IMG/VR virus record: IMGVR_UViG_3300014205_000187
Location: 1-64,000 of that record
DNA from: a virus
Taxonomy: Duplodnaviria > Caudoviricetes
Direction: 5' to 3' (one strand)
Length of the DNA stretch: 64,000 bases
The notes beneath the pieces are model-generated. The model saw only the letters and a list, made by a program, of their open reading frames with translations, had not been told where the DNA came from and made no database searches. Position numbers and translations under genes: made by a program. Positions 1 to 64,000 of the stretch are shown here, piece by piece. Each line of letters starts with the position of its first letter. Position 1 is the first letter of the stretch.

Positions 1-170
1 GCCTTCTCAGCCGTCTTCTCATCGGTTCCAGGCCATTCTTCCTGAACCATAGATACAGTAGGAAAACGGCGTACTTTTACGTTGACCGCCGGATGAGAAT
101 GTCTAGCAGGATTATCCCTATGAAATTGAATATCTGCTTTACTAAACCTTTTGTGCTTAACTGCATTCAT
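1..170 (-). CDS. hypothetical protein, partial (runs off window start)
   Basis: ATG at 170 preceded by GGAGGT SD; open to position 1 (MNAVKHKRFSKADIQFHRDNP...); -10 TATACT at 209-204. Confidence 0.7.
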   Translation of the reverse strand, partial: MNAVKHKRFSKADIQFHRDNPARHSHPAVNVKVRRFPTVSMVQEEWPGTDEKTAEK

Positions 171-288
171 TTTTGATACCTCCAGAAGTTGTTCGTCTAT
201 CTAAGTATACTTGCAATTTAATTGCCTTAGTAACTGACAAATATACCAGTTTTTATAAGCCACAATTCCATACCTTTTAGCAGGCTGA

Positions 289-482
289 AAGTACTAGCTA
301 GTACTTCTACCGAGGAGCCATTGTTCCAGGTAAAAATACTAGCTGGTACAATTACGTGAGGAGGCGGTTTCGCCGCAGCCAAAATAGCCGCAGCTTCAAT
401 AGTCAAAATTGCCGCAGCCACCACAGCCGCAGCTTCTTTATATTTTAATATAAAAAAGAGTCGAAAGTACTAGCTAGTACTT
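289..482. repeat. two perfect 18-bp palindromes AAGTACTAGCTAGTACTT plus one degenerate copy
   Basis: Exact copies at 289-306 and 465-482; degenerate AAATACTAGCTGGTACAA at 334-351. Confidence 0.9.
372..433. repeat. four direct GCCGCAGC repeats
   Basis: Copies at 372, 387, 411 and 426 (spacing 15/24/15). Confidence 0.85.
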
Positions 483-507
483 GGTCCTCGAAGTTCTTAC
501 AGGTAAG

Positions 508-858
508 TTATACGGATGTCCGCAGTCTCTTTCGATTGCAATCATTACACACATACCCATGACCGCCTGATTTCGATTTGTCCTTTGCAAAGTTCTTCAC
601 CACTGTTTTCCAATGACATACTCGACATGTGCGTTTCGTGGTTTCGGGGTCAATCACTCTAGCCCGTTTACCACGTCCCCGCAGCTCCACTTCATTACTT
701 CGTAATACTCTACGAATAGCTTCATACGGCACATCTAATTTATCAGCGATGTCTCGTATTGACCATTGCTTTTTCTTGGAGCCTTGTCCAGTATAATTAC
801 GAACAACCATTTCCTCCAGCTCGTTGCTGCTAAGATTTGGATACCTTGAACTTTGCAT
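508..858 (-). CDS. HTH DNA-binding protein with C-terminal zinc ribbon
   Basis: WSIRDIADKLDVPYEAIRRVL HTH; CRVC...CNDC; likely start ATG 858. Confidence 0.7.
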   Translation of the reverse strand: MQSSRYPNLSSNELEEMVVRNYTGQGSKKKQWSIRDIADKLDVPYEAIRRVLRSNEVELRGRGKRARVIDPETTKRTCRVCHWKTVVKNFAKDKSKSGGHGYVCNDCNRKRLRTSV

Positions 859-865
859 AAATCCA

Positions 866-1231
866 GTGTACCCCTTTATAAGACACAAAGATACTGTAAA
901 AACTACCTGTTTTGAAAATGTAGTCTTATAAGTAGGTACAAAAAGTGTACCCCTTTATAAGACTACACTGTACCTACTTATAAGACTACCGTGAAAATCA
1001 CTGTACCTACTTATAAGACTACATGTGTCTTAAAAAGGGGTACACTTTTTTGGCCTGTTTTTCCCCCCTAACCGAGAGTCCTTTGGTAAAGCCAAAAGGG
1101 GTCAGTCTGTAGAGTTTTGTTGGAAAAGTATGCAGTTTTGGACTCGGAACCCGAAGCGATTTTGTTATATCTCGGTACCTCGATCAAAGTGATTTGCATT
1201 TTTAGCAGATGTAGTCTTTTAATAGGTACAC
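866..1231. repeat. array of ~21-bp iteron-like repeats TGTACC(CCT/TAC)TTATAAGAC(T)AC in both orientations
   Basis: Forward at 866, 945, 969, 1002; reverse at 920, 1025, 1211. Confidence 0.85.
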
Positions 1232-1655
1232 GAATAATACAGGCAACAGGTAGTGTTTTCGTTGTAAGTAGGTGACGTTTAGACGTGGCGACTTTTACCT
1301 CGACCCATATTGGACGCCCTCATAATATACAGAGAGTCTCAATCCAGCCATGAATCACGTAATCATGCACTATTTTTCTATGAAATCATGTCCCTCCCGC
1401 GCATGTAGGGCATCTATCGTATAGGTAAACATAACGAAATCTATGTATATAACTATCTAGTTGTATAAACAAACTGCCACTTTAGCACATTTACTTAGTA
1501 ATCATTCGATTATCAATCATTCTAAAAAGCTAATTTTTCAGTTTTGAACAGATTTTCGATGACTTTAATACAAGAAGCCCTCTTATACATATACATTTTT
1601 AGAATAGAAATAGTACAGTATAAGGATTTTCTTTTCGTTTGCCTCCAAAAATCTC

Positions 1656-1684
1656 TTGACAAACGAAAATTATAGCTATATACT
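1656..1684 (+). promoter_or_regulatory. sigma70-type promoter with flanking CAAACGA inverted repeats
   Basis: TTGACA-17bp-TATACT; four CAAACGA/TCGTTTG half-sites between 1633 and 1728. Confidence 0.8.
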
Positions 1685-1755
1685 AGCAATAAGAATCGAG
1701 ACTCAAACGAATCTCTTTTTTCGTTTGACCGAATTATATTACGAGGTATAGAATC

Positions 1756-2994
1756 TTGCGAATCAGATTATCGACTATCAAACAGCTATCGAACAATGTC
1801 ACGTCAACCTACTTCCAGCAGGTGACTCTCGCCCTTATGCGATTGTATCTCAAAGACCCAGACACCGATTACAACAAATACATCGGGGGAACTCGACTGC
1901 TGGAGCAGTGCGTAAATCGCAGTGTTCTCCCCGTCATCAATGACATGCAGACTCTTTTAGAGAAAACATTTCCGAATGATCGTGTAATACACCTATACCT
2001 CCGAGGATGGGCTGCTCCTGAGCCATCACATTATCTTGTGTTGCATCGCAACTCCGAAACCAATCTTTTTGAAGTCAAGTGTAATAGGGTCTGTAGTCTC
2101 GCTGTAGGCGCACCACTGAAAAAAGACGGCATCTTAGTCGAATGGGACTCAGATGACCCCGTAATCGCAGCCACACAACGCCCCAAAGTCAAACGACTCT
2201 ATGGGGGCGGCTCAGGAACCGCACAGCTCCTAATCGACCTCACAACAAATATCGAAGTGCAGCGTGAACTATCTCTCGCCATCTATACACATTCGCTATA
2301 TGCCGACATCAACGAAATCTCCATCTGGCTGCCTCGCATGGGAAAAGTGGTCATAGCCCCAGGCACCATTCCCACCAAGCTCTACTGTGACCTTTATCCT
2401 TTCAAAATCGTCCGCACCCGGCCGTACGTCAAAACCATCACGAAACCAAACTGCATAGTCCGTGTCATCCCACGAAAACAAGGAGCCTTGGACTATGCGC
2501 TCGATGACATCATGCACATCGTTCCATCCGTAAAAAATCTCGAACCTTTCGACACCACGGACAAGGCATTCAGCAACTTCCTCACAACAACTCTCGAAAC
2601 ACGTTTGCTGCCTTACATCGGCGTCCAGATCAATAAAGCAGTCAACATATATGGGCTTGTCTACAACCAGGAAGACGACGAGTGTTATCCTGCTCTCATC
2701 GCTGAGAACAAGCAACCAGGAAATTGTGCGGCGATGCCTCTGGTCTCTTTACACAGTAACGAATCCTCTGGACACTTTATCCCTAACAACATCCTGGCTA
2801 AAATAATTCGTTACCACATGACCACTCTTGCCGAGAACAAAAAAGCAGCAAACCTGCGATACAAAGCATGTCGGAGACTGCTCGGATACTGTGGTTACAC
2901 TGAAAACTTCCACAAGGTTTTCGCTGACTGGAGAATGCCGTTGTCCAATGCCGAATTATCAATTCTAAGAAGTCAGGAAAGTATAGTAGACTAG
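1756..2994 (+). CDS. hypothetical protein, 412 aa
   Basis: Long ORF, GAGGT SD, directly behind a consensus promoter; no motif recognised. Confidence 0.8.
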   Translation: MRIRLSTIKQLSNNVTSTYFQQVTLALMRLYLKDPDTDYNKYIGGTRLLEQCVNRSVLPVINDMQTLLEKTFPNDRVIHLYLRGWAAPEPSHYLVLHRNSETNLFEVKCNRVCSLAVGAPLKKDGILVEWDSDDPVIAATQRPKVKRLYGGGSGTAQLLIDLTTNIEVQRELSLAIYTHSLYADINEISIWLPRMGKVVIAPGTIPTKLYCDLYPFKIVRTRPYVKTITKPNCIVRVIPRKQGALDYALDDIMHIVPSVKNLEPFDTTDKAFSNFLTTTLETRLLPYIGVQINKAVNIYGLVYNQEDDECYPALIAENKQPGNCAAMPLVSLHSNESSGHFIPNNILAKIIRYHMTTLAENKKAANLRYKACRRLLGYCGYTENFHKVFADWRMPLSNAELSILRSQESIVD

Positions 2995-3031
2995 ATGATT
3001 AACTAAAAAATCAATTAGACAGATAACCATC

Positions 3032-3283
3032 ATGAAACGACAATTCTATGGAAAATTGAAAACACGTCAAAGAGTCCAGTTGCCATGCTCTGTGGTGGAC
3101 TCTACCGGAGTAATTCACACTGAAATGGAAACAGCTAAGATCGTCAAAATCCAGGACGACATTGTATATCTCGAAGACTTCAAACCAAAGGTAAAACTCA
3201 ATAGATTTTTAGAATCGGACAACATTTTAAGGAGACAAATCGACACATGGAAAGACAATCAAATAAACAAATTAAAATCTTGA
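3032..3283 (+). CDS. hypothetical protein
   Basis: ORF in gene-dense run. Confidence 0.6.
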   Translation: MKRQFYGKLKTRQRVQLPCSVVDSTGVIHTEMETAKIVKIQDDIVYLEDFKPKVKLNRFLESDNILRRQIDTWKDNQINKLKS

Positions 3284-3948
3284 TAGATGGTGTATGGACA
3301 CTTGAAGATTTCACTATGGAGGACGTGAAAGCAGGTCAGACATTCAAGCTGGATGGTCAAGAATATGTAGCACTGGGAGATGGTTATATCGACAAAGGTG
3401 TACCGACTATTGACTGTCGAGCACCTTATCCTCAATTTGACGATGATACTTTGGATGGTTTTCAGCCAACACCGACTGACCAGATATGCACGAAATGTCG
3501 TGAGGTGGCTGATTGTCTTCACGATGAGACAGACTGTGAGCGTTGTGACCAGCCCTGGTGGTTCAGGACATCTCCAGAGTTCATGGAGTCCCGTATTGCG
3601 GCTCCAACGTCCGACGAGTCCTGGGACACTGTGTTCCTGAGTGTAGCTCGGTCAATTGCGAACTTGTCAAAGTGTGCGTCCAGGCAGTTTGGAGCCGTGA
3701 TCGTTAAAGACCGAAGAATCCTGTCAACCGGATTTAATGGCGCACCGACTCGAACAACTTTGTGTCAAAAACCCGAGGCGACATGTCCGAGACAGTTACT
3801 CGGAATGAAAAAGGTAGACCCGTTACATGATCAGGAAACGAAAGTTATCTCTCTCATAGGCACAGGTCGCGGCTGTTTTAATGACGGTAAGTATATCAGC
3901 ACAGTGCAGATGGAAGATTCCGTCTGGCATATCTTTGAGGTTGTATGA
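3247..3948 (+). pseudogene. chimeric, truncated dCMP deaminase
   Basis: SKCASRQFGAVIVKDRRILSTGFNGAP matches the dCMP deaminase N-half; the catalytic HAE and PCxxC motifs are absent and an unrelated tail follows. Confidence 0.65.
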
Positions 3949-4247
3949 TGGTTATTACATCTTACCTGACAGGGCTGCACCTGATTGAAAAGCTCGAACG
4001 TGAAGATGAGCAGTGGTCAAGCATGTATGTGCTGAGTCTCTCTGCTCACTGCAACTGTGGCGAAGGTGGTATGAACTTTAGCTGGGGTGAGCTGAAATAC
4101 TTTATGAAGACGCACTGCGCCGCAGGGCATAAGATCAAGCTCGACATATTGTTGAGGTTCCGAGCTGAAGTATGCCCTATGCGTGAATGTGACTCTGGAC
4201 CGGAGGAAATCCGTGATGCTGATGCACCTTGGATTGTCAGTCATTGA
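3945..4247 (+). CDS. hypothetical Cys-containing protein
   Basis: ATGA overlap with the upstream gene. Confidence 0.6.
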   Translation: MMVITSYLTGLHLIEKLEREDEQWSSMYVLSLSAHCNCGEGGMNFSWGELKYFMKTHCAAGHKIKLDILLRFRAEVCPMRECDSGPEEIRDADAPWIVSH

Positions 4248-4431
4248 CGCCGATTCGTTACAACGAACCAGACTCAGAGGCAGAGAAGCTCTGTCAGCTC
4301 TGAGACGAGACAAAATCGTTGATCTGAAGCACCAATTAGGCGTGGCTTTGAAAGAGATCAAGACCTTGCGCCAAGAGAATAAGAGGTTGAACGCATGTCT
4401 CACGAACCGAGACCGCACATCGGAGAAGTAA
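4183..4431 (+). CDS. hypothetical coiled-coil protein
   Basis: LKHQLGVALKEIKTLRQENKRL heptads; start uncertain. Confidence 0.5.
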   Translation: MNVTLDRRKSVMLMHLGLSVIDADSLQRTRLRGREALSALRRDKIVDLKHQLGVALKEIKTLRQENKRLNACLTNRDRTSEK

Positions 4432-4628
4432 TATCTCAAGCGATGGCGAATCATAACTGGACGCCGGGTGAGGTGGCTAAATACTTCAGAGTGGACATCG
4501 AAGAAGTCATGCGCTGGATGCATGGCACACAGAAACCCAAGCGCGATCATTGTAAATTACTGGCAAATATACTTCAGATAGGATTCGGGGATATATGGTT
4601 TGCTGAGATTCGTTATGGGAGTCTGTGA
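4395..4628 (+). CDS. XRE-family HTH protein
   Basis: WTPGEVAKYFRVDIEEVMRWMHGTQKP...LANILQI. Confidence 0.75.
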   Translation: MSHEPRPHIGEVISQAMANHNWTPGEVAKYFRVDIEEVMRWMHGTQKPKRDHCKLLANILQIGFGDIWFAEIRYGSL

Positions 4629-5262
4629 GCATGTGACCACGGGAACTAAGGTCTTAGGGCCGGTGAGCATTGTCTACTATGAGGCGGTTCAAAACTACTG
4701 CACCGACCCGTATCCCGGCCACAAGGATGGCTGTCCTAATTTCGATCATCGAAAAGGGTGTCCTCCACATGCGAAGTACTTCCCGGACGTATTTTGTCCT
4801 GACGGCTGTTATCTCGCAGTCATGGATATTTTGTTCTGTGAGTATTTGAGTCTGTTTAAGAAGCAGCATCCTACTTGGACAGATAGACAACTTCGTAATC
4901 CATTATACTGGCAGAATTATTTCAGGACCCGGTTCAAAGCGTGGGCCGAGTCCCAGGTTCCAGATGGATATAAGTGTATTTTTGTGCCAGAAGCAATGGG
5001 CGTGGATGTAGATACTACGTGTAAGGACGCTGGTATCACGCTTGAGTGGCCTCCTGATACCCATGTCTACATGGTGGCCGTGTATGCAATGACCTGGGAT
5101 GCTTCTGTTAAGCACGATCTCGCTGAGTTGGACGTTATTGACGGCCAGGTATCTCAGGCGAATAAGAACAAGACTCTCAAGGTTATTGGAACCGAGGGAG
5201 CTGCGATTGTCGATCTAGCTGTGAAAGAGTTTGCTAGAACAGAGTTGGGGATTCAAAAATGA
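4615..5262 (+). CDS. DUF2284-like metal-binding protein
   Basis: C...GCPNF...CPPH and PEAMGVDV motifs. Confidence 0.65.
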   Translation: MGVCEHVTTGTKVLGPVSIVYYEAVQNYCTDPYPGHKDGCPNFDHRKGCPPHAKYFPDVFCPDGCYLAVMDILFCEYLSLFKKQHPTWTDRQLRNPLYWQNYFRTRFKAWAESQVPDGYKCIFVPEAMGVDVDTTCKDAGITLEWPPDTHVYMVAVYAMTWDASVKHDLAELDVIDGQVSQANKNKTLKVIGTEGAAIVDLAVKEFARTELGIQK

Positions 5263-5594
5263 AATGGTGGAAAAGATTTTGTAAGAGGAAGCTATTTGAC
5301 CCTAAAACAGCTACCGGAACTGATATGGCTATGTGGGCCACTTATGCAAACTTAGGGTATATGCACGTTTACTGGGATAGGTTACGTATACAACGAGTAG
5401 CATGGATGGATAGACCTTTGGAGTCTAAGGAAGTCCGTGTTTGGTGGGATGATAAATTGGTTTTTGAGTGGAGCATGTTCGGAGGCACAGCAACTCAAAA
5501 GCCTGGAATATGGTGTCTCAGACTGTATCGTATATATCTTTTGGCACGAAGAACGTGGGATAAAGAGCATTTCTCACCTTTGGAGGAAACATAA
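5259..5594 (+). CDS. hypothetical Trp-rich protein
   Basis: Overlapping start/stop with both neighbours. Confidence 0.6.
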   Translation: MKWWKRFCKRKLFDPKTATGTDMAMWATYANLGYMHVYWDRLRIQRVAWMDRPLESKEVRVWWDDKLVFEWSMFGGTATQKPGIWCLRLYRIYLLARRTWDKEHFSPLEET

Positions 5595-5932
5595 TGGGCG
5601 TTGTATTTTGTGACATAGACGGCGTGATCTTCAAGCACCCAGGTCGATGGGATGATATAGCTAATCGGACACCTGAGTTGATAGTCAGCTCACGAGAGTA
5701 TCTGCAAAGGCACCAGGCAGCCGGGGATACGATAGTCCTGGCGACATCCCGACCGGACAGCTTTCGGAGATTTACAGAGCGTGAACTTCAAAGAGTAGGA
5801 ATACCCTATCATCATCTTCTCATGGGAATGAATCCTGGAACCAGGGTGCTCATCAATGATCGTAAGAACGGTCAATGCAGAGCCGTTGCTATCGATGTAG
5901 AGCGAGATGCAGGGCTGAATGGCTATGATTGA
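5594..5932 (+). CDS. small HAD-superfamily phosphatase
   Basis: FCDIDGVI motif I, ATSR motif II, RVLIND; paralog of 19318-19671. Confidence 0.8.
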   Translation: MGVVFCDIDGVIFKHPGRWDDIANRTPELIVSSREYLQRHQAAGDTIVLATSRPDSFRRFTERELQRVGIPYHHLLMGMNPGTRVLINDRKNGQCRAVAIDVERDAGLNGYD

Positions 5933-6004
5933 AAATAGGTATTTATAACAGTAGCTTATTCTGACATGAAGAGCTATACTATGTTAGTAAGGTAATTAAC
6001 TAGA

Positions 6005-6475
6005 ATGAAAACTCAGGCAAAGTATTTCAAATACGTCATGATGCACCGATGGTATGCGTTCATTGGTTGTGTGAAAATGGGACTGTGGTGGCAAGGAATC
6101 ATTCACGATTTAAGCAAGCTCTCAAAAGCTGAATGGATGCCTTACTTGCACTGGTTCCATACACCACAGGGCATCAAGTTTAAGGGTGAGTCTTTTACTC
6201 ATACAAGGTATAAAGAAGAGTTCGATAAGGCGTGGCTCCATCACCTGCATACAAATCCTCACCACTGGCAGTTTTGGATTATGCCGGACTCTCAAGTAAT
6301 CTTAGCTATGCCGGAGAAGTATGTGAAAGAGATGGTTGCTGACTGGTCCGCTGCTGGCCGAGCACAAGGTCACGGAGACGATTTGATGGCGTGGTATGAG
6401 AGAAACAAAGATATGATGAAACTCCATCCTGAGACCATCCAGCTTGTTGAGGCTTTGGTTTATGCCCCAAGGTGA
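6005..6475 (+). CDS. DUF5662-like HD-fold protein
   Basis: IHDLSK, AWLHHLHTNPHHWQFW, EMVADW. Confidence 0.75.
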   Translation: MKTQAKYFKYVMMHRWYAFIGCVKMGLWWQGIIHDLSKLSKAEWMPYLHWFHTPQGIKFKGESFTHTRYKEEFDKAWLHHLHTNPHHWQFWIMPDSQVILAMPEKYVKEMVADWSAAGRAQGHGDDLMAWYERNKDMMKLHPETIQLVEALVYAPR

Positions 6476-7253
6476 TTCGATTCATAGCCATATTTGCCGT
6501 GCTGCTGCGCTGGCTAATGGCAGCTTACCGTTCAACAACGATGTTTATCACTATGTCATGGCTTACATTAAGGCCGTGAATGAGGAAATGGACTTCGAGC
6601 TGAAGAGAATTGCTCTTACGTGGGAACAGATTCAGCAGTATAATCCCCCGCCGAACCCTACCAAGCTCAAGGATGTTCGATCAACCAGGTATGTCCAGAA
6701 ATATGGTATGGAGTGCTGGGAGCTGGATGCTTTGGAGCCTACCGTCATCGGGCAGCTCATTAAGGATGCTGTGGCTGATTATCGAGATGATGACAAGTTC
6801 GACGCCAAGGTTGAGGAACAAGAGAATGCTCGTGCAGTGCTCAGAAGTGTCGCTGTGAACTGGAATAAGGTGGCAGAGTTCCTTTCTGACGAGCCTGAAC
6901 CCAATGTCACCGGGCCGGTCATTACCAAAGTCGAAGAAGAGCACGTTGAAGTAGATTTCACCGTTGACTTCGGGGTTGTTGGAGACGAGCTTTACGATGA
7001 TACACATCGAGAGCTGGCATCCGGTAAGATGCACCTTGCGCTTCATAAAGCTCTGAAGGGTCTTGGATTCCGCAGTCATGACGATGCCGATTGGACGGAG
7101 ACCAATGTTTATATCGCTGAAGAGGGAGAGCTTGGGGTATTCTACGTGACCATCTATCGAAAGGTGGACGACCTGGAAACCAAGCTCCTCGATTACCTGG
7201 CTGAAAAGAGCTTTGATAATACAACGATCACGGGAATCCCGGAGGAATGGTAG
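6462..7253 (+). CDS. N-terminally truncated TOPRIM-like (TopoVI-A-related) phage protein fragment with acidic C-terminal domain
   Basis: RIALTWEQIQQYNPPPNP...WELDALEP is the C-terminal part of that family as I recall it; upstream EK and DxD motifs are absent. Confidence 0.5.
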   Translation: MPQGDSIHSHICRAAALANGSLPFNNDVYHYVMAYIKAVNEEMDFELKRIALTWEQIQQYNPPPNPTKLKDVRSTRYVQKYGMECWELDALEPTVIGQLIKDAVADYRDDDKFDAKVEEQENARAVLRSVAVNWNKVAEFLSDEPEPNVTGPVITKVEEEHVEVDFTVDFGVVGDELYDDTHRELASGKMHLALHKALKGLGFRSHDDADWTETNVYIAEEGELGVFYVTIYRKVDDLETKLLDYLAEKSFDNTTITGIPEEW

Positions 7254-7528
7254 TGGACATAGAGCAGTTTAAGAACTTCATAAAGAATGACATCACTCCG
7301 GCTGACATTCTGGATAGTATAAAAGGCTGTCGATCTGAGCAGATCGAGTTGAAGATACTGGCTTCTAATAAGTTCGCAAAGATTCGTGAACTGGCTATGA
7401 ATAGAGATAAAGAACTGTCTAAGTTGTTTGAGGATACCAATACTCCCAAGAGAGTGATTAAGCTGTTTGAAGACGCTTGCCAACTTTTTGAGAAGTTGAA
7501 AGGAGATGTCAATGCCTTACCTCATTAA
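7247..7528 (+). CDS. hypothetical protein
   Basis: ORF in coupled gene run. Confidence 0.6.
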   Translation: MVVDIEQFKNFIKNDITPADILDSIKGCRSEQIELKILASNKFAKIRELAMNRDKELSKLFEDTNTPKRVIKLFEDACQLFEKLKGDVNALPH

Positions 7529-7880
7529 GAGTAAGTTTAGCAGGTTTAAGCAGCTCAAAGAGAATCTGAAGCTGGCTTGGGCGTCGGCTATTGGTGTGAA
7601 TGGACACATAACAGGACAGCCGAGCAAACACAGATTCACGGTTAATGGCGTGGTGACTCTCAATAAGAATCTGGATGATTCCACGAACTATGTTCGAGAG
7701 ATCAGTGTTGAAGAGTATACCGAACTGGACAGGCTGAAGGCTAAATGCACAGAATTAAACGCAGAGCTTCAAGCTGCTTATAAAGCATACGCTGATTACA
7801 GTAAGCTGTGCTTTGAGACTGGACGCCCTATTACCGTGGACGAGCTGCTGAAATCGCTTAAAGAGAGTGCTATAAAATGA
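7506..7880 (+). CDS. hypothetical protein
   Basis: AGGAG SD, coupled gene run. Confidence 0.6.
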   Translation: MSMPYLIKSKFSRFKQLKENLKLAWASAIGVNGHITGQPSKHRFTVNGVVTLNKNLDDSTNYVREISVEEYTELDRLKAKCTELNAELQAAYKAYADYSKLCFETGRPITVDELLKSLKESAIK

Positions 7881-8059
7881 GCACCCTTCGTTGGATTACA
7901 GCCAGGTTCAATTCCAAATGCGCTGGCTGTGGCACCGAACTTTATGAAGGTGATCGTATCGTATACGACTACGATGAGAGAGCCGCTTATTGTCGAGTCT
8001 GCGGTAATATAGAAGAAGAGTTTCAGGCGTCTCAGATAGATAGTTTCGAGGATTGTTAG
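7877..8059 (+). CDS. small zinc-finger protein
   Basis: CAGC...YCRVC. Confidence 0.65.
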   Translation: MSTLRWITARFNSKCAGCGTELYEGDRIVYDYDERAAYCRVCGNIEEEFQASQIDSFEDC

Positions 8060-8068
8060 GAGGCAACA

Positions 8069-8623
8069 ATGGCCGGAAATAGATGTAGTAAATGTGAAAG
8101 ATTCGTCTCTCTTGACTGTGAAGCCACAGAACCGGAGATAGTTTCAGAGCCGGAAGTTAGAGATAATGAATCGGTATCTTTGGAAGTTCGTGCCGTTCTC
8201 TGCTGCGCTGATTGTGGTGAGGAGATCAAGGAATATAACACGGAAATCTACGACTCGATACCTACTGATACTTTGGAAGAGCATAAAGCTCTTCTATTTA
8301 TCGATGATCTACGCCAAACAGCTAAGAATGACTTCCTTGAAGATCGTGCCGAAGAAGACCTCGATAGGGATGAGATAGCTCACATGGAAGAGTTGATGAA
8401 CGAGGCCGAGGAATCGGCGATGGATGGCTGTGAGTTCGAGGCCGAGGTTACTTCTATTTCTGTATCTGAGGCATACGGAGGCAAAGGACGTAAAGGCTTC
8501 AGGAAGAAGTTCTACACTATAGATGTCGAGATCACGCTCACATGCAGTAAGCATGACGATTTCTCCAGCAGTTTTAACATTTCTGAGCGTGTTCAGGCAT
8601 CTCATTTTGACGAGATATATTGA
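8069..8623 (+). CDS. acidic zinc-ribbon protein
   Basis: AGGAGG SD; CSKC, CADC; very E/D-rich. Confidence 0.7.
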   Translation: MAGNRCSKCERFVSLDCEATEPEIVSEPEVRDNESVSLEVRAVLCCADCGEEIKEYNTEIYDSIPTDTLEEHKALLFIDDLRQTAKNDFLEDRAEEDLDRDEIAHMEELMNEAEESAMDGCEFEAEVTSISVSEAYGGKGRKGFRKKFYTIDVEITLTCSKHDDFSSSFNISERVQASHFDEIY

Positions 8624-8970
8624 GCCATGAAACATGTTTACAAATAGCCAAGATCAGCACAATATCGTTGGATATACCAGGGCAAGATCATATTAAGAGA
8701 CTGGAAAGGCAATTCACTGATTTGGTCACTGATCTTATCGGTGACGTAGATTGCAAACTGCCCGAGGATTGTATTCCTACTGGTGGCCGGATAAGTCAAA
8801 TGGGAGACCTGAGAGCCATCTATCACGAAATCAAGGATGGCATAGGCGCGTTGAAAGATGCTCTCCAGCATACAAAATATGCCTCAAGGTTTAAGACTAT
8901 GGAGAAGCACCTCGATAGTTGGACGGCCAAGGTCACAGAACAATACTTGCAGGAGCGAGAATTGATATGA
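8620..8970 (+). CDS. hypothetical protein
   Basis: TTGA overlap with upstream gene. Confidence 0.6.
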   Translation: MSHETCLQIAKISTISLDIPGQDHIKRLERQFTDLVTDLIGDVDCKLPEDCIPTGGRISQMGDLRAIYHEIKDGIGALKDALQHTKYASRFKTMEKHLDSWTAKVTEQYLQERELI

Positions 8971-9254
8971 ATATGCTGGTGCATAAGGTTCCAGTTTCTC
9001 CTCACATGAGTCCAGACGAACAGGAACGGATAATCAGGAGATATGCTGACGGCATAAAAAAGACATTCCCATACTATGACCACATATTTTTGCCGGATGA
9101 TGGCACCGGAAGAGGCAGCGTTACTCTTTTAGATTCAAAACCATCAGCGATTCGTCTCAAGATCGCTCGTAGAAAGGCATGGAAAAGAAAACATGACAGT
9201 TTGTGTATTCGGAGACGTGATGCTGGATGTGTATACGCACTGCACCCCCGTTAA
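8967..9254 (+). CDS. hypothetical protein
   Basis: ATGA overlap, AGGAG SD. Confidence 0.5.
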   Translation: MNMLVHKVPVSPHMSPDEQERIIRRYADGIKKTFPYYDHIFLPDDGTGRGSVTLLDSKPSAIRLKIARRKAWKRKHDSLCIRRRDAGCVYALHPR

Positions 9255-10155
9255 GGTATCGCCCGAGGCTCCTGTTCTCGTTATGCGAAGTACGTCTGAG
9301 ACTACTGCGCCTGGTGGCGCAGCAAATGTCGCAGCGAATCTTAAAGCAGGGTTCAACAAAGAGGTAGAGCTGCTCGGTATTATCGGAGATGACCCGATAG
9401 GAGAAAGGCTTATAGAGTGTCTCGATAGACACGGTATTGGACATTCTCTTTTACGAAAAGCTATCGAGTGGCAGACCATAGAGAAGCGCAGATTTGTAGA
9501 TATGCTTGATCGTCAGATGCTTCGAGTAGACACTGAAAGTCGAAAAGCTGTGGTGTCATTCGATACCATCGATAAGCTCAAAGAGTATATTTCTACAATG
9601 GCTCTTGTCTGTCACGATGGTCTGGTGATAAGTGACTACGGAAAAGGCACTTGTTATTCTGATATGCTTGAGTATGCCATTTACTCGTTCGCTTTAGAGA
9701 AACGATATATAGTGGTCAACGGCAAGCCTGAGCATTTTTTCAGTTATCGAGGAGCCTCTATTCTGATTTTCAATCTGACTGAAGCTATACAGACATTTGA
9801 ATCTCTGTGCTCTAAGCCTTATAATAGCGTCAGTCAGCTTGTTGGATTTTTGTGGGAGCGATTGAATGACCCGGCTCTCAAGACCAAAGTTCCCAGATTA
9901 CATAATACTGATCTCCTGGTTACAATGGGAGATCAGGGGATGATCTGGAGAATGGAACCTGGAGAAGTTAGAGTGTCGGCTATTCCGGTCAAGGTGGCTG
10001 ATGTGGCCGGAGCCGGGGACACTGTGACGGCGGCTATCGCTGCTGCCGGACGATGCAGTGAGTCGATATTAGAGATGGCTGCCAGAGCCGCTGCTGACGT
10101 TGTGAGTCAGCATGGAACGTCATTGTGTAGGGAGGTTGTAGAAAATGACTCCTGA
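9193..10155 (+). CDS. rfaE1: PfkB-family heptose-7-phosphate kinase (HldE/RfaE kinase domain)
   Basis: GDVMLDVY, SPEAPV, GGAANVA, ISDYGKG, DVAGAGDT. Confidence 0.85.
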   Translation: MTVCVFGDVMLDVYTHCTPVKVSPEAPVLVMRSTSETTAPGGAANVAANLKAGFNKEVELLGIIGDDPIGERLIECLDRHGIGHSLLRKAIEWQTIEKRRFVDMLDRQMLRVDTESRKAVVSFDTIDKLKEYISTMALVCHDGLVISDYGKGTCYSDMLEYAIYSFALEKRYIVVNGKPEHFFSYRGASILIFNLTEAIQTFESLCSKPYNSVSQLVGFLWERLNDPALKTKVPRLHNTDLLVTMGDQGMIWRMEPGEVRVSAIPVKVADVAGAGDTVTAAIAAAGRCSESILEMAARAAADVVSQHGTSLCREVVENDS

Positions 10156-10345
10156 ACAGAAAGCAGCTTTCTTAATCACTCAGGCTGTGTGCGCTCAGGC
10201 TGAGATAGCGGGAATGCAAGCAGAGAATGCGGACAGGGCAGTTCGTGGTTTGAGTCCTGCTTATGATGAAACAGCATTCTATGCTGTGCCTGAGAAGTAT
10301 GGTCTTTACCATAATCAAGTTATTTCATATCTACAAGGGAGTTAA
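10145..10345 (+). CDS. hypothetical protein
   Basis: GGAGG SD. Confidence 0.65.
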   Translation: MTPEQKAAFLITQAVCAQAEIAGMQAENADRAVRGLSPAYDETAFYAVPEKYGLYHNQVISYLQGS

Positions 10346-10349
10346 GTAA

Positions 10350-10589
10350 ATGATTATCTTGTTCGTCTATTTGATTGTTGTCGCTGTCACCTGGGTCTAT
10401 GCGGGGGTGTTGACAGGACAGCAATTTGCTCGGACTCAGAAGGCAAATCCTCAAATGCCTATCGCTATAAACTGGGTCTCTGTTTTCTTTCAAGGTCTCA
10501 CATGGATAGCGTTTTGGTCTTCTCTTGTGGGAGAAAAACTCGAAAAGAGACGACGGCCCGATAAGAAAATTGTAATGGATAAGAGCTGA
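10350..10589 (+). CDS. small membrane protein
   Basis: Two hydrophobic segments and a basic C-terminal tail. Confidence 0.6.
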   Translation: MIILFVYLIVVAVTWVYAGVLTGQQFARTQKANPQMPIAINWVSVFFQGLTWIAFWSSLVGEKLEKRRRPDKKIVMDKS

Positions 10590-10591
10590 TA

Positions 10592-11296
10592 TTGGAAACT
10601 AAGCATTGCCCTAAATGCAAAAAAGATAAAAATAGAGAAGCCTTCGCAAAACGTGGAGGCAAAAGAACTGATCTTCAATCTTGGTGCAAGCAGTGTATAC
10701 AGGAAAGAAAGATTACAGACAGGGCTATAGCTTATACAGAAAAAGCTCAAAAGGTATTACAACATTCTTTACCCACATCTGGCCTGCACTTCTCCGCTAA
10801 TATCATAAAAGTTGATGAAGGGCTGTCTCAGACACTACAAGTGGGAAAAGTAGGAGAACATTTGGTATGCGCTGATGCTATTATGCAAGGCTATAATGCT
10901 TATCTCAGTGATGCTGGACTGCCTTATGATGTTATTGTAGATACAGGCTTTAAGCTGTTTAGAGTTCAAGTCAAAACTACTACACAACTTATTGAATATG
11001 CTAGAACTGCGGGAAAGGTGTATCGTTTTGGGTTACGATCAGGTAACTCTAAAAAGATTAGACGTGTTAGTGATTCCAATGTAGACGTTATTGCGTTTGT
11101 TGCTCTCGATTGTCTGAGAATAGCTTATATGCCTATAGCTGATGTCCGAACCGATGAAGGATTCTTAAAGTTGTGTGTAGAGTTCAAAACTCGGGCTATC
11201 CAATATCCTGGACGTATGTATAGTAATGGCACACAACGTATAAGATTAAGTTTTAAGTATCTTGAAGACTATTGGAGGTTTCCAGGTGGGAGTTAA
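10592..11296 (+). CDS. PD-(D/E)XK homing-type endonuclease with N-terminal zinc ribbon
   Basis: GKVGEHLV, PYDVIVD, RVQVKT; CPKC...WCKQC. Confidence 0.75.
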   Translation: METKHCPKCKKDKNREAFAKRGGKRTDLQSWCKQCIQERKITDRAIAYTEKAQKVLQHSLPTSGLHFSANIIKVDEGLSQTLQVGKVGEHLVCADAIMQGYNAYLSDAGLPYDVIVDTGFKLFRVQVKTTTQLIEYARTAGKVYRFGLRSGNSKKIRRVSDSNVDVIAFVALDCLRIAYMPIADVRTDEGFLKLCVEFKTRAIQYPGRMYSNGTQRIRLSFKYLEDYWRFPGGS

Positions 11297-12017
11297 AATA
11301 AATGAAGGTTTTGGAGTTTTGTTGATCGACCCGCCTTGGCCTTACGATAATAATCAAGGACATGATTCAGCCCGTGGAGGTACGCCTTATGAATGCATGT
11401 CTATGGAAGATTTATGCGGACTGAAACCTTTGATTGACCAGGTTGTAGCCAAGGATTCTATTCTATTTTTGTGGTCATCATACCCAAAGTTACCTCAAGC
11501 GTTACAATTCATGGAAGCTATAGGTTTCGAGTATACTACTGTAGCTTTTACCTGGATAAAGCTCAATGGAAATGGCAAGATTATCAGCCCTGAACAGAAC
11601 ATGGTAGCGATGAATAGTTTGGATAAGCAGGAGGGTTTTAAGCTCACTCCTAAAGACATAATACTCAAGGGAGGAATACGCTCAGGTCAGGGCTACTACA
11701 CTAATTCTAATGCTGAAATATGTTTGGTTGGCAAACGAGGCAAAGCTGCCAGTCTGCGTGTGAATAAGTCCGTGAAGCAGGTAGTAGTAGCTCCGATGTT
11801 GGGACATTCAGCAAAACCAGAAGAGGTTCGTAGCCGTATCAACGAGCTTACTGGTAACATTCCAGCATTGGAGTTATTTGCTCGTCCTCCTGGTAGAGTT
11901 CCTGGTTGGGTAAAGTTGGGATATGAAATCGACCAAGAAGACATTCACATTATGTTGGAGCGGCTTATCAACGGAGAATATAGTATACCGAAAAACAACA
12001 CTGATTTGAGCTTATAA
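11286..12017 (+). CDS. MT-A70-family adenine methyltransferase
   Basis: IDPPW, LFLW, FTWIK, EICLVGKRG, HSAKP, ELFAR. Confidence 0.9.
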   Translation: MGVKINEGFGVLLIDPPWPYDNNQGHDSARGGTPYECMSMEDLCGLKPLIDQVVAKDSILFLWSSYPKLPQALQFMEAIGFEYTTVAFTWIKLNGNGKIISPEQNMVAMNSLDKQEGFKLTPKDIILKGGIRSGQGYYTNSNAEICLVGKRGKAASLRVNKSVKQVVVAPMLGHSAKPEEVRSRINELTGNIPALELFARPPGRVPGWVKLGYEIDQEDIHIMLERLINGEYSIPKNNTDLSL

Positions 12018-12040
12018 GGAGTTTACGCTATAATACGGCT

Positions 12041-12790
12041 ATGAAGTTAAGCATAGGTATTCCTGTTCATAATGCTGTTGACTGCGCTCTACGAGCCATA
12101 GATAGGGTGCTGTGGGCGGCTCAGACAAATGGCTATGAAGTAGAGTTGATCGTAATTGATGATAACTCTACTTTTGAAACACATGAGCGTCTTAAAGAAC
12201 GTCTCAGACTGTTGGATAGCCCTTATCAATTGTTGAAGACTCAAGACTTTACAGACCATCCGGCTCCTAATCTCGGTTTCAATGTCAACAGGCTGCTAGA
12301 TCACATTGACCTCGAAGCTGATTACTATCTGAATCTTGAAACCGATGTGTTTGTAAGCCCTGAGACTCTTCGGCTTATGGTAGAACGTATGGATACTGAT
12401 GAGAGTATCTGTGCGACATTCCCGGCACAGCTTAGAGCAGATAGACAGTCGTATGACTTCTTTTTCTGTGAGAGAGGTTATCCTAAACTGAACGAGCTGC
12501 CGGAAGATTTGCAGCGAGATCGTGATTTTGACTGGACGCATTTTGGGTGTCTACTGGTTCGAGGAAAAGATGCCAGAGATAGACACATTCGTGTAGATGA
12601 GAGCTTCATATTATTCTGCGCCGACCAGGATTACACGTCCAGATTGAAAGAGGTAACAACAGGCCGTATAGTATATGTGGCTTCGGCTTATGCAATTCAT
12701 ATCGGACATGTTTCCAGCATGGAGGGTCAAAAACCAAACCCCGACCCTGAGTGCTTTGAGAGAGTAGACGCTAAGTGGGGTAATAAATGA
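12041..12790 (+). CDS. GT2 glycosyltransferase
   Basis: IGIPVHN, IVIDDNS, NLG, ETD. Confidence 0.85.
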   Translation: MKLSIGIPVHNAVDCALRAIDRVLWAAQTNGYEVELIVIDDNSTFETHERLKERLRLLDSPYQLLKTQDFTDHPAPNLGFNVNRLLDHIDLEADYYLNLETDVFVSPETLRLMVERMDTDESICATFPAQLRADRQSYDFFFCERGYPKLNELPEDLQRDRDFDWTHFGCLLVRGKDARDRHIRVDESFILFCADQDYTSRLKEVTTGRIVYVASAYAIHIGHVSSMEGQKPNPDPECFERVDAKWGNK

Positions 12791-13533
12791 AGATAACCGT
12801 GGCTATGCCGGTCCATAACGCTGCTTTGTCTGCTGTTGTGGCTGCTTACTCTATTCTCGATAATCTGTTCTGTTGCAACGCCGAGTGGCAGTTGATTATC
12901 ATCGATGACAACTCTGATTTTGAAAGTCGAAGAATCCTTGAGACCCTGGCAAAAGAGCCGGGAGTCAGACTATTTCATACGCAAAACTTCATCGACAAAC
13001 CGAGTCCTAATCTAGGATGGAATGTCAATTTTGCTCTCGATAAAACCACACCCGAAGACGATTTTTTCTTCCATGCAGAAAGCGACATCTATCTCGAACC
13101 GTTTTGTCTTCGAGAGTTGATAAATAATATCGGAGACTATGCTGTAGCAACTCCTCAGTATTTTTCTGTGTGTAAGAGGCTCTCCACACATTCTTACCCT
13201 GGATGCACTCCAAACATTCCTATAGAACAGGAATGCTCTCAATCACAGACAGTTGCCTGGGCGCACCTTGGATGTATGCTCATCAAAGGGGATGTGGCGC
13301 GAGATAAAACCATCAGGATAGAATCTGATAAGTTCAAACTTTGGTATGCAGATTTCGACTATTGTGGCGCACTTAAAAGTAAAGGATATGAGATATTTTA
13401 TGTGCCGACTGCTCATGCGCGTCACAGAGGCAATGTATCCAGTCACATGGCTCCTGGTGGAGTGTGGCCGGATGCACTGACTCCAGAAGAAGCCAGAGCT
13501 TATGTAAACTCGAAATGGGGAAACTTTGATTGA
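12787..13533 (+). CDS. GT2 glycosyltransferase (paralog of upstream gene)
   Basis: AMPVHN, IIDDNS, PNLGWNVN, ESD, WAHLGC, KWGN end. Confidence 0.85.
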   Translation: MKITVAMPVHNAALSAVVAAYSILDNLFCCNAEWQLIIIDDNSDFESRRILETLAKEPGVRLFHTQNFIDKPSPNLGWNVNFALDKTTPEDDFFFHAESDIYLEPFCLRELINNIGDYAVATPQYFSVCKRLSTHSYPGCTPNIPIEQECSQSQTVAWAHLGCMLIKGDVARDKTIRIESDKFKLWYADFDYCGALKSKGYEIFYVPTAHARHRGNVSSHMAPGGVWPDALTPEEARAYVNSKWGNFD

Positions 13534-14411
13534 GAGTCCTACACTACAATCGAGATCATAGTAGATGGATAGGCGGGGACGCTGTTCAGGTAGAGAATAC
13601 TGTAGCTGCTCTGAATAGGAGAGGCTGGAGCTGCACCTATTCTTGTAATCCTGATGAAGACCTGACTCAATATGATCTGGTGCATATATATCATCTCACC
13701 TACCAATGGGGGCCGGACATGGCTCTCCGGTGCCGAGGCGAGGGTAAGCCTTATGTAGTGAGTGCTATTTACTACCCTCAAGGTGGGCATGTGCTTATGG
13801 AGATCGTAGATAATTCTGTGAAAACCATAGCCTTGTCCGAGATCGAAAAGTGTGAGATGGTTCATATCCTGAACTGTAGGCCGGACAAAATAGTTGTCAT
13901 TCCAAATGGGGTAGATTCGAGTATTTTTTACCCTGACAAAAGGTTAATCGGCGTCATAAATATAGGTCAGATTATAGAGACCAAAGGAGTCCTGCTTCTG
14001 GCTGAGTCTTGTAAAAGACTCGATCTGCCTTATATTCACATAGGACAATTTCATGGAGATGATTATGGTAGAGCCTGTCTCAATTTGATCGATAAGCATT
14101 ATCAAGATTTGTCTCAAACACAGGTAGCTGAGTATCTCAGAAAAAGTAGGATATATGTCTGCCCTTCTCTCGGTGAACGACAATCTCTTGGAGTGCTTGA
14201 AGGAGCTGCCTGTGGGCTGCCTGTAGTAGACTCCAGCTTCAACAGAGGAGCCAGGTTGCTGCCGTCCTCAGTCATTGTAGACCCTCGTGACCCTGAAGCT
14301 CTGGATGGTGCTATTATGGTTCAGTATATGGCTTCTCAGAATACAGACATAGTGCCAACGTGGGATGCTGTGGCTGCTCAAATATCCGAGGTGTACAATG
14401 AAGCTGTATGA
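13530..14411 (+). CDS. GT4 glycosyltransferase
   Basis: GGD, VIPNGVD, KG, LEGAACGLPVV. Confidence 0.85.
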   Translation: MRVLHYNRDHSRWIGGDAVQVENTVAALNRRGWSCTYSCNPDEDLTQYDLVHIYHLTYQWGPDMALRCRGEGKPYVVSAIYYPQGGHVLMEIVDNSVKTIALSEIEKCEMVHILNCRPDKIVVIPNGVDSSIFYPDKRLIGVINIGQIIETKGVLLLAESCKRLDLPYIHIGQFHGDDYGRACLNLIDKHYQDLSQTQVAEYLRKSRIYVCPSLGERQSLGVLEGAACGLPVVDSSFNRGARLLPSSVIVDPRDPEALDGAIMVQYMASQNTDIVPTWDAVAAQISEVYNEAV

Positions 14412-15402
14412 GGGCAGAGTCTTACACGTTCTTGTAAATCTGGGATGTAGCGGTTTATCGGTCGTGGTATTTAATCTGCTGAACTCTTTTCCTGGAGTGC
14501 ATGGAGTCGCAGCCTTAAATCCATGTCTTGAAGAGGCTTTCTTTCATCACAGACTGAAGAAAATACCTCCTTTTCATCCAGCGGTAGCCGATGGCAGTAA
14601 TATCCACGCTCTAATGAATGATTATGATATTCTTCATCTTCACTGGACGTATCCGGCTATGTTGAGTTTTGACTGGACCTCATTTGTAGATGCACCTTAT
14701 CCTATCGTAACCACACTTCATACAATGCTGGTTCCTTTTAGGCAGACATCTAAAATAAATCCTGTAGCAGTTTCCAGAGCAGTCAAAGAAATGCAGTATA
14801 ATTCGTGCGAGGTCATTCATAACGGCATCGATCTTGCACCTTTTGTGCATGACCGAGTGTATGAAGATAAGCCTGTTCTTAAAGCTGGATTTGTATGTCG
14901 TTTAGATGGAAAAACTTACCCAGATTCACTTTCAAAAATGCTGAAAGCAGTCTCTAAAATGAGCCATCCGGTGCAGTTGGTTGTCATAGGCGGGGGAGAC
15001 GAAAATCTGATTAACGACTACAAACAGCAGACTTTGAACGTCAACCCACCTGTGCAGTTTTTAGGATGGCGCAATGACATCGGTGAATGCTTAAAAGACC
15101 TTGATCTGTTTATTTACCCTACCTGGATAGACGCTGCGCCAATCTGTGTGATAGAGGCTATGGCCTCTGGGCTGCCTATTGTGGCCCCTCCTGTGGGAGG
15201 ATTGGGGGAGATGCTGGCTGACGGCAGAGGACTTCTGACATCGTTTGAGTGGTGTCTCGATGAGTATATGCCTATGTTCGATGATGCTGTAGTCAGAGAG
15301 TATATGGGGCAAAAAGCCAAAGCATACGCTATTGAGCACTTTCAGCTTGATAGAATGGTGCGAGAGTATAGCGATCTTTATGAGAGGGTTATTTTTCAAT
15401 GA
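14398..15402 (+). CDS. GT4 glycosyltransferase
   Basis: TTLH, IHNGID, EAMASGLPIV. Confidence 0.85.
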   Translation: MKLYEGRVLHVLVNLGCSGLSVVVFNLLNSFPGVHGVAALNPCLEEAFFHHRLKKIPPFHPAVADGSNIHALMNDYDILHLHWTYPAMLSFDWTSFVDAPYPIVTTLHTMLVPFRQTSKINPVAVSRAVKEMQYNSCEVIHNGIDLAPFVHDRVYEDKPVLKAGFVCRLDGKTYPDSLSKMLKAVSKMSHPVQLVVIGGGDENLINDYKQQTLNVNPPVQFLGWRNDIGECLKDLDLFIYPTWIDAAPICVIEAMASGLPIVAPPVGGLGEMLADGRGLLTSFEWCLDEYMPMFDDAVVREYMGQKAKAYAIEHFQLDRMVREYSDLYERVIFQ

Positions 15403-15992
15403 ATACGATACAGCAAAACGAGTTTAACTTCTGGCAGAGTTTGATCGGCGGCATGTCCTGGGATGAGTATATGGCTCATCGAAAACGAGACCTCGATTAC
15501 CATTTGACAGGTTTCAACGGACACTGTGATCTCAGCGTCGGAGATGGTATGGAAATAGGCACCGGCGCATTTTCTATGTTGGAGTTCGTTGAGGGTGATA
15601 ACTTTATGTTAGGTGTTGACCCTCTGGCCGAGGAGTATAAACAACTCCTTCAAAAACAGAATGAGCGCATACATGTAGCTCCTGTGCATACTGAGATTCT
15701 GCCTTACAAAGACGACTCGTTTGACTGGATTGTTTGCTGGAACGTGATCGATCATACGCCCTATCCAGACCTTATGATCGATGAGATTAAACGAGTGCTG
15801 CGTCCTGGAGGCAAGCTCTATCTTCAAGTTCAATTCGACGCCGAACTGGTTGAGGCGTGTCATTATTCAGTATGGAGACGTAATGACATCGAAGAGCGTG
15901 TCCGGCCAGCTTTTTCCAGTGTGATATTTGAGGACATTATACCTCGTCCTGAGTTCAATCAGGATATGTATTATGGGGTTTTCATAAAGTGA
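15399..15992 (+). CDS. class I SAM-dependent methyltransferase
   Basis: EIGTG, LPYKDDSFD, RVLRPGG. Confidence 0.85.
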   Translation: MNTIQQNEFNFWQSLIGGMSWDEYMAHRKRDLDYHLTGFNGHCDLSVGDGMEIGTGAFSMLEFVEGDNFMLGVDPLAEEYKQLLQKQNERIHVAPVHTEILPYKDDSFDWIVCWNVIDHTPYPDLMIDEIKRVLRPGGKLYLQVQFDAELVEACHYSVWRRNDIEERVRPAFSSVIFEDIIPRPEFNQDMYYGVFIK

Positions 15993-16675
15993 TTTCGATA
16001 GTGATGCCCGTCTACAATATGCCTGCGGTGTATATTCATGAGGCCATACTCTCAGTGATGAGTCAGACATACTCAGACTGGGAGCTGTTGCTGGTAAACG
16101 ACGGCAGCACTGACAACACTTTGGCTATTATTCAAGAGTATCAAAAGGCTACACCTGATAAGATAACTATCATCTCGAAGAAAAATGGAGGGGTATCGTC
16201 AGCGCAGAATCGTGGAATAAAATGCGCCATCGGAGAGTATATACTGATCTTGAGTTCAGATGACAAAATAGACTCCACGTTCTTAGAGAAGATGTTGACC
16301 ATTCTTCAAGAAAATCCTGATGTAGATATATCCGGGTCCGACACTCAAGTGTTCGACGCCAGCAATGAAACTTACTATACGCAACCTCTCAACTTGGAGC
16401 TGCAAGTTCGTAATAACCAGATGAATTACTGCTCTTTGTTGAGACGAGAGGTTTTCGATAAAGTAGGGTTATTTGACGAGAATATGAGAGGCTATGAAGA
16501 CTGGGAGTTTTGGATTCGCTGTGCCAAGGCCGGATTGAAAAGCATCAAACTTCCTGAGTTCATTTTCTCCTATAGAAATAAAACAGGTGGGGGTCTTCTT
16601 ACAGATTGTGTGACTCAGCATCATGAAGAGTTGCTTAATTATCTAAGATCAAAACATTCGGAGATGTTATGCTGA
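15989..16675 (+). CDS. GT2 glycosyltransferase
   Basis: ISIVMPVYN, NDGSTD, SDD, EDWEFW. Confidence 0.9.
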   Translation: MISIVMPVYNMPAVYIHEAILSVMSQTYSDWELLLVNDGSTDNTLAIIQEYQKATPDKITIISKKNGGVSSAQNRGIKCAIGEYILILSSDDKIDSTFLEKMLTILQENPDVDISGSDTQVFDASNETYYTQPLNLELQVRNNQMNYCSLLRREVFDKVGLFDENMRGYEDWEFWIRCAKAGLKSIKLPEFIFSYRNKTGGGLLTDCVTQHHEELLNYLRSKHSEMLC

Positions 16676-17427
16676 AATTAGATGGAGTGGAACTCCTTAA
16701 CATTTGTAATTTGTCCTGTAAAAATTGCTATACTCCAGGAACCAAATATCCTCGGGGAATGGCAAATGACCACGTTGTATATGAGGCTTTGAAGTATGGC
16801 ACTCCTGGAGAGTATTTTTCAGTGTATGGTTCTGGAGAACCTTTCTTACACCCTAAACTTTATGAGTATGTGGCTGCCACCAGGAATCATGGTTATATGC
16901 CATATATCAGTACAAACGGGTTGCTGCTGACCGAAGATAGCTTAGGAAAACTGATAGAGGCCGGAGTGAGACTTCTTCAGATTTCGATTCATACCAAAAA
17001 ATCTATGGAAGCTCTGCAATTAGCGGTCAAGATGTGTGGTATCCAGGTTACTGTTCAGGCCAACATTCTGACACATTTCATTGAGTCTGGACATATCGAG
17101 AAATGGTGCTCTGAATGTGAGGTGACTACGGAAGAACGAGCGCATTTCAGAGTTATAGGAACGCATAATTGGGCTGGAAACGGAGCCGAGGGACGTATAG
17201 TTTATCCAGAAGAAGACATCCAGAGGCGTAAAGCCTGTTGTGCTTATATGTGCAGGAATATGTGTTATGTGAAGTGGGACGGTTTGGTGGTGTCCTGCTG
17301 CTTTGACTCCGAGGGTGATAACGTCATCGGACATATAGACGATTTTCCATCCTTGGAGCATAAGCCGGACAGTTATCCACTATGTCAGTTTTGTGGACCG
17401 AACTGGACGAATGGAGAATTGATGTAA
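16669..17427 (+). CDS. radical SAM / SPASM-twitch protein
   Basis: CNLSCKNC, GEP, STNG, DGLVVSCC, CQFC. Confidence 0.9.
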   Translation: MLKLDGVELLNICNLSCKNCYTPGTKYPRGMANDHVVYEALKYGTPGEYFSVYGSGEPFLHPKLYEYVAATRNHGYMPYISTNGLLLTEDSLGKLIEAGVRLLQISIHTKKSMEALQLAVKMCGIQVTVQANILTHFIESGHIEKWCSECEVTTEERAHFRVIGTHNWAGNGAEGRIVYPEEDIQRRKACCAYMCRNMCYVKWDGLVVSCCFDSEGDNVIGHIDDFPSLEHKPDSYPLCQFCGPNWTNGELM

Positions 17428-18557
17428 TGCCAAAAATACAGGGCGAAAATATAAACTGGGCGAGACCAAGGTGTCCTATCGAAGAAGTGTTATTTGAGGT
17501 GCCAAATCTTCCAGTTTCTATGAGCTGTGTAGATGAGTCTTTCGCTTCTGAGAAAGATTTTATAGCGGATATGCAGTTCGGGGTTGACCCGGTGAGCGGC
17601 ACTATTCAGAGCATGAACAGGATGCCAACAGACCTGGTATATCTGGAGCCTCATAATGCGTGTGTCGGTAAAACCTGGCAGAGACATCATCAGGCTTTTG
17701 CCGAGTTTATTTTGCGGCAACCTCTCGAAAACAAGGTCATATATGAGATTGGAGGAGGAGACGGCTATCTTGCATCTTTGTGTATCGACAAAGTAAAGAG
17801 ATGGCATATTATAGAGCCTAACCCTCCAGCCAATCGTTTTGAACACTTCGACGTGGTATACCATAAAGGCTACTATCCTGAAGTTCCTATCGTGGGGGCT
17901 GATGTGGTAGTCCACTCGAACCTGCTTGAACACATTCGGGACCCTAGAAAGTTCCTTAACGATCTGATGAATGTGCCGGTTCAGATGATGAGTGTGCCTC
18001 AGTTCGAGTATGCCATGAATCTTGGAAATCCGAGCATACTGAACTTTGAGCATGAGAATGCTTTAACCTGCGATGTGCTGCGACAACTGTTTCATGTCTG
18101 TGGATATAACATTGCAGATATGGTGAACCACAACAATTTTACGTGGTTTTACGAGATTCATAAAGTGAGTCCGGCAGTTACGAATGTTTTGGTAGGAGAC
18201 TCAAGTTATGCTTCAGCTTCCACGCTTTTGTTGACTTATAAGGATAAACTCACAGAGGAGGCTTCAAGACTTCAAGCCATGCTGGAGGGTGTCGAAGGGC
18301 CATTTTACTTCTTTGGAGCACACATATTCTACACGATGCTTCGATCTCTGGGTCTCACGGCTGCGTTTGATGGTCTTCTGGATAATTCTCCACTCAAGAT
18401 TGGAAAGAGACTCTATGGCACAGACCTTATGGTATCCTCTCCTGAGATCATTCAGGTTATAAAAGAGCCTGTTATAGTGGTGCCAAAGACACCTTATCAA
18501 GCTGAGATGGTGGAGCAGGTCAAGAGCCTTAATCTAGGAGCTGCGATTGTATGCTGA
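17427..18557 (+). CDS. SAM-dependent methyltransferase, NDP-hexose C-methyltransferase-like
   Basis: EIGGGDG, LEHI, FEH, FFGA...DNSPLKIGKRLYGT C-terminal domain. Confidence 0.7.
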   Translation: MPKIQGENINWARPRCPIEEVLFEVPNLPVSMSCVDESFASEKDFIADMQFGVDPVSGTIQSMNRMPTDLVYLEPHNACVGKTWQRHHQAFAEFILRQPLENKVIYEIGGGDGYLASLCIDKVKRWHIIEPNPPANRFEHFDVVYHKGYYPEVPIVGADVVVHSNLLEHIRDPRKFLNDLMNVPVQMMSVPQFEYAMNLGNPSILNFEHENALTCDVLRQLFHVCGYNIADMVNHNNFTWFYEIHKVSPAVTNVLVGDSSYASASTLLLTYKDKLTEEASRLQAMLEGVEGPFYFFGAHIFYTMLRSLGLTAAFDGLLDNSPLKIGKRLYGTDLMVSSPEIIQVIKEPVIVVPKTPYQAEMVEQVKSLNLGAAIVC

Positions 18558-19321
18558 TCTATGTCTTCAGTTACGATAGGCCGCTACAACTCGAAGCTGC
18601 GTTGAGGTCGTTTAGGGTATACGCAAAGGATACTCATTCGATCATAGTAAATTGTGCCGGGTCTTATATCCCAAATTACGTGGACATCGTTCAACGTAAA
18701 AATCTGAATGCAGAGGTTAAAGCAGCTCTTGAAAGTGAGGAATACATCATGTTTCTTCATGATGATCTCATTTTTTATGACTATTTCAGTCTTGATGAGT
18801 TCATTCCTTTCTTGAGGCAGATAGATACTTATGTAAGTGCCACGTTACATCTTGGATTTAACGTGACCCATATCAGGGATATGTTGATTCCTCCACATGA
18901 ACTACGAGAACAAGAAAGACCCTGCGATGTTCGAGCAGAGTCAGAAAACATACTTTCATGGGGATGGAATATCCCAGTATATAGCGATTATTTTTATCCA
19001 ATACCACTTTGCTCGACAGTCTATAAGACAGAAATGCTCTTGAAGAAGTGGGATTATGTGCCTCTCGATTGTGCAACACCTAATGAAATAGAGATTAGTT
19101 TGAACAGTCATGCTTGGCCTCAAAGAATGTTGAGCTATAAGCAGAGCGTATGCTATCAAATTATGGATAACCAGGTATATAAAGATCGTGGTATACTAGA
19201 TCAACGGATGACGCAGTTCGATCAAGGCCATATTATTGATGTTGAGGCTCTGAATGCTGCGGTTGGACTGCCTAAAGCATGTGCTTTTGAACACCCTATC
19301 TTCTTAAAGGATGCCAAATGA
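18551..19321 (+). CDS. putative glycosyltransferase (GT-A fold)
   Basis: FSYDRPLQL, FLHDD, PNEIE. Confidence 0.6.
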   Translation: MLIYVFSYDRPLQLEAALRSFRVYAKDTHSIIVNCAGSYIPNYVDIVQRKNLNAEVKAALESEEYIMFLHDDLIFYDYFSLDEFIPFLRQIDTYVSATLHLGFNVTHIRDMLIPPHELREQERPCDVRAESENILSWGWNIPVYSDYFYPIPLCSTVYKTEMLLKKWDYVPLDCATPNEIEISLNSHAWPQRMLSYKQSVCYQIMDNQVYKDRGILDQRMTQFDQGHIIDVEALNAAVGLPKACAFEHPIFLKDAK

Positions 19322-19671
19322 AAAAAACTATTTTTTTGGATATAGATGGCTGCATCATAAAACATACAGGGGATATGAATCAGCAGATAGAGAATCCCGG
19401 TGAGCTGCTTCCTGGTGTAAAAGAGAAGTTTGTTGAGTGGGATAGAGCCGGGCATACCATAATACTTACAACAGGGCGTAGAGAGTCCTTGAGAGCAGTT
19501 ACAGAGGCTATGCTGCTCAAGTTAGGGCTATTCTACGATCAACTTATAATGGGGCTTCCTCGCGGACCTCGAGTACTTATCAATGATTTCAAGCCAGGTA
19601 ATGATGCAAATATGGCCTGGGGAATATGTGTGCCTCGAAATGAGGGATTAACAAATGTTGGAACCTTGTAA
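19318..19671 (+). CDS. small HAD-superfamily phosphatase
   Basis: FLDIDGCI, TTGR, RVLIND. Confidence 0.8.
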   Translation: MKKTIFLDIDGCIIKHTGDMNQQIENPGELLPGVKEKFVEWDRAGHTIILTTGRRESLRAVTEAMLLKLGLFYDQLIMGLPRGPRVLINDFKPGNDANMAWGICVPRNEGLTNVGTL

Positions 19672-20653
19672 AGCGCACCTGGCTGTCGGCCCTCTGTCTT
19701 CAGAGATTATCTCTGCTGTGTATAAATACTCTCACGTCTACAACGTGCAGCTCATGCTTATTGCTTCGTTGAATCAGATCAACTGCAATGGAGGGTATGT
19801 TCACGGCTGGGATACCAAAATCTTCAAATCGTTTTGTGGTCAGATGCACACGGTATATCCTAAAGCTGATGTGCTTATTTGTCGAGATCACTGCGGCCCG
19901 ATGTTTACAGAAGAAACCCATCTAAGCGAAAGTATGAAGATGGTTTATGCCAATTTGAAAGCCGACTGTGATGCCGGTTTCGACATTATTCATATCGACA
20001 TGTGCCATTACTCAGACGGTATTCATGGAGTGTTAGACGAAACTAAAAAAGCAATGAAGTATTGTTTAGGTATCAATCCTGAAGTTCGATTTGAAGTCGG
20101 CACAGACTCTATCAACGGAGAACGCACAGAACCAGATGATCTAGGATACATATTGGATGAGCTGGAAGGTTTTCCGATTGAGTTCTATGTCGTAAATACA
20201 GGGTCTTTGGTCAGGGATACTTATCAAGTAGGCTCATTCGACATCAGCAATACAAAGGAGTGTGCGGCCATTTTACATGGTGCAGGTATCAAGGTCAAAG
20301 AGCACAACAGTGATTATTTAAGTAAAGATAACATTAAAAGCAGGCTTACTTGTGGGGTTAGTGCGCTTAATATCGCACCTGAAGTAGGCTATACGCAAAC
20401 TATGGAATTGTGTCGTCTTTTTGCACAGAATCCTAATACTTCGACATGTCTTACAAACTGGAAACAGGAGATATATGAATCGGGTAAATGGAAAAAATGG
20501 ACAAGAGATGATGATATAGAACATGCTGTAAAGTGTGGTGGTTTTTATCATTTTAAGGGAAATAATTATGCGGCATTGTTGGATTACCTGAGATACCCCA
20601 CCGAAAAATTGATTGAAGAAGCTGTAATTGTTATAAAGAGATATTGTGGGTAA
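19655..20653 (+). CDS. GatZ/KbaZ-like (tagatose-bisphosphate aldolase non-catalytic subunit / epimerase-like) protein
   Basis: GPLS, LIASLNQI..GGY, RDHCGP, IHID, EHNSDY, NIAPE. Confidence 0.7.
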   Translation: MLEPCKAHLAVGPLSSEIISAVYKYSHVYNVQLMLIASLNQINCNGGYVHGWDTKIFKSFCGQMHTVYPKADVLICRDHCGPMFTEETHLSESMKMVYANLKADCDAGFDIIHIDMCHYSDGIHGVLDETKKAMKYCLGINPEVRFEVGTDSINGERTEPDDLGYILDELEGFPIEFYVVNTGSLVRDTYQVGSFDISNTKECAAILHGAGIKVKEHNSDYLSKDNIKSRLTCGVSALNIAPEVGYTQTMELCRLFAQNPNTSTCLTNWKQEIYESGKWKKWTRDDDIEHAVKCGGFYHFKGNNYAALLDYLRYPTEKLIEEAVIVIKRYCG

Positions 20654-21653
20654 ATTAGTTGATCTTACAGGTTATGTTTTTGGGAAACTTACTGTGATAA
20701 GTAAAGGGTCTTCCAAAAAACATAAATTATACTGGAAATGTAAGTGTTTTTGTGGCGAGATTAAAGAAGTACGCGGAGATAGTTTACAAAAGGGCAGCAC
20801 TACTACGTGTGGTTGTATAAAACGCCCTAATTTAGTTGGAAAAGTTTTTGGTAGGCTTATTGTTATAGCCTTAGACAAGGCTGAACGTGAACAAGTATGG
20901 AAGTGCCTCTGTAAATGTGGTAATGAAACAAAGGTTAATACAAGAGATTTACATGATGGACACTCTAAAAGTTGTGGATGTCTCCGTAAAGAAAAACCTT
21001 ATGATGTTCCTAGAGGAGATAAAAACCATAAGTGGAAAGGTGGACTTACGCCTATGATAAAAACATTACGTGCAAGTGAACAAGGAAAAAAATGGACAGC
21101 TAATGTTTTGAGGCGTAGTAACTATACCTGTTTTTTGTGTAAACAAAAAGAACATCTTGAGGCACACCATAAAGTATCATTTGCCGCAATAATTCATGAT
21201 AATAACATTCAAACAACAGAAGAGGCTCTTCGGTGTAAAGCTCTTTGGCGTCTTAAAAACGGTATAGCTCTATGCAAAAAATGCCATCATAAGTTGCATC
21301 ACATACATAAGTATAGAACTACTATAAAACCTTGGGGAGCCGAAATACTTTTTGAAGTCAATGATAAGTATGCCGTAAAACAACTCGTTATGTGGGCTGG
21401 ACAAAAGTGCTCTTTGCAAAGGCATATTAAAAAACAAGAAACTTTTGTGCTTCTTACGGGACGAATGCTTTTTACGCATAAAGATAAACAATATCGTTTG
21501 AAAACAGGAGCCTTTTTTACTATAAAACCTGGTGAGGTGCATAGAATGGAAGCTCTAACAGATATTGTATATTTAGAATGCTCTACCCCTGAACTGGATG
21601 ACGTAGTACGTATTCAGGATGAGCATGGACGTATAACTGTAGGAGATTTATAA
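20646..21653 (+). CDS. HNH endonuclease fused to cupin (mannose-6-P isomerase-like) domain
   Basis: Two FG(K/R)L...WKCxCxCG...CGC repeats; EAHH...NGIALCKKCH; then KPWG...SLQRH..KQETF...VHRM. Confidence 0.8.
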   Translation: MGKLVDLTGYVFGKLTVISKGSSKKHKLYWKCKCFCGEIKEVRGDSLQKGSTTTCGCIKRPNLVGKVFGRLIVIALDKAEREQVWKCLCKCGNETKVNTRDLHDGHSKSCGCLRKEKPYDVPRGDKNHKWKGGLTPMIKTLRASEQGKKWTANVLRRSNYTCFLCKQKEHLEAHHKVSFAAIIHDNNIQTTEEALRCKALWRLKNGIALCKKCHHKLHHIHKYRTTIKPWGAEILFEVNDKYAVKQLVMWAGQKCSLQRHIKKQETFVLLTGRMLFTHKDKQYRLKTGAFFTIKPGEVHRMEALTDIVYLECSTPELDDVVRIQDEHGRITVGDL

Positions 21654-23249
21654 GTGTCTAAAATTAAGGTGCTTATCACAACTTCGGGCATTGGGGCACG
21701 ATTGGGAGAACTGACAAATCATACCAACAAGGCTTTAATTACTGTCGGGGGTAAGCCGGTGTTGTCTTATATCCTTGACGCCTACCCAAAGGATACTCAA
21801 TTTGTTATCACCCTCGGCTATAAAGGAGACCTAGTTAGACAGTTTGTTAAGTTGGTCTACCCTGATCTCAAGGTTGAGTTTGTTGAAATCGATAACTATG
21901 ATGGCCCCGGCAGTAGTCTTCTCTATTCGATGTACAAAGCAAAAGGACATCTTGATTGTCCATTCATCTTTCATGCCTCAGACACGATAATCACAGACGC
22001 CCCTATACCTATGATAGACTCGTATAACTGGAACGGGGTCTACGATCTTGGCACCGAGCACAGTGCTCAGTACCGATTGGTGCAGGTATTAAATGACAAT
22101 GAGATGGGAGTCATATACGATAAAGAAGCGGGCACCGGCAAAGCTAATCATGCCCATATAGGTCTTTGTGGAATCTCAGACTGGTATGATTTTTGGGACA
22201 TCGCTGGCAGTCTATTGGCTCGGGAAGATACCAGTCTGTCTGATGTGCATGTAATAAACATCATGCGTCAGCAAGGAAAACGATTCGCTTTATATCATTA
22301 TCCCAGTTGGAAAGATGTCGGAAATATAGATGCTCTGGAGACGGCGAACAAGGCTCTTACTACTGAAGAGACCGTCACCCTGCCGAAGACAGACCAGATA
22401 GCTTACATTTTCGATGACAAGATAGTAAAGTTTTTCAGTGACGAAGACACGGTATCTAAACGGCTTAAACGGGCTGATTATTTGGGAGAAGCCGTGCCAA
22501 AAATTACTGGCTACACTCATAATTTTTACACGTATGAGAAGGCTATCGGTCCTTTGCTGAGAGGTATATACCCCAGTGAAATCCATGCGTTTTTACTCTG
22601 GTGTCAGGAAAACTTATGGGTCCGTGAAGAAGCTCCTCCAGAATATACAAAGCTGTGCAGGTCATTCTACCAAGAGAAAACAATGAAACGCTTAGAAAGG
22701 TTCTATGCAGAGACGGGTATAGTAGATTCTGAGGAGCTGCTTAATGGAGAGAAAGTGCCAAAGTTGGAATACCTACTGACCAGCAGGGTTCCGTGGTTGA
22801 GTATAAATCAAGGTATTCCCACAAAGAAGATGCATGGAGACCTACACTTCTCGAATGTTATCAAGACCAAAAATGGGTATAAGCTCCTTGATTGGAGAGA
22901 AGACTTTGGCGGCAGCACTGAGATTGGAGACGTATACTACGATCTCGCAAAACTGAATCATGGAATGCTCGTTTCTCATGATCTGGTGAACGAAAACAGA
23001 TTCATGATCAAACGAGGTAATTTTGATGTCGAGGTAGATATTCAGAGACACCATAGACTTGTTGAATGTCAGGACGTTTTCTACTCTTTTTTGAGTAAGT
23101 TTGGGTATGACCCACAAAAAGTGGACATCTTAACGGCTCTGATTTACTTGAATATCTGCCCTCTGCACCATTATCCGTATAACATTTTTCTCTACTATTT
23201 TGGAAAAAAGATGCTGTGCGACATTCTTAAAAAAGTGAGATACTGGTGA
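21654..23249 (+). CDS. nucleotidyltransferase fused to aminoglycoside/choline-kinase-like phosphotransferase
   Basis: SGIGARL..LT..TNKAL; HGDLHFSN, LDWR, YDLAKL. Confidence 0.85.
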   Translation: MSKIKVLITTSGIGARLGELTNHTNKALITVGGKPVLSYILDAYPKDTQFVITLGYKGDLVRQFVKLVYPDLKVEFVEIDNYDGPGSSLLYSMYKAKGHLDCPFIFHASDTIITDAPIPMIDSYNWNGVYDLGTEHSAQYRLVQVLNDNEMGVIYDKEAGTGKANHAHIGLCGISDWYDFWDIAGSLLAREDTSLSDVHVINIMRQQGKRFALYHYPSWKDVGNIDALETANKALTTEETVTLPKTDQIAYIFDDKIVKFFSDEDTVSKRLKRADYLGEAVPKITGYTHNFYTYEKAIGPLLRGIYPSEIHAFLLWCQENLWVREEAPPEYTKLCRSFYQEKTMKRLERFYAETGIVDSEELLNGEKVPKLEYLLTSRVPWLSINQGIPTKKMHGDLHFSNVIKTKNGYKLLDWREDFGGSTEIGDVYYDLAKLNHGMLVSHDLVNENRFMIKRGNFDVEVDIQRHHRLVECQDVFYSFLSKFGYDPQKVDILTALIYLNICPLHHYPYNIFLYYFGKKMLCDILKKVRYW

Positions 23250-23252
23250 TGT

Positions 23253-23534
23253 ATGAAGTTAATACCCGTCGTGCTATTACTTTTTGTTCTGATGGGTTGC
23301 AAGGTGCATGGAGTTCCCAAGCCTCCACCAATTAAACCTGTGGACTGTTCCATCACTTTATGGTGGATGTGGAATGATGCTTGGGGGCATCACGAGACCT
23401 CGAGTACTTGGATTCTGTCTCGTGATGCCGAATGTAAATGGACTGCTACAAAAGTTGCTGACAGCTGCAATAATGAAACCCCGAGTGAGAATACAGAGGA
23501 GCATAAAACTTCCCCTGATGATACACCCCGTTGA
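23253..23534 (+). CDS. putative lipoprotein
   Basis: MKLIPVVLLLFVLMG-C lipobox. Confidence 0.55.
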   Translation: MKLIPVVLLLFVLMGCKVHGVPKPPPIKPVDCSITLWWMWNDAWGHHETSSTWILSRDAECKWTATKVADSCNNETPSENTEEHKTSPDDTPR

Positions 23535-25181
23535 CAGCCCACATGTCTCCTACGGCTACAGGGTTATCGCTCACTACATATAAACAGTTATCTAACTCGA
23601 ATCCGTCAGAATATAGCTGCGTGACCTTACCAAAAGTCTTGGTAAAAAATCCCATAGTACTCGAGGCTTTGGCTGCGGTCACTCCGACAGGATTCAAAGA
23701 ATCGGCGTAACAGAGATTTATAAACTGGCTCTGAGTTGCCTGAAGAGACTTTCCATCTGAATCGATGATGCCTTCCAGATAGGATACCTTTGAATGCAGT
23801 GTCGGCACAGTTGTGGACTGAACAAACAAAGGTATTCGATCATCAAGACCCTGAACATAAAACCCTCCAGGAACCACGGCTGTGACTACCAAATCATAGA
23901 AAGCGATTCGATTGTCTGCGTGGAGTCCTAAAAGATTGATCTTGCTCAAAGTAGGCATCGATACCACGGGCACTGGATGGTTGTTTGTTTCTCCAATAAT
24001 CCCAGAATATAGATTAGCGGTAGCATTACCGCTTTCATCATAAGAGTAAGTAGTGATCTGGTAAGCTCTTCCTATAGGACCGGAGACAGAGACGTTGTAA
24101 TCTCCTCCTGGACATCCACTGACTATCGTGGCACCACTTACATTTTCTCCTACATTCTGGCCGTCCGAGTTCGTTACAGTAAGAGTGACATCGGGGTCGT
24201 TACTCAACGCAGCCAGACCAGTGAGACCCCAGGAAACACCGTTTGTTGGTTTCCTGTAGAGTAGATAAAACGATCTGGTGTTGTAAGGTTGTTCGTAAGA
24301 CGCTCTTATAACAGGGTCAGCTTTATAAGGGTCATAGACATAGTAGTTTGGCAGAGGAGAGCCGTTTGCATAGAAGCATAGAACATATACCATGTGCTCT
24401 GTAAGGTCTTCAGGATACTTCAAATAGGCTCCTACAGATAATCCACGCTCCAGAGCCTCATTAAGAGGCACGTTTCCTCTAAAAACACACCTTGACCCTG
24501 TTCGTTGGTATAGCTCACGAAGAACGGCAAATGGATTTATATTGATAGGGTTAAAGAAGCCATCAGCCTGTGTTTTTAGATAGCTATTCAACCCTGATAT
24601 GCCGGGAGATGATAAACCGAGATTGTTTTCCATCATGCAATAAGCAGCCAGTTCGCTGCCTACATTTTCGATGGTGTAAGAGGTATGTCCATAAAGCTCG
24701 GTGTAACCGCTGACAGTGCGTTTTGTAACACCAAAATTGACAGCATAGCCCGACATTACGTGCATCTCAGATACATTAGGGGAGGACCGGCAGGAGACCA
24801 GTTTCCAGCTCCAGAAAAAGACCATGTGGCAATTAAAGGAGCAGCCACATAAGCCTTAATTATAGTCTCGTAGATAGCTTTATGGGTTATTCCTCCAGTG
24901 TAGTCATCGAAGTACCACCAGCATCTTTCGGTATTGATATTGGGATACCGTTTCCAGTTTGACCCTGATAAACCCAGAGTTTCAAAGGATGCTTGACGAT
25001 CAAAAGACCCAAATCCAAATAATAACCAAGCATCCCAGTCATATACTACATTGACTGAAAAAGGAGCATCGGGCGTAGAACCGTTCCAGCTCCAGTCCAA
25101 TTCAGGGACATATATTTCTGTCGCTAAAGCAGCAGACATAGTGACGAATACGAACAAAAACACATACGCAAACCTTCTCAT
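23446..25181 (-). pseudogene. secreted C39-peptidase-like protein with C-terminal OB-like module, split by a frameshift near 24780
   Basis: Signal peptide in ORF 24756-25181; peptidase-like H/D motifs (EHMV, YDP) in ORF 23446-24825; one extra base in the G4 run 24779-24782 would join them. Confidence 0.55.
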
Positions 25182-25183
25182 TA

Positions 25184-25654
25184 TTACTTTGCCTCCAACG
25201 ATGCTAAGGCTTCCCTTAGCTCAGTGTTAGATTCAATCTGACTGAGAATGAATCGGTAAGGGCCTCGTTGTATTACATGTTTCTTGGTATTCAGAGGTAG
25301 ATTGGTTATCGATATTTCCAAGCTATGAGAGGGGTGTAGTCGGATGTCAGGGTCTACATAAAGTTCTCTTCCGAGGTTGGAGGAGATCACGATCATAGTC
25401 TTGGATTGGTAACGCAGAATACTGTGGTGGGGTTTGATTTTGAAAGTTTTATCTCCCACGCTTAAAGAGTTTCCTGTTACTCGAATCAGCACTCCATGCA
25501 CTTTTACGCTGTATGAGTGTTTGATTGGTGGGTTATGGTAGAGACAGGGAATCTTATAGTTTTTGTATGGACTGGGCGCAGGCCATGTCATTATGGTCTC
25601 GGCGCAAACAGCCAGAAAAACTAATGCAACAATCCACGCAGCCGTCTTGTACAT
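25184..25654 (-). CDS. hypothetical exported or membrane-anchored protein
   Basis: AAGGAGGTG SD, N-terminal hydrophobic segment. Confidence 0.7.
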   Translation of the reverse strand: MYKTAAWIVALVFLAVCAETIMTWPAPSPYKNYKIPCLYHNPPIKHSYSVKVHGVLIRVTGNSLSVGDKTFKIKPHHSILRYQSKTMIVISSNLGRELYVDPDIRLHPSHSLEISITNLPLNTKKHVIQRGPYRFILSQIESNTELREALASLEAK

Positions 25655-25794
25655 TTGAATCACCTCCTTTCCTCATGGCAGTATATCATGAGAATGTGAC
25701 AAAAGAAGCTGTAAAAATTACGAGTATTTCATAAGTAAAAGCAGGTATTTTTAGCAGGTTGTAGGCTGCCGGAGCTATATGCTATAATTCGTGA

Positions 25795-26286
25795 ATGGGA
25801 AAAAGCTCAAAGAGAAAAAACAATAAGCACAGCTATCCAACTTTGATCTGCTTAGAATGCGCGATCTTGGCTGGAAAAAAGACTTCTCAATCTCCCTCCG
25901 AAGATCATTGGCTGTTTGAGACTTGCAGTTTGTGTGGTCGAAAAATGGCTGTTACAGACCCCAAAAACTTCGGGCATTTCTCTCCTGATAACTTGGCTTA
26001 TGCCAGGAAAAAGATCAAAGAGTTCGGATTTGATGTAAAGAAGTATGCTGAAGTCGATGATGTGCGCCGACTGATAGATGTGATAACGGGCGTCCTCGGC
26101 GATAACATGAGCTATATGACAAAACTTGTCATTCGAGACATCGAAGCTGATATGGCTCGTGGAAAACTTATCGATATGTATGCCACTAAGCAGTTGTCTT
26201 ATTGGTATGCCAAGGATGCCGAGTTCATTCAAAATCGAAAAGAACAAGAACAAGAAGAAAGTAAGATCATCATAGCACGAGGCTGA
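25795..26286 (+). CDS. hypothetical zinc-binding protein
   Basis: CLEC...CSLCG; promoter directly upstream. Confidence 0.7.
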   Translation: MGKSSKRKNNKHSYPTLICLECAILAGKKTSQSPSEDHWLFETCSLCGRKMAVTDPKNFGHFSPDNLAYARKKIKEFGFDVKKYAEVDDVRRLIDVITGVLGDNMSYMTKLVIRDIEADMARGKLIDMYATKQLSYWYAKDAEFIQNRKEQEQEESKIIIARG

Positions 26287-26287
26287 T

Positions 26288-27286
26288 ATGAAGAAACGGA
26301 TAGTGATAATCCGTCAGCGGCCATCTATAGGAGATTGTTTGCTCCTTGGCCCAATGATTCAAGAAGTACAGAAAAGAAATCCAGACTGCCATCTCACTGT
26401 AGTAACCGATGAAACGTATATGGGAGGCGGTCTTGTTCGTATTTTCAAAGGTATCCCCGGTGTTGATAGAGTCGAATGTATAGACTCAAAGGAATGGACA
26501 ACACCTCTAAACACCTTGATAGACCCCTCTCTTAGAGGCGCACGATTAGACCCCAAACCTTATACAGTGGCAAAAGCGGATAAGGTTTATGATTGCAATG
26601 CCGACTTCATGAACTATGAACGTGAGTATAGAGGAGACCCTCCCACGGGTATTGCTGAGTTCTGGCTCCGACATCATCAATTATATCGAGAAGGGGTTAA
26701 TCTACTTCCCACATTTCAAATAGACCCAGAAGTGCAGGCCGAAGCTGATGCTTGGCTTGCTGAAAAGAATCCTACCAACAAGCCAATTATAGGTATAGTG
26801 CTCAGAGCTGGAGAAAGCCCTCGTGATTGGAACTTCAACAACAGAGCCTCGGATGTTATGATGTCCGTGCATACAAAAGGTTTTCTGCCTTTAACTATCG
26901 ATTCAGTATCTTATGTTTATTCACCGTTCGCCGTTAATCTGGTTGGAAAGCCTATCGATTTTGTGGCGGCTGTGGTTGCTCGTTGCAGATTGGTTTTGAC
27001 CCCTGATACAGGATTGCTCCATTTAGCTCAGGCTGTGTTGACTCCTCAAGTTGCCCTCTGGGGAATTATGAGGCCGGAGTTGAGAGTGGCCGGATACGAC
27101 TGTCAAGTAGTGCCGGAACACAGCCTGGGCTATTGCCAAACCCATAATGAGTTGAAATACTGTCAGTGCTCATGGAAGTTTCAGCAATGGTCATGTATGC
27201 GAAAGATCACGTTACGCATGATTATCGATGGTATTGAAAAGGCACTTAAAAAGCAGGTAGTTTTACCTATAGACAAGCCTGTTTGA
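26288..27286 (+). CDS. GT9 (heptosyltransferase-like) glycosyltransferase
   Basis: SIGDCLL, PDTGLLHLA, ALWG, CM..I C-terminus. Confidence 0.85.
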   Translation: MKKRIVIIRQRPSIGDCLLLGPMIQEVQKRNPDCHLTVVTDETYMGGGLVRIFKGIPGVDRVECIDSKEWTTPLNTLIDPSLRGARLDPKPYTVAKADKVYDCNADFMNYEREYRGDPPTGIAEFWLRHHQLYREGVNLLPTFQIDPEVQAEADAWLAEKNPTNKPIIGIVLRAGESPRDWNFNNRASDVMMSVHTKGFLPLTIDSVSYVYSPFAVNLVGKPIDFVAAVVARCRLVLTPDTGLLHLAQAVLTPQVALWGIMRPELRVAGYDCQVVPEHSLGYCQTHNELKYCQCSWKFQQWSCMRKITLRMIIDGIEKALKKQVVLPIDKPV

Positions 27287-27298
27287 AATAAGTATACT
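27270..27298 (+). promoter_or_regulatory. promoter of ncRNA operon
   Basis: TAGACA-17bp-TATACT. Confidence 0.75.
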
Positions 27299-27340
27299 GA
27301 GGATGCAAACACGCAGCGAGTGTGTTATTGGTAGTGCGAT

Positions 27341-27398
27341 TTGGTCTGGGTGCGGCTGGTCAGTGCAGGTCCGCACCTGGGCCAAGCTCTTTGAAAAC
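27341..27398 (+). promoter_or_regulatory. boxB-like hairpin plus rrn-type boxA antitermination signal
   Basis: 15-bp stem 27341-27385 immediately followed by GCTCTTTGAAAAC. Confidence 0.65.
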
Positions 27399-27401
27399 TT
27401 T

Positions 27402-27817
27402 GGGGGTGACTGGATTCGACAGGGAGAATAATTGAATAGATAGCGTGTCGGAGATGATCGTTGGCTCCGTAAATCTCGATCAAACAAGTAAATGCGAAAA
27501 ACATTTCTGACAGTATTATCCGTGACATCAACAGCATTGGGTCTCTCCATGCGATGACTGAATCGGATATGCTCCTTGCTGCTTAGACAGCTTGGTGTTC
27601 CTTGGAGAGAGTGCTCTGTAGCCAAGGGGCATAATTACTGAGCTGCGGGTGAACCAGGAGATGAAATCGGCCTGGCCCTAAGTTAAGGATTTCAAAACAC
27701 CGTATCATGAGTTTGCCCTGAATCTTTAGACGGGGAAGAAAAACAAGGGCTACACACGTAGAAGTCTGTTCATGAAACTCTTTGGAAGGGGGGTTCGATA
27801 CCCCCCCACCTCCACCA
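27402..27817 (+). ncRNA. ssrA: tmRNA
   Basis: GGGGGTG/CACCTCC acceptor stem with G3-U wobble, ACCA end, GGATTCGAC 5' motif, TTCGATA T-loop, tag ORF 27494-27586 ending LLAA*. Confidence 0.95.
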
Positions 27818-27819
27818 AT

Positions 27820-27937
27820 TCAGAGTCGATATGTCGAAAGACCGGGAATGGTGTGAACTCACCGAGGTTTACTTAGCGCAAGGTACGTACCAAGTTATAG
27901 AGTAGTCACGAAATAAAGAAACCTATACCGACTCTGA
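27820..27937 (+). ncRNA. unassigned structured RNA 1 (four-way junction)
   Basis: Hand-folded closing stem TCAGAGTCG/CGACTCTGA enclosing three contiguous helices, one with a GAAA tetraloop. Confidence 0.6.
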
Positions 27938-27953
27938 TGTTATAAATGTTCAT

Positions 27954-28032
27954 TTTGGGTATGCGCCAGCGGAGTCCTAAAACTGAATCTGGTCTATCAG
28001 AATGAGATAGCGTAAAAAGCGGCATACCCAAG
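27954..28032 (+). ncRNA. unassigned structured RNA 2 (four-way junction)
   Basis: Closing stem TTGGGTATGC/GCATACCCAA enclosing three contiguous helices. Confidence 0.55.
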
Positions 28033-28036
28033 TTAA

Positions 28037-28375
28037 ATGGCTAATCAAGTGAATGGACAAGTTGAAAACTGTCAAGAAGGGCATGAAAGACGCTACTGTT
28101 ACAAGAAAACATGCGTCTATTGTGTTGCGAACTTTGTAGGCGATGAGACGGTAAAAAATGATGCCACGGCTTATGAGTTTGCGCGAAGAGAGGTTTTGAA
28201 AATGGCTGAGAATACCTATATCAATATCATAAAAGATGGCAAACCCGTCAAACAATTCTGCGCTAATCAGGACGTGGATGCCAAGCAGTATGCCGAGTGC
28301 ATAGGTGCAGAACTTCAAACCAACTGCGTTCGTAATGAAGCTCTGCTTTCGGCGCAAAAACAAGTAACCCAGTAG
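28037..28375 (+). CDS. hypothetical Cys-rich protein
   Basis: ORF between RNA cluster and dUTPase. Confidence 0.6.
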   Translation: MANQVNGQVENCQEGHERRYCYKKTCVYCVANFVGDETVKNDATAYEFARREVLKMAENTYINIIKDGKPVKQFCANQDVDAKQYAECIGAELQTNCVRNEALLSAQKQVTQ

Positions 28376-28385
28376 GAGGCAACTT

Positions 28386-28817
28386 TTGGTCGTAATTAAG
28401 GTCAAACTACTTGAGGCAGATGGACAGATACCTGTCTATGCTCATAGCACGGACTCTGGAGCCGATCTGTTTGCTCTGGAAGACAAGTTCATATCATCGA
28501 ATGAAATGGCTCCTCTCAGAACTGGAATCGCTGTAGAACTTCCTCCTGGATATGAACTTCAAGTTCGTTCTAAATCGGGGCTGGCTGCAAAACACAATCT
28601 CTTTGTGTTGAACAGCCCCGGCACTGTAGATCAGGATTATCGAGGAGAAATTATGGTCTTGATGTTCAATGCCGGTAAACTGTCTTACAAGATCAACAAG
28701 GGCGATAAAATAGCTCAGATGGTCGTTTCTCCTGTCATTCAGGCTTACTACGAAAAAGTCGAAGAGCTGTCTGATACGGACAGGGGTGAGGGCGGCTTCG
28801 GAAGCACGGGGAAATAA
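28386..28817 (+). CDS. dut: trimeric dUTPase
   Basis: SGADL, RSKSGLA, GTVDQDYRGE, IAQ, RGEGGFGSTG. Confidence 0.95.
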   Translation: MVVIKVKLLEADGQIPVYAHSTDSGADLFALEDKFISSNEMAPLRTGIAVELPPGYELQVRSKSGLAAKHNLFVLNSPGTVDQDYRGEIMVLMFNAGKLSYKINKGDKIAQMVVSPVIQAYYEKVEELSDTDRGEGGFGSTGK

Positions 28818-28818
28818 A

Positions 28819-29520
28819 ATGGCAGCTTTAGGCACTATAACTGGAAAACTACTAGATGTCTTAGACATCAAGCCGGAGGACATCAACGCTTACGATATTG
28901 CGTGGTCTTTACACAACATGAATCGTTATGCCGGACATACTTCTGTGCCGTGGGATGTGCTGTCTCATACAGGACTGGTATACACACTTTATGTGTGGGA
29001 CATGAGAGGGAGTCTTGACCCCAATTACTCTAAAGCTCTGTTGCTTCATGATGCAGCCGAAGCCTACATAGGAGATATGATTGGGGGTCTCAAAGATTCT
29101 CCAGTGGGAGAGGCGTTCCGAGACCTGGAACGAAAGATTCTTCGGACAGTGTTTCAACGCTTCGGTTTGAACTTGGATGACATCGACTGGGTAATAGTTG
29201 ATCGTTACGATCATCAAGCTGCTCATGTAGAGATACGAAAGTTCTATCCACATTTGGTATCAGACCCCAAAGTGGTTCAGGCTCAGTATCCGATGGAGCG
29301 TTATCCTATCATGGGTGTAGCCAAAGTCCCGGACTATATTGAGCTGCTGAAAAACCTCTGCATCAACAGCGGCGTCCAGGACATTGGTTCTCTGTTTGAG
29401 ATACCAGATCATTTAACTGGTCTTTTGCGAGAGGATAGCAGCACTCAGGCTGCACAAAGCGGAGCAGTAACGACAATTGAAGTCAGAGAAACGGCTTCCG
29501 TGGAGAATATGACTGTATGA
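28819..29520 (+). CDS. HD-domain 5'-deoxynucleotidase (YfbR-like)
   Basis: RYAGH, VLSH, LLHDAAEAYIGD. Confidence 0.8.
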   Translation: MAALGTITGKLLDVLDIKPEDINAYDIAWSLHNMNRYAGHTSVPWDVLSHTGLVYTLYVWDMRGSLDPNYSKALLLHDAAEAYIGDMIGGLKDSPVGEAFRDLERKILRTVFQRFGLNLDDIDWVIVDRYDHQAAHVEIRKFYPHLVSDPKVVQAQYPMERYPIMGVAKVPDYIELLKNLCINSGVQDIGSLFEIPDHLTGLLREDSSTQAAQSGAVTTIEVRETASVENMTV

Positions 29521-29819
29521 TAGCCCGAATCATAGTGCAGATAAGCTCTGATGGTGAGAAACACGTCACTCTCACTCAAGATCACATTACGCCTGTTGAA
29601 GAGTTCCTGGTAGACTGCGAGGAGTTTCAAGAGAGTAAAGTGGTTGAGGGTAGATTGCTTATCTTGGATATGGATGAAAACGGTATACTGGAAGACGGCA
29701 TACTCGATTCTGAAATGCACTCTGCTTTCTGGCATCATCCTCCTATCACTCGAACACATCGTATAGACCCTGAACTTATAAAACAGCTCAAGGAGGGCGT
29801 AGACGTTGCGGCTTTTTAA
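29517..29819 (+). CDS. hypothetical protein
   Basis: ATGA overlap. Confidence 0.6.
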   Translation: MIARIIVQISSDGEKHVTLTQDHITPVEEFLVDCEEFQESKVVEGRLLILDMDENGILEDGILDSEMHSAFWHHPPITRTHRIDPELIKQLKEGVDVAAF

Positions 29820-30159
29820 CCAGGTAAATGAACAATTGCAGAAGTATTACGTGACTCGTAGTATGGATGCTCTACGTGAAGCTATGGAAATAATAGCCAA
29901 AGAAATAGAGGCTCCCACACTTCAGGAACACACTATCACAATAGCAGCAAACGCAGAAGAAGTTGAAAAGATAATTGAGTCCGAAGGCTTCTTTCGTATA
30001 GACCTGGTGGACGGCAACTCGGATGGCCCGATAGAACCAGGTAAACTTGTCAGAGTAGTCCACGATGGTGATGACCCCACTGTTGGCTGCATGATTTTGA
30101 ATGTGGCCCACATCAATGACGAGGAAGTAATTCTCGTTGCTCCTGGAGGTGGTGGTTAA
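29806..30159 (+). CDS. hypothetical protein
   Basis: AGGAGG SD, TTG start. Confidence 0.6.
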   Translation: MRLFNQVNEQLQKYYVTRSMDALREAMEIIAKEIEAPTLQEHTITIAANAEEVEKIIESEGFFRIDLVDGNSDGPIEPGKLVRVVHDGDDPTVGCMILNVAHINDEEVILVAPGGGG

Positions 30160-30423
30160 TTGGAAATCACTACCCCTTCACAGTCTGGTCCTGTTAATAA
30201 GCCTGTTTTCGTTGGAGGCGGTGTTGTCGTAGAAGTGCCGGGAACTCGATTTCATGTTACGGCTGAAGTGCTTGAAATCAATGAGGAGGCAGAGATTATA
30301 AAGGTGAAGGGAGAAGGATTTGAAGGATGGATTCTCAAAGGACAAATCCACGATTCAATGTCTCCATCTACCTACGCCGTCGATCACGCCCTCAACGTCA
30401 TCGGAGGAGGAGACGGTCAGTAA
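30160..30423 (+). CDS. hypothetical SH3-like small protein
   Basis: GGAGG SD; IKVKGEGFEGWI. Confidence 0.5.
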   Translation: MEITTPSQSGPVNKPVFVGGGVVVEVPGTRFHVTAEVLEINEEAEIIKVKGEGFEGWILKGQIHDSMSPSTYAVDHALNVIGGGDGQ

Positions 30424-30590
30424 AGAATACTGGATTTGTCTCCGTAAAAAGAAATACAACACACGAAAAGCAGCTCGAAAGGGCAGGAAAGAACATGAAC
30501 AAAAGTTCCACGATAAGATGGCTGTTTATAAGTGCCCTTATGGAGAGCATTATCATATAGCTCATAAAATATCAGGAAGCAGCGAAAATA

Positions 30591-31145
30591 ATGAAAGCAA
30601 GAAAGAATCAACGGCTAAACAGCATATTTGGGGTCCCTTACAATCCAAATATGACCCTCAATCCATCGTGGGAAAAAGAGAATATCGTCTCAATCGAGTT
30701 GCCATTTGCGATGTACCTTGCTTGGAGTTTGGATACGCAGGTGACTCATATTCGTGTCCACAAACTCGCTGCGCCTTATTTCAAGAGGGCTTTTGCGGCG
30801 GTGTGGGCGAAGGCGAGATACCTGACGAAGCAGGAGTGGGGTTTCGACCACACAACCGAGTTTTATGATGAGAAAACTATAGAGTTTCTACACTCTGCTC
30901 ATCTTGATTTATTTGGAGGAAGTTTCACGTTTCGTGCGATGAGAGGAAGTAATCAGATTTCCAATCATTCGTATGGAATCGCTATAGATATTGACCCTGG
31001 ACACCATGTTATGGGTAATAAACAGGCTACATTCCCGGATTGGTATATCGGGTGTTGGACTGGAGCCGGTTTCAATTGGGGCGGCAAATGGTCTGGAAAA
31101 AATAGAGATTCGATGCACTTTGAGATCGTGAAGTTAGCTGCTTAA
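30591..31145 (+). CDS. M15-family peptidase, putative endolysin
   Basis: FR, SNHSYGIAIDID, WGG.W, DSMHFE. Confidence 0.85.
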   Translation: MKARKNQRLNSIFGVPYNPNMTLNPSWEKENIVSIELPFAMYLAWSLDTQVTHIRVHKLAAPYFKRAFAAVWAKARYLTKQEWGFDHTTEFYDEKTIEFLHSAHLDLFGGSFTFRAMRGSNQISNHSYGIAIDIDPGHHVMGNKQATFPDWYIGCWTGAGFNWGGKWSGKNRDSMHFEIVKLAA

Positions 31146-31312
31146 TTAAAGCGGTGAAAATCGACAAGCCGAAGCCGACTGGTGGGCCGCAAGATTCTAC
31201 AATGGCTGCCCGAACAGACGCACACCGACGATAAAACACGTATTTTTACGAGTATACAATCGAGGTTTACCTGAGCTATAATTGGATACATACTTAACTG
31301 GAGGCAATAATA

Positions 31313-32290
31313 ATGGCTGATACGACCGACGTAAAGGGATGTATATCTGAACCTGTACAAGCGCATACTCTGGAAACAGGATTGCGTAAAGTTGAAGTTC
31401 TTCGCGGTGATGAATGGGTAGAAGTTCCCTCTCTTGTCGATGTCAAGAAGGGTGAACGATTCCAGATGTCGGAGCCTATAGACGCTCCTGAAGGAGTCGC
31501 CGGAGAACTCGTAGGCATATTCGTAGCCACTGATGACGGGTTCATCAACAAAAACGGAATAGCCACTATTATGTGTGAAGATGCTCCGGCAGGACTCGGT
31601 GAAGAAATCATCGTTGCTGATGAAGACACTATGACTCTCATCGACATGGCAACCGGCGAAGTCAAGGGCGTTATGGACACCCCTCCTGAAGACGCCTCTG
31701 CTATCGACATAGCCACCTGGGTCGGCGACCGGCGAGACTGGCATCGTGGAAAACTGGCTGGACTCAGAGCCGAGAAACAATCAAGAATCGACGCCATCAA
31801 CAACGCCTACGATTCCCAGATGAAACGGCACGAAGGCACGATCAAGTGGCTGGAATACACCTATAAGCCTATGCTTTTTGATCTGGCCCGAAAACTCATC
31901 GGCGAGGCCAAAAAGAGATCAACGGTCGTGGGTCTCCTCATACTGAAGATCAAATCCACCAGAGCATCTTTGGATGTCGTAGACAATGACGCTGCTGTGG
32001 CTTATCTTCGGTCTCTCATTGAAGAGAACAAGGCCAAGCAAGCCACTCTGATAAAGAAAATGAATAAGGCTCAGGAAGAGGACGAATCGGATACCTTCGA
32101 CGTGCTGGAAGAAAAAGTAGGAGAGATCACACAGCAGATAAGCGTCCTCGAAAGCTGCATCAATATCAAAGAGACTGTGTACAAAAGCCAGGTTCCCCCT
32201 GACCTCAAAGACGAGCTGACTGAGGATAAGCTCGTTGAGACAGGCATGCAGTTCAACAAAGGTGGAGAGGAATATCTCGAAATCGAATAA
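31313..32290 (+). CDS. Gam-like (host nuclease inhibitor / DNA end-binding) protein with extra N-terminal domain
   Basis: Coiled coil followed by KKRSTVVGLLILKIKS; GGAGG SD; own promoter. Confidence 0.55.
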   Translation: MADTTDVKGCISEPVQAHTLETGLRKVEVLRGDEWVEVPSLVDVKKGERFQMSEPIDAPEGVAGELVGIFVATDDGFINKNGIATIMCEDAPAGLGEEIIVADEDTMTLIDMATGEVKGVMDTPPEDASAIDIATWVGDRRDWHRGKLAGLRAEKQSRIDAINNAYDSQMKRHEGTIKWLEYTYKPMLFDLARKLIGEAKKRSTVVGLLILKIKSTRASLDVVDNDAAVAYLRSLIEENKAKQATLIKKMNKAQEEDESDTFDVLEEKVGEITQQISVLESCINIKETVYKSQVPPDLKDELTEDKLVETGMQFNKGGEEYLEIE

Positions 32291-32295
32291 GTCTT

Positions 32296-32367
32296 CCTTG
32301 TGCGTAGTACAGTAGTGCACAAGGTCAATAAACGTGCCGGGTAGTAACTGCATTACCGGCACGTTTA
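32296..32367 (+). terminator. tandem hairpins / terminator
   Basis: CCTTGTGC/GCACAAGG and TAAACGTGCCGG/CCGGCACGTTTA. Confidence 0.6.
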
Positions 32368-32389
32368 ATTTTAGAAAGATAATTAACTT

Positions 32390-32864
32390 TTGGATACAAA
32401 CAAACTTCGTCTATTAAAGTCTGTAAAAATTGACCCTCAAACAAAATGTTGGATATGGACTGCGGGTAGAGCAACAAAAGCTGGTTATGGACGAATGTGG
32501 AATAGTTTAACCCGAAAAGCTGATTATGCTCATAGAATATCTTTTATTGTGTTTAAGGGAAGCATTCCAGAGACTATGGAAGTGTGCCATACTTGCGATA
32601 ATACAATGTGTGTAAACCCAGATCATTTGTTTACGGCACATCATATAGGCAATATGCATGACATGGTTAATAAAGGTCGTGCAAAAACATCCTCCTATGC
32701 AAGGACAAAGAAATGGACGAGCAAAATTAAGAGATGAGGATATAATAGCTATCCGTAGTGCTCATTCAAAAGGTGAGAGTGGTTCAGAACTCGCTAGAAA
32801 CTATAAAGTAAATCCTAATGCAATAAGCCGAATAGTACGAAAAGTAAGCTGGATACATGTTTAG
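32390..32864 (+). pseudogene. frameshifted HNH homing endonuclease
   Basis: CWIW, AHR, VCHTCDNTMCVNPDHL in one frame; the RAKL...HTH tail in another; extra A in A5 run at 32683-32687. Confidence 0.8.
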
Positions 32865-33510
32865 AAAGGTGACTAACTTGGATGTTATCAAACCCTCATA
32901 CAAAATATACAATCCCAAGACCCCAGAAGAAGGTTTGGGTATTCTTCAGATGATCGAACAGGCTGCTCGGACTTGTTATAAAAGTGAAAGTCAAATCACC
33001 GAGGACTCGGCTGAAAAGTTCGTCAAGATGCTCAGAGACCGGAAACATCATGCGATGCTGGAGTTCGGCAACATGACGGTAAAGATCGTGACCGACCGGG
33101 GAATCACACATGAACTTGTTCGTCACCGTATCTGTTCCTTCGCTCAGGAAAGCACTCGTTATTGTGACTACGGCGGCAAAGGCATCACAGTGGTTATGCC
33201 CGGCGATATAGAAGTGGCTGATGGCGTTAAAGGTCAAGAAGGACGGCGTGTATGGACTCAGGCTATGGAGCAGGCTCAGAGGAATTATAACAGTCTTCGA
33301 GACCTGGGATACACTCCGCAAACAGCTCGGTCGGTGCTGCCAACGTGTCTCAAGACTGAGATCGTGATTTCCTGTAATGTGCGTGAGTGGATGCACATAT
33401 TTAGTATGAGGACACCGATTACAGCTCATCCAGATATGAGGGCACTTATGATACAATTATGGGAGGAGGCTTCTTCCTTAATTCCTATCATATTCGATGA
33501 TCTTAACTAA
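32857..33510 (+). CDS. thyX: flavin-dependent thymidylate synthase
   Basis: AARTCY, HHAMLE, RHRICSFAQESTRY, ARSVLP. Confidence 0.95.
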   Translation: MFRKVTNLDVIKPSYKIYNPKTPEEGLGILQMIEQAARTCYKSESQITEDSAEKFVKMLRDRKHHAMLEFGNMTVKIVTDRGITHELVRHRICSFAQESTRYCDYGGKGITVVMPGDIEVADGVKGQEGRRVWTQAMEQAQRNYNSLRDLGYTPQTARSVLPTCLKTEIVISCNVREWMHIFSMRTPITAHPDMRALMIQLWEEASSLIPIIFDDLN

Positions 33511-33527
33511 CGCATCGGAGGTATCTC

Positions 33528-33953
33528 ATGATACAGTCCTATAAGTTTGACTTAAAGAACTATCCATTTGAAAACATTAAGCAGAAGTATCCTCAAATAC
33601 AGCGTAAAATATACGATACTCTGCTTACAATGACGCCGAGCCAGCTTTTATTTGAATTGAACCAGATCAACTCAAATAAAGAGTTTTCTCTTGGACAAGT
33701 AGATGAGGATACATTCGAGATAATCGGCATAATCATGTCGAAGCTGATGGACAATAATCGCTTAGTGATGACTAAGGATGATGTGATAGTCAGCTATCTA
33801 AGATTCAAAGAGCTTATATTTTTACATAGCTGTGTTTCTCAAGGACTGATGAAAGTCCAAGTAACTGATAAAGACATCCAGTATGTCTGGGATAAATCTG
33901 TTCAGCCGACAACTAAAAAGAAACCAGGTAAACGGTATCGCTGTAGATTATAA
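33528..33953 (+). CDS. hypothetical protein
   Basis: GGAGGT SD. Confidence 0.7.
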   Translation: MIQSYKFDLKNYPFENIKQKYPQIQRKIYDTLLTMTPSQLLFELNQINSNKEFSLGQVDEDTFEIIGIIMSKLMDNNRLVMTKDDVIVSYLRFKELIFLHSCVSQGLMKVQVTDKDIQYVWDKSVQPTTKKKPGKRYRCRL

Positions 33954-33963
33954 GGTAGGCAAC

Positions 33964-36051
33964 ATGGAACTGAGCGTTGAAAACTTTTTCAACCCCGATA
34001 AAGGGCTTATAGCAGGAATGAAAGCTGACTTCTCTCCAAGAGAAGGTCAAGCTGAGTTCAGTGAGATGGTGTTGAAAGCCATAAACGATCAAGCAGACAT
34101 CATAGCCGAGGCTCCTACAGGATTTGGGAAGAGCTTTTCTGTGCTGGTTCCGGCTATTATTTCGGCGGTGTGTAACAACAAACGAATCGTTATATCCACT
34201 GAAACATTAACGCTACAAGATCAGTACATCGATAAAGACCTGCCTTTACTACAAGCTGCCTGCAATAAGGTTGGTATAGATTTCACATTTGCTGTGGCTA
34301 AGGGTCGAAGAAATTATCTCTGCAAAGCCAAGCTCGATGAAGACACATTCGAGGGTGCCGACTTTATGATGAAGTGGGCTTTGGAGCAGAAGATAATGAA
34401 CGGAAATACCGGAGACATTGCTTCGGTGCCTTTCGAGTTTGACCCTGCTGAATGGCGACACGTTTGTGCAGACGATGATTGTGAACGAGCTGCGTGTCCG
34501 TTCTATGGTGAAGGCAAAAAAGGAGAGACCAACTGCTTTGTCTATCACAATATCCAGAAGTTTCTTTCTGCCGACATCGTTGTAGCCAACCACATGTTGA
34601 CTCTGATAGACTGTGGTATTGGAGCTGGAACCATCCTCGGAGCCTATGATGCTTTGATTGTGGACGAAGCTCATGTCTTTGCTGAAAAGGCTCAAGACGC
34701 TTGGGGAGTCTCATTCAAACCCAATACAGTATCATCTATCTTGCAGGTTTTAGATCGAATGTTGCTTAAAGTCGGGGTAGATTACTTTGAGCCTAAGTTT
34801 GCTAAAAGGTATAGAAATCTGTCAGAAAGAGTGCTTGCGCCTTTTACACCACTTTTAGGACAGAATATAGCCCTTAAACAAATAGACCCTCGTATAATTG
34901 CAGAGTCCAGAGAAGCTGCTGATGTTTTAACGGCAGAGTTGAAAAGGGTCAACCACGATCTGTCTGACTACATAAATGAGCTTGAAAGTCATCCAAAAAC
35001 TATCGTCATCAGAGCTTGCAAGGAACGATTATCTAAGCTCGTTTCTGATTTAGGTGCTGTGTATGGTGACAATATAAACGATGAGCATAAAGATAACTGG
35101 CTCGTATTTCTGGAAACAGGTTATAGTAGAAAAAGACAGCCTTATGGGATTCTCAATCTGAAGCCTATCGATGTGGCTCCCCTTATGAAAGGGTATGTTT
35201 ACAACGTCATCCCCACCACAGTGTTTATGTCGGCCACGATGAGAATTGGCACCTCGTTTGGTTTTATGCGCCATCAGCTCGGAGTACCGGAAGGTACATT
35301 AGAGTTCATAGGAGAGAGTCCGTTTGATTTTGAGAAAAATGTCACTGGATATTTTCCTCGTCATTTGCCGGATAATAGAGACCCTAATTACTTGTCGGCT
35401 CTGTCTGATGAGATACTGAAAGTGCTCAAACACAGTAATGGCAAAGGGCTTGTGCTGTTCACAAACAACAATCACATGCGTTACTGTTATGAGCATGTGG
35501 CAGCCAAAGCTCCTCATAAGTGCTTCTTGCAAGGACAAGCCTCCAAGCCGGTGCTCATTGAGATGTTCAAAGACGACATCCACTCCTCTTTATTCGCCAC
35601 CAGGACGTTCTTCAGCGGCGTAGACATCCCTGGAGAGGCTCTGAGCTGTCTGGTATTGACCAAGGCTCCATTCGAGGTTCCAACAGACCCTATGTTCAAA
35701 GCAAAGAGTGACAAGATCGATGAGGCTGGAGGAGATTCGTTTAATATGCTTTCCATGCCTACCATGCTATTTCAAGTGAGGCAGGGGTTTGGGCGTCTTA
35801 TACGAACAACCGATGATAAAGGCATATTCGCATTTTTGGATAGTCGAGCGATGAATAAGTCTTACGGTAGACGAATCGTGAATGCTCTGCCGGACATCCA
35901 GATCGTTGAAAGTTTGAACGGTAAGGTAGTTGATAAACCAACTAAGACCTATGCTGCTTGTCCAAAGCCGTCCAAAGTGTTCAGAGACGATGAGCGCGAT
36001 GAACCAAGTACGGCGGCTAAAAGTAAAACTGCCTGCATCGAAGATGATTAG
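33964..36051 (+). CDS. dinG: DinG/YoaA-family Fe-S helicase
   Basis: REGQ, APTGFGKS, KGRRNYLC, DEAH, SAT, GVD, QGFGRLIR. Confidence 0.92.
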   Translation: MELSVENFFNPDKGLIAGMKADFSPREGQAEFSEMVLKAINDQADIIAEAPTGFGKSFSVLVPAIISAVCNNKRIVISTETLTLQDQYIDKDLPLLQAACNKVGIDFTFAVAKGRRNYLCKAKLDEDTFEGADFMMKWALEQKIMNGNTGDIASVPFEFDPAEWRHVCADDDCERAACPFYGEGKKGETNCFVYHNIQKFLSADIVVANHMLTLIDCGIGAGTILGAYDALIVDEAHVFAEKAQDAWGVSFKPNTVSSILQVLDRMLLKVGVDYFEPKFAKRYRNLSERVLAPFTPLLGQNIALKQIDPRIIAESREAADVLTAELKRVNHDLSDYINELESHPKTIVIRACKERLSKLVSDLGAVYGDNINDEHKDNWLVFLETGYSRKRQPYGILNLKPIDVAPLMKGYVYNVIPTTVFMSATMRIGTSFGFMRHQLGVPEGTLEFIGESPFDFEKNVTGYFPRHLPDNRDPNYLSALSDEILKVLKHSNGKGLVLFTNNNHMRYCYEHVAAKAPHKCFLQGQASKPVLIEMFKDDIHSSLFATRTFFSGVDIPGEALSCLVLTKAPFEVPTDPMFKAKSDKIDEAGGDSFNMLSMPTMLFQVRQGFGRLIRTTDDKGIFAFLDSRAMNKSYGRRIVNALPDIQIVESLNGKVVDKPTKTYAACPKPSKVFRDDERDEPSTAAKSKTACIEDD

Positions 36052-36090
36052 ATACTTGTCAACTCAGCAGAAATATAGTAAGATACCTTT

Positions 36091-36669
36091 ATGATTAACA
36101 ATATCATTGCTCGGGTGAATGGCAACCTCAACCCAAGTACCTGTGAAACTCTTTCGGGTCTTGTAGGTTCTATGCCTGTAGGGGGAACCATTCTTGATCT
36201 TAATTGTGGCGAGGGAAGGTCTACGGTAGTTATGGGCCTGGCTCTTGAACAGGCTGCCAAAGAGGGAACTATTGTGGCTATCGATAGTCATGTTACTGAC
36301 CCTTTTTCAGATACGCCATTTCAAGATGGCACGGTGATGAGGTTCCTTCTAAATCTTCGTAAGTTTGGAGTAATGCAAAGGGTAGTTTCTGTTGTGGCTC
36401 CAGTCTATAATTTGAGTTTCGTAAACAAACGCAGTGCCAACCTCGTAGTAATTCAGTCTCCTTTGACTTCTCGATCTGCCTGGAATGAGGACGCGCTGGA
36501 CCAGAGTATGAAAATAGCTAAGTTTGCCTTGCGTAAAGGTGGTAATATAGCTATCTGTTGTCCGGCAGAAGTCCATAAAACAGCCTTTCAAGCCTTCGCC
36601 AAGCGGCATTTCTCAAACCTGGAGCCATGTATTGCCAGTGAAACCCTACTCGTATATACAATAGGTTGA
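36091..36669 (+). CDS. divergent class I methyltransferase-fold protein
   Basis: ILDLNCGEGRST, AIDSH, ALRKGG; TTGTCA-17-TAAGAT promoter. Confidence 0.6.
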   Translation: MINNIIARVNGNLNPSTCETLSGLVGSMPVGGTILDLNCGEGRSTVVMGLALEQAAKEGTIVAIDSHVTDPFSDTPFQDGTVMRFLLNLRKFGVMQRVVSVVAPVYNLSFVNKRSANLVVIQSPLTSRSAWNEDALDQSMKIAKFALRKGGNIAICCPAEVHKTAFQAFAKRHFSNLEPCIASETLLVYTIG

Positions 36670-36768
36670 TTTTAACAAATGAGAAAGTTGGAACCGATAC
36701 CGTTAGACTTTATAGTCTGATCGTGCAGCAGGAATCGAGTTCCAAACGCTCTGGAAAGGAGGTATCCA

Positions 36769-37098
36769 ATGGAAGAACTGATTAAGCTGTGGTTGAAACC
36801 CGATTACATAGCTATGCTGGCTGTTATCACGCTGACTGTAAAGCTGGCATTGGTTCCTCTCATCAAGAACCTGTTCTTTTACAACACCAACGAGAAGGGA
36901 TATACGTCTGTTCGTATTACCTATGTGATGTCAATCATCGTGGGCTTCCTTTACAAGTTCCTTTTCCCCTTTGGAGCGTGGACTGCTCGTGATGTCATCA
37001 TGGTAATCATCGTAGGCGTATTTTCTGCATTCTCAGCTCTTGGTGCCAATGTCACTACGCAGGCTATAAGAGGCAAGGATGTCAGTATAACAAGGTAA
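36769..37098 (+). CDS. three-TM membrane protein, holin candidate
   Basis: AAGGAGGT SD, three hydrophobic segments. Confidence 0.5.
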   Translation: MEELIKLWLKPDYIAMLAVITLTVKLALVPLIKNLFFYNTNEKGYTSVRITYVMSIIVGFLYKFLFPFGAWTARDVIMVIIVGVFSAFSALGANVTTQAIRGKDVSITR

Positions 37099-37103
37099 TA
37101 GCC

Positions 37104-37472
37104 ATGCAACAAGAACCATTCCCGTTTTGGACAAGCGAAAAGGTGCATACCTACACAGAAGTTCAAGAGTTCTGTGCGCGACAATATAGTCAACGGGGAC
37201 CCGGTTTAATTGAGGTCACACAAAAGTACCTTGAGAAATATGGTAAAGCACGATCAAGGCCGGAACTTCTTGAGGTACTTTTATGTCTGGATGAGTTATC
37301 GTTAAGACTTAGCTGCTTCAATACCGTCTGGGTAGAGTTCAGCGAAGCAGTTTTTGAGGTGTTGGTTTTACCTGGCAAAGTCAGCATCACAAAGACACAT
37401 AAGTATCTAACTGAAACCTTTCAAGCTACACTTAGGAGAATCGATAGTGGAAAACAACCTGGAACCAACTGA
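37104..37472 (+). CDS. hypothetical protein
   Basis: ORF in gene run. Confidence 0.6.
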   Translation: MQQEPFPFWTSEKVHTYTEVQEFCARQYSQRGPGLIEVTQKYLEKYGKARSRPELLEVLLCLDELSLRLSCFNTVWVEFSEAVFEVLVLPGKVSITKTHKYLTETFQATLRRIDSGKQPGTN

Positions 37473-37812
37473 AGAGCACGAAGATGATGAGCAGACCGCA
37501 GAGTTTGAACTCGAACCAAAAATAATAGAGATAGAGGTCCCGAACACAGCCGCTATTTTTTACTATGAGGGCGGTCTTAAAGCTGGTCTTGAAGCTCTTA
37601 TCAATACCAAACATATACAAGAACTATCTAACATGTCTGATGATGCAGCGATTGTCAGAGATGCTATCCACGCTTTAAGTAAGTTCTTGGAGGTCATTCA
37701 ACAGGTCAAATTGGATGTCATACAAGAGCATCAGGATATTAGAGAAGCTAAGGCTGCCGGGATTCAAGCCTCTATCATGCCGAATAAACTAGAGGAAGAT
37801 GATGACGATTAG
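37447..37812 (+). CDS. hypothetical acidic protein
   Basis: AGGAG SD, GTG start. Confidence 0.65.
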   Translation: MENNLEPTEEHEDDEQTAEFELEPKIIEIEVPNTAAIFYYEGGLKAGLEALINTKHIQELSNMSDDAAIVRDAIHALSKFLEVIQQVKLDVIQEHQDIREAKAAGIQASIMPNKLEEDDDD

Positions 37813-38435
37813 ACAGGAGCCGACTGTTTCATACGTTCCAAAAGTTTAGCTCTACCCTCGTCAGTCATCCCTTCGATAGCTGCTTCTACAGGATTGGTGA
37901 ACTCTTCTCCGTCTTTTGCACCTTTCTTCTCGTCTATTCCTTGGAGTTTCATAAGGGTTGTTTCAACCTGAAGCAGCAAAGCCATAAGCCGTCCATCAGG
38001 ATTGCCAGCCGTATTCTCTTGAAGCTGTGCCTTATAACGAAGCATCTCTCCGATGGCTCTACCTTTAGCGACTTCTCGCTCTTCATCAGTCATCGGTTGA
38101 CCCATTCTACGCCATTCAGATTCCAGGGTCTCGATGTCTTTTTTTACATCGTTCTGAAGCACATCCAAAAGATTGGCTATTTCCGGCACAGTGAGACGCC
38201 ACAAAATAAGCAGTTGTTCAACTTTTACTCTACGAGGAAGATTCGGTTTTACCCCATACTCAGTCCATAGTATTTCTGCCTGACTTTTAGGTTTGTCACT
38301 GAAAAAATCTGGTGTCTGTTTCTTACTTTCAAACTCTTCGTCGTCATCAAAGACAGGCAGCCCAAGATTTTTTCGTTCTTCGCTGGGGTATAAGTATTCA
38401 ACTTTATCTTTTACTTTACGTGTCCTGGAAGCCAT
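37809..38435 (-). CDS. HTH protein, putative terminase small subunit
   Basis: TVPEIANLLDV...VKKDI HTH; helical hairpin ending MKLQGID; GGAGG SD before ATG 38435. Confidence 0.5.
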   Translation of the reverse strand: MASRTRKVKDKVEYLYPSEERKNLGLPVFDDDEEFESKKQTPDFFSDKPKSQAEILWTEYGVKPNLPRRVKVEQLLILWRLTVPEIANLLDVLQNDVKKDIETLESEWRRMGQPMTDEEREVAKGRAIGEMLRYKAQLQENTAGNPDGRLMALLLQVETTLMKLQGIDEKKGAKDGEEFTNPVEAAIEGMTDEGRAKLLERMKQSAPV

Positions 38436-41199
38436 TGATACCCCTCCACTGTTGAACACTGACTCCGTATAGTTCAGATACTTTTTGTAGGTTTACCTTG
38501 ACGCAGATTCCAAACTCAGGATGATCTTCCAGGAACTCCACAAAAACGGAATCTGCTTGAGTATGATTGTCTTTTAATAGAGCAATGAAGCCATGTTTAT
38601 CAGTGATGGCTGCCGAATCAGAAGATTTAACGTAAGGACGCATAAGCCTATACCATCTTACCATATCGAAGTAGATGAAATTATTGTCATCGATGTCCCA
38701 GATATAAAGAGCACCTTCATGACTCATTTTAGCTCGATGACCTTCTACAATTATCTGGTCAGTGATCTCGAATAAGTGTTTAAGTGTCTGCATATCGTAA
38801 GTTTGCTTGGGGTCTAAAGAACTGTCACTGGCATAAAGAGCGTCAAGCATTTCTATCTTTTTAAGAGGAAACTCCAAGCCATACGAATTGTAGAGTTCGT
38901 TCATCATCATCAGTCCGGCAGCTTTATTTGTACAACTAACTCTTTTTCTAGGCATACTGGAAGGACACGTTTTGTTTATTAGAGTCTCGGCCAAACCTTT
39001 ATCGTTATTGCCCGTTCCGATGATTTCATATACCGTATCAAGATTGTTGGAAGACCATCGTATAAGCAAGGAACCCAAATACCCAGCCCATCTTCTATCC
39101 ATGAGCCATTGTTGTTGTTCAGCCAACTGCATTCGTTCTTCTTCGGATTTTTCAGCCAGGTCTCCCAGAAACTTTCGATTTACAGTTATGATGAAGCTCC
39201 TACTGACTGTAGCTTCATCGTGGTATTGATGCTCTCCAATGAGGCATAGAGGAGTTTCTACTTTGTTCTTATCCAGGGATTCTCCCCCTGATTTTCCTCT
39301 GGTTATCAAACTGCCATCAAATAAGGCTCTCATGATCTCCAGAGTGCGTCGAACCTTGATCTCGTCCAGGTTTCTGAACTCATCTATCACCAAAGGGCAT
39401 ATATTGGAACCTATCAAATACTTTTCGATAGAGAATGCCGAGGAAGCGAATGAATGGACAGTTGAAGCTCCGTAGTGCATCGCTAAAACTTCTTTGGTCA
39501 GCCAGGTTTTTCCTGACTGCGAAAGACCATTAACGACCAAGGCCGGAAATCCGTGGAATCGTTGCCAAAAGAGTCCTTTGATAGCGCATGAAGCAAACCA
39601 TCCAAGAGCAGGCCAGATCAATCGTTCTTCATGACAGGTTGGATAATACTCAGCAAACTTGGATAGATATTCAATGGCTTCGTCTCGTCCTATCATCTGT
39701 TCAATGGCACCCGGTTTGCATACGGTGTCGTCTCCCCCTGTCCACTGATATTCAGGGTGCGGTGTACCTGGCATAAGCAGTGTCGGCACCTTTTTATGGA
39801 CATCCAGCCAGCCATAGTAACTGGACTCTCGAATAGATACATTAGGGCATGTGGCTGCCAGATAACTGATATATTGCGCCCATAGTTTTGGCTGCTCGAT
39901 AGACAGTCCCACAGGCATACCTTTGATGGTTAAGAACTTGTGCCATTGAGAGTGTTTTTCGGTTGAAATCTCTACCAGGGCTGGAGGCTCTCCTTGGGTA
40001 ATTACATCAGCAAGCCATACAGAGGTATTCGTATCAGCTTTGATGAGACGGCCTCGTAATCGAATCACAAAGTTTGCAAACTTGGTAGTTGCTGCATCTG
40101 CTGTGAAATGCGTTTCAAATCCATGACGTTCACAAAAGTCGTAATTCCCTTTATCTTCAGGTTGCGTAGGGTCTATATTCTCAGGAAAAAAGTCGAATCC
40201 TCTCTTTTTACAATAGGTGACTTTTAATCCTGTCCAAAACTTAATTGCCTGCTCAACATCCTCAGCTATAGCAACGTAATCCGTTCTAAGAGACGCCAAG
40301 GTTCCCAGGTCAGCATCGTAAGTAGTGTCGATGTCCGGCGTTCGATCTTCACCATCGCTGAAGAACTTTTGAGTCTCTTTGACCAGGCGTTTACAGGCTT
40401 CTTTGTTTATGCCGTTTTTTCGGACAGTACCAGCGAGTCTGAGGATGATCTCATGCCGTTCGCCTTCTTCCCATATCTCAGTCAGAGCTTTAGTGACAGC
40501 ATAAGCGACTACTCGGGGAACTATATCGGGGTCTGGTTGAAAGCGTTCTTTTAAGGCTTTGAGGGAGTATACAATATCGGTCAGTTTGGTGGCTTTCGCC
40601 ATAACTGGATTGGTGTATTCTCGTTTGATATTTATGGAGCCTGGTAGACGCATAAGACGCCCCAGGTTTACGACTTTGGTATCCCCACCATAATAAAGAG
40701 CTATATCGTATAGAACTCCAGCCAGATCATCTGCGAATTGCTCTTTGTCACCATTGCACTGGTAAGGCTCTTTAAGTTTCCAAAACCCTTGGATACCGTT
40801 TTCTGATGATCTTACCCAACCAGAAACATCTTCCACGGATTTTAGATCGGTGTAGAACTCTTCTCCTGAAAAACCGAGCTTTTTACAAGCATCGATGTCG
40901 CACCATAGAGCGGGGATTTCAACGCAGTTATTTCCGTGGTTGTTGCCTTTTTTCTCACGAATAGTGGCTGTCGAAAATGTTTGTGACCATAAATGGCTTT
41001 GTTCTTCCCACCAGATAGAATCAACCTTCTCAGGGCGTGAGAAGGCTGTTGGATTCAGGTCATATTTATCCTGCCGGGCTTCTGCTGGGTCAGAGCTGGG
41101 TCGTTGACGTAAGATGTATATATAACCATCAGGGTCATCGCCGAACAACCAACGCAAAAACTCGACTGCATGTTGTGCATCAGTCGTAGTTGTCGTCAT
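38416..41199 (-). CDS. primase-helicase (RepB-like primase + PriCT + P-loop domain)
   Basis: LWCDID, SSENGIQGFWKL, RLMRLPGS, EGERH, GLSQSGKT, VIDE. Confidence 0.8.
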   Translation of the reverse strand: MTTTTTDAQHAVEFLRWLFGDDPDGYIYILRQRPSSDPAEARQDKYDLNPTAFSRPEKVDSIWWEEQSHLWSQTFSTATIREKKGNNHGNNCVEIPALWCDIDACKKLGFSGEEFYTDLKSVEDVSGWVRSSENGIQGFWKLKEPYQCNGDKEQFADDLAGVLYDIALYYGGDTKVVNLGRLMRLPGSINIKREYTNPVMAKATKLTDIVYSLKALKERFQPDPDIVPRVVAYAVTKALTEIWEEGERHEIILRLAGTVRKNGINKEACKRLVKETQKFFSDGEDRTPDIDTTYDADLGTLASLRTDYVAIAEDVEQAIKFWTGLKVTYCKKRGFDFFPENIDPTQPEDKGNYDFCERHGFETHFTADAATTKFANFVIRLRGRLIKADTNTSVWLADVITQGEPPALVEISTEKHSQWHKFLTIKGMPVGLSIEQPKLWAQYISYLAATCPNVSIRESSYYGWLDVHKKVPTLLMPGTPHPEYQWTGGDDTVCKPGAIEQMIGRDEAIEYLSKFAEYYPTCHEERLIWPALGWFASCAIKGLFWQRFHGFPALVVNGLSQSGKTWLTKEVLAMHYGASTVHSFASSAFSIEKYLIGSNICPLVIDEFRNLDEIKVRRTLEIMRALFDGSLITRGKSGGESLDKNKVETPLCLIGEHQYHDEATVSRSFIITVNRKFLGDLAEKSEEERMQLAEQQQWLMDRRWAGYLGSLLIRWSSNNLDTVYEIIGTGNNDKGLAETLINKTCPSSMPRKRVSCTNKAAGLMMMNELYNSYGLEFPLKKIEMLDALYASDSSLDPKQTYDMQTLKHLFEITDQIIVEGHRAKMSHEGALYIWDIDDNNFIYFDMVRWYRLMRPYVKSSDSAAITDKHGFIALLKDNHTQADSVFVEFLEDHPEFGICVKVNLQKVSELYGVSVQQWRGINGFQDT

Positions 41200-41343
41200 A
41201 TACTGAGGAATCCTCGTTCTGAATATCGCCAAGTCATTATACTATATGCCTGAGTTATTTGCATAGCAAGTCAAGCGTCTCAGACCCAAAACAGGTAATT
41301 ATACGGGGAAGATTTTTTGAGGAGAGTATGCTATACTTTCCCC

Positions 41344-43941
41344 ATGCTACCTATGTGGGAAAAACAACAAGAAGCTCTCGATTTTGCTATTGATCGGGCT
41401 TCTCAAAAACTTGGCGTATGTCTCTTTATGGAGATGGGTACAGGCAAAGCGATACCCTTAGACACCCCCATGCTTACCCCTATAGGTTGGACTACAATGG
41501 GGCAAGTAAAAGTTGGGGACTATCTTATAGGTAAAAATGGAAAACCTACACAAGTAGAAGGGGTATACCCACAAGGAGAGCAAGACCTTTATAGACTAAC
41601 ATTTTCAGACAGCACTTCAGCTTTGTCCACGTTAGACCATTTATGGGAGGTCAGCACTCCTTTACGAAAATGGAGAAATATGCCTTCTATGGTATTGTCT
41701 ACTAGAGAGATGCTTATCAGAGGCTTAAAACATAAAAATGGAAATCGAAAATATTTCATTCCAATAGTTGAACCTGTGCAGTTTGAAACACGAAAAGTAA
41801 CTCTGGACCCTTACTTATTAGGAGTTCTTTTAGGAGACGGCACTTTACGCAAACATTCAATCGTTTTAAGTAATAGTAACCCTGACATACTTAGTCTTTT
41901 TGCGGCTAAAACTAAAGTTGAAAATGTCTGTTTGAAGTTTGTGCGTAAAGACAGTTATGGTTTAACAGGTATTGAACATTGTAAAAATTCAATACTACAA
42001 AAAATGAGAACGTTAAGTTTATTAGGAGTTCGAGCAAAATCTAAGTTTATTCCAGATGAATATTTATTCAATTCTATCCACGTTCGCACTGAAATACTAA
42101 GAGGTTTATTAGACACTGATGGCTCTGTGGATAGACACTCTGGAAGTACAGTGATGGAGTATACAACAGTATCCCCTCAATTAGCTGAGCAAGTAAAATT
42201 TCTTGTACAGTCTCTTGGAGGTACGGTAGTTCTATCTAAACGATACCCTACGTATACTTACAAAGGTGAAAAAAAAACAGGACAATTATTGTATAGACTA
42301 CGTCTTAAACTTCCAAATACATTAGGCAACTCTAAAACCTTAAAAAAGCAAAATGCAAAACGTACTAAATATCATCCAAGTAGAGCCATTGAATCAATAG
42401 AACCGGCAGGCAAAGGTCTTTGTCAGTGTATTAAAGTTTCTGCTCCTGATGGATTGTTTGTGATAAATGACTGTATAGTAACCCATAATACCAGGGTAGC
42501 GATTCACTGGCTAGAATACCTCATAAAACGTAAACGCGCTCGTTTGGTTTATGTAGCAGCTCCTCTGACCGTTCTTCACGTATGGGTTGAAAACTGGCAT
42601 AAATGGGCTAAAAATCCTGTTGTATTTCTCGATCTGCATGAAACAGGTTCCGCAGGTCTCAAGATGGCGCAGAAATTAGCTGACGAAGGCAATGTAGTTA
42701 TTTGTCTAGTCAACTACGAAGCCTCCTGGCAGATAGGGTATAAATGGATTAAACACACCAGGGGAGATGAGACAGTCCGTATTCTCGAAAAAGTAGAAAC
42801 CTCAATGTCTGATCTTCGCTGGGATGTTGGTATTCTTGATGAGTCTACAGCTATCAAAACACCAGGCTCCAAGGTCTCCAAGTTTTTCAGACGCAAGATG
42901 GCTAAAAAGACTCGTTATAAGATGGTGATGACAGGCACAGCTTATACAAAACGGCCTTTAGATGTGTGGGCGCAAGTTACCTTTGCAACTGGAGATGAAG
43001 TTTTTCCTTCAGCATTTTTACCGTTCAAACTGGATTATTCTATCCCTCATCCTACTATTCGAGGAGCCACTATAGGTTATCGAAACCTAAAAGACATGGT
43101 AAAGAAACTGGCTCAGGTAGCTGTTTTATTGAAGAAAAAAGATGTCCTTGATCTGCCTCCTTTTGTCCATGAAACCAGAGAAATTGAACTCTCTGCCCGA
43201 TCTCGAAAGATATACGATGACTTAAAGGAAGACCAGGTGGCCGAGATCGAAGCTCTTATCGAAGAGTGGGACGCTTATAAAGAAGGCCAGAAATTACTCG
43301 ATTCTCTTGATGAAGATGCTTTAGCTGATGTTGTTATACCTGAGAAACCCAAAATAGTGACAGCGATGCACATTTTCACTTCGATACGAAAGCTCATACA
43401 GATAACCTCTGGTTTTGTGTACCCCGATGTCGATGATGATGAGCCAGAAGTAACTCCGGCTCCCGTGGTGCTCGGTAAAGAAAAACTGGATATAGTCCTG
43501 GACATTTTGGACAATAGAGATAGTCCAACAGTCATAGTTACACAGCTTGACCAGGAAGAAGTAATGCTGGCAGCAGCTATAAAAAAGAAGTTTGGATACA
43601 CTCCAAAAATCTTAAACGGTTCAGTGAAAAAAGCTGAAGCTCGATATAAAATGATTGCGTCTGCGGCTGAAGATCGTGCATTTATCGTTAAAGAATCGGT
43701 AGGTGCAAAGGGTGTTGACATGTGTTTTGCGGACATGATAGTATTCTTCAGCCACACTTACGATACTGAAGATTATGAGCAAATGATGTCTCGTAATCAT
43801 AGGGGTGTTCAAACAAAAAATGTAACCTACATGCACATCCTCTGCAAGAATACCATTGACGTAAAAATCATGCGTTCCCTCGAAAGAGACTTGAATCTGG
43901 CGGCATCCATCGAACGTGATTGGAGGCAGTTATTTGAGTAA
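41344..43941 (+). CDS. SNF2-family helicase with intein
   Basis: EMGTGK|T, VNYE, LDES, MTGT, Q..R.HR. Confidence 0.9.
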   Translation: MLPMWEKQQEALDFAIDRASQKLGVCLFMEMGTGKAIPLDTPMLTPIGWTTMGQVKVGDYLIGKNGKPTQVEGVYPQGEQDLYRLTFSDSTSALSTLDHLWEVSTPLRKWRNMPSMVLSTREMLIRGLKHKNGNRKYFIPIVEPVQFETRKVTLDPYLLGVLLGDGTLRKHSIVLSNSNPDILSLFAAKTKVENVCLKFVRKDSYGLTGIEHCKNSILQKMRTLSLLGVRAKSKFIPDEYLFNSIHVRTEILRGLLDTDGSVDRHSGSTVMEYTTVSPQLAEQVKFLVQSLGGTVVLSKRYPTYTYKGEKKTGQLLYRLRLKLPNTLGNSKTLKKQNAKRTKYHPSRAIESIEPAGKGLCQCIKVSAPDGLFVINDCIVTHNTRVAIHWLEYLIKRKRARLVYVAAPLTVLHVWVENWHKWAKNPVVFLDLHETGSAGLKMAQKLADEGNVVICLVNYEASWQIGYKWIKHTRGDETVRILEKVETSMSDLRWDVGILDESTAIKTPGSKVSKFFRRKMAKKTRYKMVMTGTAYTKRPLDVWAQVTFATGDEVFPSAFLPFKLDYSIPHPTIRGATIGYRNLKDMVKKLAQVAVLLKKKDVLDLPPFVHETREIELSARSRKIYDDLKEDQVAEIEALIEEWDAYKEGQKLLDSLDEDALADVVIPEKPKIVTAMHIFTSIRKLIQITSGFVYPDVDDDEPEVTPAPVVLGKEKLDIVLDILDNRDSPTVIVTQLDQEEVMLAAAIKKKFGYTPKILNGSVKKAEARYKMIASAAEDRAFIVKESVGAKGVDMCFADMIVFFSHTYDTEDYEQMMSRNHRGVQTKNVTYMHILCKNTIDVKIMRSLERDLNLAASIERDWRQLFE
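41449..42489 (+). mobile_element. class 3 intein with LAGLIDADG homing endonuclease (347 aa)
   Basis: Starts AIPLDT, ends VTHN|T; DHLW, CQCIKV; LGVLLGDG and LRGLLDTDG. Confidence 0.92.
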
Positions 43942-44191
43942 TTGTCCTGCCAAAATCACTATCGTTGACAATGATGGCAACGAGTTCGAGTGTCCAGGTA
44001 GAGTTTACTTTAACGGTAAGATTCTATGTGTGCATAATGAACAGAGATTGCTTGTTGACCCTGAGTGGTATTACAAAAAAGACCCTAAACGATTGATGGT
44101 CTATAAAGTGGGAAAGTGGAGTATGTTTAGGATAAAATCGGTTTTTCTGGATAGTAAAGCTGTCCGTAAAACAGGCATAAATACCAGGTGA
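43916..44191 (+). CDS. hypothetical protein
   Basis: ORF; start probably TTG 43934 after GGAGG. Confidence 0.55.
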   Translation: MIGGSYLSNCPAKITIVDNDGNEFECPGRVYFNGKILCVHNEQRLLVDPEWYYKKDPKRLMVYKVGKWSMFRIKSVFLDSKAVRKTGINTR

Positions 44192-44258
44192 CAAGCCTGA
44201 TCTTATGGCCTATAATTTGTAATGGTGGATAATCACCAATAAGGAGGACACGATTAAG

Positions 44259-45272
44259 ATGAGTGAGGACAAGGTGCTGTTGAAACTTCCGTCCGCTCAA
44301 AAGATGGAGCAAATACGCGAGATTCTGGAGGATGATGAAGACTGGCGTTTTGGCCGTCCCAAGATAGACGGAAAAAAACCCAGGTTCGAGCTTCCGGCTC
44401 CTACAAAACAAGACCCGGACGAAGTGGAAATCGCCAAGTCATTCTACGGCGTGGTTCTGCTTGCTCGTAAAAACTTCTACCAGTCCGAAGAGGACAAGGA
44501 GAAGGGTAACGAGCCGAAGGAGAAACGGGCACTTTATATCCTTCGTGCCGGAAAGTATATGCCGGAACTGCTGTACGTCAGCCCGACTGCACTTCGCAAT
44601 TGGAAGTTCTTCGCCAAAGAATGTCGTGATCGAGGCATCGATTACTTCAGCGTTATGTGCGAGTTCGCTGCCGAACAGGTCACAGGCAAAGCCAACGGTT
44701 ATACCTGGTCGAAGCCTACGTTCAAAATCTCTCGAACTTTGACCGAAGATGAACTGGCTCACGTCATGGACATCAGAGAATTGGTTCTCGGTAGAGTCAA
44801 GGAGTATGAGGACAACTCAGAACTCGACAAAGCCGAGGATGAGGCTCTCTCTGTGGACAGAGTTCGCAAGGATGATGAGGACGATCAGGAAACGCATTCC
44901 AAGAAGTCTCGGGGCCACGTTGAGGATGATGACGATACCCCGCCTGCGCCGGTCAAAAAGAAGAAGAAACCGGCTGACGACGAAGACGAGGAAGAAGAGA
45001 AGCCCAAGAAGAAGCGCAAGCCCGTCGAGGATGACGAGGACGAAGAGGAAGAAAAACCCAAAAAGAAGAAAAAGCCCGTAGAGGACGACGAGGACGAGGA
45101 AGAGGAAAAGCCCAAGAAAAAGAAAAAGCCTGTCGAGGATGACGAGGACGAAGAGGAAGAAAAACCCAAAAAGTCCAAAGGCAGGGCTGGCTATCCCGAC
45201 CTCGATGACGACGAGGATGAAGAGCTGACAAAGCCCAAGAAAAAGAGTAAGTCTGTCGAAGACGACGACTGA
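44259..45272 (+). CDS. putative ssDNA-binding protein with charged repeat tail
   Basis: Own promoter, AAGGAGG SD, terminator; globular N-half plus acidic/basic tail; adjacent to DNA polymerase. Function inferred from context. Confidence 0.55.
   Translation: MSEDKVLLKLPSAQKMEQIREILEDDEDWRFGRPKIDGKKPRFELPAPTKQDPDEVEIAKSFYGVVLLARKNFYQSEEDKEKGNEPKEKRALYILRAGKYMPELLYVSPTALRNWKFFAKECRDRGIDYFSVMCEFAAEQVTGKANGYTWSKPTFKISRTLTEDELAHVMDIRELVLGRVKEYEDNSELDKAEDEALSVDRVRKDDEDDQETHSKKSRGHVEDDDDTPPAPVKKKKKPADDEDEEEEKPKKKRKPVEDDEDEEEEKPKKKKKPVEDDEDEEEEKPKKKKKPVEDDEDEEEEKPKKSKGRAGYPDLDDDEDEELTKPKKKSKSVEDDD
44955..45175 (+). repeat. four ~54-bp coding tandem repeats (KKKKKPVEDDEDEEEEKP)
   Basis: Seen in translation; units differ at synonymous positions. 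Confidence 0.9.
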
Positions 45273-45299
45273 TACCCTCGCTCGATTTGAGTTCCGATT

Positions 45300-45340
45300 G
45301 GCCTGGAGTGGTAGTAAAATTATGCTCCAGGCCGCTTTTC
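45300..45340 (+). terminator. intrinsic terminator
   Basis: GGCCTGGAG/CTCCAGGCC stem then TTTT. Confidence 0.7.
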
Positions 45341-45366
45341 ATTCTTATAGATAGGGTTGTTTATTT

Positions 45367-47976
45367 ATGCGTAATCCAGAATGTGATCGATGTTCGTTCG
45401 GCTTAAATAGTCCCAAAGTTCCCAGGCATATATGTTTAATGCCTGCGGTCAAAGATATTCCTGAAGTAGAAGTAGTCCTTGTAGCCGAACAGCCTCCTAT
45501 GCAGGATGACACGTATGGTCGCATATTCTCTGGAAAAGGTCTGACCGAAATACGCACTTTTTTCGATCAGAATAATATACCTACTTATTGCACTTTCGCT
45601 TTGAAATGTGCCCGTCCCAATAAGGACACCAAACCTGAAGGAAAACATGTAAAGGTTTGCGCTCATGGCTACAATTCAGCAACCAAAAAAATCGACCAAG
45701 AAGGGTATTTATCTCAAGAACTCCAGCACGTCAAGCCCAAGCACATTATCACTTTCGGCAGTAACGCCCATTATGGAGCTACAGGTAAAAAGTGCGCGGC
45801 TGAAAAGTTTGGTGGTCGTTACTTTGATGAGCGACTTAACGCATATATCTACCCTACTGTCCATTGGATTCAGACGCTTTATAATCAGCAAGTCAAAGAC
45901 CAGATGTGGGCGCATTTGCGTCAATTCGTGGATTGGATTAACGGAGAAACTGAAGATGTGGGCTTCAGTCCACGAGTCATCGTGGCAGACTCACTCAAGT
46001 CGCTTCGTGCTGTACGAAAAAGAATTAGGGCCGCTGGAGGAGTGGTGGCCGTGGACACGGAAACTGACGGCCTTAATCCATTCCTTGAAAACAAGCATGT
46101 CCGGTCTATTCAGTTTTGTTGGGACCCCGATTTTGGTGGTGTATTCGTTCCTCTTATGGTTGGGGAGAACTGCTATTACACTGACCAGGATAACCCGGCT
46201 GAGTTCTGGACTGAAGAATCCCTCGAAGAAGCTGTAGACATCATCAGAGACATCTTAGCGGAGAGCCAGTGCATCTGGCATAATGGAAAGTTTGATCGAT
46301 TATGGCTGCATGAGTGGGGTAAACGAGAGTTTGATAAACCCATAGAAGCTCCCAACATATACATGGATACGATGCACGTTGCTCATCTTATCAACGAGAA
46401 TCGTATCCTCAAACTCAAAGTGCTCATAACCTCGGAACTTGGTTATCCAACTTACGACATCGCAAACAAACTCACCAAAAATATGGATGAGTTGATACCT
46501 TATGCTGCGCGTGATACCGTGGCAACTCTTTTACTGGCTCAAAAATATGTAGGTATCTTAAAAGATTCTGATAAAAAGAAACTGAGACGACTCTATGCCA
46601 AGCTCATCCGAAAAATGGATGGGCTATTCACTAAGATGGAGCTTCGAGGCTGGCCGGTTCACAAAAAGACTGTAGTGAGACTTCTGGAGGCCATAGACAC
46701 TGAAGTAGAGCGTGTAGAGAAAGAACTCTATGATATTCTGGAAAAAGAGGGCATAGAAGTTCCTGACAAAGCATTCAGCAGTCCTCAAAAGATGGCTCGT
46801 ATTCTCTTCGATGATTTGAAGTATCCGCTCAATCCCGATAAACGAATAGCCTACACTCCTACCAAAACTCGATCTACAAAAAGCGATGCTCTCATCCATC
46901 TCAAAGGAAGACCCTTCGTTGACAAGTTTTTAGAGTGGCGTGGTCTTATGAAAACACGGTCAACGTATGTTGAACCTATGCTGATGTTTGCTGAGAGTCG
47001 AGGTCGAATAAGCACCAGTTATAGACTTACTGGAGCTGTGACAGGTCGCACAGCGTCCGGCAAAGAGAGTCAGGAATCCTCCACCAGCAGCAAAAAAGAT
47101 AAAAGTGGAATGAACCTACAAAATCTCAATTACTCAGTTTATGGGCCTGAAAAACTCTCTGTAAAGCACTGCATACGCGCACGAAAAGGATGGTCAATAG
47201 TCGAGGTAGACCTGTCTCAAATAGAACTTCGTATTACGGGTGAAGTGTCGAAAGACCCTCTTTTCTTACGATCATATCAGGAAGGTAAAGACATTCATGC
47301 GATTCGTGCTATGAGGATTCTCCACTTAGATGAAGATGGTTGGGCTGCGCTTCCTAAAGCAGATCAGAAAAAAGCCAGAGGAAATGCCAAGCCGGTCAAC
47401 TTTGGATTTATATATGGGATGCAGGCTGCCAAGTTCAAAGTATACGCTCTTACCGATTATGGCGTAGACTTTTCTATGGCTGAATGCAATCAAATTAGAA
47501 ACAAGTTTTTTGCTGACCACACCGGCCTGGAGCCGTGGTATGGAAAACAAGAACGTGAAGCTATACGGTTGGGGTATGTGGAGAGTTTATCTGGTCGGCG
47601 GCGACATCTACCGAATATCAAGCTAGACCCTGATACCGGCAGAGAAGCACGAGCCAAATACAATGAAGCAATTCGTATGGCTGTCAATACACCTGTTCAA
47701 GGTTTTGCCAGCGATCTTAAACTAATGAGTCTTATTGAGGTGGACAGCTTTTTAGATGAGGAATGGGGGTATCTGTTTGGCGAGGTTCACGACTCTATTC
47801 TTCTTGAAGTTCGAGATGATAAGGTAGATGAGACAGTAAGAAAAACCCTCAAAGTGATGGAACATCCAAGAATACTGGATGAACTGGGTATCACTCTTAC
47901 CGTGCCGATATGCGCCGAGGCTAAAGTTGGTGTAAGTCTCGCTGAAGCCAAGGAGTATGTTCCCAATGGCTCTTGA
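45367..47976 (+). CDS. polA: family A DNA polymerase with N-terminal UDG-like domain (SPO1-type) and 3'-5' exonuclease
   Basis: CDRC/KC/VC UDG-4-like domain; DTET, HNGKFD, YAARD; DLSQIELR, R..AKPVNFGFIYG, VHDS. Confidence 0.93.
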   Translation: MRNPECDRCSFGLNSPKVPRHICLMPAVKDIPEVEVVLVAEQPPMQDDTYGRIFSGKGLTEIRTFFDQNNIPTYCTFALKCARPNKDTKPEGKHVKVCAHGYNSATKKIDQEGYLSQELQHVKPKHIITFGSNAHYGATGKKCAAEKFGGRYFDERLNAYIYPTVHWIQTLYNQQVKDQMWAHLRQFVDWINGETEDVGFSPRVIVADSLKSLRAVRKRIRAAGGVVAVDTETDGLNPFLENKHVRSIQFCWDPDFGGVFVPLMVGENCYYTDQDNPAEFWTEESLEEAVDIIRDILAESQCIWHNGKFDRLWLHEWGKREFDKPIEAPNIYMDTMHVAHLINENRILKLKVLITSELGYPTYDIANKLTKNMDELIPYAARDTVATLLLAQKYVGILKDSDKKKLRRLYAKLIRKMDGLFTKMELRGWPVHKKTVVRLLEAIDTEVERVEKELYDILEKEGIEVPDKAFSSPQKMARILFDDLKYPLNPDKRIAYTPTKTRSTKSDALIHLKGRPFVDKFLEWRGLMKTRSTYVEPMLMFAESRGRISTSYRLTGAVTGRTASGKESQESSTSSKKDKSGMNLQNLNYSVYGPEKLSVKHCIRARKGWSIVEVDLSQIELRITGEVSKDPLFLRSYQEGKDIHAIRAMRILHLDEDGWAALPKADQKKARGNAKPVNFGFIYGMQAAKFKVYALTDYGVDFSMAECNQIRNKFFADHTGLEPWYGKQEREAIRLGYVESLSGRRRHLPNIKLDPDTGREARAKYNEAIRMAVNTPVQGFASDLKLMSLIEVDSFLDEEWGYLFGEVHDSILLEVRDDKVDETVRKTLKVMEHPRILDELGITLTVPICAEAKVGVSLAEAKEYVPNGS

Positions 47977-48277
47977 AAGCAGCGTTCGCGCCCTTATAAT
48001 AGCCTATCTAAAGCATCTCAAGTATTGCACTTTTGATACTATCTGCGGAAACGAGTTTCAAAAAAGTGTTCCAGACATCCTGGTTTGTTACAAAGGAAGA
48101 TACATAGGGCTGGAACTTAAAGCTCCTGATGGTAGTTTGAGGCCAGGACAAAGAATAAAACTTCGTAGAATACAAAAAGCACAAGGAATAGGTGAAGGAG
48201 TAAGAACTCTTGCCAAAGTCAAAAAAATCATCGCCTGCATCGACGAAGGTAGACCGTGGGAAAACACCATCTACTAA
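47966..48277 (+). CDS. VRR-NUC nuclease
   Basis: VPDILVC..GRYIGLELK...Q. Confidence 0.85.
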   Translation: MALESSVRALIIAYLKHLKYCTFDTICGNEFQKSVPDILVCYKGRYIGLELKAPDGSLRPGQRIKLRRIQKAQGIGEGVRTLAKVKKIIACIDEGRPWENTIY

Positions 48278-49091
48278 AAAAGTTGAGATATTCCATTTAG
48301 GGTATTCCAGAGTAGCTCAGTTTGAAGACTGTCCTAGAGCATTCAAGTATACCTATATAGACGGTCTACGTACTCCTGGAAGTATGGCTATGCGTCGAGG
48401 AAATGCTTACCACGCTGCTCTTGAGTTCCTACTTCAATGGAAGATTGACCATAAGGGTCAGTTATTTCCTCTCGAAAGAGCGGACAAACTAGCCATTCGT
48501 TGTGCCAAAAAAGAAAAGCTCACCGACGCCGAAATCTACCGTGTCATAGATGCTGTTCGTTTTTACCACTCTGAGATGTATGCTCAACATAATCCGCTTT
48601 GTGTAGAAGAGTCTTTCAAGATTGTTCGGGGCGGCATCGAAATCACCGGCAGAATCGACCTTATTCAAGAGATGCATGGTAAACTGTGGGTTATTGACCA
48701 CAAGTTCAGCTACGATAAATGGGCCGAACCCAGAGCCAAATACGGCTGTCAGCCTATCATATATCAGTGGGCTGCTCTCGATTATTTGTGTGATCGATAC
48801 GGTATGGAGTTTGGGGGTTTTGCTTACAACATTATTCGATTATTCCCTTCACCACTTATTCAGGTAATCGAGATCGAAAAAATACCTCAATGGGAATCTG
48901 ATTGGTGGGAAGAACAAATCGAAGCAACAGCCAAAGTTATTCAGGCAGGCTATCTTCCAGCCAGACCAGGAGACAAACAATGTTCCTGGTGCGGTCACAA
49001 AGAACTCTGCCAACCGGCTATATATAAAATAAAGCTCTCAGATCAGGGTGTAGTTGAGAGCACAGACATTATGGATTTTGAGGATTGCTAA
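48210..49091 (+). CDS. PD-(D/E)XK RecB/Cas4-like exonuclease
   Basis: CP, GNAYH, GRID, IDHK, Q..IY, CSWCGHKELC. Confidence 0.85.
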   Translation: MPKSKKSSPASTKVDRGKTPSTKKVEIFHLGYSRVAQFEDCPRAFKYTYIDGLRTPGSMAMRRGNAYHAALEFLLQWKIDHKGQLFPLERADKLAIRCAKKEKLTDAEIYRVIDAVRFYHSEMYAQHNPLCVEESFKIVRGGIEITGRIDLIQEMHGKLWVIDHKFSYDKWAEPRAKYGCQPIIYQWAALDYLCDRYGMEFGGFAYNIIRLFPSPLIQVIEIEKIPQWESDWWEEQIEATAKVIQAGYLPARPGDKQCSWCGHKELCQPAIYKIKLSDQGVVESTDIMDFEDC

Positions 49092-49092
49092 C

Positions 49093-51513
49093 ATGCCTTA
49101 TACAAAACAAGAAGCATTAGAAGCCAGCTTGACTTACTTTGAGGGTGATGAGCTGGCAGCAAAAGCATTCGTGGACAAGTATGCTCTGCATGAAAATGAC
49201 ATGTATTTTGAGCGTACACCAAACGAAATGCACTGGAGATTGGCTAATGAGTTCGCTCGAATTGAGCGCAACTACCCGAATCCTTTAAGCGGTGTGGATA
49301 TTTTCCAAGCTCTCAAAGGATTCAAAAAAATAGTACCGGGCGGTTCTCCGATGTCGGGCATAGGAAATCGTCACGCAGTTATTAGTCTATCTAACTGTGT
49401 AGCTGTTGAAAGTCCTAATGACACTCTTTCCTCGATCTACGCTAAAGGTAGAGACCTGGCTAACCTGTTCAAACGACGCTGTGGAGCAGGCATAGACATC
49501 ACCACACTGCGTCCAGACGGCTCTCCAGTATCCAACTCGGCTAAGACCTCGACGGGAGCCTGGTCATTTGCTGACCTGTATTCATATATAGCAAAACACA
49601 CGGCTCAACAAGGTCGTCGGGGTGCTTTGATGATAACCCTGGATGTCAGCCATCCTGACATATACAAGTTCGTTACCATGAAAGCTGATATGAAATGTGT
49701 TACCGGAGCCAACATATCGGTTATGATAACTGACGCATTTATGAAAGCGGTCAAGGCCGACGATTGGTGGTTCCTTCAGTTTAGACCCAGTGCAATAGAA
49801 GAAACGATGAGACCTGACGGCACGTTAAAGTTTCCTATCAGCAAGGTCAAAGCGCGAGAGCTGTGGAATCTGATCTGCAAAACAGCCACCGAAACAGCCG
49901 AACCAGGAATCATTTTCATCGATAATTACCGGCGTAATCTTCCTCTTGATTACTATCCAGAGTTCAAATCTGTCTGCGTCAATCCATGCTCCGAGATACT
50001 CTTATCAGCTTACGACTCCTGCCGTCTGCTTTCCCAGAACCTTAGAGGATTTGTCATCAATCCTTTCACTCCCGAAGCCAACATAGATATAATAGACTTC
50101 AAAAAGCATGTCCATATAGCTATGAGGCTCCTGGATGATCTGGTTGATCTGGAGATAGAGTGTCTTCAAAACATAGTAAAAAGAGCAGACACCGAAGATG
50201 AGCGTATTTTATTCGGTAAAATGGAAAATGCTGCTCAAAGAGGTCGTAGAACTGGTCTTGGAACTCATGGTCTGGCTGACACTCTTGCTGCTTTGAATCT
50301 ACGATACGATGATTCAGGCACAGCCAGAGATGTCATTCGAGAACTCTACGCTATGTCCAGAAACGAAGCATATAGAGCAAGTATTCAACTTGCTGTTGAA
50401 CGTGGAGCTTTCCCTGCTTTTGATTGGGAAGTGGAAAAAGATTGTCCGTTCATCACGCAGTTACCCGAAGATATATACGATATGATGAAGCATTGTGGCC
50501 GGAGAAATGGCGCACTTCTCACAAATGCTCCGACCGGCACAGTTTCGATAATGAGTCAAACATCATCAGGCATAGAGCCTGTATTCGATAACTATTATAT
50601 GCGAAGACGCAAAGTAGCTGAGTCTGATGGCTACGATTTTAGAGGAGAAGATGGAGAATACTACCAGAACTATCAGGTAGCCAACCATAACCTCCAGCAA
50701 TACTTCGATATTACGGGCAAGACCGAGATTCCTGATTTATTCGTAACAGCCAACGATATTGACTGGCATGAAAGAGTCAAGATTCAAGGTATAATACAGG
50801 AATACATCGACCACGGTATATCGTCCACTATCAATCTGCCCCGAGGTACGGAAGTAGGGATAGTCCAACAGCTTTATGAAGAGGCGCATGAGTGCGGTCT
50901 CAAAGGACTCACAGTTTACGTGGACGGCTCCAGAGATGGAATCCTGGTTCGTAATCCCGTTAAAGAAGAGGACTGGAGTATCAGACCTGAAGTGCTTCCT
51001 TGTGAGATATTCCATGCCAATGTTCAACGTGGAGGAGAAACTGAACAGTTTATCATTCTGGTCACTACCAGAGATTCCCTGCCGTATGAGGTCTTCGGAG
51101 GCAAAGCTGAGTTCCTCGATCTGCCAAAATCTTATCAATATGGAAAGATGACTAAGATCGCAAGCAAACCAAAAAATCGATATGAACTCGAAGCTATCAA
51201 TGGCGGGGAACCTGTCATAGTTCGAGATATTGGAATAGCGTTCAGAAACAATGAATACTCAGTTGTAAGTCGTCTCGCTACTATGGCTCTACGCAGTCGA
51301 ACATCTGTGATAAAAGTTGTAGATCAGCTTCTCAAGGAGCCTGATTCCAACCTTTTCACGTATACGAAGGTCATAGCCAGGGTGCTGAAAAAATATATCA
51401 CTGAGGGAGAGCGGTCTTCTTTACGCTGCCCTGAGTGTGACTCCAAAGATTCTCTCAGATTTCAGGAGGGTTGTTTCGTGTGTACAAATTGCGGGTTTAC
51501 GGGGTGCTCATAA
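49093..51513 (+). CDS. nrdJ: class II (B12-dependent) ribonucleotide reductase
   Basis: LSNC, NPCSE, RRTGLG, APTGT, SSTIN, C-terminal Zn ribbon; no beta subunit in window. Confidence 0.9.
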   Translation: MPYTKQEALEASLTYFEGDELAAKAFVDKYALHENDMYFERTPNEMHWRLANEFARIERNYPNPLSGVDIFQALKGFKKIVPGGSPMSGIGNRHAVISLSNCVAVESPNDTLSSIYAKGRDLANLFKRRCGAGIDITTLRPDGSPVSNSAKTSTGAWSFADLYSYIAKHTAQQGRRGALMITLDVSHPDIYKFVTMKADMKCVTGANISVMITDAFMKAVKADDWWFLQFRPSAIEETMRPDGTLKFPISKVKARELWNLICKTATETAEPGIIFIDNYRRNLPLDYYPEFKSVCVNPCSEILLSAYDSCRLLSQNLRGFVINPFTPEANIDIIDFKKHVHIAMRLLDDLVDLEIECLQNIVKRADTEDERILFGKMENAAQRGRRTGLGTHGLADTLAALNLRYDDSGTARDVIRELYAMSRNEAYRASIQLAVERGAFPAFDWEVEKDCPFITQLPEDIYDMMKHCGRRNGALLTNAPTGTVSIMSQTSSGIEPVFDNYYMRRRKVAESDGYDFRGEDGEYYQNYQVANHNLQQYFDITGKTEIPDLFVTANDIDWHERVKIQGIIQEYIDHGISSTINLPRGTEVGIVQQLYEEAHECGLKGLTVYVDGSRDGILVRNPVKEEDWSIRPEVLPCEIFHANVQRGGETEQFIILVTTRDSLPYEVFGGKAEFLDLPKSYQYGKMTKIASKPKNRYELEAINGGEPVIVRDIGIAFRNNEYSVVSRLATMALRSRTSVIKVVDQLLKEPDSNLFTYTKVIARVLKKYITEGERSSLRCPECDSKDSLRFQEGCFVCTNCGFTGCS

Positions 51514-51514
51514 A

Positions 51515-52090
51515 ATGCCGTTAATTATTGGAATTGCAGGTAAAAAACGCTCAGGAAAAGACACTGTGGCGCAGATGATTATCGACAACGCGCAAATGGT
51601 CGGAGTCAAAGCTGTGCGTCGTGCAATGGCTGATCTGCTCAAAGAAGAGTGTGCCTCGCTGGTGTCCTCTACAACTGGCAGAGATTATAAAACAGTTCTC
51701 GAAGAGATGTATCGAGACGAAACCAAAGAACGGTATCGCTTATTACTCCAATTTTGGGGGACCGAACTTCGCCGGGAAATGTGCGACAAAGATTATTGGG
51801 TCAATGCCATGAACCTTTGGATAGCACGTAACTGTGGTCCTCAGCAGATTGTGGTCATTCCAGACATTCGATTCCCCAATGAGATTGAACTCGTTAATCT
51901 GCTGAATGGCTATAACTTCCTGGTTTTTCGTCCGGGGCTTGAAAACTTCGATACGCACATCTCGGAAACAGCTTTGGACGATTATACTGCGTGGGCGGGG
52001 ACGTTCATGAATGACCAGGGACTTCCTGAGCTGGAGAAACTGGTCAGAGTTACTCTGGTTGATTTGATTGATCGTGTCTGGGGTCATTAA
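51515..52090 (+). CDS. deoxynucleoside monophosphate kinase
   Basis: GKKRSGKDT, ADLLK, LQFWGTE, DIRFPNE, HISE. Confidence 0.9.
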   Translation: MPLIIGIAGKKRSGKDTVAQMIIDNAQMVGVKAVRRAMADLLKEECASLVSSTTGRDYKTVLEEMYRDETKERYRLLLQFWGTELRREMCDKDYWVNAMNLWIARNCGPQQIVVIPDIRFPNEIELVNLLNGYNFLVFRPGLENFDTHISETALDDYTAWAGTFMNDQGLPELEKLVRVTLVDLIDRVWGH

Positions 52091-52513
52091 GTGCGAACAG
52101 CTATTCTGCCAGCAAAAGCTATGATACTGGCGCGTGGCAAGTTTCAGGCATTCGAGCTGGAGCCTGGAGACCTCATACAAGCGTATGACTATAATGCTCG
52201 GCGTCCAGTAATGGCAGCAATATCGACAAATACCCCAGTCGAACCCGTCAAAAAGATTCTGGCTCCGGTGCTTCAGTTCAAAATCATACCATTTTCGCTG
52301 GTAACAAAAGCTCTGACTCCACAAGGAGAAAAGAGTCTGGCTGACGGTGCTCGACAGTTCATCGGATACTGCAACAGTAATCCTACCAAACTGCTTATAC
52401 GCACGATAGACGCTCTTATAGAGTATGATGAAATGGTAGATGCTGTACAATTAATGTGGGAATGGCCGCAATATATCTGGGTCGAAGGAATCTTAGTTGG
52501 GATTGACGCATGA
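52091..52513 (+). CDS. stand-alone degenerate Hint (intein-like) domain protein
   Basis: ELEPGDLIQAYD, ALTPQG and YIWVEGILV follow Hint blocks, but catalytic residues are absent. Confidence 0.55.
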   Translation: MRTAILPAKAMILARGKFQAFELEPGDLIQAYDYNARRPVMAAISTNTPVEPVKKILAPVLQFKIIPFSLVTKALTPQGEKSLADGARQFIGYCNSNPTKLLIRTIDALIEYDEMVDAVQLMWEWPQYIWVEGILVGIDA

Positions 52514-54108
52514 CGCACGACATAATAAATCAACTAACTGCCATATATATTCGTGACCCTGACGAAGGCGAAGCCATAGCCAGAGAGTTCGGACTCTGGG
52601 AATCTTTATACGAGAGTGTGTTTAAGCCTCTTCTACGGCAAGTATGTTACGAAGACGTAAATCGCTTCATCGAGTATATTTTCGTAGACCCTGAAACTCG
52701 TGGAGCTGTTGAACAGCAAGACTTTCACGAAGAGTGGCAGCAACTCATTACTGACCACGATAGAGTTTTAATCGCTGCTCCCAGAGGTCATGGAAAGTCC
52801 TATCAAAACATTGGTAGAGCTATATGGGAGCTTGGCCGCAATCATAACCTGAGAATTAAAATCCTTGGTTCAGGTGACGATAAAGCCAAAGAAATCCTCG
52901 GTCTCATCCGAGAGAACATCGCAAAAAACCCCAAAGTTCAAGAGATATTTCCTACTTTACAAATTGATGTTGCCAGAGGAGATACTCAGACCAAGTTCTT
53001 CGTGGTGCGCGACATCATGCAAAGAGACGCCTCGGTCGAAGCCTCTGGTGTTCTATCGGCTGGTGCTGGTGGTCGTGCAGACTTACTTATCTGCGACGAC
53101 GTTGTAGACCTCAAAAACTCCGTTATCAATCCGGTTCTGCGCGAACAAGTCATCAACGCTGTCAAAGAGACCTGGTTCTCTCTGGTATCTGCTTCAGGTA
53201 AAATTGTCTGGATATGCACACCTTACCACGTTGCCGATGCCAGTCATAATCTCAGAGACACTGGAGTATTCAAAGTTTGGTGGACTCCAGCTATCACAAT
53301 CACTCGACATTTTGATGATGACGGCAATGAGATCATCGATGAAGAGACTCAACAGCCAAAAGTCACAAAGACTATCCTGTGGCCGGACAAATGGAGTGAA
53401 GAAAAACTCAAAAAACGTGAACAGGAAGTCGGTTCGAGAGTTTTTGCCCGACAGTATCTTCTCAATGCAATGTCGGACGATGAACGCACATTCCCTGAAG
53501 TCTCCCTGGAAAAGAGTTTTGATCGAACGAGACGTTACATTGGCGAAGATATTGACCCTGAATGGCCTACTTTTGGTGGCGTAGATTTGGCTTCAGCTCT
53601 GGGTAAAAAGAATGCCTGGACAGTTATCTGGACTCTGGCAAGAAGTCCTCATGACAATCGATTATATCTAAAAAATCTGTATCGAAAACGAATGAAGTTC
53701 CCGGAAATAATGAGGACTTTGAAAGAACAATATCTGGAACAGCACTGGCAGCTTTGTCTTGTGGAAAACAATCAATTCCAGCAAGCTGTTATCGACGCCG
53801 CCGAAGAAGTCGATAAATCAATACCTATCGAATCGTTCACCACGGGCATCAATAAAGCTAACGAGTTAGTTGGATTACCAGGTATGGCAGTAGCTTTTGA
53901 GAAATCTCAGTTTGCGATACCTGCGGCTTTATTTCCATTGGACCCTGACGATACATCACCTCTTGCTATTTTGATGAATGAACTTCGGACACATCCAGGA
54001 GGAGAGTTCAGTGATACTGTTATGGCTCTTTGGTTTGCTTGGATAGCAGCCCAAAGAAGCAGTGGTGACTTTGAGGACGCCTATATGGAAGCTGTAAAGT
54101 CTATATAG
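52510..54108 (+). CDS. terL: terminase large subunit
   Basis: APRGHGKS, LLICDD, GVDLA, VENNQFQ, DTVMALWFA. Confidence 0.92.
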   Translation: MTHDIINQLTAIYIRDPDEGEAIAREFGLWESLYESVFKPLLRQVCYEDVNRFIEYIFVDPETRGAVEQQDFHEEWQQLITDHDRVLIAAPRGHGKSYQNIGRAIWELGRNHNLRIKILGSGDDKAKEILGLIRENIAKNPKVQEIFPTLQIDVARGDTQTKFFVVRDIMQRDASVEASGVLSAGAGGRADLLICDDVVDLKNSVINPVLREQVINAVKETWFSLVSASGKIVWICTPYHVADASHNLRDTGVFKVWWTPAITITRHFDDDGNEIIDEETQQPKVTKTILWPDKWSEEKLKKREQEVGSRVFARQYLLNAMSDDERTFPEVSLEKSFDRTRRYIGEDIDPEWPTFGGVDLASALGKKNAWTVIWTLARSPHDNRLYLKNLYRKRMKFPEIMRTLKEQYLEQHWQLCLVENNQFQQAVIDAAEEVDKSIPIESFTTGINKANELVGLPGMAVAFEKSQFAIPAALFPLDPDDTSPLAILMNELRTHPGGEFSDTVMALWFAWIAAQRSSGDFEDAYMEAVKSI

Positions 54109-54173
54109 TCACCCATTTTGACGTTGAATCTGGTATTATATACAAACATTGTGCTATACTGGGGGCAATAATT

Positions 54174-55943
54174 ATGGCTACTCCAATTGGAACATACGCA
54201 AGTTCGACAGGCAAAGATGATCTCATAAGTGCGCCTTTCTGGGCTAAAAAGCTCGGTAGAACATTCAAGGCTCTCTTTAACCCAGATTCCCCTACAGCTA
54301 TGCACCCTGCCTCTGAACCTCGTGACTCTCTGGTCATGACAGGTTTGACCAATGCAGATTCTCTAGCTTCTATGGCTAATGCCTGGAGAGTCCATCAAAC
54401 TCGAAAATCTGTCTATCAGGACATCGAACGGATGGATTCTGAAGATGAGATGGTGGCAACAGCTCTCGATATTATAGCCGACTGTTCTGTATCTTATACC
54501 GATACCAGCGGATTCCACTTCAAGATTCGATCTGATGATGCTGAAACTCAAAAAGTACTCCACGCTCTCGAAAAAAGACTCGATCTGCACAATGAGATTT
54601 GGCAAATATGCAGAGATATGGTGAAGAATGGTAACGATTTCCGAGAAGTGGTCATAGATAGACAGACAATGAAGATCGTTGCGTTCAAACAGACCATCTC
54701 TTATCAGATATACCCTAAAACCAACAAACGTGGAGATAAGCTGCCTGGCTGGGTAGTCAAAGAAGACGGCGACATCTACATGTCCAACGGCAAAGAATTG
54801 GAGCTTGAGGAGTGGCAGATTTGTCCATTCATCTTCGGTTCCAAAAAAGGTTTCCTGGCATCCCCACCTCTTGCGGCTGCTCGTAGAAACTGGATTCGTC
54901 TGACAAAGATGGAAGATGGTATGGCTGTAGCTCGACTTATCAGAGCTTACGACAAAATGGTTCACAGGATTCCGGTCAAGCCCGAAATGCCTGTAACCGA
55001 CATCATGAATCGAATCAGGATGTATAAAGACAGCATCAGCAAGAGGAGAATCCTCGACAGCGATGGTATGATGACGCAGGTTGACAATAACCTGGACGTT
55101 CAAACAGACTTTTATCTGCCGGATGACGGCTCCGGTCGAGGTGGAGTCGATCTACTCTCAGCAAATAACACTCAGCTTGGAAACTTGAATGACATTATTT
55201 ATCATCGAGAAAAACTCCTCACCCGTCTTCAGGTTCCTATCGCATATTTGCAGATCACCACGGCTCAGAAAACTCACATAGCTTCTGGAGCATCGTCTCA
55301 GAAAGCCGATGTAGAGATTCAATTTGCTCGTATGCTTCGACGTGTACAGCGTCAACTTCTCAAAGGAATCCATCGACTTTGTGATCTGGAATTGATGCTC
55401 AATGGTATTACTCCTGAGCGTGGTAGCTACAAAATCGAAGTCACTGAGATCAATACTGTAGACCTCAAAAAAGATGCCGACATTGAACTCACTTATGCTC
55501 AGGCAGCCGTGTTCTTCGTGGAAGCGTTCGGAGCACTACCTCCTGAACTCATCGCTGAAAAGTTCATGCATCTTGATAACGATCAGCAAAAACTTCTGGA
55601 TACATTCCTGAAAACCAGCGGTGCCAGACTCACAGAGGCCAAGATTAAAGGGGCTGAAGCTGCTGGACAGCCTAAACCTGCTCCTGGGTCTGATGCTCTA
55701 CCGAAAAAAGGCACTGGAAACTCTACAAAAAATAGAGCAGCCAGGAGTGGAGAACAAAAAGGCACCAAACAAAGTATCCCTCTGGAAGCCTTTGTTGACG
55801 TTATGTATGATCTCGCTGAGGGCATAAATGAAGACTTCAGAAATCAAGGCATAGAAGTCCCTGAGTTGGACGAAAGCCATAGGAATGTGATTCGAGCAAA
55901 CCTGGCCTCCATAATTCAACGCGATAATTTGGTTCTTGAGTAA
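54174..55943 (+). CDS. portal protein, T4 gp20-like
   Basis: ALDIIAD, MEDGMAVARLIRA, DFYLP..G.G, DIIY...L...LQVP, FAR..RVQ. Confidence 0.85.
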   Translation: MATPIGTYASSTGKDDLISAPFWAKKLGRTFKALFNPDSPTAMHPASEPRDSLVMTGLTNADSLASMANAWRVHQTRKSVYQDIERMDSEDEMVATALDIIADCSVSYTDTSGFHFKIRSDDAETQKVLHALEKRLDLHNEIWQICRDMVKNGNDFREVVIDRQTMKIVAFKQTISYQIYPKTNKRGDKLPGWVVKEDGDIYMSNGKELELEEWQICPFIFGSKKGFLASPPLAAARRNWIRLTKMEDGMAVARLIRAYDKMVHRIPVKPEMPVTDIMNRIRMYKDSISKRRILDSDGMMTQVDNNLDVQTDFYLPDDGSGRGGVDLLSANNTQLGNLNDIIYHREKLLTRLQVPIAYLQITTAQKTHIASGASSQKADVEIQFARMLRRVQRQLLKGIHRLCDLELMLNGITPERGSYKIEVTEINTVDLKKDADIELTYAQAAVFFVEAFGALPPELIAEKFMHLDNDQQKLLDTFLKTSGARLTEAKIKGAEAAGQPKPAPGSDALPKKGTGNSTKNRAARSGEQKGTKQSIPLEAFVDVMYDLAEGINEDFRNQGIEVPELDESHRNVIRANLASIIQRDNLVLE

Positions 55944-56705
55944 ATGATTGAGATTATCAACGGTGACTGCGTGGCCGAGATGGAAAAACTCGGCAAACAA
56001 TCTGTCAATTGCATAGTCACATCTCCCCCTTACAACTTCGACATCAACTATAATGAATACGATGATGGCATGCCCCGAGACAAATACTTAGACTGGCTCG
56101 TAGACGTGGCTCATTCGATGCACAAGGTCTTAACCAAGGATGGCAGCATCTTTCTAAACGTAGGATTCAAACCCACAGACCCCTGGTTGCCTTATGATGT
56201 CTTAAATGTGTTTAGACGCACGTTCTACGCTCAGAACCAGTTCATCTGGGCCAAAAGTGCCTATGTTCCTCAAGCCAAGAAAACCTATGGACATTTTCGT
56301 CCACTCAACTCTCCACGATTCGTTAATCGATGCTGGGAGTTTGTTTTCCATCTCACCAGAACCTCTGATGTCGTTCTTGATCGATTGGCTTTAGGAGTTC
56401 CTTACGAAGATAAAAGCAACAAGCGTCGTTGGAGTAATCCTGATGATCTTCGATGTCGAGGAGATGTATGGTTCATTCCTTATGAGACAAAACAGAAAAA
56501 GGGTAAACATCCGGCAACATTCCCGCCGAAGTTGGCGATGTATGCTTATGCTCTACATGGTCTTGACCGAATAGAGCTTGCGATGGACCCGTTTGTTGGA
56601 GAAGGAAATAGTGCTGTGGCCGCTAAAAAATTGGACTTGAACTTTGTTGGTATCGACATCGACTCTTTATACTGTGAAATAGCGAGAAAAGCTGTAAAAG
56701 GCTGA
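55944..56705 (+). CDS. beta-class amino DNA methyltransferase (probably N4-cytosine)
   Basis: TSPPYN, HPATFP, DPFVGEG. Confidence 0.9.
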   Translation: MIEIINGDCVAEMEKLGKQSVNCIVTSPPYNFDINYNEYDDGMPRDKYLDWLVDVAHSMHKVLTKDGSIFLNVGFKPTDPWLPYDVLNVFRRTFYAQNQFIWAKSAYVPQAKKTYGHFRPLNSPRFVNRCWEFVFHLTRTSDVVLDRLALGVPYEDKSNKRRWSNPDDLRCRGDVWFIPYETKQKKGKHPATFPPKLAMYAYALHGLDRIELAMDPFVGEGNSAVAAKKLDLNFVGIDIDSLYCEIARKAVKG

Positions 56706-56754
56706 TAAAGAATACGCCCCTTCCTCATCAGCCTTTTACATCGTCACCAACCAA

Positions 56755-56844
56755 TTATGTTATTACGAGTTTGTACTTACTGATAAAATAGGTGATTAGG
56801 ACACCTACCACAAATCCTACTGCACCAGCTCCCAGATAATACAT
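56755..56844 (-). CDS. 29-aa single-pass membrane peptide
   Basis: GAGGTG SD, TGCTATAAT promoter, MYYLGAGAVGFVVGVLITYFISKYKLVIT*. Confidence 0.7.
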   Translation of the reverse strand: MYYLGAGAVGFVVGVLITYFISKYKLVIT

Positions 56845-56921
56845 GATGCTCACCTCAAGCACATTATAGCACATTCAATAAAAAACACATCAGTAGTAAT
56901 ACCTGTTTTGTCTGAAATGGG

Positions 56922-56950
56922 TTGACAGTTAATTATCTATCCATTATACT
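56922..56950 (+). promoter_or_regulatory. consensus sigma70-type promoter
   Basis: TTGACA-17bp-TATACT. Confidence 0.8.
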
Positions 56951-56989
56951 GAAAATGTAGAACAGACATCTAACTAGGAGGCAACAAAA

Positions 56990-58021
56990 ATGAAAAGCAG
57001 AGTCGAATCACAGTTCGTTCAGCACGGAGATATTGGAGCCGTTTATGGCGGCACCATCGTTGATAACTCTTTGAGCATCGATGAAGCTCTCAAAGAATCT
57101 GGTCTCGACTGGGAAGTCGGTGTCGATAGAGTCAGAATGGCAAAGAAAACAGGTGGCAAGGTTATTCCTGGATTCTTCGCCACGTATCGAATGGACACCG
57201 GAGACCCGCTCGGAATTGTTAAGACACGATACAATCCGGTGCAGAATCGTGATGCCTTTGCATGGTTGAGATACATTATCGGTGTAGACGGAGCCTGCGT
57301 CACATCTGCCGGTGCGCTGCACAAAGGCCGATACACTTGGGTCTGTATAGACCTTGGTGGATTTGATGTCTTGCCTGAAGACGCTGTTCGGAAACGCATG
57401 CTGATTCTCAACTCACATGATGGTTCCTCGAATATCCTGGTGCAGCTCCTTCCTCATAGGATAGCTTGCCAGAACATTTTGAACTTCTCGTATGGAGTCA
57501 AAAAAGGTGACGGAGACGAAAACTATGGAGGCGGCAGCGACCCATTCAAGATTCGTCACACTGGCACAGCGATGATTAAGCTGTCTGAAATCCAGCGAGT
57601 CATCGGGGTAGCCAATACAAACTTCGATAGAGTTCAGGCATCTTTCGAGGCATTCAAATCTACTACTGTCACTCCAGAACAAAACGATGCTATCATCTAT
57701 GCCGCTCTGGGAGTGACAGACGAAGATCGAAACCTGTACAATGCCGGGGAGTTTGAGAAGACTCCTCAGTGGGTCAATCACTTCGGTCTTATCAACGATG
57801 TCATCGAAAAAGGCCCCGGCTCTGACATCAAAGGTGTCCGAGGAACGGTCTGGGGAGCATTCAACGGCATCAACAGCTACTTCGATCATATCCGAACTGT
57901 CAGAGGTTCTGAGAAGAATCCTGACAACGCCATCGAAAGCAAGTTGATGGGTCACTCGGCGAAAATGAAGGTCAAAGCATTCGATGCCTGTCTCAACGCC
58001 GTCGAGATTCTCAAAAATTAA
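56990..58021 (+). CDS. DUF932 protein
   Basis: GLDWEV, YNPVQN, NSHDGS, RIACQN, IRHT, GTVWGAFN. Confidence 0.9.
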   Translation: MKSRVESQFVQHGDIGAVYGGTIVDNSLSIDEALKESGLDWEVGVDRVRMAKKTGGKVIPGFFATYRMDTGDPLGIVKTRYNPVQNRDAFAWLRYIIGVDGACVTSAGALHKGRYTWVCIDLGGFDVLPEDAVRKRMLILNSHDGSSNILVQLLPHRIACQNILNFSYGVKKGDGDENYGGGSDPFKIRHTGTAMIKLSEIQRVIGVANTNFDRVQASFEAFKSTTVTPEQNDAIIYAALGVTDEDRNLYNAGEFEKTPQWVNHFGLINDVIEKGPGSDIKGVRGTVWGAFNGINSYFDHIRTVRGSEKNPDNAIESKLMGHSAKMKVKAFDACLNAVEILKN

Positions 58022-58039
58022 CCCCGCCGCATACGTGTA

Positions 58040-58075
58040 AAAAGGCCAGGTATTCAGTTGAATATCTGGCCTTTT
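58040..58075 (+). terminator. intrinsic terminator, possibly bidirectional
   Basis: AAAAGGCCAGGTATTCA/TGAATATCTGGCCTTTT. Confidence 0.8.
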
Positions 58076-58176
58076 CTGCGTACCCCTCAGAAAATTATTT
58101 CATGTGGACAGTCTAACAAGTTGACTATCTGTTAAAGTAGAACCAGCGACTTTACAGAAGCGAGGTCAGACACATC

Positions 58177-61100
58177 ATGGCGAGACTCCTTGCAAAACCG
58201 AAGTCCCGGCTTTTGGTCACTCAAGTGGCTAAGAGAAAGGATGTAAGTCCTGATACGGGAGAAAAGAAATACGGTGATGTCAAGTTCGCTGACCCGACGA
58301 ACAGTAAGTATCCGATAGACACTAAAGAACATGCAAAAGCGGCCTGGAGTTACATCAACAAGTCTAAAAACGCTGCTAAATACAGCGCGTCAGACTTGAA
58401 GGGAATCAAAAGTCGCATTAAGACCGCTTGCAAAAAGTTTGGTGTTGAAATCTCTGCGGACGAACAGGCAGTCTTCGAGCATGACCCGATGATGGAAGTG
58501 ACTCAGAGCCACTACTACATCGATGGAAGCTATGAAGACCACTGCTCCAAAATCTCGGCAGCTTTCAAGCAGTGGCGTAGGATGGAAGAGTATTGGGATT
58601 ATAGGTGGGCCAATATCCTTGGTATTACCGATACCTCGATCTACTTCTACACTACCGACTGGGATTCCACAGAGCCGGAATACTTCGAGATTGGCTACTC
58701 TGTTGAAGGTTCAAAAGTAGTCATAAACGGTGAAGTCCAACGGGTCGATGTAAAACTCATGGTTGACACTCTGGCTGTGCCTGATGACGATGATGAGTCG
58801 AGCATACAAGGGGACGACACACAAACCGGAGAGGAGCAGAAACCGATGGAAACAAAACAGGATACAGTGCCCGATGAGTCGGCCATCACTGATGCTGCGG
58901 TTGCGGCCCCTGCTCAAATTGGCAGTCCTGCGCCGAGTGGAACTGGCAAGAAAACCGATGCTGAGACCAAAGGTTCTTCCGTGGAAGACCCTGCCGCCGA
59001 TGCTAACAGCAATAAACCGGCAGATCACAGTGACGGTGAGGGGGCCAGCGAAGAGGCTGCCGATGGCAGCAGCAAAACTGCCGTGAAAGAAGCACTCGAT
59101 ACAACGGCACCGGGTTACAAGGGTGAACCGGCTGGCACCGATGGAACTCCTGAACCTTACGCTGGTCAGTCTGACAAGCGAGAAGCTCAACAGGGTGTTC
59201 CTTACGATCAGGCCGGACAGTCGATGTGCTACATCCAGAAAGTCGAAAAGACTACTGGAGCTGATGGCAAAACCCTCATGAAAATGCAGGGTATCGCCAC
59301 CAGAGGCGACATCGTAAACAAGGTAGGCCAGGTCTACCCGTTGAGCGTTTGGGAGAAGAATCTCCCTGAGATGAACAAGCAGGCTGCGAACGGCAAGTTC
59401 ATCGGAAAGCTCGAACACCCAGAAATGGAACAAGGCTTGGTAGATACCGCTATCAAGTTTGACCGATTTTACCTCCAGGGAAGTGACGTGTGGTTCGAGG
59501 CTACCGTCGTTCCCACGGAACCTCACGGTAAAAACCTCCAAGCTCTGCTCGAAGCTGGAGTTCAGGTTGACATGTCCACTCGTGGATATGGCACGTTCGC
59601 AATGCAAGATTGGCGTGGCACCGAGCGGCCCGTCATGCAAGATGACTTCGTTTGCACAGCTATCGACGCTGTGTGGCACGGAGCATCTTCCGGCTCTGGC
59701 GTGAAGTCCACTTCTTACCAGAGCGACCCTAATCTCGAAAAAGGAGAGCAAAAACCAGTGGAAACCAAAGACACCACCACTCAATCCGATGTTCAGGTAA
59801 AGGCTGCTGCAATCAGAGCCAGTGCCGAACTCAAACAGACTAGGGCCGCTCTTCTGGGCGATGCCGGTCTGAACGAACTGGGAATGAAGGCTTACCAGAC
59901 TGCACTTGATAAGTGCGATAGTCTGGAAAACCTCATCGTTACCAGTGAGACGCTGCTTCCGCACCTTCAGGCTACATTCCCTGCGGCCACAGGTGACGCT
60001 CAGGAAGTGACCCAGAGCGCAACTTACAGTCCTACATTCTTCAAAAAGCAGAATCAGGAAGAGGCTGCTCCGCAGAACGTGGGCGAATTGCTTGACCGTA
60101 TGGTAGCCGATCTGCCGGACCATTACGAAGGTCAAGCCGTCAATCCCAATTTGCCGAGCCACTTCAGCTCCCCTCGGGCAGCGTGTAAGAGGCTCATGGT
60201 CAATATCGCACGGGAACAGCAAGGTTCATTCTCCGGTCGCAACGCCGCTCTCGGCCTCTTGGCTCTTGAGCAGGGCAAGATTGACCGGGCGCAGGATATT
60301 CTCTTGCAAAGCCTCGCAACCGGCGCAACCATCGCTGATGGAAACGCTGATGGTGGTGGTGCTCCTTTGAGCAACTACCTCATCTTCCCGTTGGTCAGAC
60401 GTGTATTCCCCATGTATATCATGGGTATGATCGCTAGCATCCAGCCGCTCGACAGGCCGGAAGGTAAGATTTTCTTCCTCGATCAGTACCGTGTAGACGG
60501 TTCTGCTAACGAGACAAGAATCGACCTGAACACTTCGAGCAATCCGTTCAATTCTTCGTTTGCTGACAACGCCACTGAAGGTTCGGCGGCTATGCAGATG
60601 AGACTCCGCTTGACGAGTGCCCTGGTTCAGGCGCATACCAAGAAATTGGGCGCGTCCTGGTCACTCGAAGAAATGCAGGATTTGAGAGCCTACCACGGTC
60701 TCGATGCTGCACAGGAGCTTCTCGGAGGCGTCGCTCGTGAGATGGCTTTGGAGTGGAACAAGGAAGTCCTGGACGACATGCTGGCTCAGGCTACAGCGTC
60801 CGCTTTGACCTTCGGAACTACCATTCCGGCTACTGGGTTTACTCAGCAGAAGGATTGGGACGAGTATCTGTGGGTCTACCTCAACAAGCTCGATTCGGCC
60901 ATTTTCTCAAAGAGAAATGGGGCTATGACTCACATCATAGCTGGCGTCGATGCTGCTCTCGCAATGAGCAAGTCCATGCGCGGCGTCTTTACGTTCAACG
61001 CCAACGATGATGGCGTTGATGGAGAGATTTATCCGGGAACCACGTTCTACGGAACAGTCTCTATCCCTGGTGCTGGTAAGTATAAAGTTCTGAGAACGAA

Positions 61101-61341
61101 CTTCTGGTCTACCGGCACGACAAACGGCTCGAAGATTCTTGGTCTCCGCAAGGGTGCCGAGTGGTCTGATACGCCGTACATCTGGGCACCATACACCGAC
61201 TATGTGACTCCGATGCTTACTGACCCGGCTGACTTCAGCCAGAAGCAGGGCATCATCAGCAGAGCCGCAAAGAAGGTCGTGGTCGCAGACGCGATGGGGA
61301 CCATCACCGTCAACAGCGGCGTGGGCGAGCTTGTCAGCTAA
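58177..61341 (+). CDS. head polyprotein: DUF6582-like + prohead protease (gp21-like) + scaffold + major capsid protein (gp23-like)
   Basis: KYPIDTKEHAKAAWSYIN; GKLEHP, STRGYG; FPLVRRVFP, IQPLDRPEGKIFFL, WSLEEMQDLRAYHGLDA, YIWAPY. Confidence 0.9.
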   Translation: MARLLAKPKSRLLVTQVAKRKDVSPDTGEKKYGDVKFADPTNSKYPIDTKEHAKAAWSYINKSKNAAKYSASDLKGIKSRIKTACKKFGVEISADEQAVFEHDPMMEVTQSHYYIDGSYEDHCSKISAAFKQWRRMEEYWDYRWANILGITDTSIYFYTTDWDSTEPEYFEIGYSVEGSKVVINGEVQRVDVKLMVDTLAVPDDDDESSIQGDDTQTGEEQKPMETKQDTVPDESAITDAAVAAPAQIGSPAPSGTGKKTDAETKGSSVEDPAADANSNKPADHSDGEGASEEAADGSSKTAVKEALDTTAPGYKGEPAGTDGTPEPYAGQSDKREAQQGVPYDQAGQSMCYIQKVEKTTGADGKTLMKMQGIATRGDIVNKVGQVYPLSVWEKNLPEMNKQAANGKFIGKLEHPEMEQGLVDTAIKFDRFYLQGSDVWFEATVVPTEPHGKNLQALLEAGVQVDMSTRGYGTFAMQDWRGTERPVMQDDFVCTAIDAVWHGASSGSGVKSTSYQSDPNLEKGEQKPVETKDTTTQSDVQVKAAAIRASAELKQTRAALLGDAGLNELGMKAYQTALDKCDSLENLIVTSETLLPHLQATFPAATGDAQEVTQSATYSPTFFKKQNQEEAAPQNVGELLDRMVADLPDHYEGQAVNPNLPSHFSSPRAACKRLMVNIAREQQGSFSGRNAALGLLALEQGKIDRAQDILLQSLATGATIADGNADGGGAPLSNYLIFPLVRRVFPMYIMGMIASIQPLDRPEGKIFFLDQYRVDGSANETRIDLNTSSNPFNSSFADNATEGSAAMQMRLRLTSALVQAHTKKLGASWSLEEMQDLRAYHGLDAAQELLGGVAREMALEWNKEVLDDMLAQATASALTFGTTIPATGFTQQKDWDEYLWVYLNKLDSAIFSKRNGAMTHIIAGVDAALAMSKSMRGVFTFNANDDGVDGEIYPGTTFYGTVSIPGAGKYKVLRTNFWSTGTTNGSKILGLRKGAEWSDTPYIWAPYTDYVTPMLTDPADFSQKQGIISRAAKKVVVADAMGTITVNSGVGELVS

Positions 61342-61370
61342 TCCTCGCGGGTCATATCGCTAAAGAAAAA

Positions 61371-61402
61371 GGCTCCCTGGAAACAGGGGGTCTTTTCTTT
61401 TT
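61371..61402 (+). terminator. intrinsic terminator after capsid gene
   Basis: GGCTCCCTG-GAAA-CAGGGGGTC then T-tract. Confidence 0.85.
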
Positions 61403-61424
61403 CATTTATGCTATAATGAGAGCT

Positions 61425-61628
61425 ATGAACAGGTATGTATTCAATTCGGGCAACGCTCCTATCCAGTTTGCTGGTCGCTCAATTCCTGCCAGAAATTATT
61501 CAACCTTAACTGCTGAAGAAGAGCAAAGATTTCGAGCAGGTTTAGTTGAAGTAGCCATCGAAGGTGACGAGCAATTCCCGGACCTGTGGGTACGGAATAC
61601 CCCAGAAAGAATACCCAATCCATTATAA
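61425..61628 (+). CDS. hypothetical protein
   Basis: TGCTATAAT 7 nt upstream of ATG. Confidence 0.6.
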   Translation: MNRYVFNSGNAPIQFAGRSIPARNYSTLTAEEEQRFRAGLVEVAIEGDEQFPDLWVRNTPERIPNPL

Positions 61629-61641
61629 GGAGTTTACGAAC

Positions 61642-62007
61642 ATGGCAACTGTAGGTACTAATTTCCAAGACGCAATTAGAGACATAACCAAGTGGATAGC
61701 TGCGGCTACTTCCAAGGTTATCGAACTCACAAAAGCGGGTTCAACAGATGAGGCAGCTTTGCTGTTGGCAGACATCAACGAAGTCGAAACGACTTACTTG
61801 AACGTCATCAACAGTTTCCTGCCTACCAAACCCATTGAGCCTGTGCCTTCCCTTTGGAACCTTGGGAAGTTTGTCACTTGGCTGGCAAGGAACATTTCCT
61901 GGCTGAATGTCCTGGTGGTGTTGACATCAGATGTCAATCCATTCGATGAAGCCAAGGCTCTGGCTCGGGCTGTTGCAACAAAATGGGGCTTTGCTGTCCC
62001 GAAATAA
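61642..62007 (+). CDS. hypothetical helical protein
   Basis: AAGGAG SD before ATG 61642. Confidence 0.7.
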   Translation: MATVGTNFQDAIRDITKWIAAATSKVIELTKAGSTDEAALLLADINEVETTYLNVINSFLPTKPIEPVPSLWNLGKFVTWLARNISWLNVLVVLTSDVNPFDEAKALARAVATKWGFAVPK

Positions 62008-62050
62008 TCTTATCTGGGGTATTCCACTATCAAAATATAAGGAGGTCACT

Positions 62051-62959
62051 ATGCGTTATTGGATGCTCGTAATACTCTTGTGTTTTGCTATGCCTGCAAT
62101 AGGAACACTTGATAAATTGCCTAAGTCGCATGATGCTCATGTAGCTGTAATCACCAAAGAAAAAAGTCGTGTGCCTGAAGAGCCTGATTGGTCTACCAGA
62201 TCGGGCACAATCAAATACGCTCTTACTCAAAAAGACAATACCAGGCTGACCCTGGACGCTGTGACAGTTTCAAGTATCTACAAAGAGCCTCAAAGCTATT
62301 TTGTGATTCGAGACTGGTATATAAATAGTCCTCCTATAATTGTTAATCTGACTGCGCCTGTCAAACTTTTACCTGGACAAACCATCGACATTACAGGCAC
62401 CCTTAAAACACTGTCTGATGGACGAAAGATACTTGAGTACCCAACTATCTTAGGTTATACAGATCGAAAAGGTGTTCTATTAACTCATGGTGGGCCTTTA
62501 ACAAAAGGCACATGGGCTATGACTCCTTGGCCGTATAAACAGCAATTAGCTTCTGTAAGCGTTCCAAAAATACCAGTAAGTAGTGGAGTGGCCGCTTACA
62601 GAGCCCCAGAAACCCTAAAAACAGCCACCATGCCTATCGAAGATATAAAAACGTATGATACTGTGGCAGAATTACTTAAAGCTGCACCACCTGAAGGTCA
62701 ATGGATTCGATTAAGAAATAGAGGAGTATACACTTCAGCCTCCGATGATTTAGGTCATTATGTAGTCGCTACCGATGAAAAAGAAGATGACAAAATGATC
62801 TTGATCTACACCACTACAAAACCTAAATCCAAAATGTCAAAACTGGCCCGTGTCATAGGAAAGATTCATCTCATAAAGGATATACGAGTAATCGTTACAG
62901 ACACCGGACCGAGTTTTGATGCTCAATTAGGAACCGGCTCAGTATGGGTCATAGACTAA
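62051..62959 (+). CDS. secreted protein with two OB-fold-like repeats
   Basis: AAGGAGGT SD, signal peptide MRYWMLVILLCFAMPA, PGQTIDITGTL. Confidence 0.7.
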   Translation: MRYWMLVILLCFAMPAIGTLDKLPKSHDAHVAVITKEKSRVPEEPDWSTRSGTIKYALTQKDNTRLTLDAVTVSSIYKEPQSYFVIRDWYINSPPIIVNLTAPVKLLPGQTIDITGTLKTLSDGRKILEYPTILGYTDRKGVLLTHGGPLTKGTWAMTPWPYKQQLASVSVPKIPVSSGVAAYRAPETLKTATMPIEDIKTYDTVAELLKAAPPEGQWIRLRNRGVYTSASDDLGHYVVATDEKEDDKMILIYTTTKPKSKMSKLARVIGKIHLIKDIRVIVTDTGPSFDAQLGTGSVWVID

Positions 62960-62969
62960 GGAGGCTTTC

Positions 62970-64000
62970 ATGCGAAGATTAACATATCTACTACTCCCTT
63001 TACTTATTCTGTGTAGTCTGGCTTCTTATGCACAGTTTGAGTCTCCTCCTGGTGGAGGTGGAGACCCGTTTCCAAATACTCCTCCTGAAACACATTCAAT
63101 AAATTGGGCGAAGACAATAGCCGATGGCACAGCTTTACCCGATACTGTTTCAGATAAAGTTGTCACGCGCACATATCCAGGTTGGAGTTATTTTTATATA
63201 TCTGAACCTGGCAGAAGTAGTGGTATTCGCGTTGAATCCCCCGCATGTCCTGACCCTGGAGACACGATAACTATTGTCTCGGGCACAATGGCTTCTGCTG
63301 GGGATGAACGCTATATTGCTTCAGCTTCTTATACCATCACTTCTCATAATACGTTTCTCAAACCTCTTGGGATGACCAATAAAACATTCGGAGGGGGAGA
63401 CTTTTTATACGACCCAGGCCCTCCTATAACTGGTCAAAAAGGTTTCTGGGATGGCTCTGGTCTAAATAACACAGGCAACCTTGTCAGAGTATACGGCAGA
63501 GTCACCGAGATAGATGCCCGTCCAATTCCTCTTTACTGCTTCATTGATGATGGCTCCGGCGTAGACATGGCTATAGACCTGGAAGTATCTCCAGGGCAAG
63601 CTATTCCTTTCACTTATCAAGTTGGAGATTATATCGCTGGAATAAATGGTATAAGCTCTATCATCACTGTAGATGATTGGATGGTTAGAACCTTAAAACC
63701 TTCAGCTCCTACTGTGGTTTTAGCCAAAAATGTAGGACAAGCAGACCCCGCACATAAAAAACCAATTAAGTTTACAGCCAATTTCAGTGAACCTGTTACA
63801 GGTTTCACTAATACCGATGTACATTTATCTGGAACAGCGCAACCAACATCATGCACTGTAACAGACAATGGAGATCACAAAACTTACATAATCGAAGTAT
63901 CTATTGCCAAACAAAATGGCACAGTAGTTATTCAGGTTCTTTATGGAGCTGCCACAGGAGTAGACAATAATCTAAGTTTGGCTGCTCCAATGAACAGTTC
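62970..64000 (+). CDS. secreted protein with tandem OB-like module and Ig-like domain, partial (absent from ORF track)
   Basis: AAGGAGG SD; MRRLTYLLLPLLILCSLASYA signal; KPLGMTNKTFGGGDF...GLNNTGNLVRVYGRVT...FIDDGSG; FSEPVTGF; open to window end. Confidence 0.85.
   Translation, partial: MRRLTYLLLPLLILCSLASYAQFESPPGGGGDPFPNTPPETHSINWAKTIADGTALPDTVSDKVVTRTYPGWSYFYISEPGRSSGIRVESPACPDPGDTITIVSGTMASAGDERYIASASYTITSHNTFLKPLGMTNKTFGGGDFLYDPGPPITGQKGFWDGSGLNNTGNLVRVYGRVTEIDARPIPLYCFIDDGSGVDMAIDLEVSPGQAIPFTYQVGDYIAGINGISSIITVDDWMVRTLKPSAPTVVLAKNVGQADPAHKKPIKFTANFSEPVTGFTNTDVHLSGTAQPTSCTVTDNGDHKTYIIEVSIAKQNGTVVIQVLYGAATGVDNNLSLAAPMNS

Follow-up and report, generated by a model that had tools for sequence, protein, structure and literature searches.

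We found a phage head-assembly gene that is probably nested and C-coterminal, with one mRNA read in one frame to give three proteins. The window, a 64,000-nucleotide stretch of DNA, belongs to the complete genome of an uncultivated phage, 106,380 bp long with direct terminal repeats. The gene lies at positions 58177 to 61341 on the plus strand, as do all features described below, and the uninterrupted frame proposed in a first-pass annotation of this DNA was indeed found to be a single stop-free open reading frame (ORF) encoding a head polyprotein of 1,054 amino acids (aa). Its first ATG is at 58177, with a GAGGT about 10 nt upstream that gives a Shine-Dalgarno (SD) duplex of -9.1 kcal/mol. 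Directly 3' of the ORF is a hairpin followed by a T run (61367 to 61396), resembling an intrinsic terminator. In a genome-wide search, this ORF gave the sole Gp23-family and S77 matches of the complete genome. The portal of the phage is T4-like. Unlike T4, however, the phage has no gp24-like paralogue that a capsid-family search of the complete 106-kb genome could find, and no gp22-like gene was detected adjoining the head polyprotein ORF.

Domains of the head polyprotein

The polyprotein had been described at first pass as a DUF6582-like domain, a protease, a helical scaffold-like part, and a capsid domain, and Pfam, AF2 modeling, and Foldseek bore out all four. The helical DUF6582 module (58222 to 58458, aa 16 to 94) was recognized by Pfam with an E value of 5.8e-33. 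This N-terminal module is swappable, as ChaB stands in its place in a distant clade, some relatives have neither, and in one relative (P0031) DUF6582 sits internally. The AF2 model and the alignment next delimit a small alpha+beta domain with a cystatin/NTF2-like cone (58510 to 58761, aa 112 to 195), which was found in every fused relative. VIA and Foldseek searches with the region of residues 100 to 200 gave no function-bearing match; the best that was obtained was a generic fold, with a VIA Z score of 8.3 to a designed protein, and weak BFVD matches to the N-terminal parts of other proteins named prohead protease. A disordered acidic linker (58765 to 59172, aa 197 to 332; AF2 pLDDT below 50) follows, which is variable and rich in indels across the aligned relatives.

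The second half of the polyprotein begins with a T4 gp21-type S77 prohead protease (59179 to 59691, aa 335 to 505). Peptidase_S77 (PF03420) matched aa 355 to 505 with an E value of 2.8e-12 and 47 bits against a cutoff of 27 (51.2 bits in the genome search). The AF2 model of this domain has the fold of gp21 and the herpesvirus assemblins, aligning by Foldseek with T4 gp21 (5JBL) at an E value of 3.4e-10, a target TM score of 0.80, and an rmsd of 3.3 over 172 columns. Residues H414 and S467 do not vary among 21 representatives, and in a 60-sequence set S467 is invariant and H414 nearly so. They align to two Ala positions of the 5JBL chain (GELNAP and VASRG). The 5JBL crystal construct is presumably a catalytic-residue mutant, and we take H414 and S467 to be the catalytic His and Ser.

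In the AF2 model, a disordered linker (aa 503 to 538) connects the protease to three long helices (59791 to 59976, aa 539 to 600; helices at 539 to 562, 567 to 578, and 583 to 600, pLDDT of about 90). We regard these as a delta-domain-like scaffold segment on the basis of the model and of a comparison with L031, a relative in which the gene is split. The capsid gene of L031 is about 130 aa shorter at its N terminus and has no counterpart of the helices; the capsid motif FPLVRRV is at residue 208 of the predicted 527-aa product described below versus residue 79 of the L031 capsid protein. The long helical N-terminal extension is thus absent from the capsid protein of the standalone homolog. In L031, the protease gene has a long C-terminal extension, with an SD and ATG right after the protease domain.

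The alignment and the AF2 model place a conserved helical pro-region or N-arm (60052 to 60360, aa 626 to 728) before the core of a gp23-type major capsid protein (60361 to 61338, aa 729 to 1054). Gp23 (PF07068) matched aa 796 to 1036 with an E value of 3.4e-30 and 106 bits against a cutoff of 24.4, and phmmer with the capsid part matched the gp23 structures 5VF3, 6UZC, and 8GMO at E values of about 3e-11. Foldseek returned the T4 gp23/gp24, P1, and S6 capsids at a probability of 1.0 with TM scores of 0.25 to 0.34, which are low because the query was the whole 1,054-aa model with its low-confidence loops. For the protease and capsid parts, Pfam and NCBIfam gave S77 and Gp23 only, and no NCBIfam model matched the whole protein.

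Proposed internal start sites and their conservation

Two in-frame internal starts, each with an SD of its own, had been noted within this ORF, together with product lengths of 1,054, 831, and 527 aa. The start codons and SDs were confirmed at 58846 and 59758 and are kept in divergent relatives, and the lengths are correct. Start 1 (58828 to 58848), in the acidic linker, consists of the SD GGAGAGGAG (58828 to 58836; SD strength, -8.3), a 9-nt spacer, and the ATG at 58846, from which an 831-aa product is predicted. Start 2 (59741 to 59760) consists of the SD AAGGAGAG (59741 to 59748), a spacer, and the GTG at 59758, from which a 527-aa scaffold and capsid product is predicted; an in-frame start codon, here with an AAGGAG SD, is thus placed downstream of the protease, as in lambda C/Nu3. 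Both starts fall within linkers that AF2 predicts to be disordered, precisely where one domain ends and the next begins. Their SD strengths are similar to those of the genuine genes in the 64-kb window. In-frame ATG or GTG codons with an SD core upstream make up just 0.67% of the codons in the fused ORFs, and in a scan for start codon plus SD, only alignment positions 224 and 528 recurred, in 12 to 14 of 21 representatives. We also considered an internal promoter for the shorter product, as in herpes simplex virus (HSV), and ruled it out, as no sigma70-like promoter was found inside the head polyprotein ORF.

The start codons and SDs of both sites are conserved at the nucleotide level. The second site showed this most clearly, with an ATG or GTG and an SD in essentially all lineages and with signs of codon-level selection on the nucleotides themselves. 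Of the 21 nonredundant representatives, 15 have GTG here and 6 have ATG, none having another Val codon, and the two start codons alternate even among close relatives (L022 versus L024). GTG accounts for 27% of Val codons in the background, so that 15 such choices would have a chance of 0.273^15, or about 3e-9, if they were independent, which is not strictly so for related representatives. The SD duplex is -7.7 kcal/mol or stronger in 19 of the 21, the median being in the top 2% of in-frame positions, and the RNA from -20 to +20 is within the 5% least structured. All 13 Gly codons between -18 and -4 are GGA, against a background of 20%, while the encoded upstream peptide varies (GEQ, QGD, QGA, EGE, KES, EEE, and EEH). 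This indicates a constraint acting at the RNA level rather than on the protein. Two features speak against the proposed start: the spacing from GGAG to the start is 8 to 11 nt, which is among the longer functional distances, and it is GTG rather than ATG that is favored at the start expected to give the most abundant product.

The conservation of start 1 extends to most lineages, but is not evident in the most distant clade. Sixteen representatives have ATG at this position and three have GTG, a strong SD is present in 13 of 19, and 22 of the 25 upstream Glu codons are GAG, versus 56% in the background. The site is kept in the clade with at least 50% identity and is unclear in the most distant members, the most distant clade (L020 and L022 to L026) being without a clear SD there. 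L020 and L025 have no SD at either site, such that any initiation at these positions must work differently. From the sequence features of both sites, we infer that the internal starts are used and that they set the product ratio.

An unlikely alternative is that only the full-length polyprotein is made, so that each capsid subunit would begin with a protease and N-terminal modules of its own, and that proteolysis alone generates all of the mature parts, for which the conserved linker residues Q339, Q515-S516, and Q613-S614 could serve as cleavage sites releasing each domain. The SD-like motifs would then be translational pause sites at the domain borders or relics of gene starts. However, a pause site needs no start codon 8 to 11 nt downstream, and every representative has GTG or ATG, with switches between the two, and never GTA, GTC, or GTT. 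Relics, for their part, would not persist in linkers where substitutions and indels have otherwise reached saturation among lineages that are 35 to 80% identical. The HK97-type protease-scaffold-capsid fusions of small actinophages are each annotated as one product, and no relative has an interruption of the frame, both of which would suit a full-length product; the open local RNA at the two sites is typical of genuine starts and argues for internal initiation.

A further reading, which we consider very improbable, is that the repeated G-E-(E)-Q-K-P-M/V-E-T-K is a signal at the protein level, for example a protease cleavage or recognition site duplicated at the two domain borders, and that its likeness to an SD and start is incidental. 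The two sites had been called a duplicated cassette in the first-pass annotation. They do encode GEEQKP-METKQDT and GEQKP-VETKDT, with 9 of 17 residues identical and with synonymous nucleotide differences between the contexts, but this similarity is peculiar to the window phage: in relatives the peptides of the two sites are unrelated, matching at 1 to 6 of 17 residues. T4-type proteases cleave behind Glu in (L/I)-x-E motifs, and in the window phage the M/V of each site is followed by a Glu, yet the residue after the start varies among relatives (E, D, K, A, Q, N, and G). The upstream peptide varies as well, whereas the GGAG core and the preference for GGA/GAG codons persist. The alignment of relatives showed no conserved x-E motif in the linkers, and the linker residues that are conserved are Gln-Ser pairs at other positions. 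The cleavage-site reading of the repeated peptide was rejected because the peptide is not conserved.

Relatives and known systems

The fusion is retained in about 68 metagenomic protein clusters (43 to 81% identity) and in 28 fetched loci with identities down to about 35%, and no stops between the domains were present in any of these, despite the indel-rich linkers. An assembly or sequencing artifact, or a recently decayed locus that has lost the stops between its genes, was considered in view of the separate gp21, gp22, and gp23 genes that are the norm in T4-like phages, and its probability is negligible given that the same architecture recurs in dozens of independent metagenome assemblies from varied samples and sources, several with contigs of 100 to 115 kb, and that the genome is without any other capsid or protease gene. 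The clade carrying this T4-type protease-capsid fusion is known from metagenomes only. A tblastn search of INPHARED found no such fusion in isolated phages, the top matches being cyanomyoviruses with separate gp21, gp22, and gp23 genes, and a literature search on DUF6582, PF20223, S77 fusions, and gp21-gp23 fusions found nothing. The homologous protease and capsid protein and the T4-like portal correspond to the gp21/gp22/gp23 module of T4, but where this phage has one gene, T4 and every isolated relative found carry separate ones.

Nested protease/scaffold genes are known from lambda (C/Nu3), HSV-1 (UL26/UL26.5), and the archaeal virus HFTV1 (gp17/gp17.5). Phage Mu I/Z is also a nested scheme. 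The lambda C/Nu3 gene has an in-frame start with its own SD right after the protease domain, which gives an abundant C-coterminal product, and the less frequent full-length form takes the protease into the procapsid by means of the C-terminal part that both have in common (Shaw and Murialdo 1980, as cited). The gene described here resembles it in having a proposed internal start after the protease and, as predicted from sequence, an abundant C-coterminal short form and a rarer full-length form that carries the protease. Unlike in lambda, there are two nested starts and three predicted products, and the shared C-terminal part runs on into the major capsid protein, so that the protease would be attached to a subunit of the shell rather than to free scaffold. 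The proteases also differ, being of the S77 (T4 gp21) type here, whereas lambda gpC is an S49-type protease.

The concept of a single protease-scaffold-capsid gene is not wholly new, since HK97-type actinophages are already known to have one. Such fusions occur in actinophage clusters EE, AN, AX, FE, CW, DM, EL, AU, and AW (PMC7302621), and RefSeq names them prohead protease/major capsid protein fusion protein. They likewise combine a maturation protease, scaffold, and capsid subunit in one ORF. However, they are HK97-type fusions (Peptidase_S78/U35 plus PF05065), mostly in siphovirus genomes of 15 to 58 kb, whereas the present gene encodes S77 and gp23 in a 106-kb genome with a T4-like portal. 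The head polyprotein lacks the S78/U35 and PF05065 pair and would work like the actinophage fusions from outside that lineage. The publications found on these fusions describe no conserved internal starts, and nothing convincing was seen as an equivalent in L038, an HK97-type DUF6582 fusion represented by a single GC-rich sequence. A fusion in a CBASS preprint was ruled out as a precedent, as it joins protease and scaffold without a capsid protein.

The delta domain of HK97 gp5 and T5 pb8 provide examples of a helical N-terminal capsid extension that acts as scaffold, and helices 539 to 600 fit this pattern. HK97 differs in that its protease is a separate gene, and the capsid protein here belongs to the gp23 family. 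The HK97 delta domain is removed by the protease; helix removal is a proposal for the present protein.

A proposed scheme for head assembly

The best reading of these data is that a nested initiation in the style of lambda C/Nu3 has been extended through an HK97-style scaffold-capsid fusion, using T4-type proteins. Translation from 58177 would give the 1,054-aa protein with its small N-terminal modules, protease, scaffold helices, and capsid protein; initiation at ATG 58846 would give 831 aa comprising protease, scaffold, and capsid; and initiation at GTG 59758 would give 527 aa comprising scaffold helices and capsid, a protein close to T4 gp23 in size. Most of the shell would be built from this 527-aa product, whose N-terminal helices would serve as an internal scaffold in the manner of the HK97 delta domain. 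Both longer forms may coassemble as occasional capsid subunits, their N-terminal extensions presumably facing the shell interior, and would thereby supply the S77 protease in a limited amount, and possibly cargo modules too, in the way that lambda gpC and HSV UL26 enter by the scaffold sequence they have in common with Nu3 and UL26.5. Once the shell is assembled, the protease would cleave the linkers at putative sites and release the mature capsid protein.

A bolder version, to which we give somewhat less than an even chance, is a T4-type head program that doses itself. In it, three initiation sites, each of set strength, would give cargo-bearing, protease-bearing, and scaffold-only capsid subunits, the amount of cargo, the dose of protease, and the stoichiometry of the shell would all follow from the initiation rates alone, and the swappable modules (DUF6582, ChaB, or none) would be cargo delivered by the capsid.

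One gene here unites the nested protease/scaffold of lambda, the scaffold-capsid fusion of HK97, and the protease and capsid folds of T4. Protease-capsid fusions pose a puzzle, in that if every subunit carried a protease, the shell would be filled by hundreds of them. Conserved internal initiation is our proposed answer to that overload. Should this gene prove sufficient for procapsid formation, it would offer a compact T4-type container system encoded by a single gene and equipped from the outset for cargo loading. If internal starts for the major capsid protein also prove general in the HK97-type protease-capsid fusions, genes of this kind would follow a common rule that has so far been overlooked.

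The fused head gene and its relatives

The head gene (58177..61341, plus strand) is one stop-free frame of 1054 aa in the ORF list, as the first-pass annotation had claimed, and the DUF6582 N terminus, protease, and capsid domains proposed for it were all recovered. Pfam assigns aa 16-94 to DUF6582 (E = 5.8e-33), aa 355-505 to Peptidase_S77 (E = 2.8e-12), and aa 796-1036 to Gp23 (E = 3.4e-30), and PHROGs agree in identifying a head maturation protease and a major head protein. The source virus record (106,380 bp) is complete and has direct terminal repeats, and the sole Gp23-family match and sole S77 match of that genome both lie inside the head gene. By Pfam and PHROGs, its neighbors include a large terminase (52510-54108) and a T4-like portal (54174-55943). 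Between the portal and head genes are genes for an N6/N4 DNA methyltransferase and a DUF932 protein (55944-58021), which break the usual portal-protease-capsid order.

The fusion is kept widely among relatives. A search of 5.8 billion proteins matched about 68 clusters at 43 to 81% identity, many from contigs of 100 to 115 kb, and in all of them S77 and Gp23 occur in one protein of about 930 to 1090 aa. The fused ORF was also found in 28 IMG/VR loci, including a distant clade at 35 to 43% identity; eight other IMG/VR loci have separate genes instead. Throughout the alignment of fused relatives the frame stays open across linkers crowded with substitutions and indels, which argues that read-through products are maintained by selection. 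No fusion was found among the isolated phages of INPHARED, the best matches there having gp21, gp22, and gp23 apart.

An AlphaFold2 model of the full-length product, with an input alignment of 60 sequences, comprises the helical DUF6582 (aa 40-100), a small, confident alpha+beta domain (aa 112-195; pLDDT, about 90), a disordered linker containing M224 (aa 197-332), the protease (aa 335-500; pLDDT, about 90), a second disordered linker containing V528 (aa 503-538), three long helices (aa 539-600; pLDDT, about 90), a short disordered stretch (aa 606-625), and, from about aa 626, a conserved helical pro-region followed by the capsid core. T4 gp21 (5JBL) superposes with the predicted protease domain (TM, 0.80; E = 3e-10), and a profile built from 21 protease segments also matched it (E = 1.6e-11). 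H414 and S467, both invariant, line up with two alanines of the 5JBL chain (GELNAP and VASRG), a catalytically inactivated construct, and the predicted S77 protease therefore looks active. In sequence the capsid part resembles T4 gp23 of solved structure (E about 3e-11), and T4, P1, and S6 capsids are among its fold matches, at low TM. Modelled alone, aa 100-200 (58474-58776) form a conserved cystatin/NTF2-like cone (pLDDT, 85) for which structure comparisons yielded no informative relative. Weak structural matches were to the N-terminal regions of "prohead protease" proteins from other uncultured phages, and head proteases may recurrently carry such a cone as an accessory or inhibitory pro-domain.

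Conservation of the proposed internal start sites

Two internal starts had been proposed, and their positions were borne out: ATG 58846 (M224, site 1), preceded by GGAGAGGAG, would give a product of 831 aa, and GTG 59758 (V528, site 2), preceded by AAGGAGAG, one of 527 aa. We compared the site DNA in aligned ORFs of the window and 28 loci, thinned to 21 representatives at <90% identity. At site 2 every representative has a start codon, GTG in 15 and ATG in 6, and GTA, GTC, and GTT occur in none, whereas GTG makes up 27% of Val codons in the same ORFs; ATG and GTG switch even among close relatives (locus L022 versus L024). The 18 nt upstream pair with the anti-Shine-Dalgarno (anti-SD) sequence at -7.7 to -11.2 kcal/mol in 19 of the 21, a duplex that at the median ranks within the strongest 2% for that ORF's in-frame positions, and the RNA from -20 to +20 is within the 5% least structured. 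Lineages differ in the peptide that the SD region encodes, yet the GGAG core is kept and Gly codons at -18 to -4 are GGA in 13/13 cases (background, 20%), which indicates that selection acts here on nucleotides, not protein.

Site 1 is less uniform, with 16 representatives having ATG and 3 having GTG, a strong SD in 13/19, and GAG as the upstream Glu codon in 22/25 cases (background, 56%); the signal is absent from loci L020 and L022-L026. Positions 224 and 528 are the only ones in the entire alignment at which start-plus-SD recurs. Genuine genes of the window have a median SD strength of -6.0 against a background of -2.7, comparable to the internal sites, and the head gene's own start scores -9.1. 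No promoter-like site was found within the ORF, and a strong terminator directly follows it. In L020 and L025 both sites have ATG but no SD, and the regions upstream are A-rich and unstructured; initiation in the hosts of these two may not be led by an SD.

The first-pass annotation had also described near-identical, duplicated cassettes. This holds in the window phage, where 9/17 residues are equal and nucleotide differences are synonymous only, but not as a conserved property, since relatives share 1 to 6 of 17. The conserved trait, as judged from the alignment, is an SD plus start in each linker. We infer that both starts are used in translation, as well as a ratio among the three products.

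Split genes and exchangeable N termini

In L031, a 153-kb contig, protease and capsid genes are separate (2980-4548 and 4610-6109). The 522-aa protease has a long helical C-terminal extension, with SD+ATG directly after the protease domain at residue 176, and this T4-type phage may have a nested scaffold gene of the lambda kind. These features of one GC-rich sequence are only suggestive of an ancestor in which such a nested protease/scaffold gene was later fused to the capsid gene.

DUF6582 (58222-58458) is the N-terminal module of the window's clade and is absent from some other relatives. The relative protein P0031 has it inserted after the alpha+beta domain (aa 165-226), and ChaB replaces it in the distant clade (N termini of L022/L024/L026). 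In an unrelated fusion (P0078; L038 3001-6201), DUF6582 is flanked by an S78 protease and an HK97-type capsid. Such module swapping would fit capsid-delivered cargo.

A possible assembly route and known systems

The 527-aa product, the size of T4 gp23, would be the bulk subunit. It has about 130 more N-terminal residues, forming helices, than the standalone L031 capsid, which fits a built-in delta-domain-like scaffold. The 831- and 1054-aa products contain the entire scaffold-capsid part and would be expected to co-assemble as rare subunits, bringing the protease into the shell, the longest form also bringing the small N-terminal modules. All parts upstream of the mature capsid protein would then be removed by proteolysis. 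Gln-Ser/Gly pairs, invariant or nearly so, stand in the hypervariable linkers at the protease borders and ahead of the capsid body, at Q339 (nt about 59191), Q515-S516 (59719-59724), and Q613-S614 (60013-60018), and are candidate sites of cleavage after Gln. T4 gp21 cuts after Glu.

Nested protease/scaffold genes are established in lambda (C/Nu3), HSV-1 (UL26/UL26.5), and, by ribosome profiling, the archaeal virus HFTV1 (gp17/gp17.5), and single-gene protease-scaffold-capsid fusions have been described in small HK97-type actinophages (PMC7302621). The head gene would resemble both in its mode of working. It differs from the actinophage fusions in its T4-type proteins and 106-kb genome, and from the nested genes in extending the nest through the capsid protein, with two predicted nested starts. 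In literature with limited coverage of subscription journals, we found neither a T4-type protease-capsid fusion nor conserved internal starts in protease-capsid fusions. The original observation is confirmed, the comparative test proposed with it supports its nested-start reading, and the head gene is of solid interest for capsid-assembly research.

What the first reader, a model, noticed from the sequence alone, without database searches (positions are those of the whole stretch)
58495..60320. Prohead protease may cut after Gln (Q|S) rather than Glu
Seen: seven QS dipeptides fall in linkers and domain boundaries (EVTQSH, AGQSD, AGQSM, SYQSD, TTQSD, EVTQSA, ILLQSL) and none in the capsid fold downstream. 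AGQSM and SYQSD bracket the protease, and ILLQ|SL lies where the gp23 prodomain is removed. The portal C-terminal tail also has TKQSI. Known: T4 gp21 cuts after (I/L)-X-E. Inference: a Gln-specific maturation protease that processes its own polyprotein.
Basis: partly seen in the sequence, partly recalled or inferred. Interest (0 to 1): 0.72.

Follow-up and report, generated by a model that had tools for sequence, protein, structure and literature searches.

The report
Gln-cutting phage head protease polyprotein
An uncultured phage makes its head protease, scaffold and capsid protein as one long chain whose joints all carry Gln-Ser where T4-type phages carry Glu, so its protease has probably switched from cutting after Glu to cutting after Gln, though no cut has been measured.

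Summary
ORF 58177-61341 encodes a 1054-aa chain: DUF6582, a small domain, an acidic linker, a T4 gp21-type (S77) protease, a helical scaffold and a gp23-type capsid protein. It has seven Gln-Ser pairs, all before the capsid fold. The count alone is weak (shuffle p 0.09). The comparative evidence is strong. Q515 and Q711 are Gln in 68 of 68 homologs. Q339, Q699, Q613 and Q110 are Gln in 58-66 of 68.

Gln-Ser is the most over-represented of 400 dipeptides in the linkers of 38 thinned homologs (305 seen, 84 expected). Ser codons switch between AGY and TCN, so selection acts on the protein. T4-type relatives carry L-x-E at the equivalent places. All enzymes with Gln sites form one clade that lacks an Arg (T4 R55) present in all 51 cleanly Glu-type representatives. 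Its fused sister group keeps the Arg and Glu sites.

This is essentially one evolutionary event, not many independent ones. I saw no coordinates, no cleavage data and no cultured relative. The scan noted this same stretch in other windows of this genome. On other genomes it found only Glu-type sites. Verdict: probably a Gln-specific variant of a known protease family.

The parts
58177..61341 (+). Head polyprotein ORF, 1054 aa: DUF6582, small domain, acidic linker, S77 protease, scaffold, gp23-type capsid protein
   Evidence: ORF list. Pfam PF20223 on residues 16-94 (5.8e-33), PF03420 on 355-505 (2.8e-12) and PF07068 on 796-1036 (3.4e-30). PHROGs head maturation protease and major head protein.
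58222..58458 (+). DUF6582 module (aa 16-94), Lys-rich and helical. It is optional in homologs.
   Evidence: Pfam. Helices 50-101 in the model. Many homologs of about 960 aa lack it.
58504..58509 (+). Predicted cut site EVTQ110|S111 between DUF6582 and the second domain
   Evidence: Gln in 58/68 rows, with P1' S, D or N. It lies in the pLDDT<50 segment 103-111. It is kept in homologs that have only a leader of about 35 aa in front.
58510..58758 (+). Second domain (aa 112-194), alpha+beta, function unknown
   Evidence: pLDDT of about 88; helix 119-136 and strands 146-183. No Pfam hit.
58759..59178 (+). Acidic, disordered linker (aa 195-334), which holds YAGQ331|S
   Evidence: pLDDT 24-42. QS at 331 is conserved in only 3/68 rows, and Gln in 8/68.
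59191..59196 (+).
   Evidence: Gln in 66/68 rows, followed by S in 31 and G in 29. It is a conserved residue in a variable context. The distant clade has WVLQ|G and WLAQ|G.
59194..59721 (+). Protease as predicted to be released (aa 340-515). Catalytic H414 (59416-59418), S467 (59575-59577) and D497 (59665-59667). Candidate specificity residues Q385 (59329-59331) and D465 (59569-59571).
   Evidence: An HMM of alignment A1 hits T4 gp21 structure 5JBL at 1.5e-13. S467 and D497 are 68/68 and H414 is 67/68. Column 385 is Arg in all 51 cleanly Glu-type representatives and never Arg in the Gln-type clade.
59218..59223 (+). It is weakly conserved.
   Evidence: QS in 17/68 rows and Gln in 24/68. It lies in a confident part of the model, 4 residues before the first strand.
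59719..59724 (+). Predicted self-release site SYQ515|S516 at the C-terminal end of the protease
   Evidence: Gln 68/68 and Ser 67/68. It lies 18 residues after the catalytic Asp. T4 has ITE|S at +19, and S-PM2 and Melnitz have IME|G at +17. It lies in the pLDDT<50 segment 503-540.
59722..60309 (+). Scaffold-like helical region (aa 516-711), with internal sites TTQ536|S, VTQ613|S and KKQ625|N
   Evidence: Helices 538-600 and 627-709, split by the disordered segment 606-625. Gln at 613 in 58/68, at 536 in 38/68 and at 625 in 53/68.
60271..60276 (+). LEQ699|G700, a possible second cut site 12 residues before Q711
   Evidence: Q in 65/68 and G in 67/68 rows. Q-G is kept across the distant Gln-type fused forms while E698 varies. 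Three of the four fused sister-group forms (two with Arg, one with His at column 385) have T-x-E|G at this place.
60307..60312 (+). Predicted capsid maturation site ILLQ711|S712
   Evidence: Gln 68/68. It lies 25 residues before the FPLVRR anchor; T4 E65|A66 lies 30 before the same anchor. 36 of 36 fused representatives without Arg or His at column 385 have Q-small here.
60310..61338 (+). Predicted mature capsid protein (aa 712-1054), gp23-type HK97 fold, with no QS
   Evidence: Pfam PF07068. PDB gp23* 5VF3 at 3.8e-18 with the profile. Zero QS.
55770..55775 (+). Portal C-terminal tail TKQ533|S534, a possible extra substrate. This is weak.
   Evidence: Portal_T4 PF07230. 10 of 15 portals have Q-S or Q-G in the aligned column, 2 more have Gln one column earlier, and three lack it.

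Best explanation
The gene encodes a self-processing head-assembly polyprotein. A T4 gp21-type serine protease (triad H414, S467, D497) sits in the middle of the chain. After the chains have built a procapsid through their C-terminal capsid domains, the protease cuts the chain at [L/V]-x-Gln|small-residue sites. The predicted sites are Q110, Q339, Q515, Q613, Q711, probably Q699 and Q536, and possibly Q625.

These cuts would free the DUF6582 module, the second domain and the protease itself, break the scaffold into pieces, and leave a capsid protein that starts at S712 (or G700).

The P1 residue is Gln where every characterised relative uses Glu. The likely cause is the loss of an Arg that Glu-type enzymes keep in the N-x-N-x-R-x-Y-P loop (T4 R55; Q385 here), next to an acidic residue two places before the catalytic Ser (D465; Gly in T4).

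Shown here: the domain content, the intact triad, the conservation and placement of the Gln sites, and the clade-level link with the missing Arg.
Inferred: that these sites are cut, that Gln is P1, and that the Arg sits in the S1 pocket.
For: 1. Architecture and triad.

2. Gln is conserved at every inter-domain joint across 68 homologs of 35-80% identity. In a scan for residues at least 85% conserved within variable surroundings, Gln gave 4 of the 18 hits and, with S516 and K315, was one of only three polar types.

3. An unbiased scan of 400 dipeptides in the linker regions of 38 homologs thinned to below 70% identity put QS first: 305 seen against 84 expected, z 24. The next was IL at z 9.7. 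In the folded domains QS was at expectation (65 against 57.8). ES was depleted in the linkers, at 0.59. Each homolog has 4-15 linker QS. P3 is enriched for Leu (3.8x) and Val (2.2x), as in T4's L/I-x-E rule.

4. A distant fused clade (35-39% identity) keeps Gln at both protease and capsid boundaries: WQLQ|S, FLDQ|S, VLFQ|D, WMDQ|A.

5. Equivalent places in Glu-type relatives:
- T4 FLTE|A, S-PM2 MLNE|V and Melnitz FLSE|A before the capsid fold.
- ITE|S and IME|G after the protease.
- L029/L030 ALSE|T and P0070 LLRE|S.

6. Among 151 S77 domains (the 150 best representatives at 50% clustering plus the query), 45 lack Arg at the column of T4 R55.
- Without Arg: the tail site after the catalytic Asp is Gln-only in 38, both in 4, neither in 3, and Glu-only in 0.
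- With Arg (106): Glu-only 63, Gln-only 5, both 12, neither 22, not scorable 4.

7. At the capsid maturation site, 36 of 36 fused forms without Arg or His have Q-small. All 3 with Arg have V/M-E|S/T and no Q-small.

8. Linker dipeptides mirror this. In 36 fused forms without Arg or His, QS is 196 against 77.7 expected. In the 3 with Arg, ES is 21 against 10.9 and QS is 2 against 2.7.

9. Ser codons at the sites alternate between AGY and TCN, and Gln codons between CAA and CAG. Selection is therefore on the peptide, not on a DNA signal.

10. Five of the seven QS lie in predicted disordered linkers.

11. Literature: passages of PMC5694885 and PMC9026906 say that T4, phiKZ, 201phi2-1 and SPN3US all cut after Glu. 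Passages of PMC12991175 report that a loop with all its Glu changed to Gln no longer responds to T4 gp21. A passage of PMC10052503 reports a preference for Ser at P1' in SPN3US.
Against: - No cleavage product, N-terminus or mass spectrum exists for this phage or any relative. No cultured relative was found.
- The raw QS count in this one protein is not significant.
- The link between the missing Arg and the Gln sites is essentially one evolutionary event. On a tree of the 151 domains, Arg/non-Arg changes only twice and there is a single independent contrast. The Fisher p of 1e-23 is therefore not independent support.
- I wrote the motif patterns used to score Gln-type and Glu-type tails after looking at the data.
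- I had no atomic coordinates, so the place of T4 R55 in the S1 pocket is untested.
- phiKZ gp175, a proven Glu-cutter, could not be aligned reliably at that column, and by eye it may not have the Arg.
- A few homologs have Glu or Ala at otherwise Gln sites: 2 ED and 1 AD at site 110, and a few at 613 and 536. The enzyme may accept both residues.
- Conserved Q-G and Q-A pairs also occur inside the folded protease (Q371-G, Q434-G, Q455-A). Not every such pair can be a site.
- A 1:1:1 output of protease, scaffold and capsid protein is unusual and unexplained.
Confidence: 0.72

Rival explanations
1. The protease has relaxed Gln/Glu specificity. It cuts after both Gln and Glu, and Gln is simply preferred at the structured joints.
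For: Some homologs have Glu where most have Gln: ED in 2 rows at site 110; E in 4 rows plus forms such as TPQE-QA at site 536; L008 DE|T in the portal tail. The linkers are Glu-rich. 16 of 68 homologs carry Glu rather than Gln at column 385.
Against: ES is depleted in the linkers (0.59 of expectation) while QS is 3.6-fold enriched. No joint has a conserved Glu. E698 becomes S, Y, A, F, H or I in the distant Gln-type forms.
Confidence: 0.13
2. The protease is still Glu-specific. It cuts at unconserved Glu residues in the acidic linkers, for example A-L-E698|Q. The conserved Gln residues serve folding or scaffold contacts.
For: Every characterised S77 protease cuts after Glu (passages). LLALE698-Q is 67/68 conserved within the close clade and fits the phiKZ-type A-x-E rule. 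The linkers hold many Glu.
Against: E698 is not kept in the distant Gln-type clade, whereas Q699 and Q711 are. The stretch after the protease has no conserved Glu: the query reads KSTSYQS, and many homologs have VTYQS or AKYQS. The Arg found in all 51 cleanly Glu-type enzymes is absent. The sister group that keeps the Arg does have Glu at the same joints.
Confidence: 0.07
3. The QS pattern reflects a DNA or translation signal, such as duplicated internal start cassettes as other first readers proposed, or it is a chance feature of Gln/Ser-rich linkers. No Gln-directed proteolysis is involved.
For: The two EVTQS sites share 15 of 16 nucleotides. The QS count alone gives p 0.09. T4 gene 21 itself has an internal start (feature table; passage).
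Against: Codons at the conserved sites vary synonymously, including AGY and TCN for Ser. The same peptide motif is kept at 35% protein identity. QS is at expectation in the folded domains but first of 400 dipeptides in the linkers.
Confidence: 0.04

Closest known systems
T4 prohead protease gp21 with scaffold gp22 and capsid protein gp23 (MEROPS S77; PDB 5JBL, 5VF3)
   Same: The protease and capsid domains are homologous. The His-Ser-Asp triad is the same, and the gene order protease, scaffold, capsid is the same. There is a cut site about 18 residues after the catalytic Asp and another about 25-30 residues before the capsid N-arm anchor. P3 is aliphatic.
   Different: Here the three genes are fused into one ORF with two extra N-terminal modules. 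P1 is Gln, not Glu. T4 R55 and G138 are Q385 and D465 here. The capsid protein lacks the T4 insertion domain: the mature form is predicted at 343 aa, against 456 aa for the 5VF3 gp23* chain.
Giant-phage prohead proteases phiKZ gp175, 201phi2-1 gp268 and SPN3US gp245
   Same: They are diverged S77-type enzymes with a short motif and C-terminal self-cleavage, and SPN3US prefers Ser at P1' (passages of PMC5694885 and PMC10052503). The family's P3 preference is known to drift (S/A/G-x-E against A-x-E against L/I-x-E).
   Different: All of them still cut after Glu. They are separate genes. phiKZ gp175 was too diverged to align at the candidate specificity column.
Fused, Glu-type sister group of this clade (uncultured; P0158, P0164, P0201, P0160)
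   Same: They are protease-scaffold-capsid fusions of about 895-923 aa with an acidic residue before the catalytic Ser. They are the nearest branch on the tree (support 88 for the joint clade).
   Different: They keep Arg (His in P0160) at the T4 R55 column. They have x-V/M/H-E|S/T/D and T-x-E|G at the capsid joint, and ES rather than QS enrichment.
HK97-type arrangements: the gp5 delta domain, and S78 protease-capsid fusion proteins
   Same: The scaffold function is fused to the capsid protein and removed by the head protease. Protease-capsid fusions with an N-terminal DUF6582 also exist with PF04586 plus PF05065 (P0078, P0081).
   Different: The protease family (S78) and the capsid subfamily are different. 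My statement that HK97 protease does not cut after Gln is recalled, not tested here.
Gln-specific viral cysteine proteases (picornavirus 3C, coronavirus 3CL)
   Same: They share only the P1 Gln with a small P1', and the processing of their own polyprotein. ILLQ|S resembles the LQ|S rule, which I recall from memory.
   Different: The fold and the nucleophile are unrelated. Pfam finds only S77 here. This is analogy, not membership.

Membership tests
Peptidase S77 (T4 gp21-type prohead protease) | Sequence homology to the family profile above the curated threshold | tested here: met
   PF03420 scores 47.0 bits against a cut-off of 27, on residues 355-505. The profile of A1 hits 5JBL at 1.5e-13. 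phrog_207 scores 7.1e-25.
Peptidase S77 (T4 gp21-type prohead protease) | Catalytic His, Ser and Asp at the positions of the T4 triad | tested here: met
   H414, S467 and D497 align with the T4 residues. They are conserved in 67, 68 and 68 of 68 homologs.
Peptidase S77 (T4 gp21-type prohead protease) | Encoded with a scaffold and a gp23-type capsid protein in a head module that has a T4-type portal | tested here: met
   It is fused to the scaffold and to a PF07068 capsid domain. A Portal_T4 gene lies 2.2 kb upstream.
Peptidase S77 (T4 gp21-type prohead protease) | Cleavage C-terminal to Glu in a short x-x-E motif. This is a property of every characterised member, not part of the homology-based definition. 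| tested here: not met
   This was tested by sequence only. No Glu is conserved at any joint, and Gln occupies the places where T4-type relatives have Glu. There has been no biochemical test.
Peptidase S77 (T4 gp21-type prohead protease) | Conserved N-x-N-x-R-x-Y-P loop (T4 N51 to P58) | tested here: not met
   N381, Y387 and P388 are kept. The Arg column is Q here and never Arg in 68 homologs: Q36, E16, F6, V4, Y3, I2, K1. It is Arg in 106 of 151 representatives.
gp23-type major capsid protein (PF07068, HK97 fold) | Profile match, and an N-arm anchor motif followed by an HK97-like core | tested here: met
   PF07068 at 3.4e-30. gp23* chains at 3.8e-18, including the FPLVRR and QPMDRP stretch. 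The model has pLDDT of about 80-93 over 760-1054.
Chymotrypsin-fold Gln-specific viral proteases (3C/3CL) | Chymotrypsin-like two-barrel fold with a Cys or Ser nucleophile | tested here: not met
   There is no such Pfam or PDB hit. The only protease domain found is S77.

The most novel reading that the evidence does not exclude
A whole clade of T4-type head proteases re-coded its cleavage rule from Glu to Gln in one step, by losing a single conserved Arg. Every site in the head proteins followed. The pressure may have come from bacterial immune sensors that carry Glu-containing bait loops cut by prohead proteases. CBASS EcCdnG is such a sensor, and it stops responding to T4 gp21 when its loop Glu are changed to Gln (passages of PMC12991175). 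A Gln-cutting phage would be invisible to such tripwires. The Q385/R pair would then be a natural, portable switch between two orthogonal protease and site systems.
Probability: 0.12. Interest if true: 0.85.

Novelty: new variant of a known kind. Interest (0 to 1): 0.66.

Why it matters
Every prohead protease of the T4/phiKZ family studied so far cuts after Glu, and that rule is used to predict mature virion proteins and packaged cargo in new phages. If a large uncultured clade cuts after Gln instead, those predictions fail for it. The clade makes up 44 of the 150 best 50%-identity representatives found here, and its contigs reach about 100-115 kb.

The case also offers a natural, single-lineage change of P1 specificity with a named candidate residue (T4 R55 against Q385 here). 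That is directly testable by mutagenesis and could give an orthogonal protease and site pair.

It also shows a complete head-assembly kit (protease, scaffold, capsid) made as one chain in a T4-type lineage. This raises the question of how a 1:1:1 stoichiometry is tolerated.

Tried and rejected
- QS count and shuffles in the single protein were too weak to carry the claim.

- The rival Glu site A-L-E698|Q fitted the phiKZ rule and is 67/68 conserved in the close clade. I rejected it as a universal site because E698 becomes S, Y, A, F, H or I in the distant Gln-type forms.

- The DNA-level explanation for the twin EVTQS strings (15 of 16 nt identical) was rejected for the conserved sites because their codons vary synonymously.

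- I looked for other substrates in the neighbouring genes: terminase, portal, methylase, DUF932, neck and tail genes, each with 9-17 distinct orthologs. Conserved Gln there is mostly followed by hydrophobic residues. Only portal Q443-A and Q149-G of the 65200-65979 product have a small next residue, and both lie inside folds. The portal-tail site is partial.

- I tried to place the candidate Arg in the S1 pocket. No model coordinates are exposed. The T4 gp21 structure paper is not held. The SPN3US paper and the pseudorabies assemblin paper had no passage on pockets. The paper search gave nothing usable.

- phiKZ gp175 was fetched but aligned only around the His motif at E 0.089. This is inconclusive.

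- The tree test for independent co-variation gave only one independent pair, so I do not use the contingency p-values as evidence.

- Searches for cultured relatives found nothing. The whole protein matched at best 24-27% identity, to T4-like cyanophages and Methylophilales phage Melnitz. The standalone Gln-type protease P0089 matched at best 35%.

- Literature searches in the held library found no Gln-specific prohead protease, no relevant T4-type fusion in the titles and abstract starts listed, and no paper naming DUF6582. Subscription journals are mostly not held, and supplements are closed. Supplementary tables of the SPN3US and phiKZ mass-spectrometry papers could list non-Glu cuts that I could not see.

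- I did not run fold search, the protein atlas, sequencing-run look-ups, or the metagenome and genome contig scans.
Full report
WHAT IS THERE

The finding lies inside one long ORF, 58177-61341 on the + strand, of 1054 aa. Pfam finds three domains:
- DUF6582 on residues 16-94.
- Peptidase_S77, the T4 gp21 prohead protease family, on 355-505 (47 bits against a cut-off of 27).
- Gp23 major capsid protein on 796-1036.

PHROGs agrees: head maturation protease and major head protein. A profile of the homolog alignment hits the T4 gp23* structures (3.8e-18) and the T4 gp21 structure 5JBL (1.5e-13).

An AlphaFold2 model built on 68 homologs has a mean pLDDT of 68.8. It gives confident domains at about 45-101, 112-194, 335-502 (protease, about 90), 541-605 and 626-714 (helical scaffold), and 743-1054 (capsid). 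These are separated by segments with pLDDT below 50 at 103-111, 195-334, 503-540, 606-625 and 715-742.

The window belongs to a 106,380-bp contig. A T4-type portal, a DNA methylase and a DUF932 gene lie just upstream. The best matches among 50,697 deposited phage records are T4-like cyanophages and Methylophilales phage Melnitz, at 24-27% identity. There is no cultured relative.

THE OBSERVATION

None lies in residues 712-1054.

As a bare count this is weak: 7 against 3.9 expected, and 8.8% of shuffles reach 7. Against the rest of the genome's ORFs, as called by my own script, the pre-capsid part has 4.4 times the QS density. There 16% of Gln are followed by Ser against 6.3% (p 0.017).

Five of the seven QS fall in the low-confidence linkers, which cover 287 of 1054 residues.

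CONSERVATION

A search of 5.8 billion clustered proteins returned 80 hits. Of these, 68 (counting the window's own product) are fused polyproteins of the same build. Many come from contigs of about 100-115 kb. I aligned them as A1.
- Gln at 515 and at 711 is present in 68 of 68 rows.
- Ser follows Q515 in 67 rows. Ser, Ala, Asp, Gly or Asn follows Q711.
- Gln is present in 58/68 at 613, 58/68 at 110, 38/68 at 536, 24/68 at 348 and 8/68 at 331.

- Q339|G340: 66/68, followed by S or G in 60.
- Q699|G700: 65/68 and 67/68.
- Q625: 53/68.
- A Gln at the column of G316: 41/68.

One subclade carries an insertion that doubles the capsid site (…DILTQ-GAEYALQ-SL…).

I scanned for residues at least 85% conserved in otherwise variable surroundings. 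Gln gave 4 of the 18 hits (110, 339, 515, 613). Apart from S516 and K315, the others were hydrophobic, aromatic, Gly or Ala.

I then scanned all 400 dipeptides in the linker regions of 38 homologs thinned to below 70% identity. I left out rows under 900 aa. QS ranked first, with 305 seen against 84 expected. The runner-up (IL) was far behind. QS was at expectation in the folded domains (65 against 57.8), and ES was depleted in the linkers.

Around linker QS sites, P3 is enriched for Leu (3.8x) and Val (2.2x), and P2 for Thr, Lys and Tyr. So the motif is [L/V]-x-Q|S. This is the T4 rule L/I-x-E with Glu replaced by Gln.

Codons at the sites vary synonymously, including both Ser codon families. 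The constraint is therefore on the peptide.

COMPARISON WITH GLU-TYPE RELATIVES

I translated T4, S-PM2 and Melnitz from deposited records.
- Before the capsid fold they have FLTE|A, MLNE|V and FLSE|A.
- At 17-19 residues after the catalytic Asp of the protease they have I-T-E|S or I-M-E|G.
- This phage has ILLQ|S, and SYQ|S at +18.

The T4 gp23 cut is documented. The gp21 tail cut is only expected: a passage of PMC9026906 calls gp21 autocleavage a major gap.

Relative to the shared FPLVRR / MVRR anchor, the T4 mature end lies 30 residues upstream and S712 lies 25 upstream. Unfused T4-like capsid genes recovered from metagenomes also have L-x-E: ALSE|T in L029 and L030, and LLRE|S in P0070.

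A distant fused clade from IMG/VR (L023, L024, L025, L027; 35-39% identity) keeps Gln at both boundaries. It replaces E698 by Ser or Tyr. This removes the one serious Glu candidate, A-L-E698|Q.

THE ENZYME SIDE

An exhaustive HMMER search with residues 340-530 found 1619 relatives at E up to 0.001. I analysed the best 150 plus the query.

Two kinds of tail follow the catalytic Asp. One reads D-x-V-x-x-G-A-S-x-G-S … Q|S. The other reads D-A-V-x-x-P-S … E|S.

Group-specific columns are sharp:
- The Arg of the N-x-N-x-R-x-Y-P loop (T4 R55) is present in 51 of 51 cleanly Glu-type sequences. In the Gln-type it is Q, E, Y or V. It is Q385 here.
- The residue two places before the catalytic Ser is Gly in 51 of 51 Glu-type sequences. 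In the Gln-type it is Asp, Glu or Asn. It is D465 here.

Over all 151 sequences:
- The 45 without Arg have Gln-only tails in 38, both in 4, neither in 3, and Glu-only in 0.
- The 106 with Arg have Glu-only tails in 63, Gln-only in 5, both in 12, neither in 22, and 4 were unscorable.

None of the 68 close homologs has Arg at that column.

At the capsid maturation site, I could locate the N-arm anchor in 42 fused representatives:
- 36 of 36 without Arg or His have Q-small.
- The three with Arg (P0158, P0164, P0201) have no Q-small. They have FVE|S, WVE|T and QME|S.
- Two of the three with Arg (P0158, P0201), and His-bearing P0160, also have T-x-E|G where the Gln-type has L-x-Q699|G. P0164 has TKT-G there.

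Linker dipeptides mirror this.

CAUTION ON INDEPENDENCE

I built a tree of the 151 domains with FastTree, with the two trait columns masked. It puts 44 of the 45 enzymes without Arg in one clade (support 89). The sister branch has five tips that keep Arg, or His in P0160; four of the five are fusions of 894-923 aa and have Glu sites. Arg/non-Arg changes twice on the tree, and there is one independent contrast.

So the picture is coherent, but it rests on a single historical switch. The contingency p-values are not independent evidence. What the tree adds is an order of events. The fusion, and the acidic residue before the Ser, are shared with the Glu-type sister group. The loss of the Arg is what coincides with Gln sites.

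MECHANISM

I propose the following sequence.
1. The chains assemble through their capsid domains, with the N-terminal 711 residues inside the shell.
2. The protease domains, now concentrated, cut at the Gln sites.
3. The scaffold pieces leave.
4. The capsid protein starts at S712, or at G700.

The DUF6582 module and the 112-194 domain may stay inside as internal proteins. That last point is a guess.

The Arg-to-Gln change would remove the charge partner of a P1 carboxylate, and D465 would disfavour one. This is inference. I had no coordinates, and phiKZ gp175 could not be aligned at that column.

WHAT IS KNOWN

Passages of PMC5694885 and PMC9026906 state that T4, phiKZ, 201phi2-1 and SPN3US all cut after Glu. 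Passages of PMC12991175 show that a sensor loop with its Glu changed to Gln no longer responds to T4 gp21. A passage of PMC10052503 reports a preference for Ser at P1' in SPN3US.

My searches of the held library found no report of a Gln-cutting prohead protease, no relevant T4-type fusion in the titles and abstract starts listed, and no paper naming DUF6582. Most subscription papers and all supplements were out of reach.

Earlier notes of this scan flagged this same stretch in other windows of the same genome. For other genomes they describe only Glu-type linkers.

VERDICT

I rate it a new variant of a known protease family, at about 0.72 confidence.

Noticed in passing
window 58222-58458; proteins P0078, P0081, P0077, P0080: DUF6582 also heads protease-capsid fusions of the unrelated HK97 type (PF04586 Peptidase_S78 plus PF05065 Phage_capsid). 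So this small Lys-rich module travels with head polyproteins of two different protease families. Many close homologs of the present protein lack it.
   Followed up: partly
P0069; L023, L024, L025, L027 N-termini: The distant Gln-type fused clade starts with a different small basic domain. P0069 is recorded with PF06150 (ChaB). The L023-L027 proteins begin MPYA…LP..VK.LP, which I did not run through Pfam. The N-terminal module looks exchangeable.
   Followed up: no
window 58494-58509 and 60003-60018: The two EVTQS sites share 15 of 16 nucleotides (GGAAGTGAC[T/C]CAGAGC). Other first readers took such repeats for internal translation starts. I did not test translation, only that the site codons vary among homologs.
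   Followed up: partly
P0097 (235 aa): A standalone Gln-type protease representative ends exactly at …ITSWGTQ, that is, at the predicted P1 Gln of the self-release site. It looks as if the gene stops where the fused forms are cut. Contig truncation was not excluded.
   Followed up: no
window 55755-55757 (portal Q528): The portal tail has an S/T-x-E-Q motif (RSGEQ528). Gln is kept in 15 of 15 aligned portals but is followed by varied, mostly non-small residues. It lies a few residues upstream of the partly conserved KQ|S site.
   Followed up: no
window 55944-58021: An N6/N4 DNA methylase gene (PF01555) and a DUF932 gene sit between the portal and the head polyprotein. In T4 that place holds the small core proteins gp67 and gp68.
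   Followed up: no
P0158, P0164, P0201, P0160: Protease-scaffold-capsid fusions also exist with Glu-type sites and form the sister branch. So the single-chain head kit is older than the Gln switch and is not tied to it.
   Followed up: partly
window 58177-61341: One chain gives protease, scaffold and capsid protein in equal numbers. 711 residues per capsid subunit would have to fit inside the procapsid and then leave. How the phage tolerates or adjusts this ratio is unexplained.
   Followed up: no
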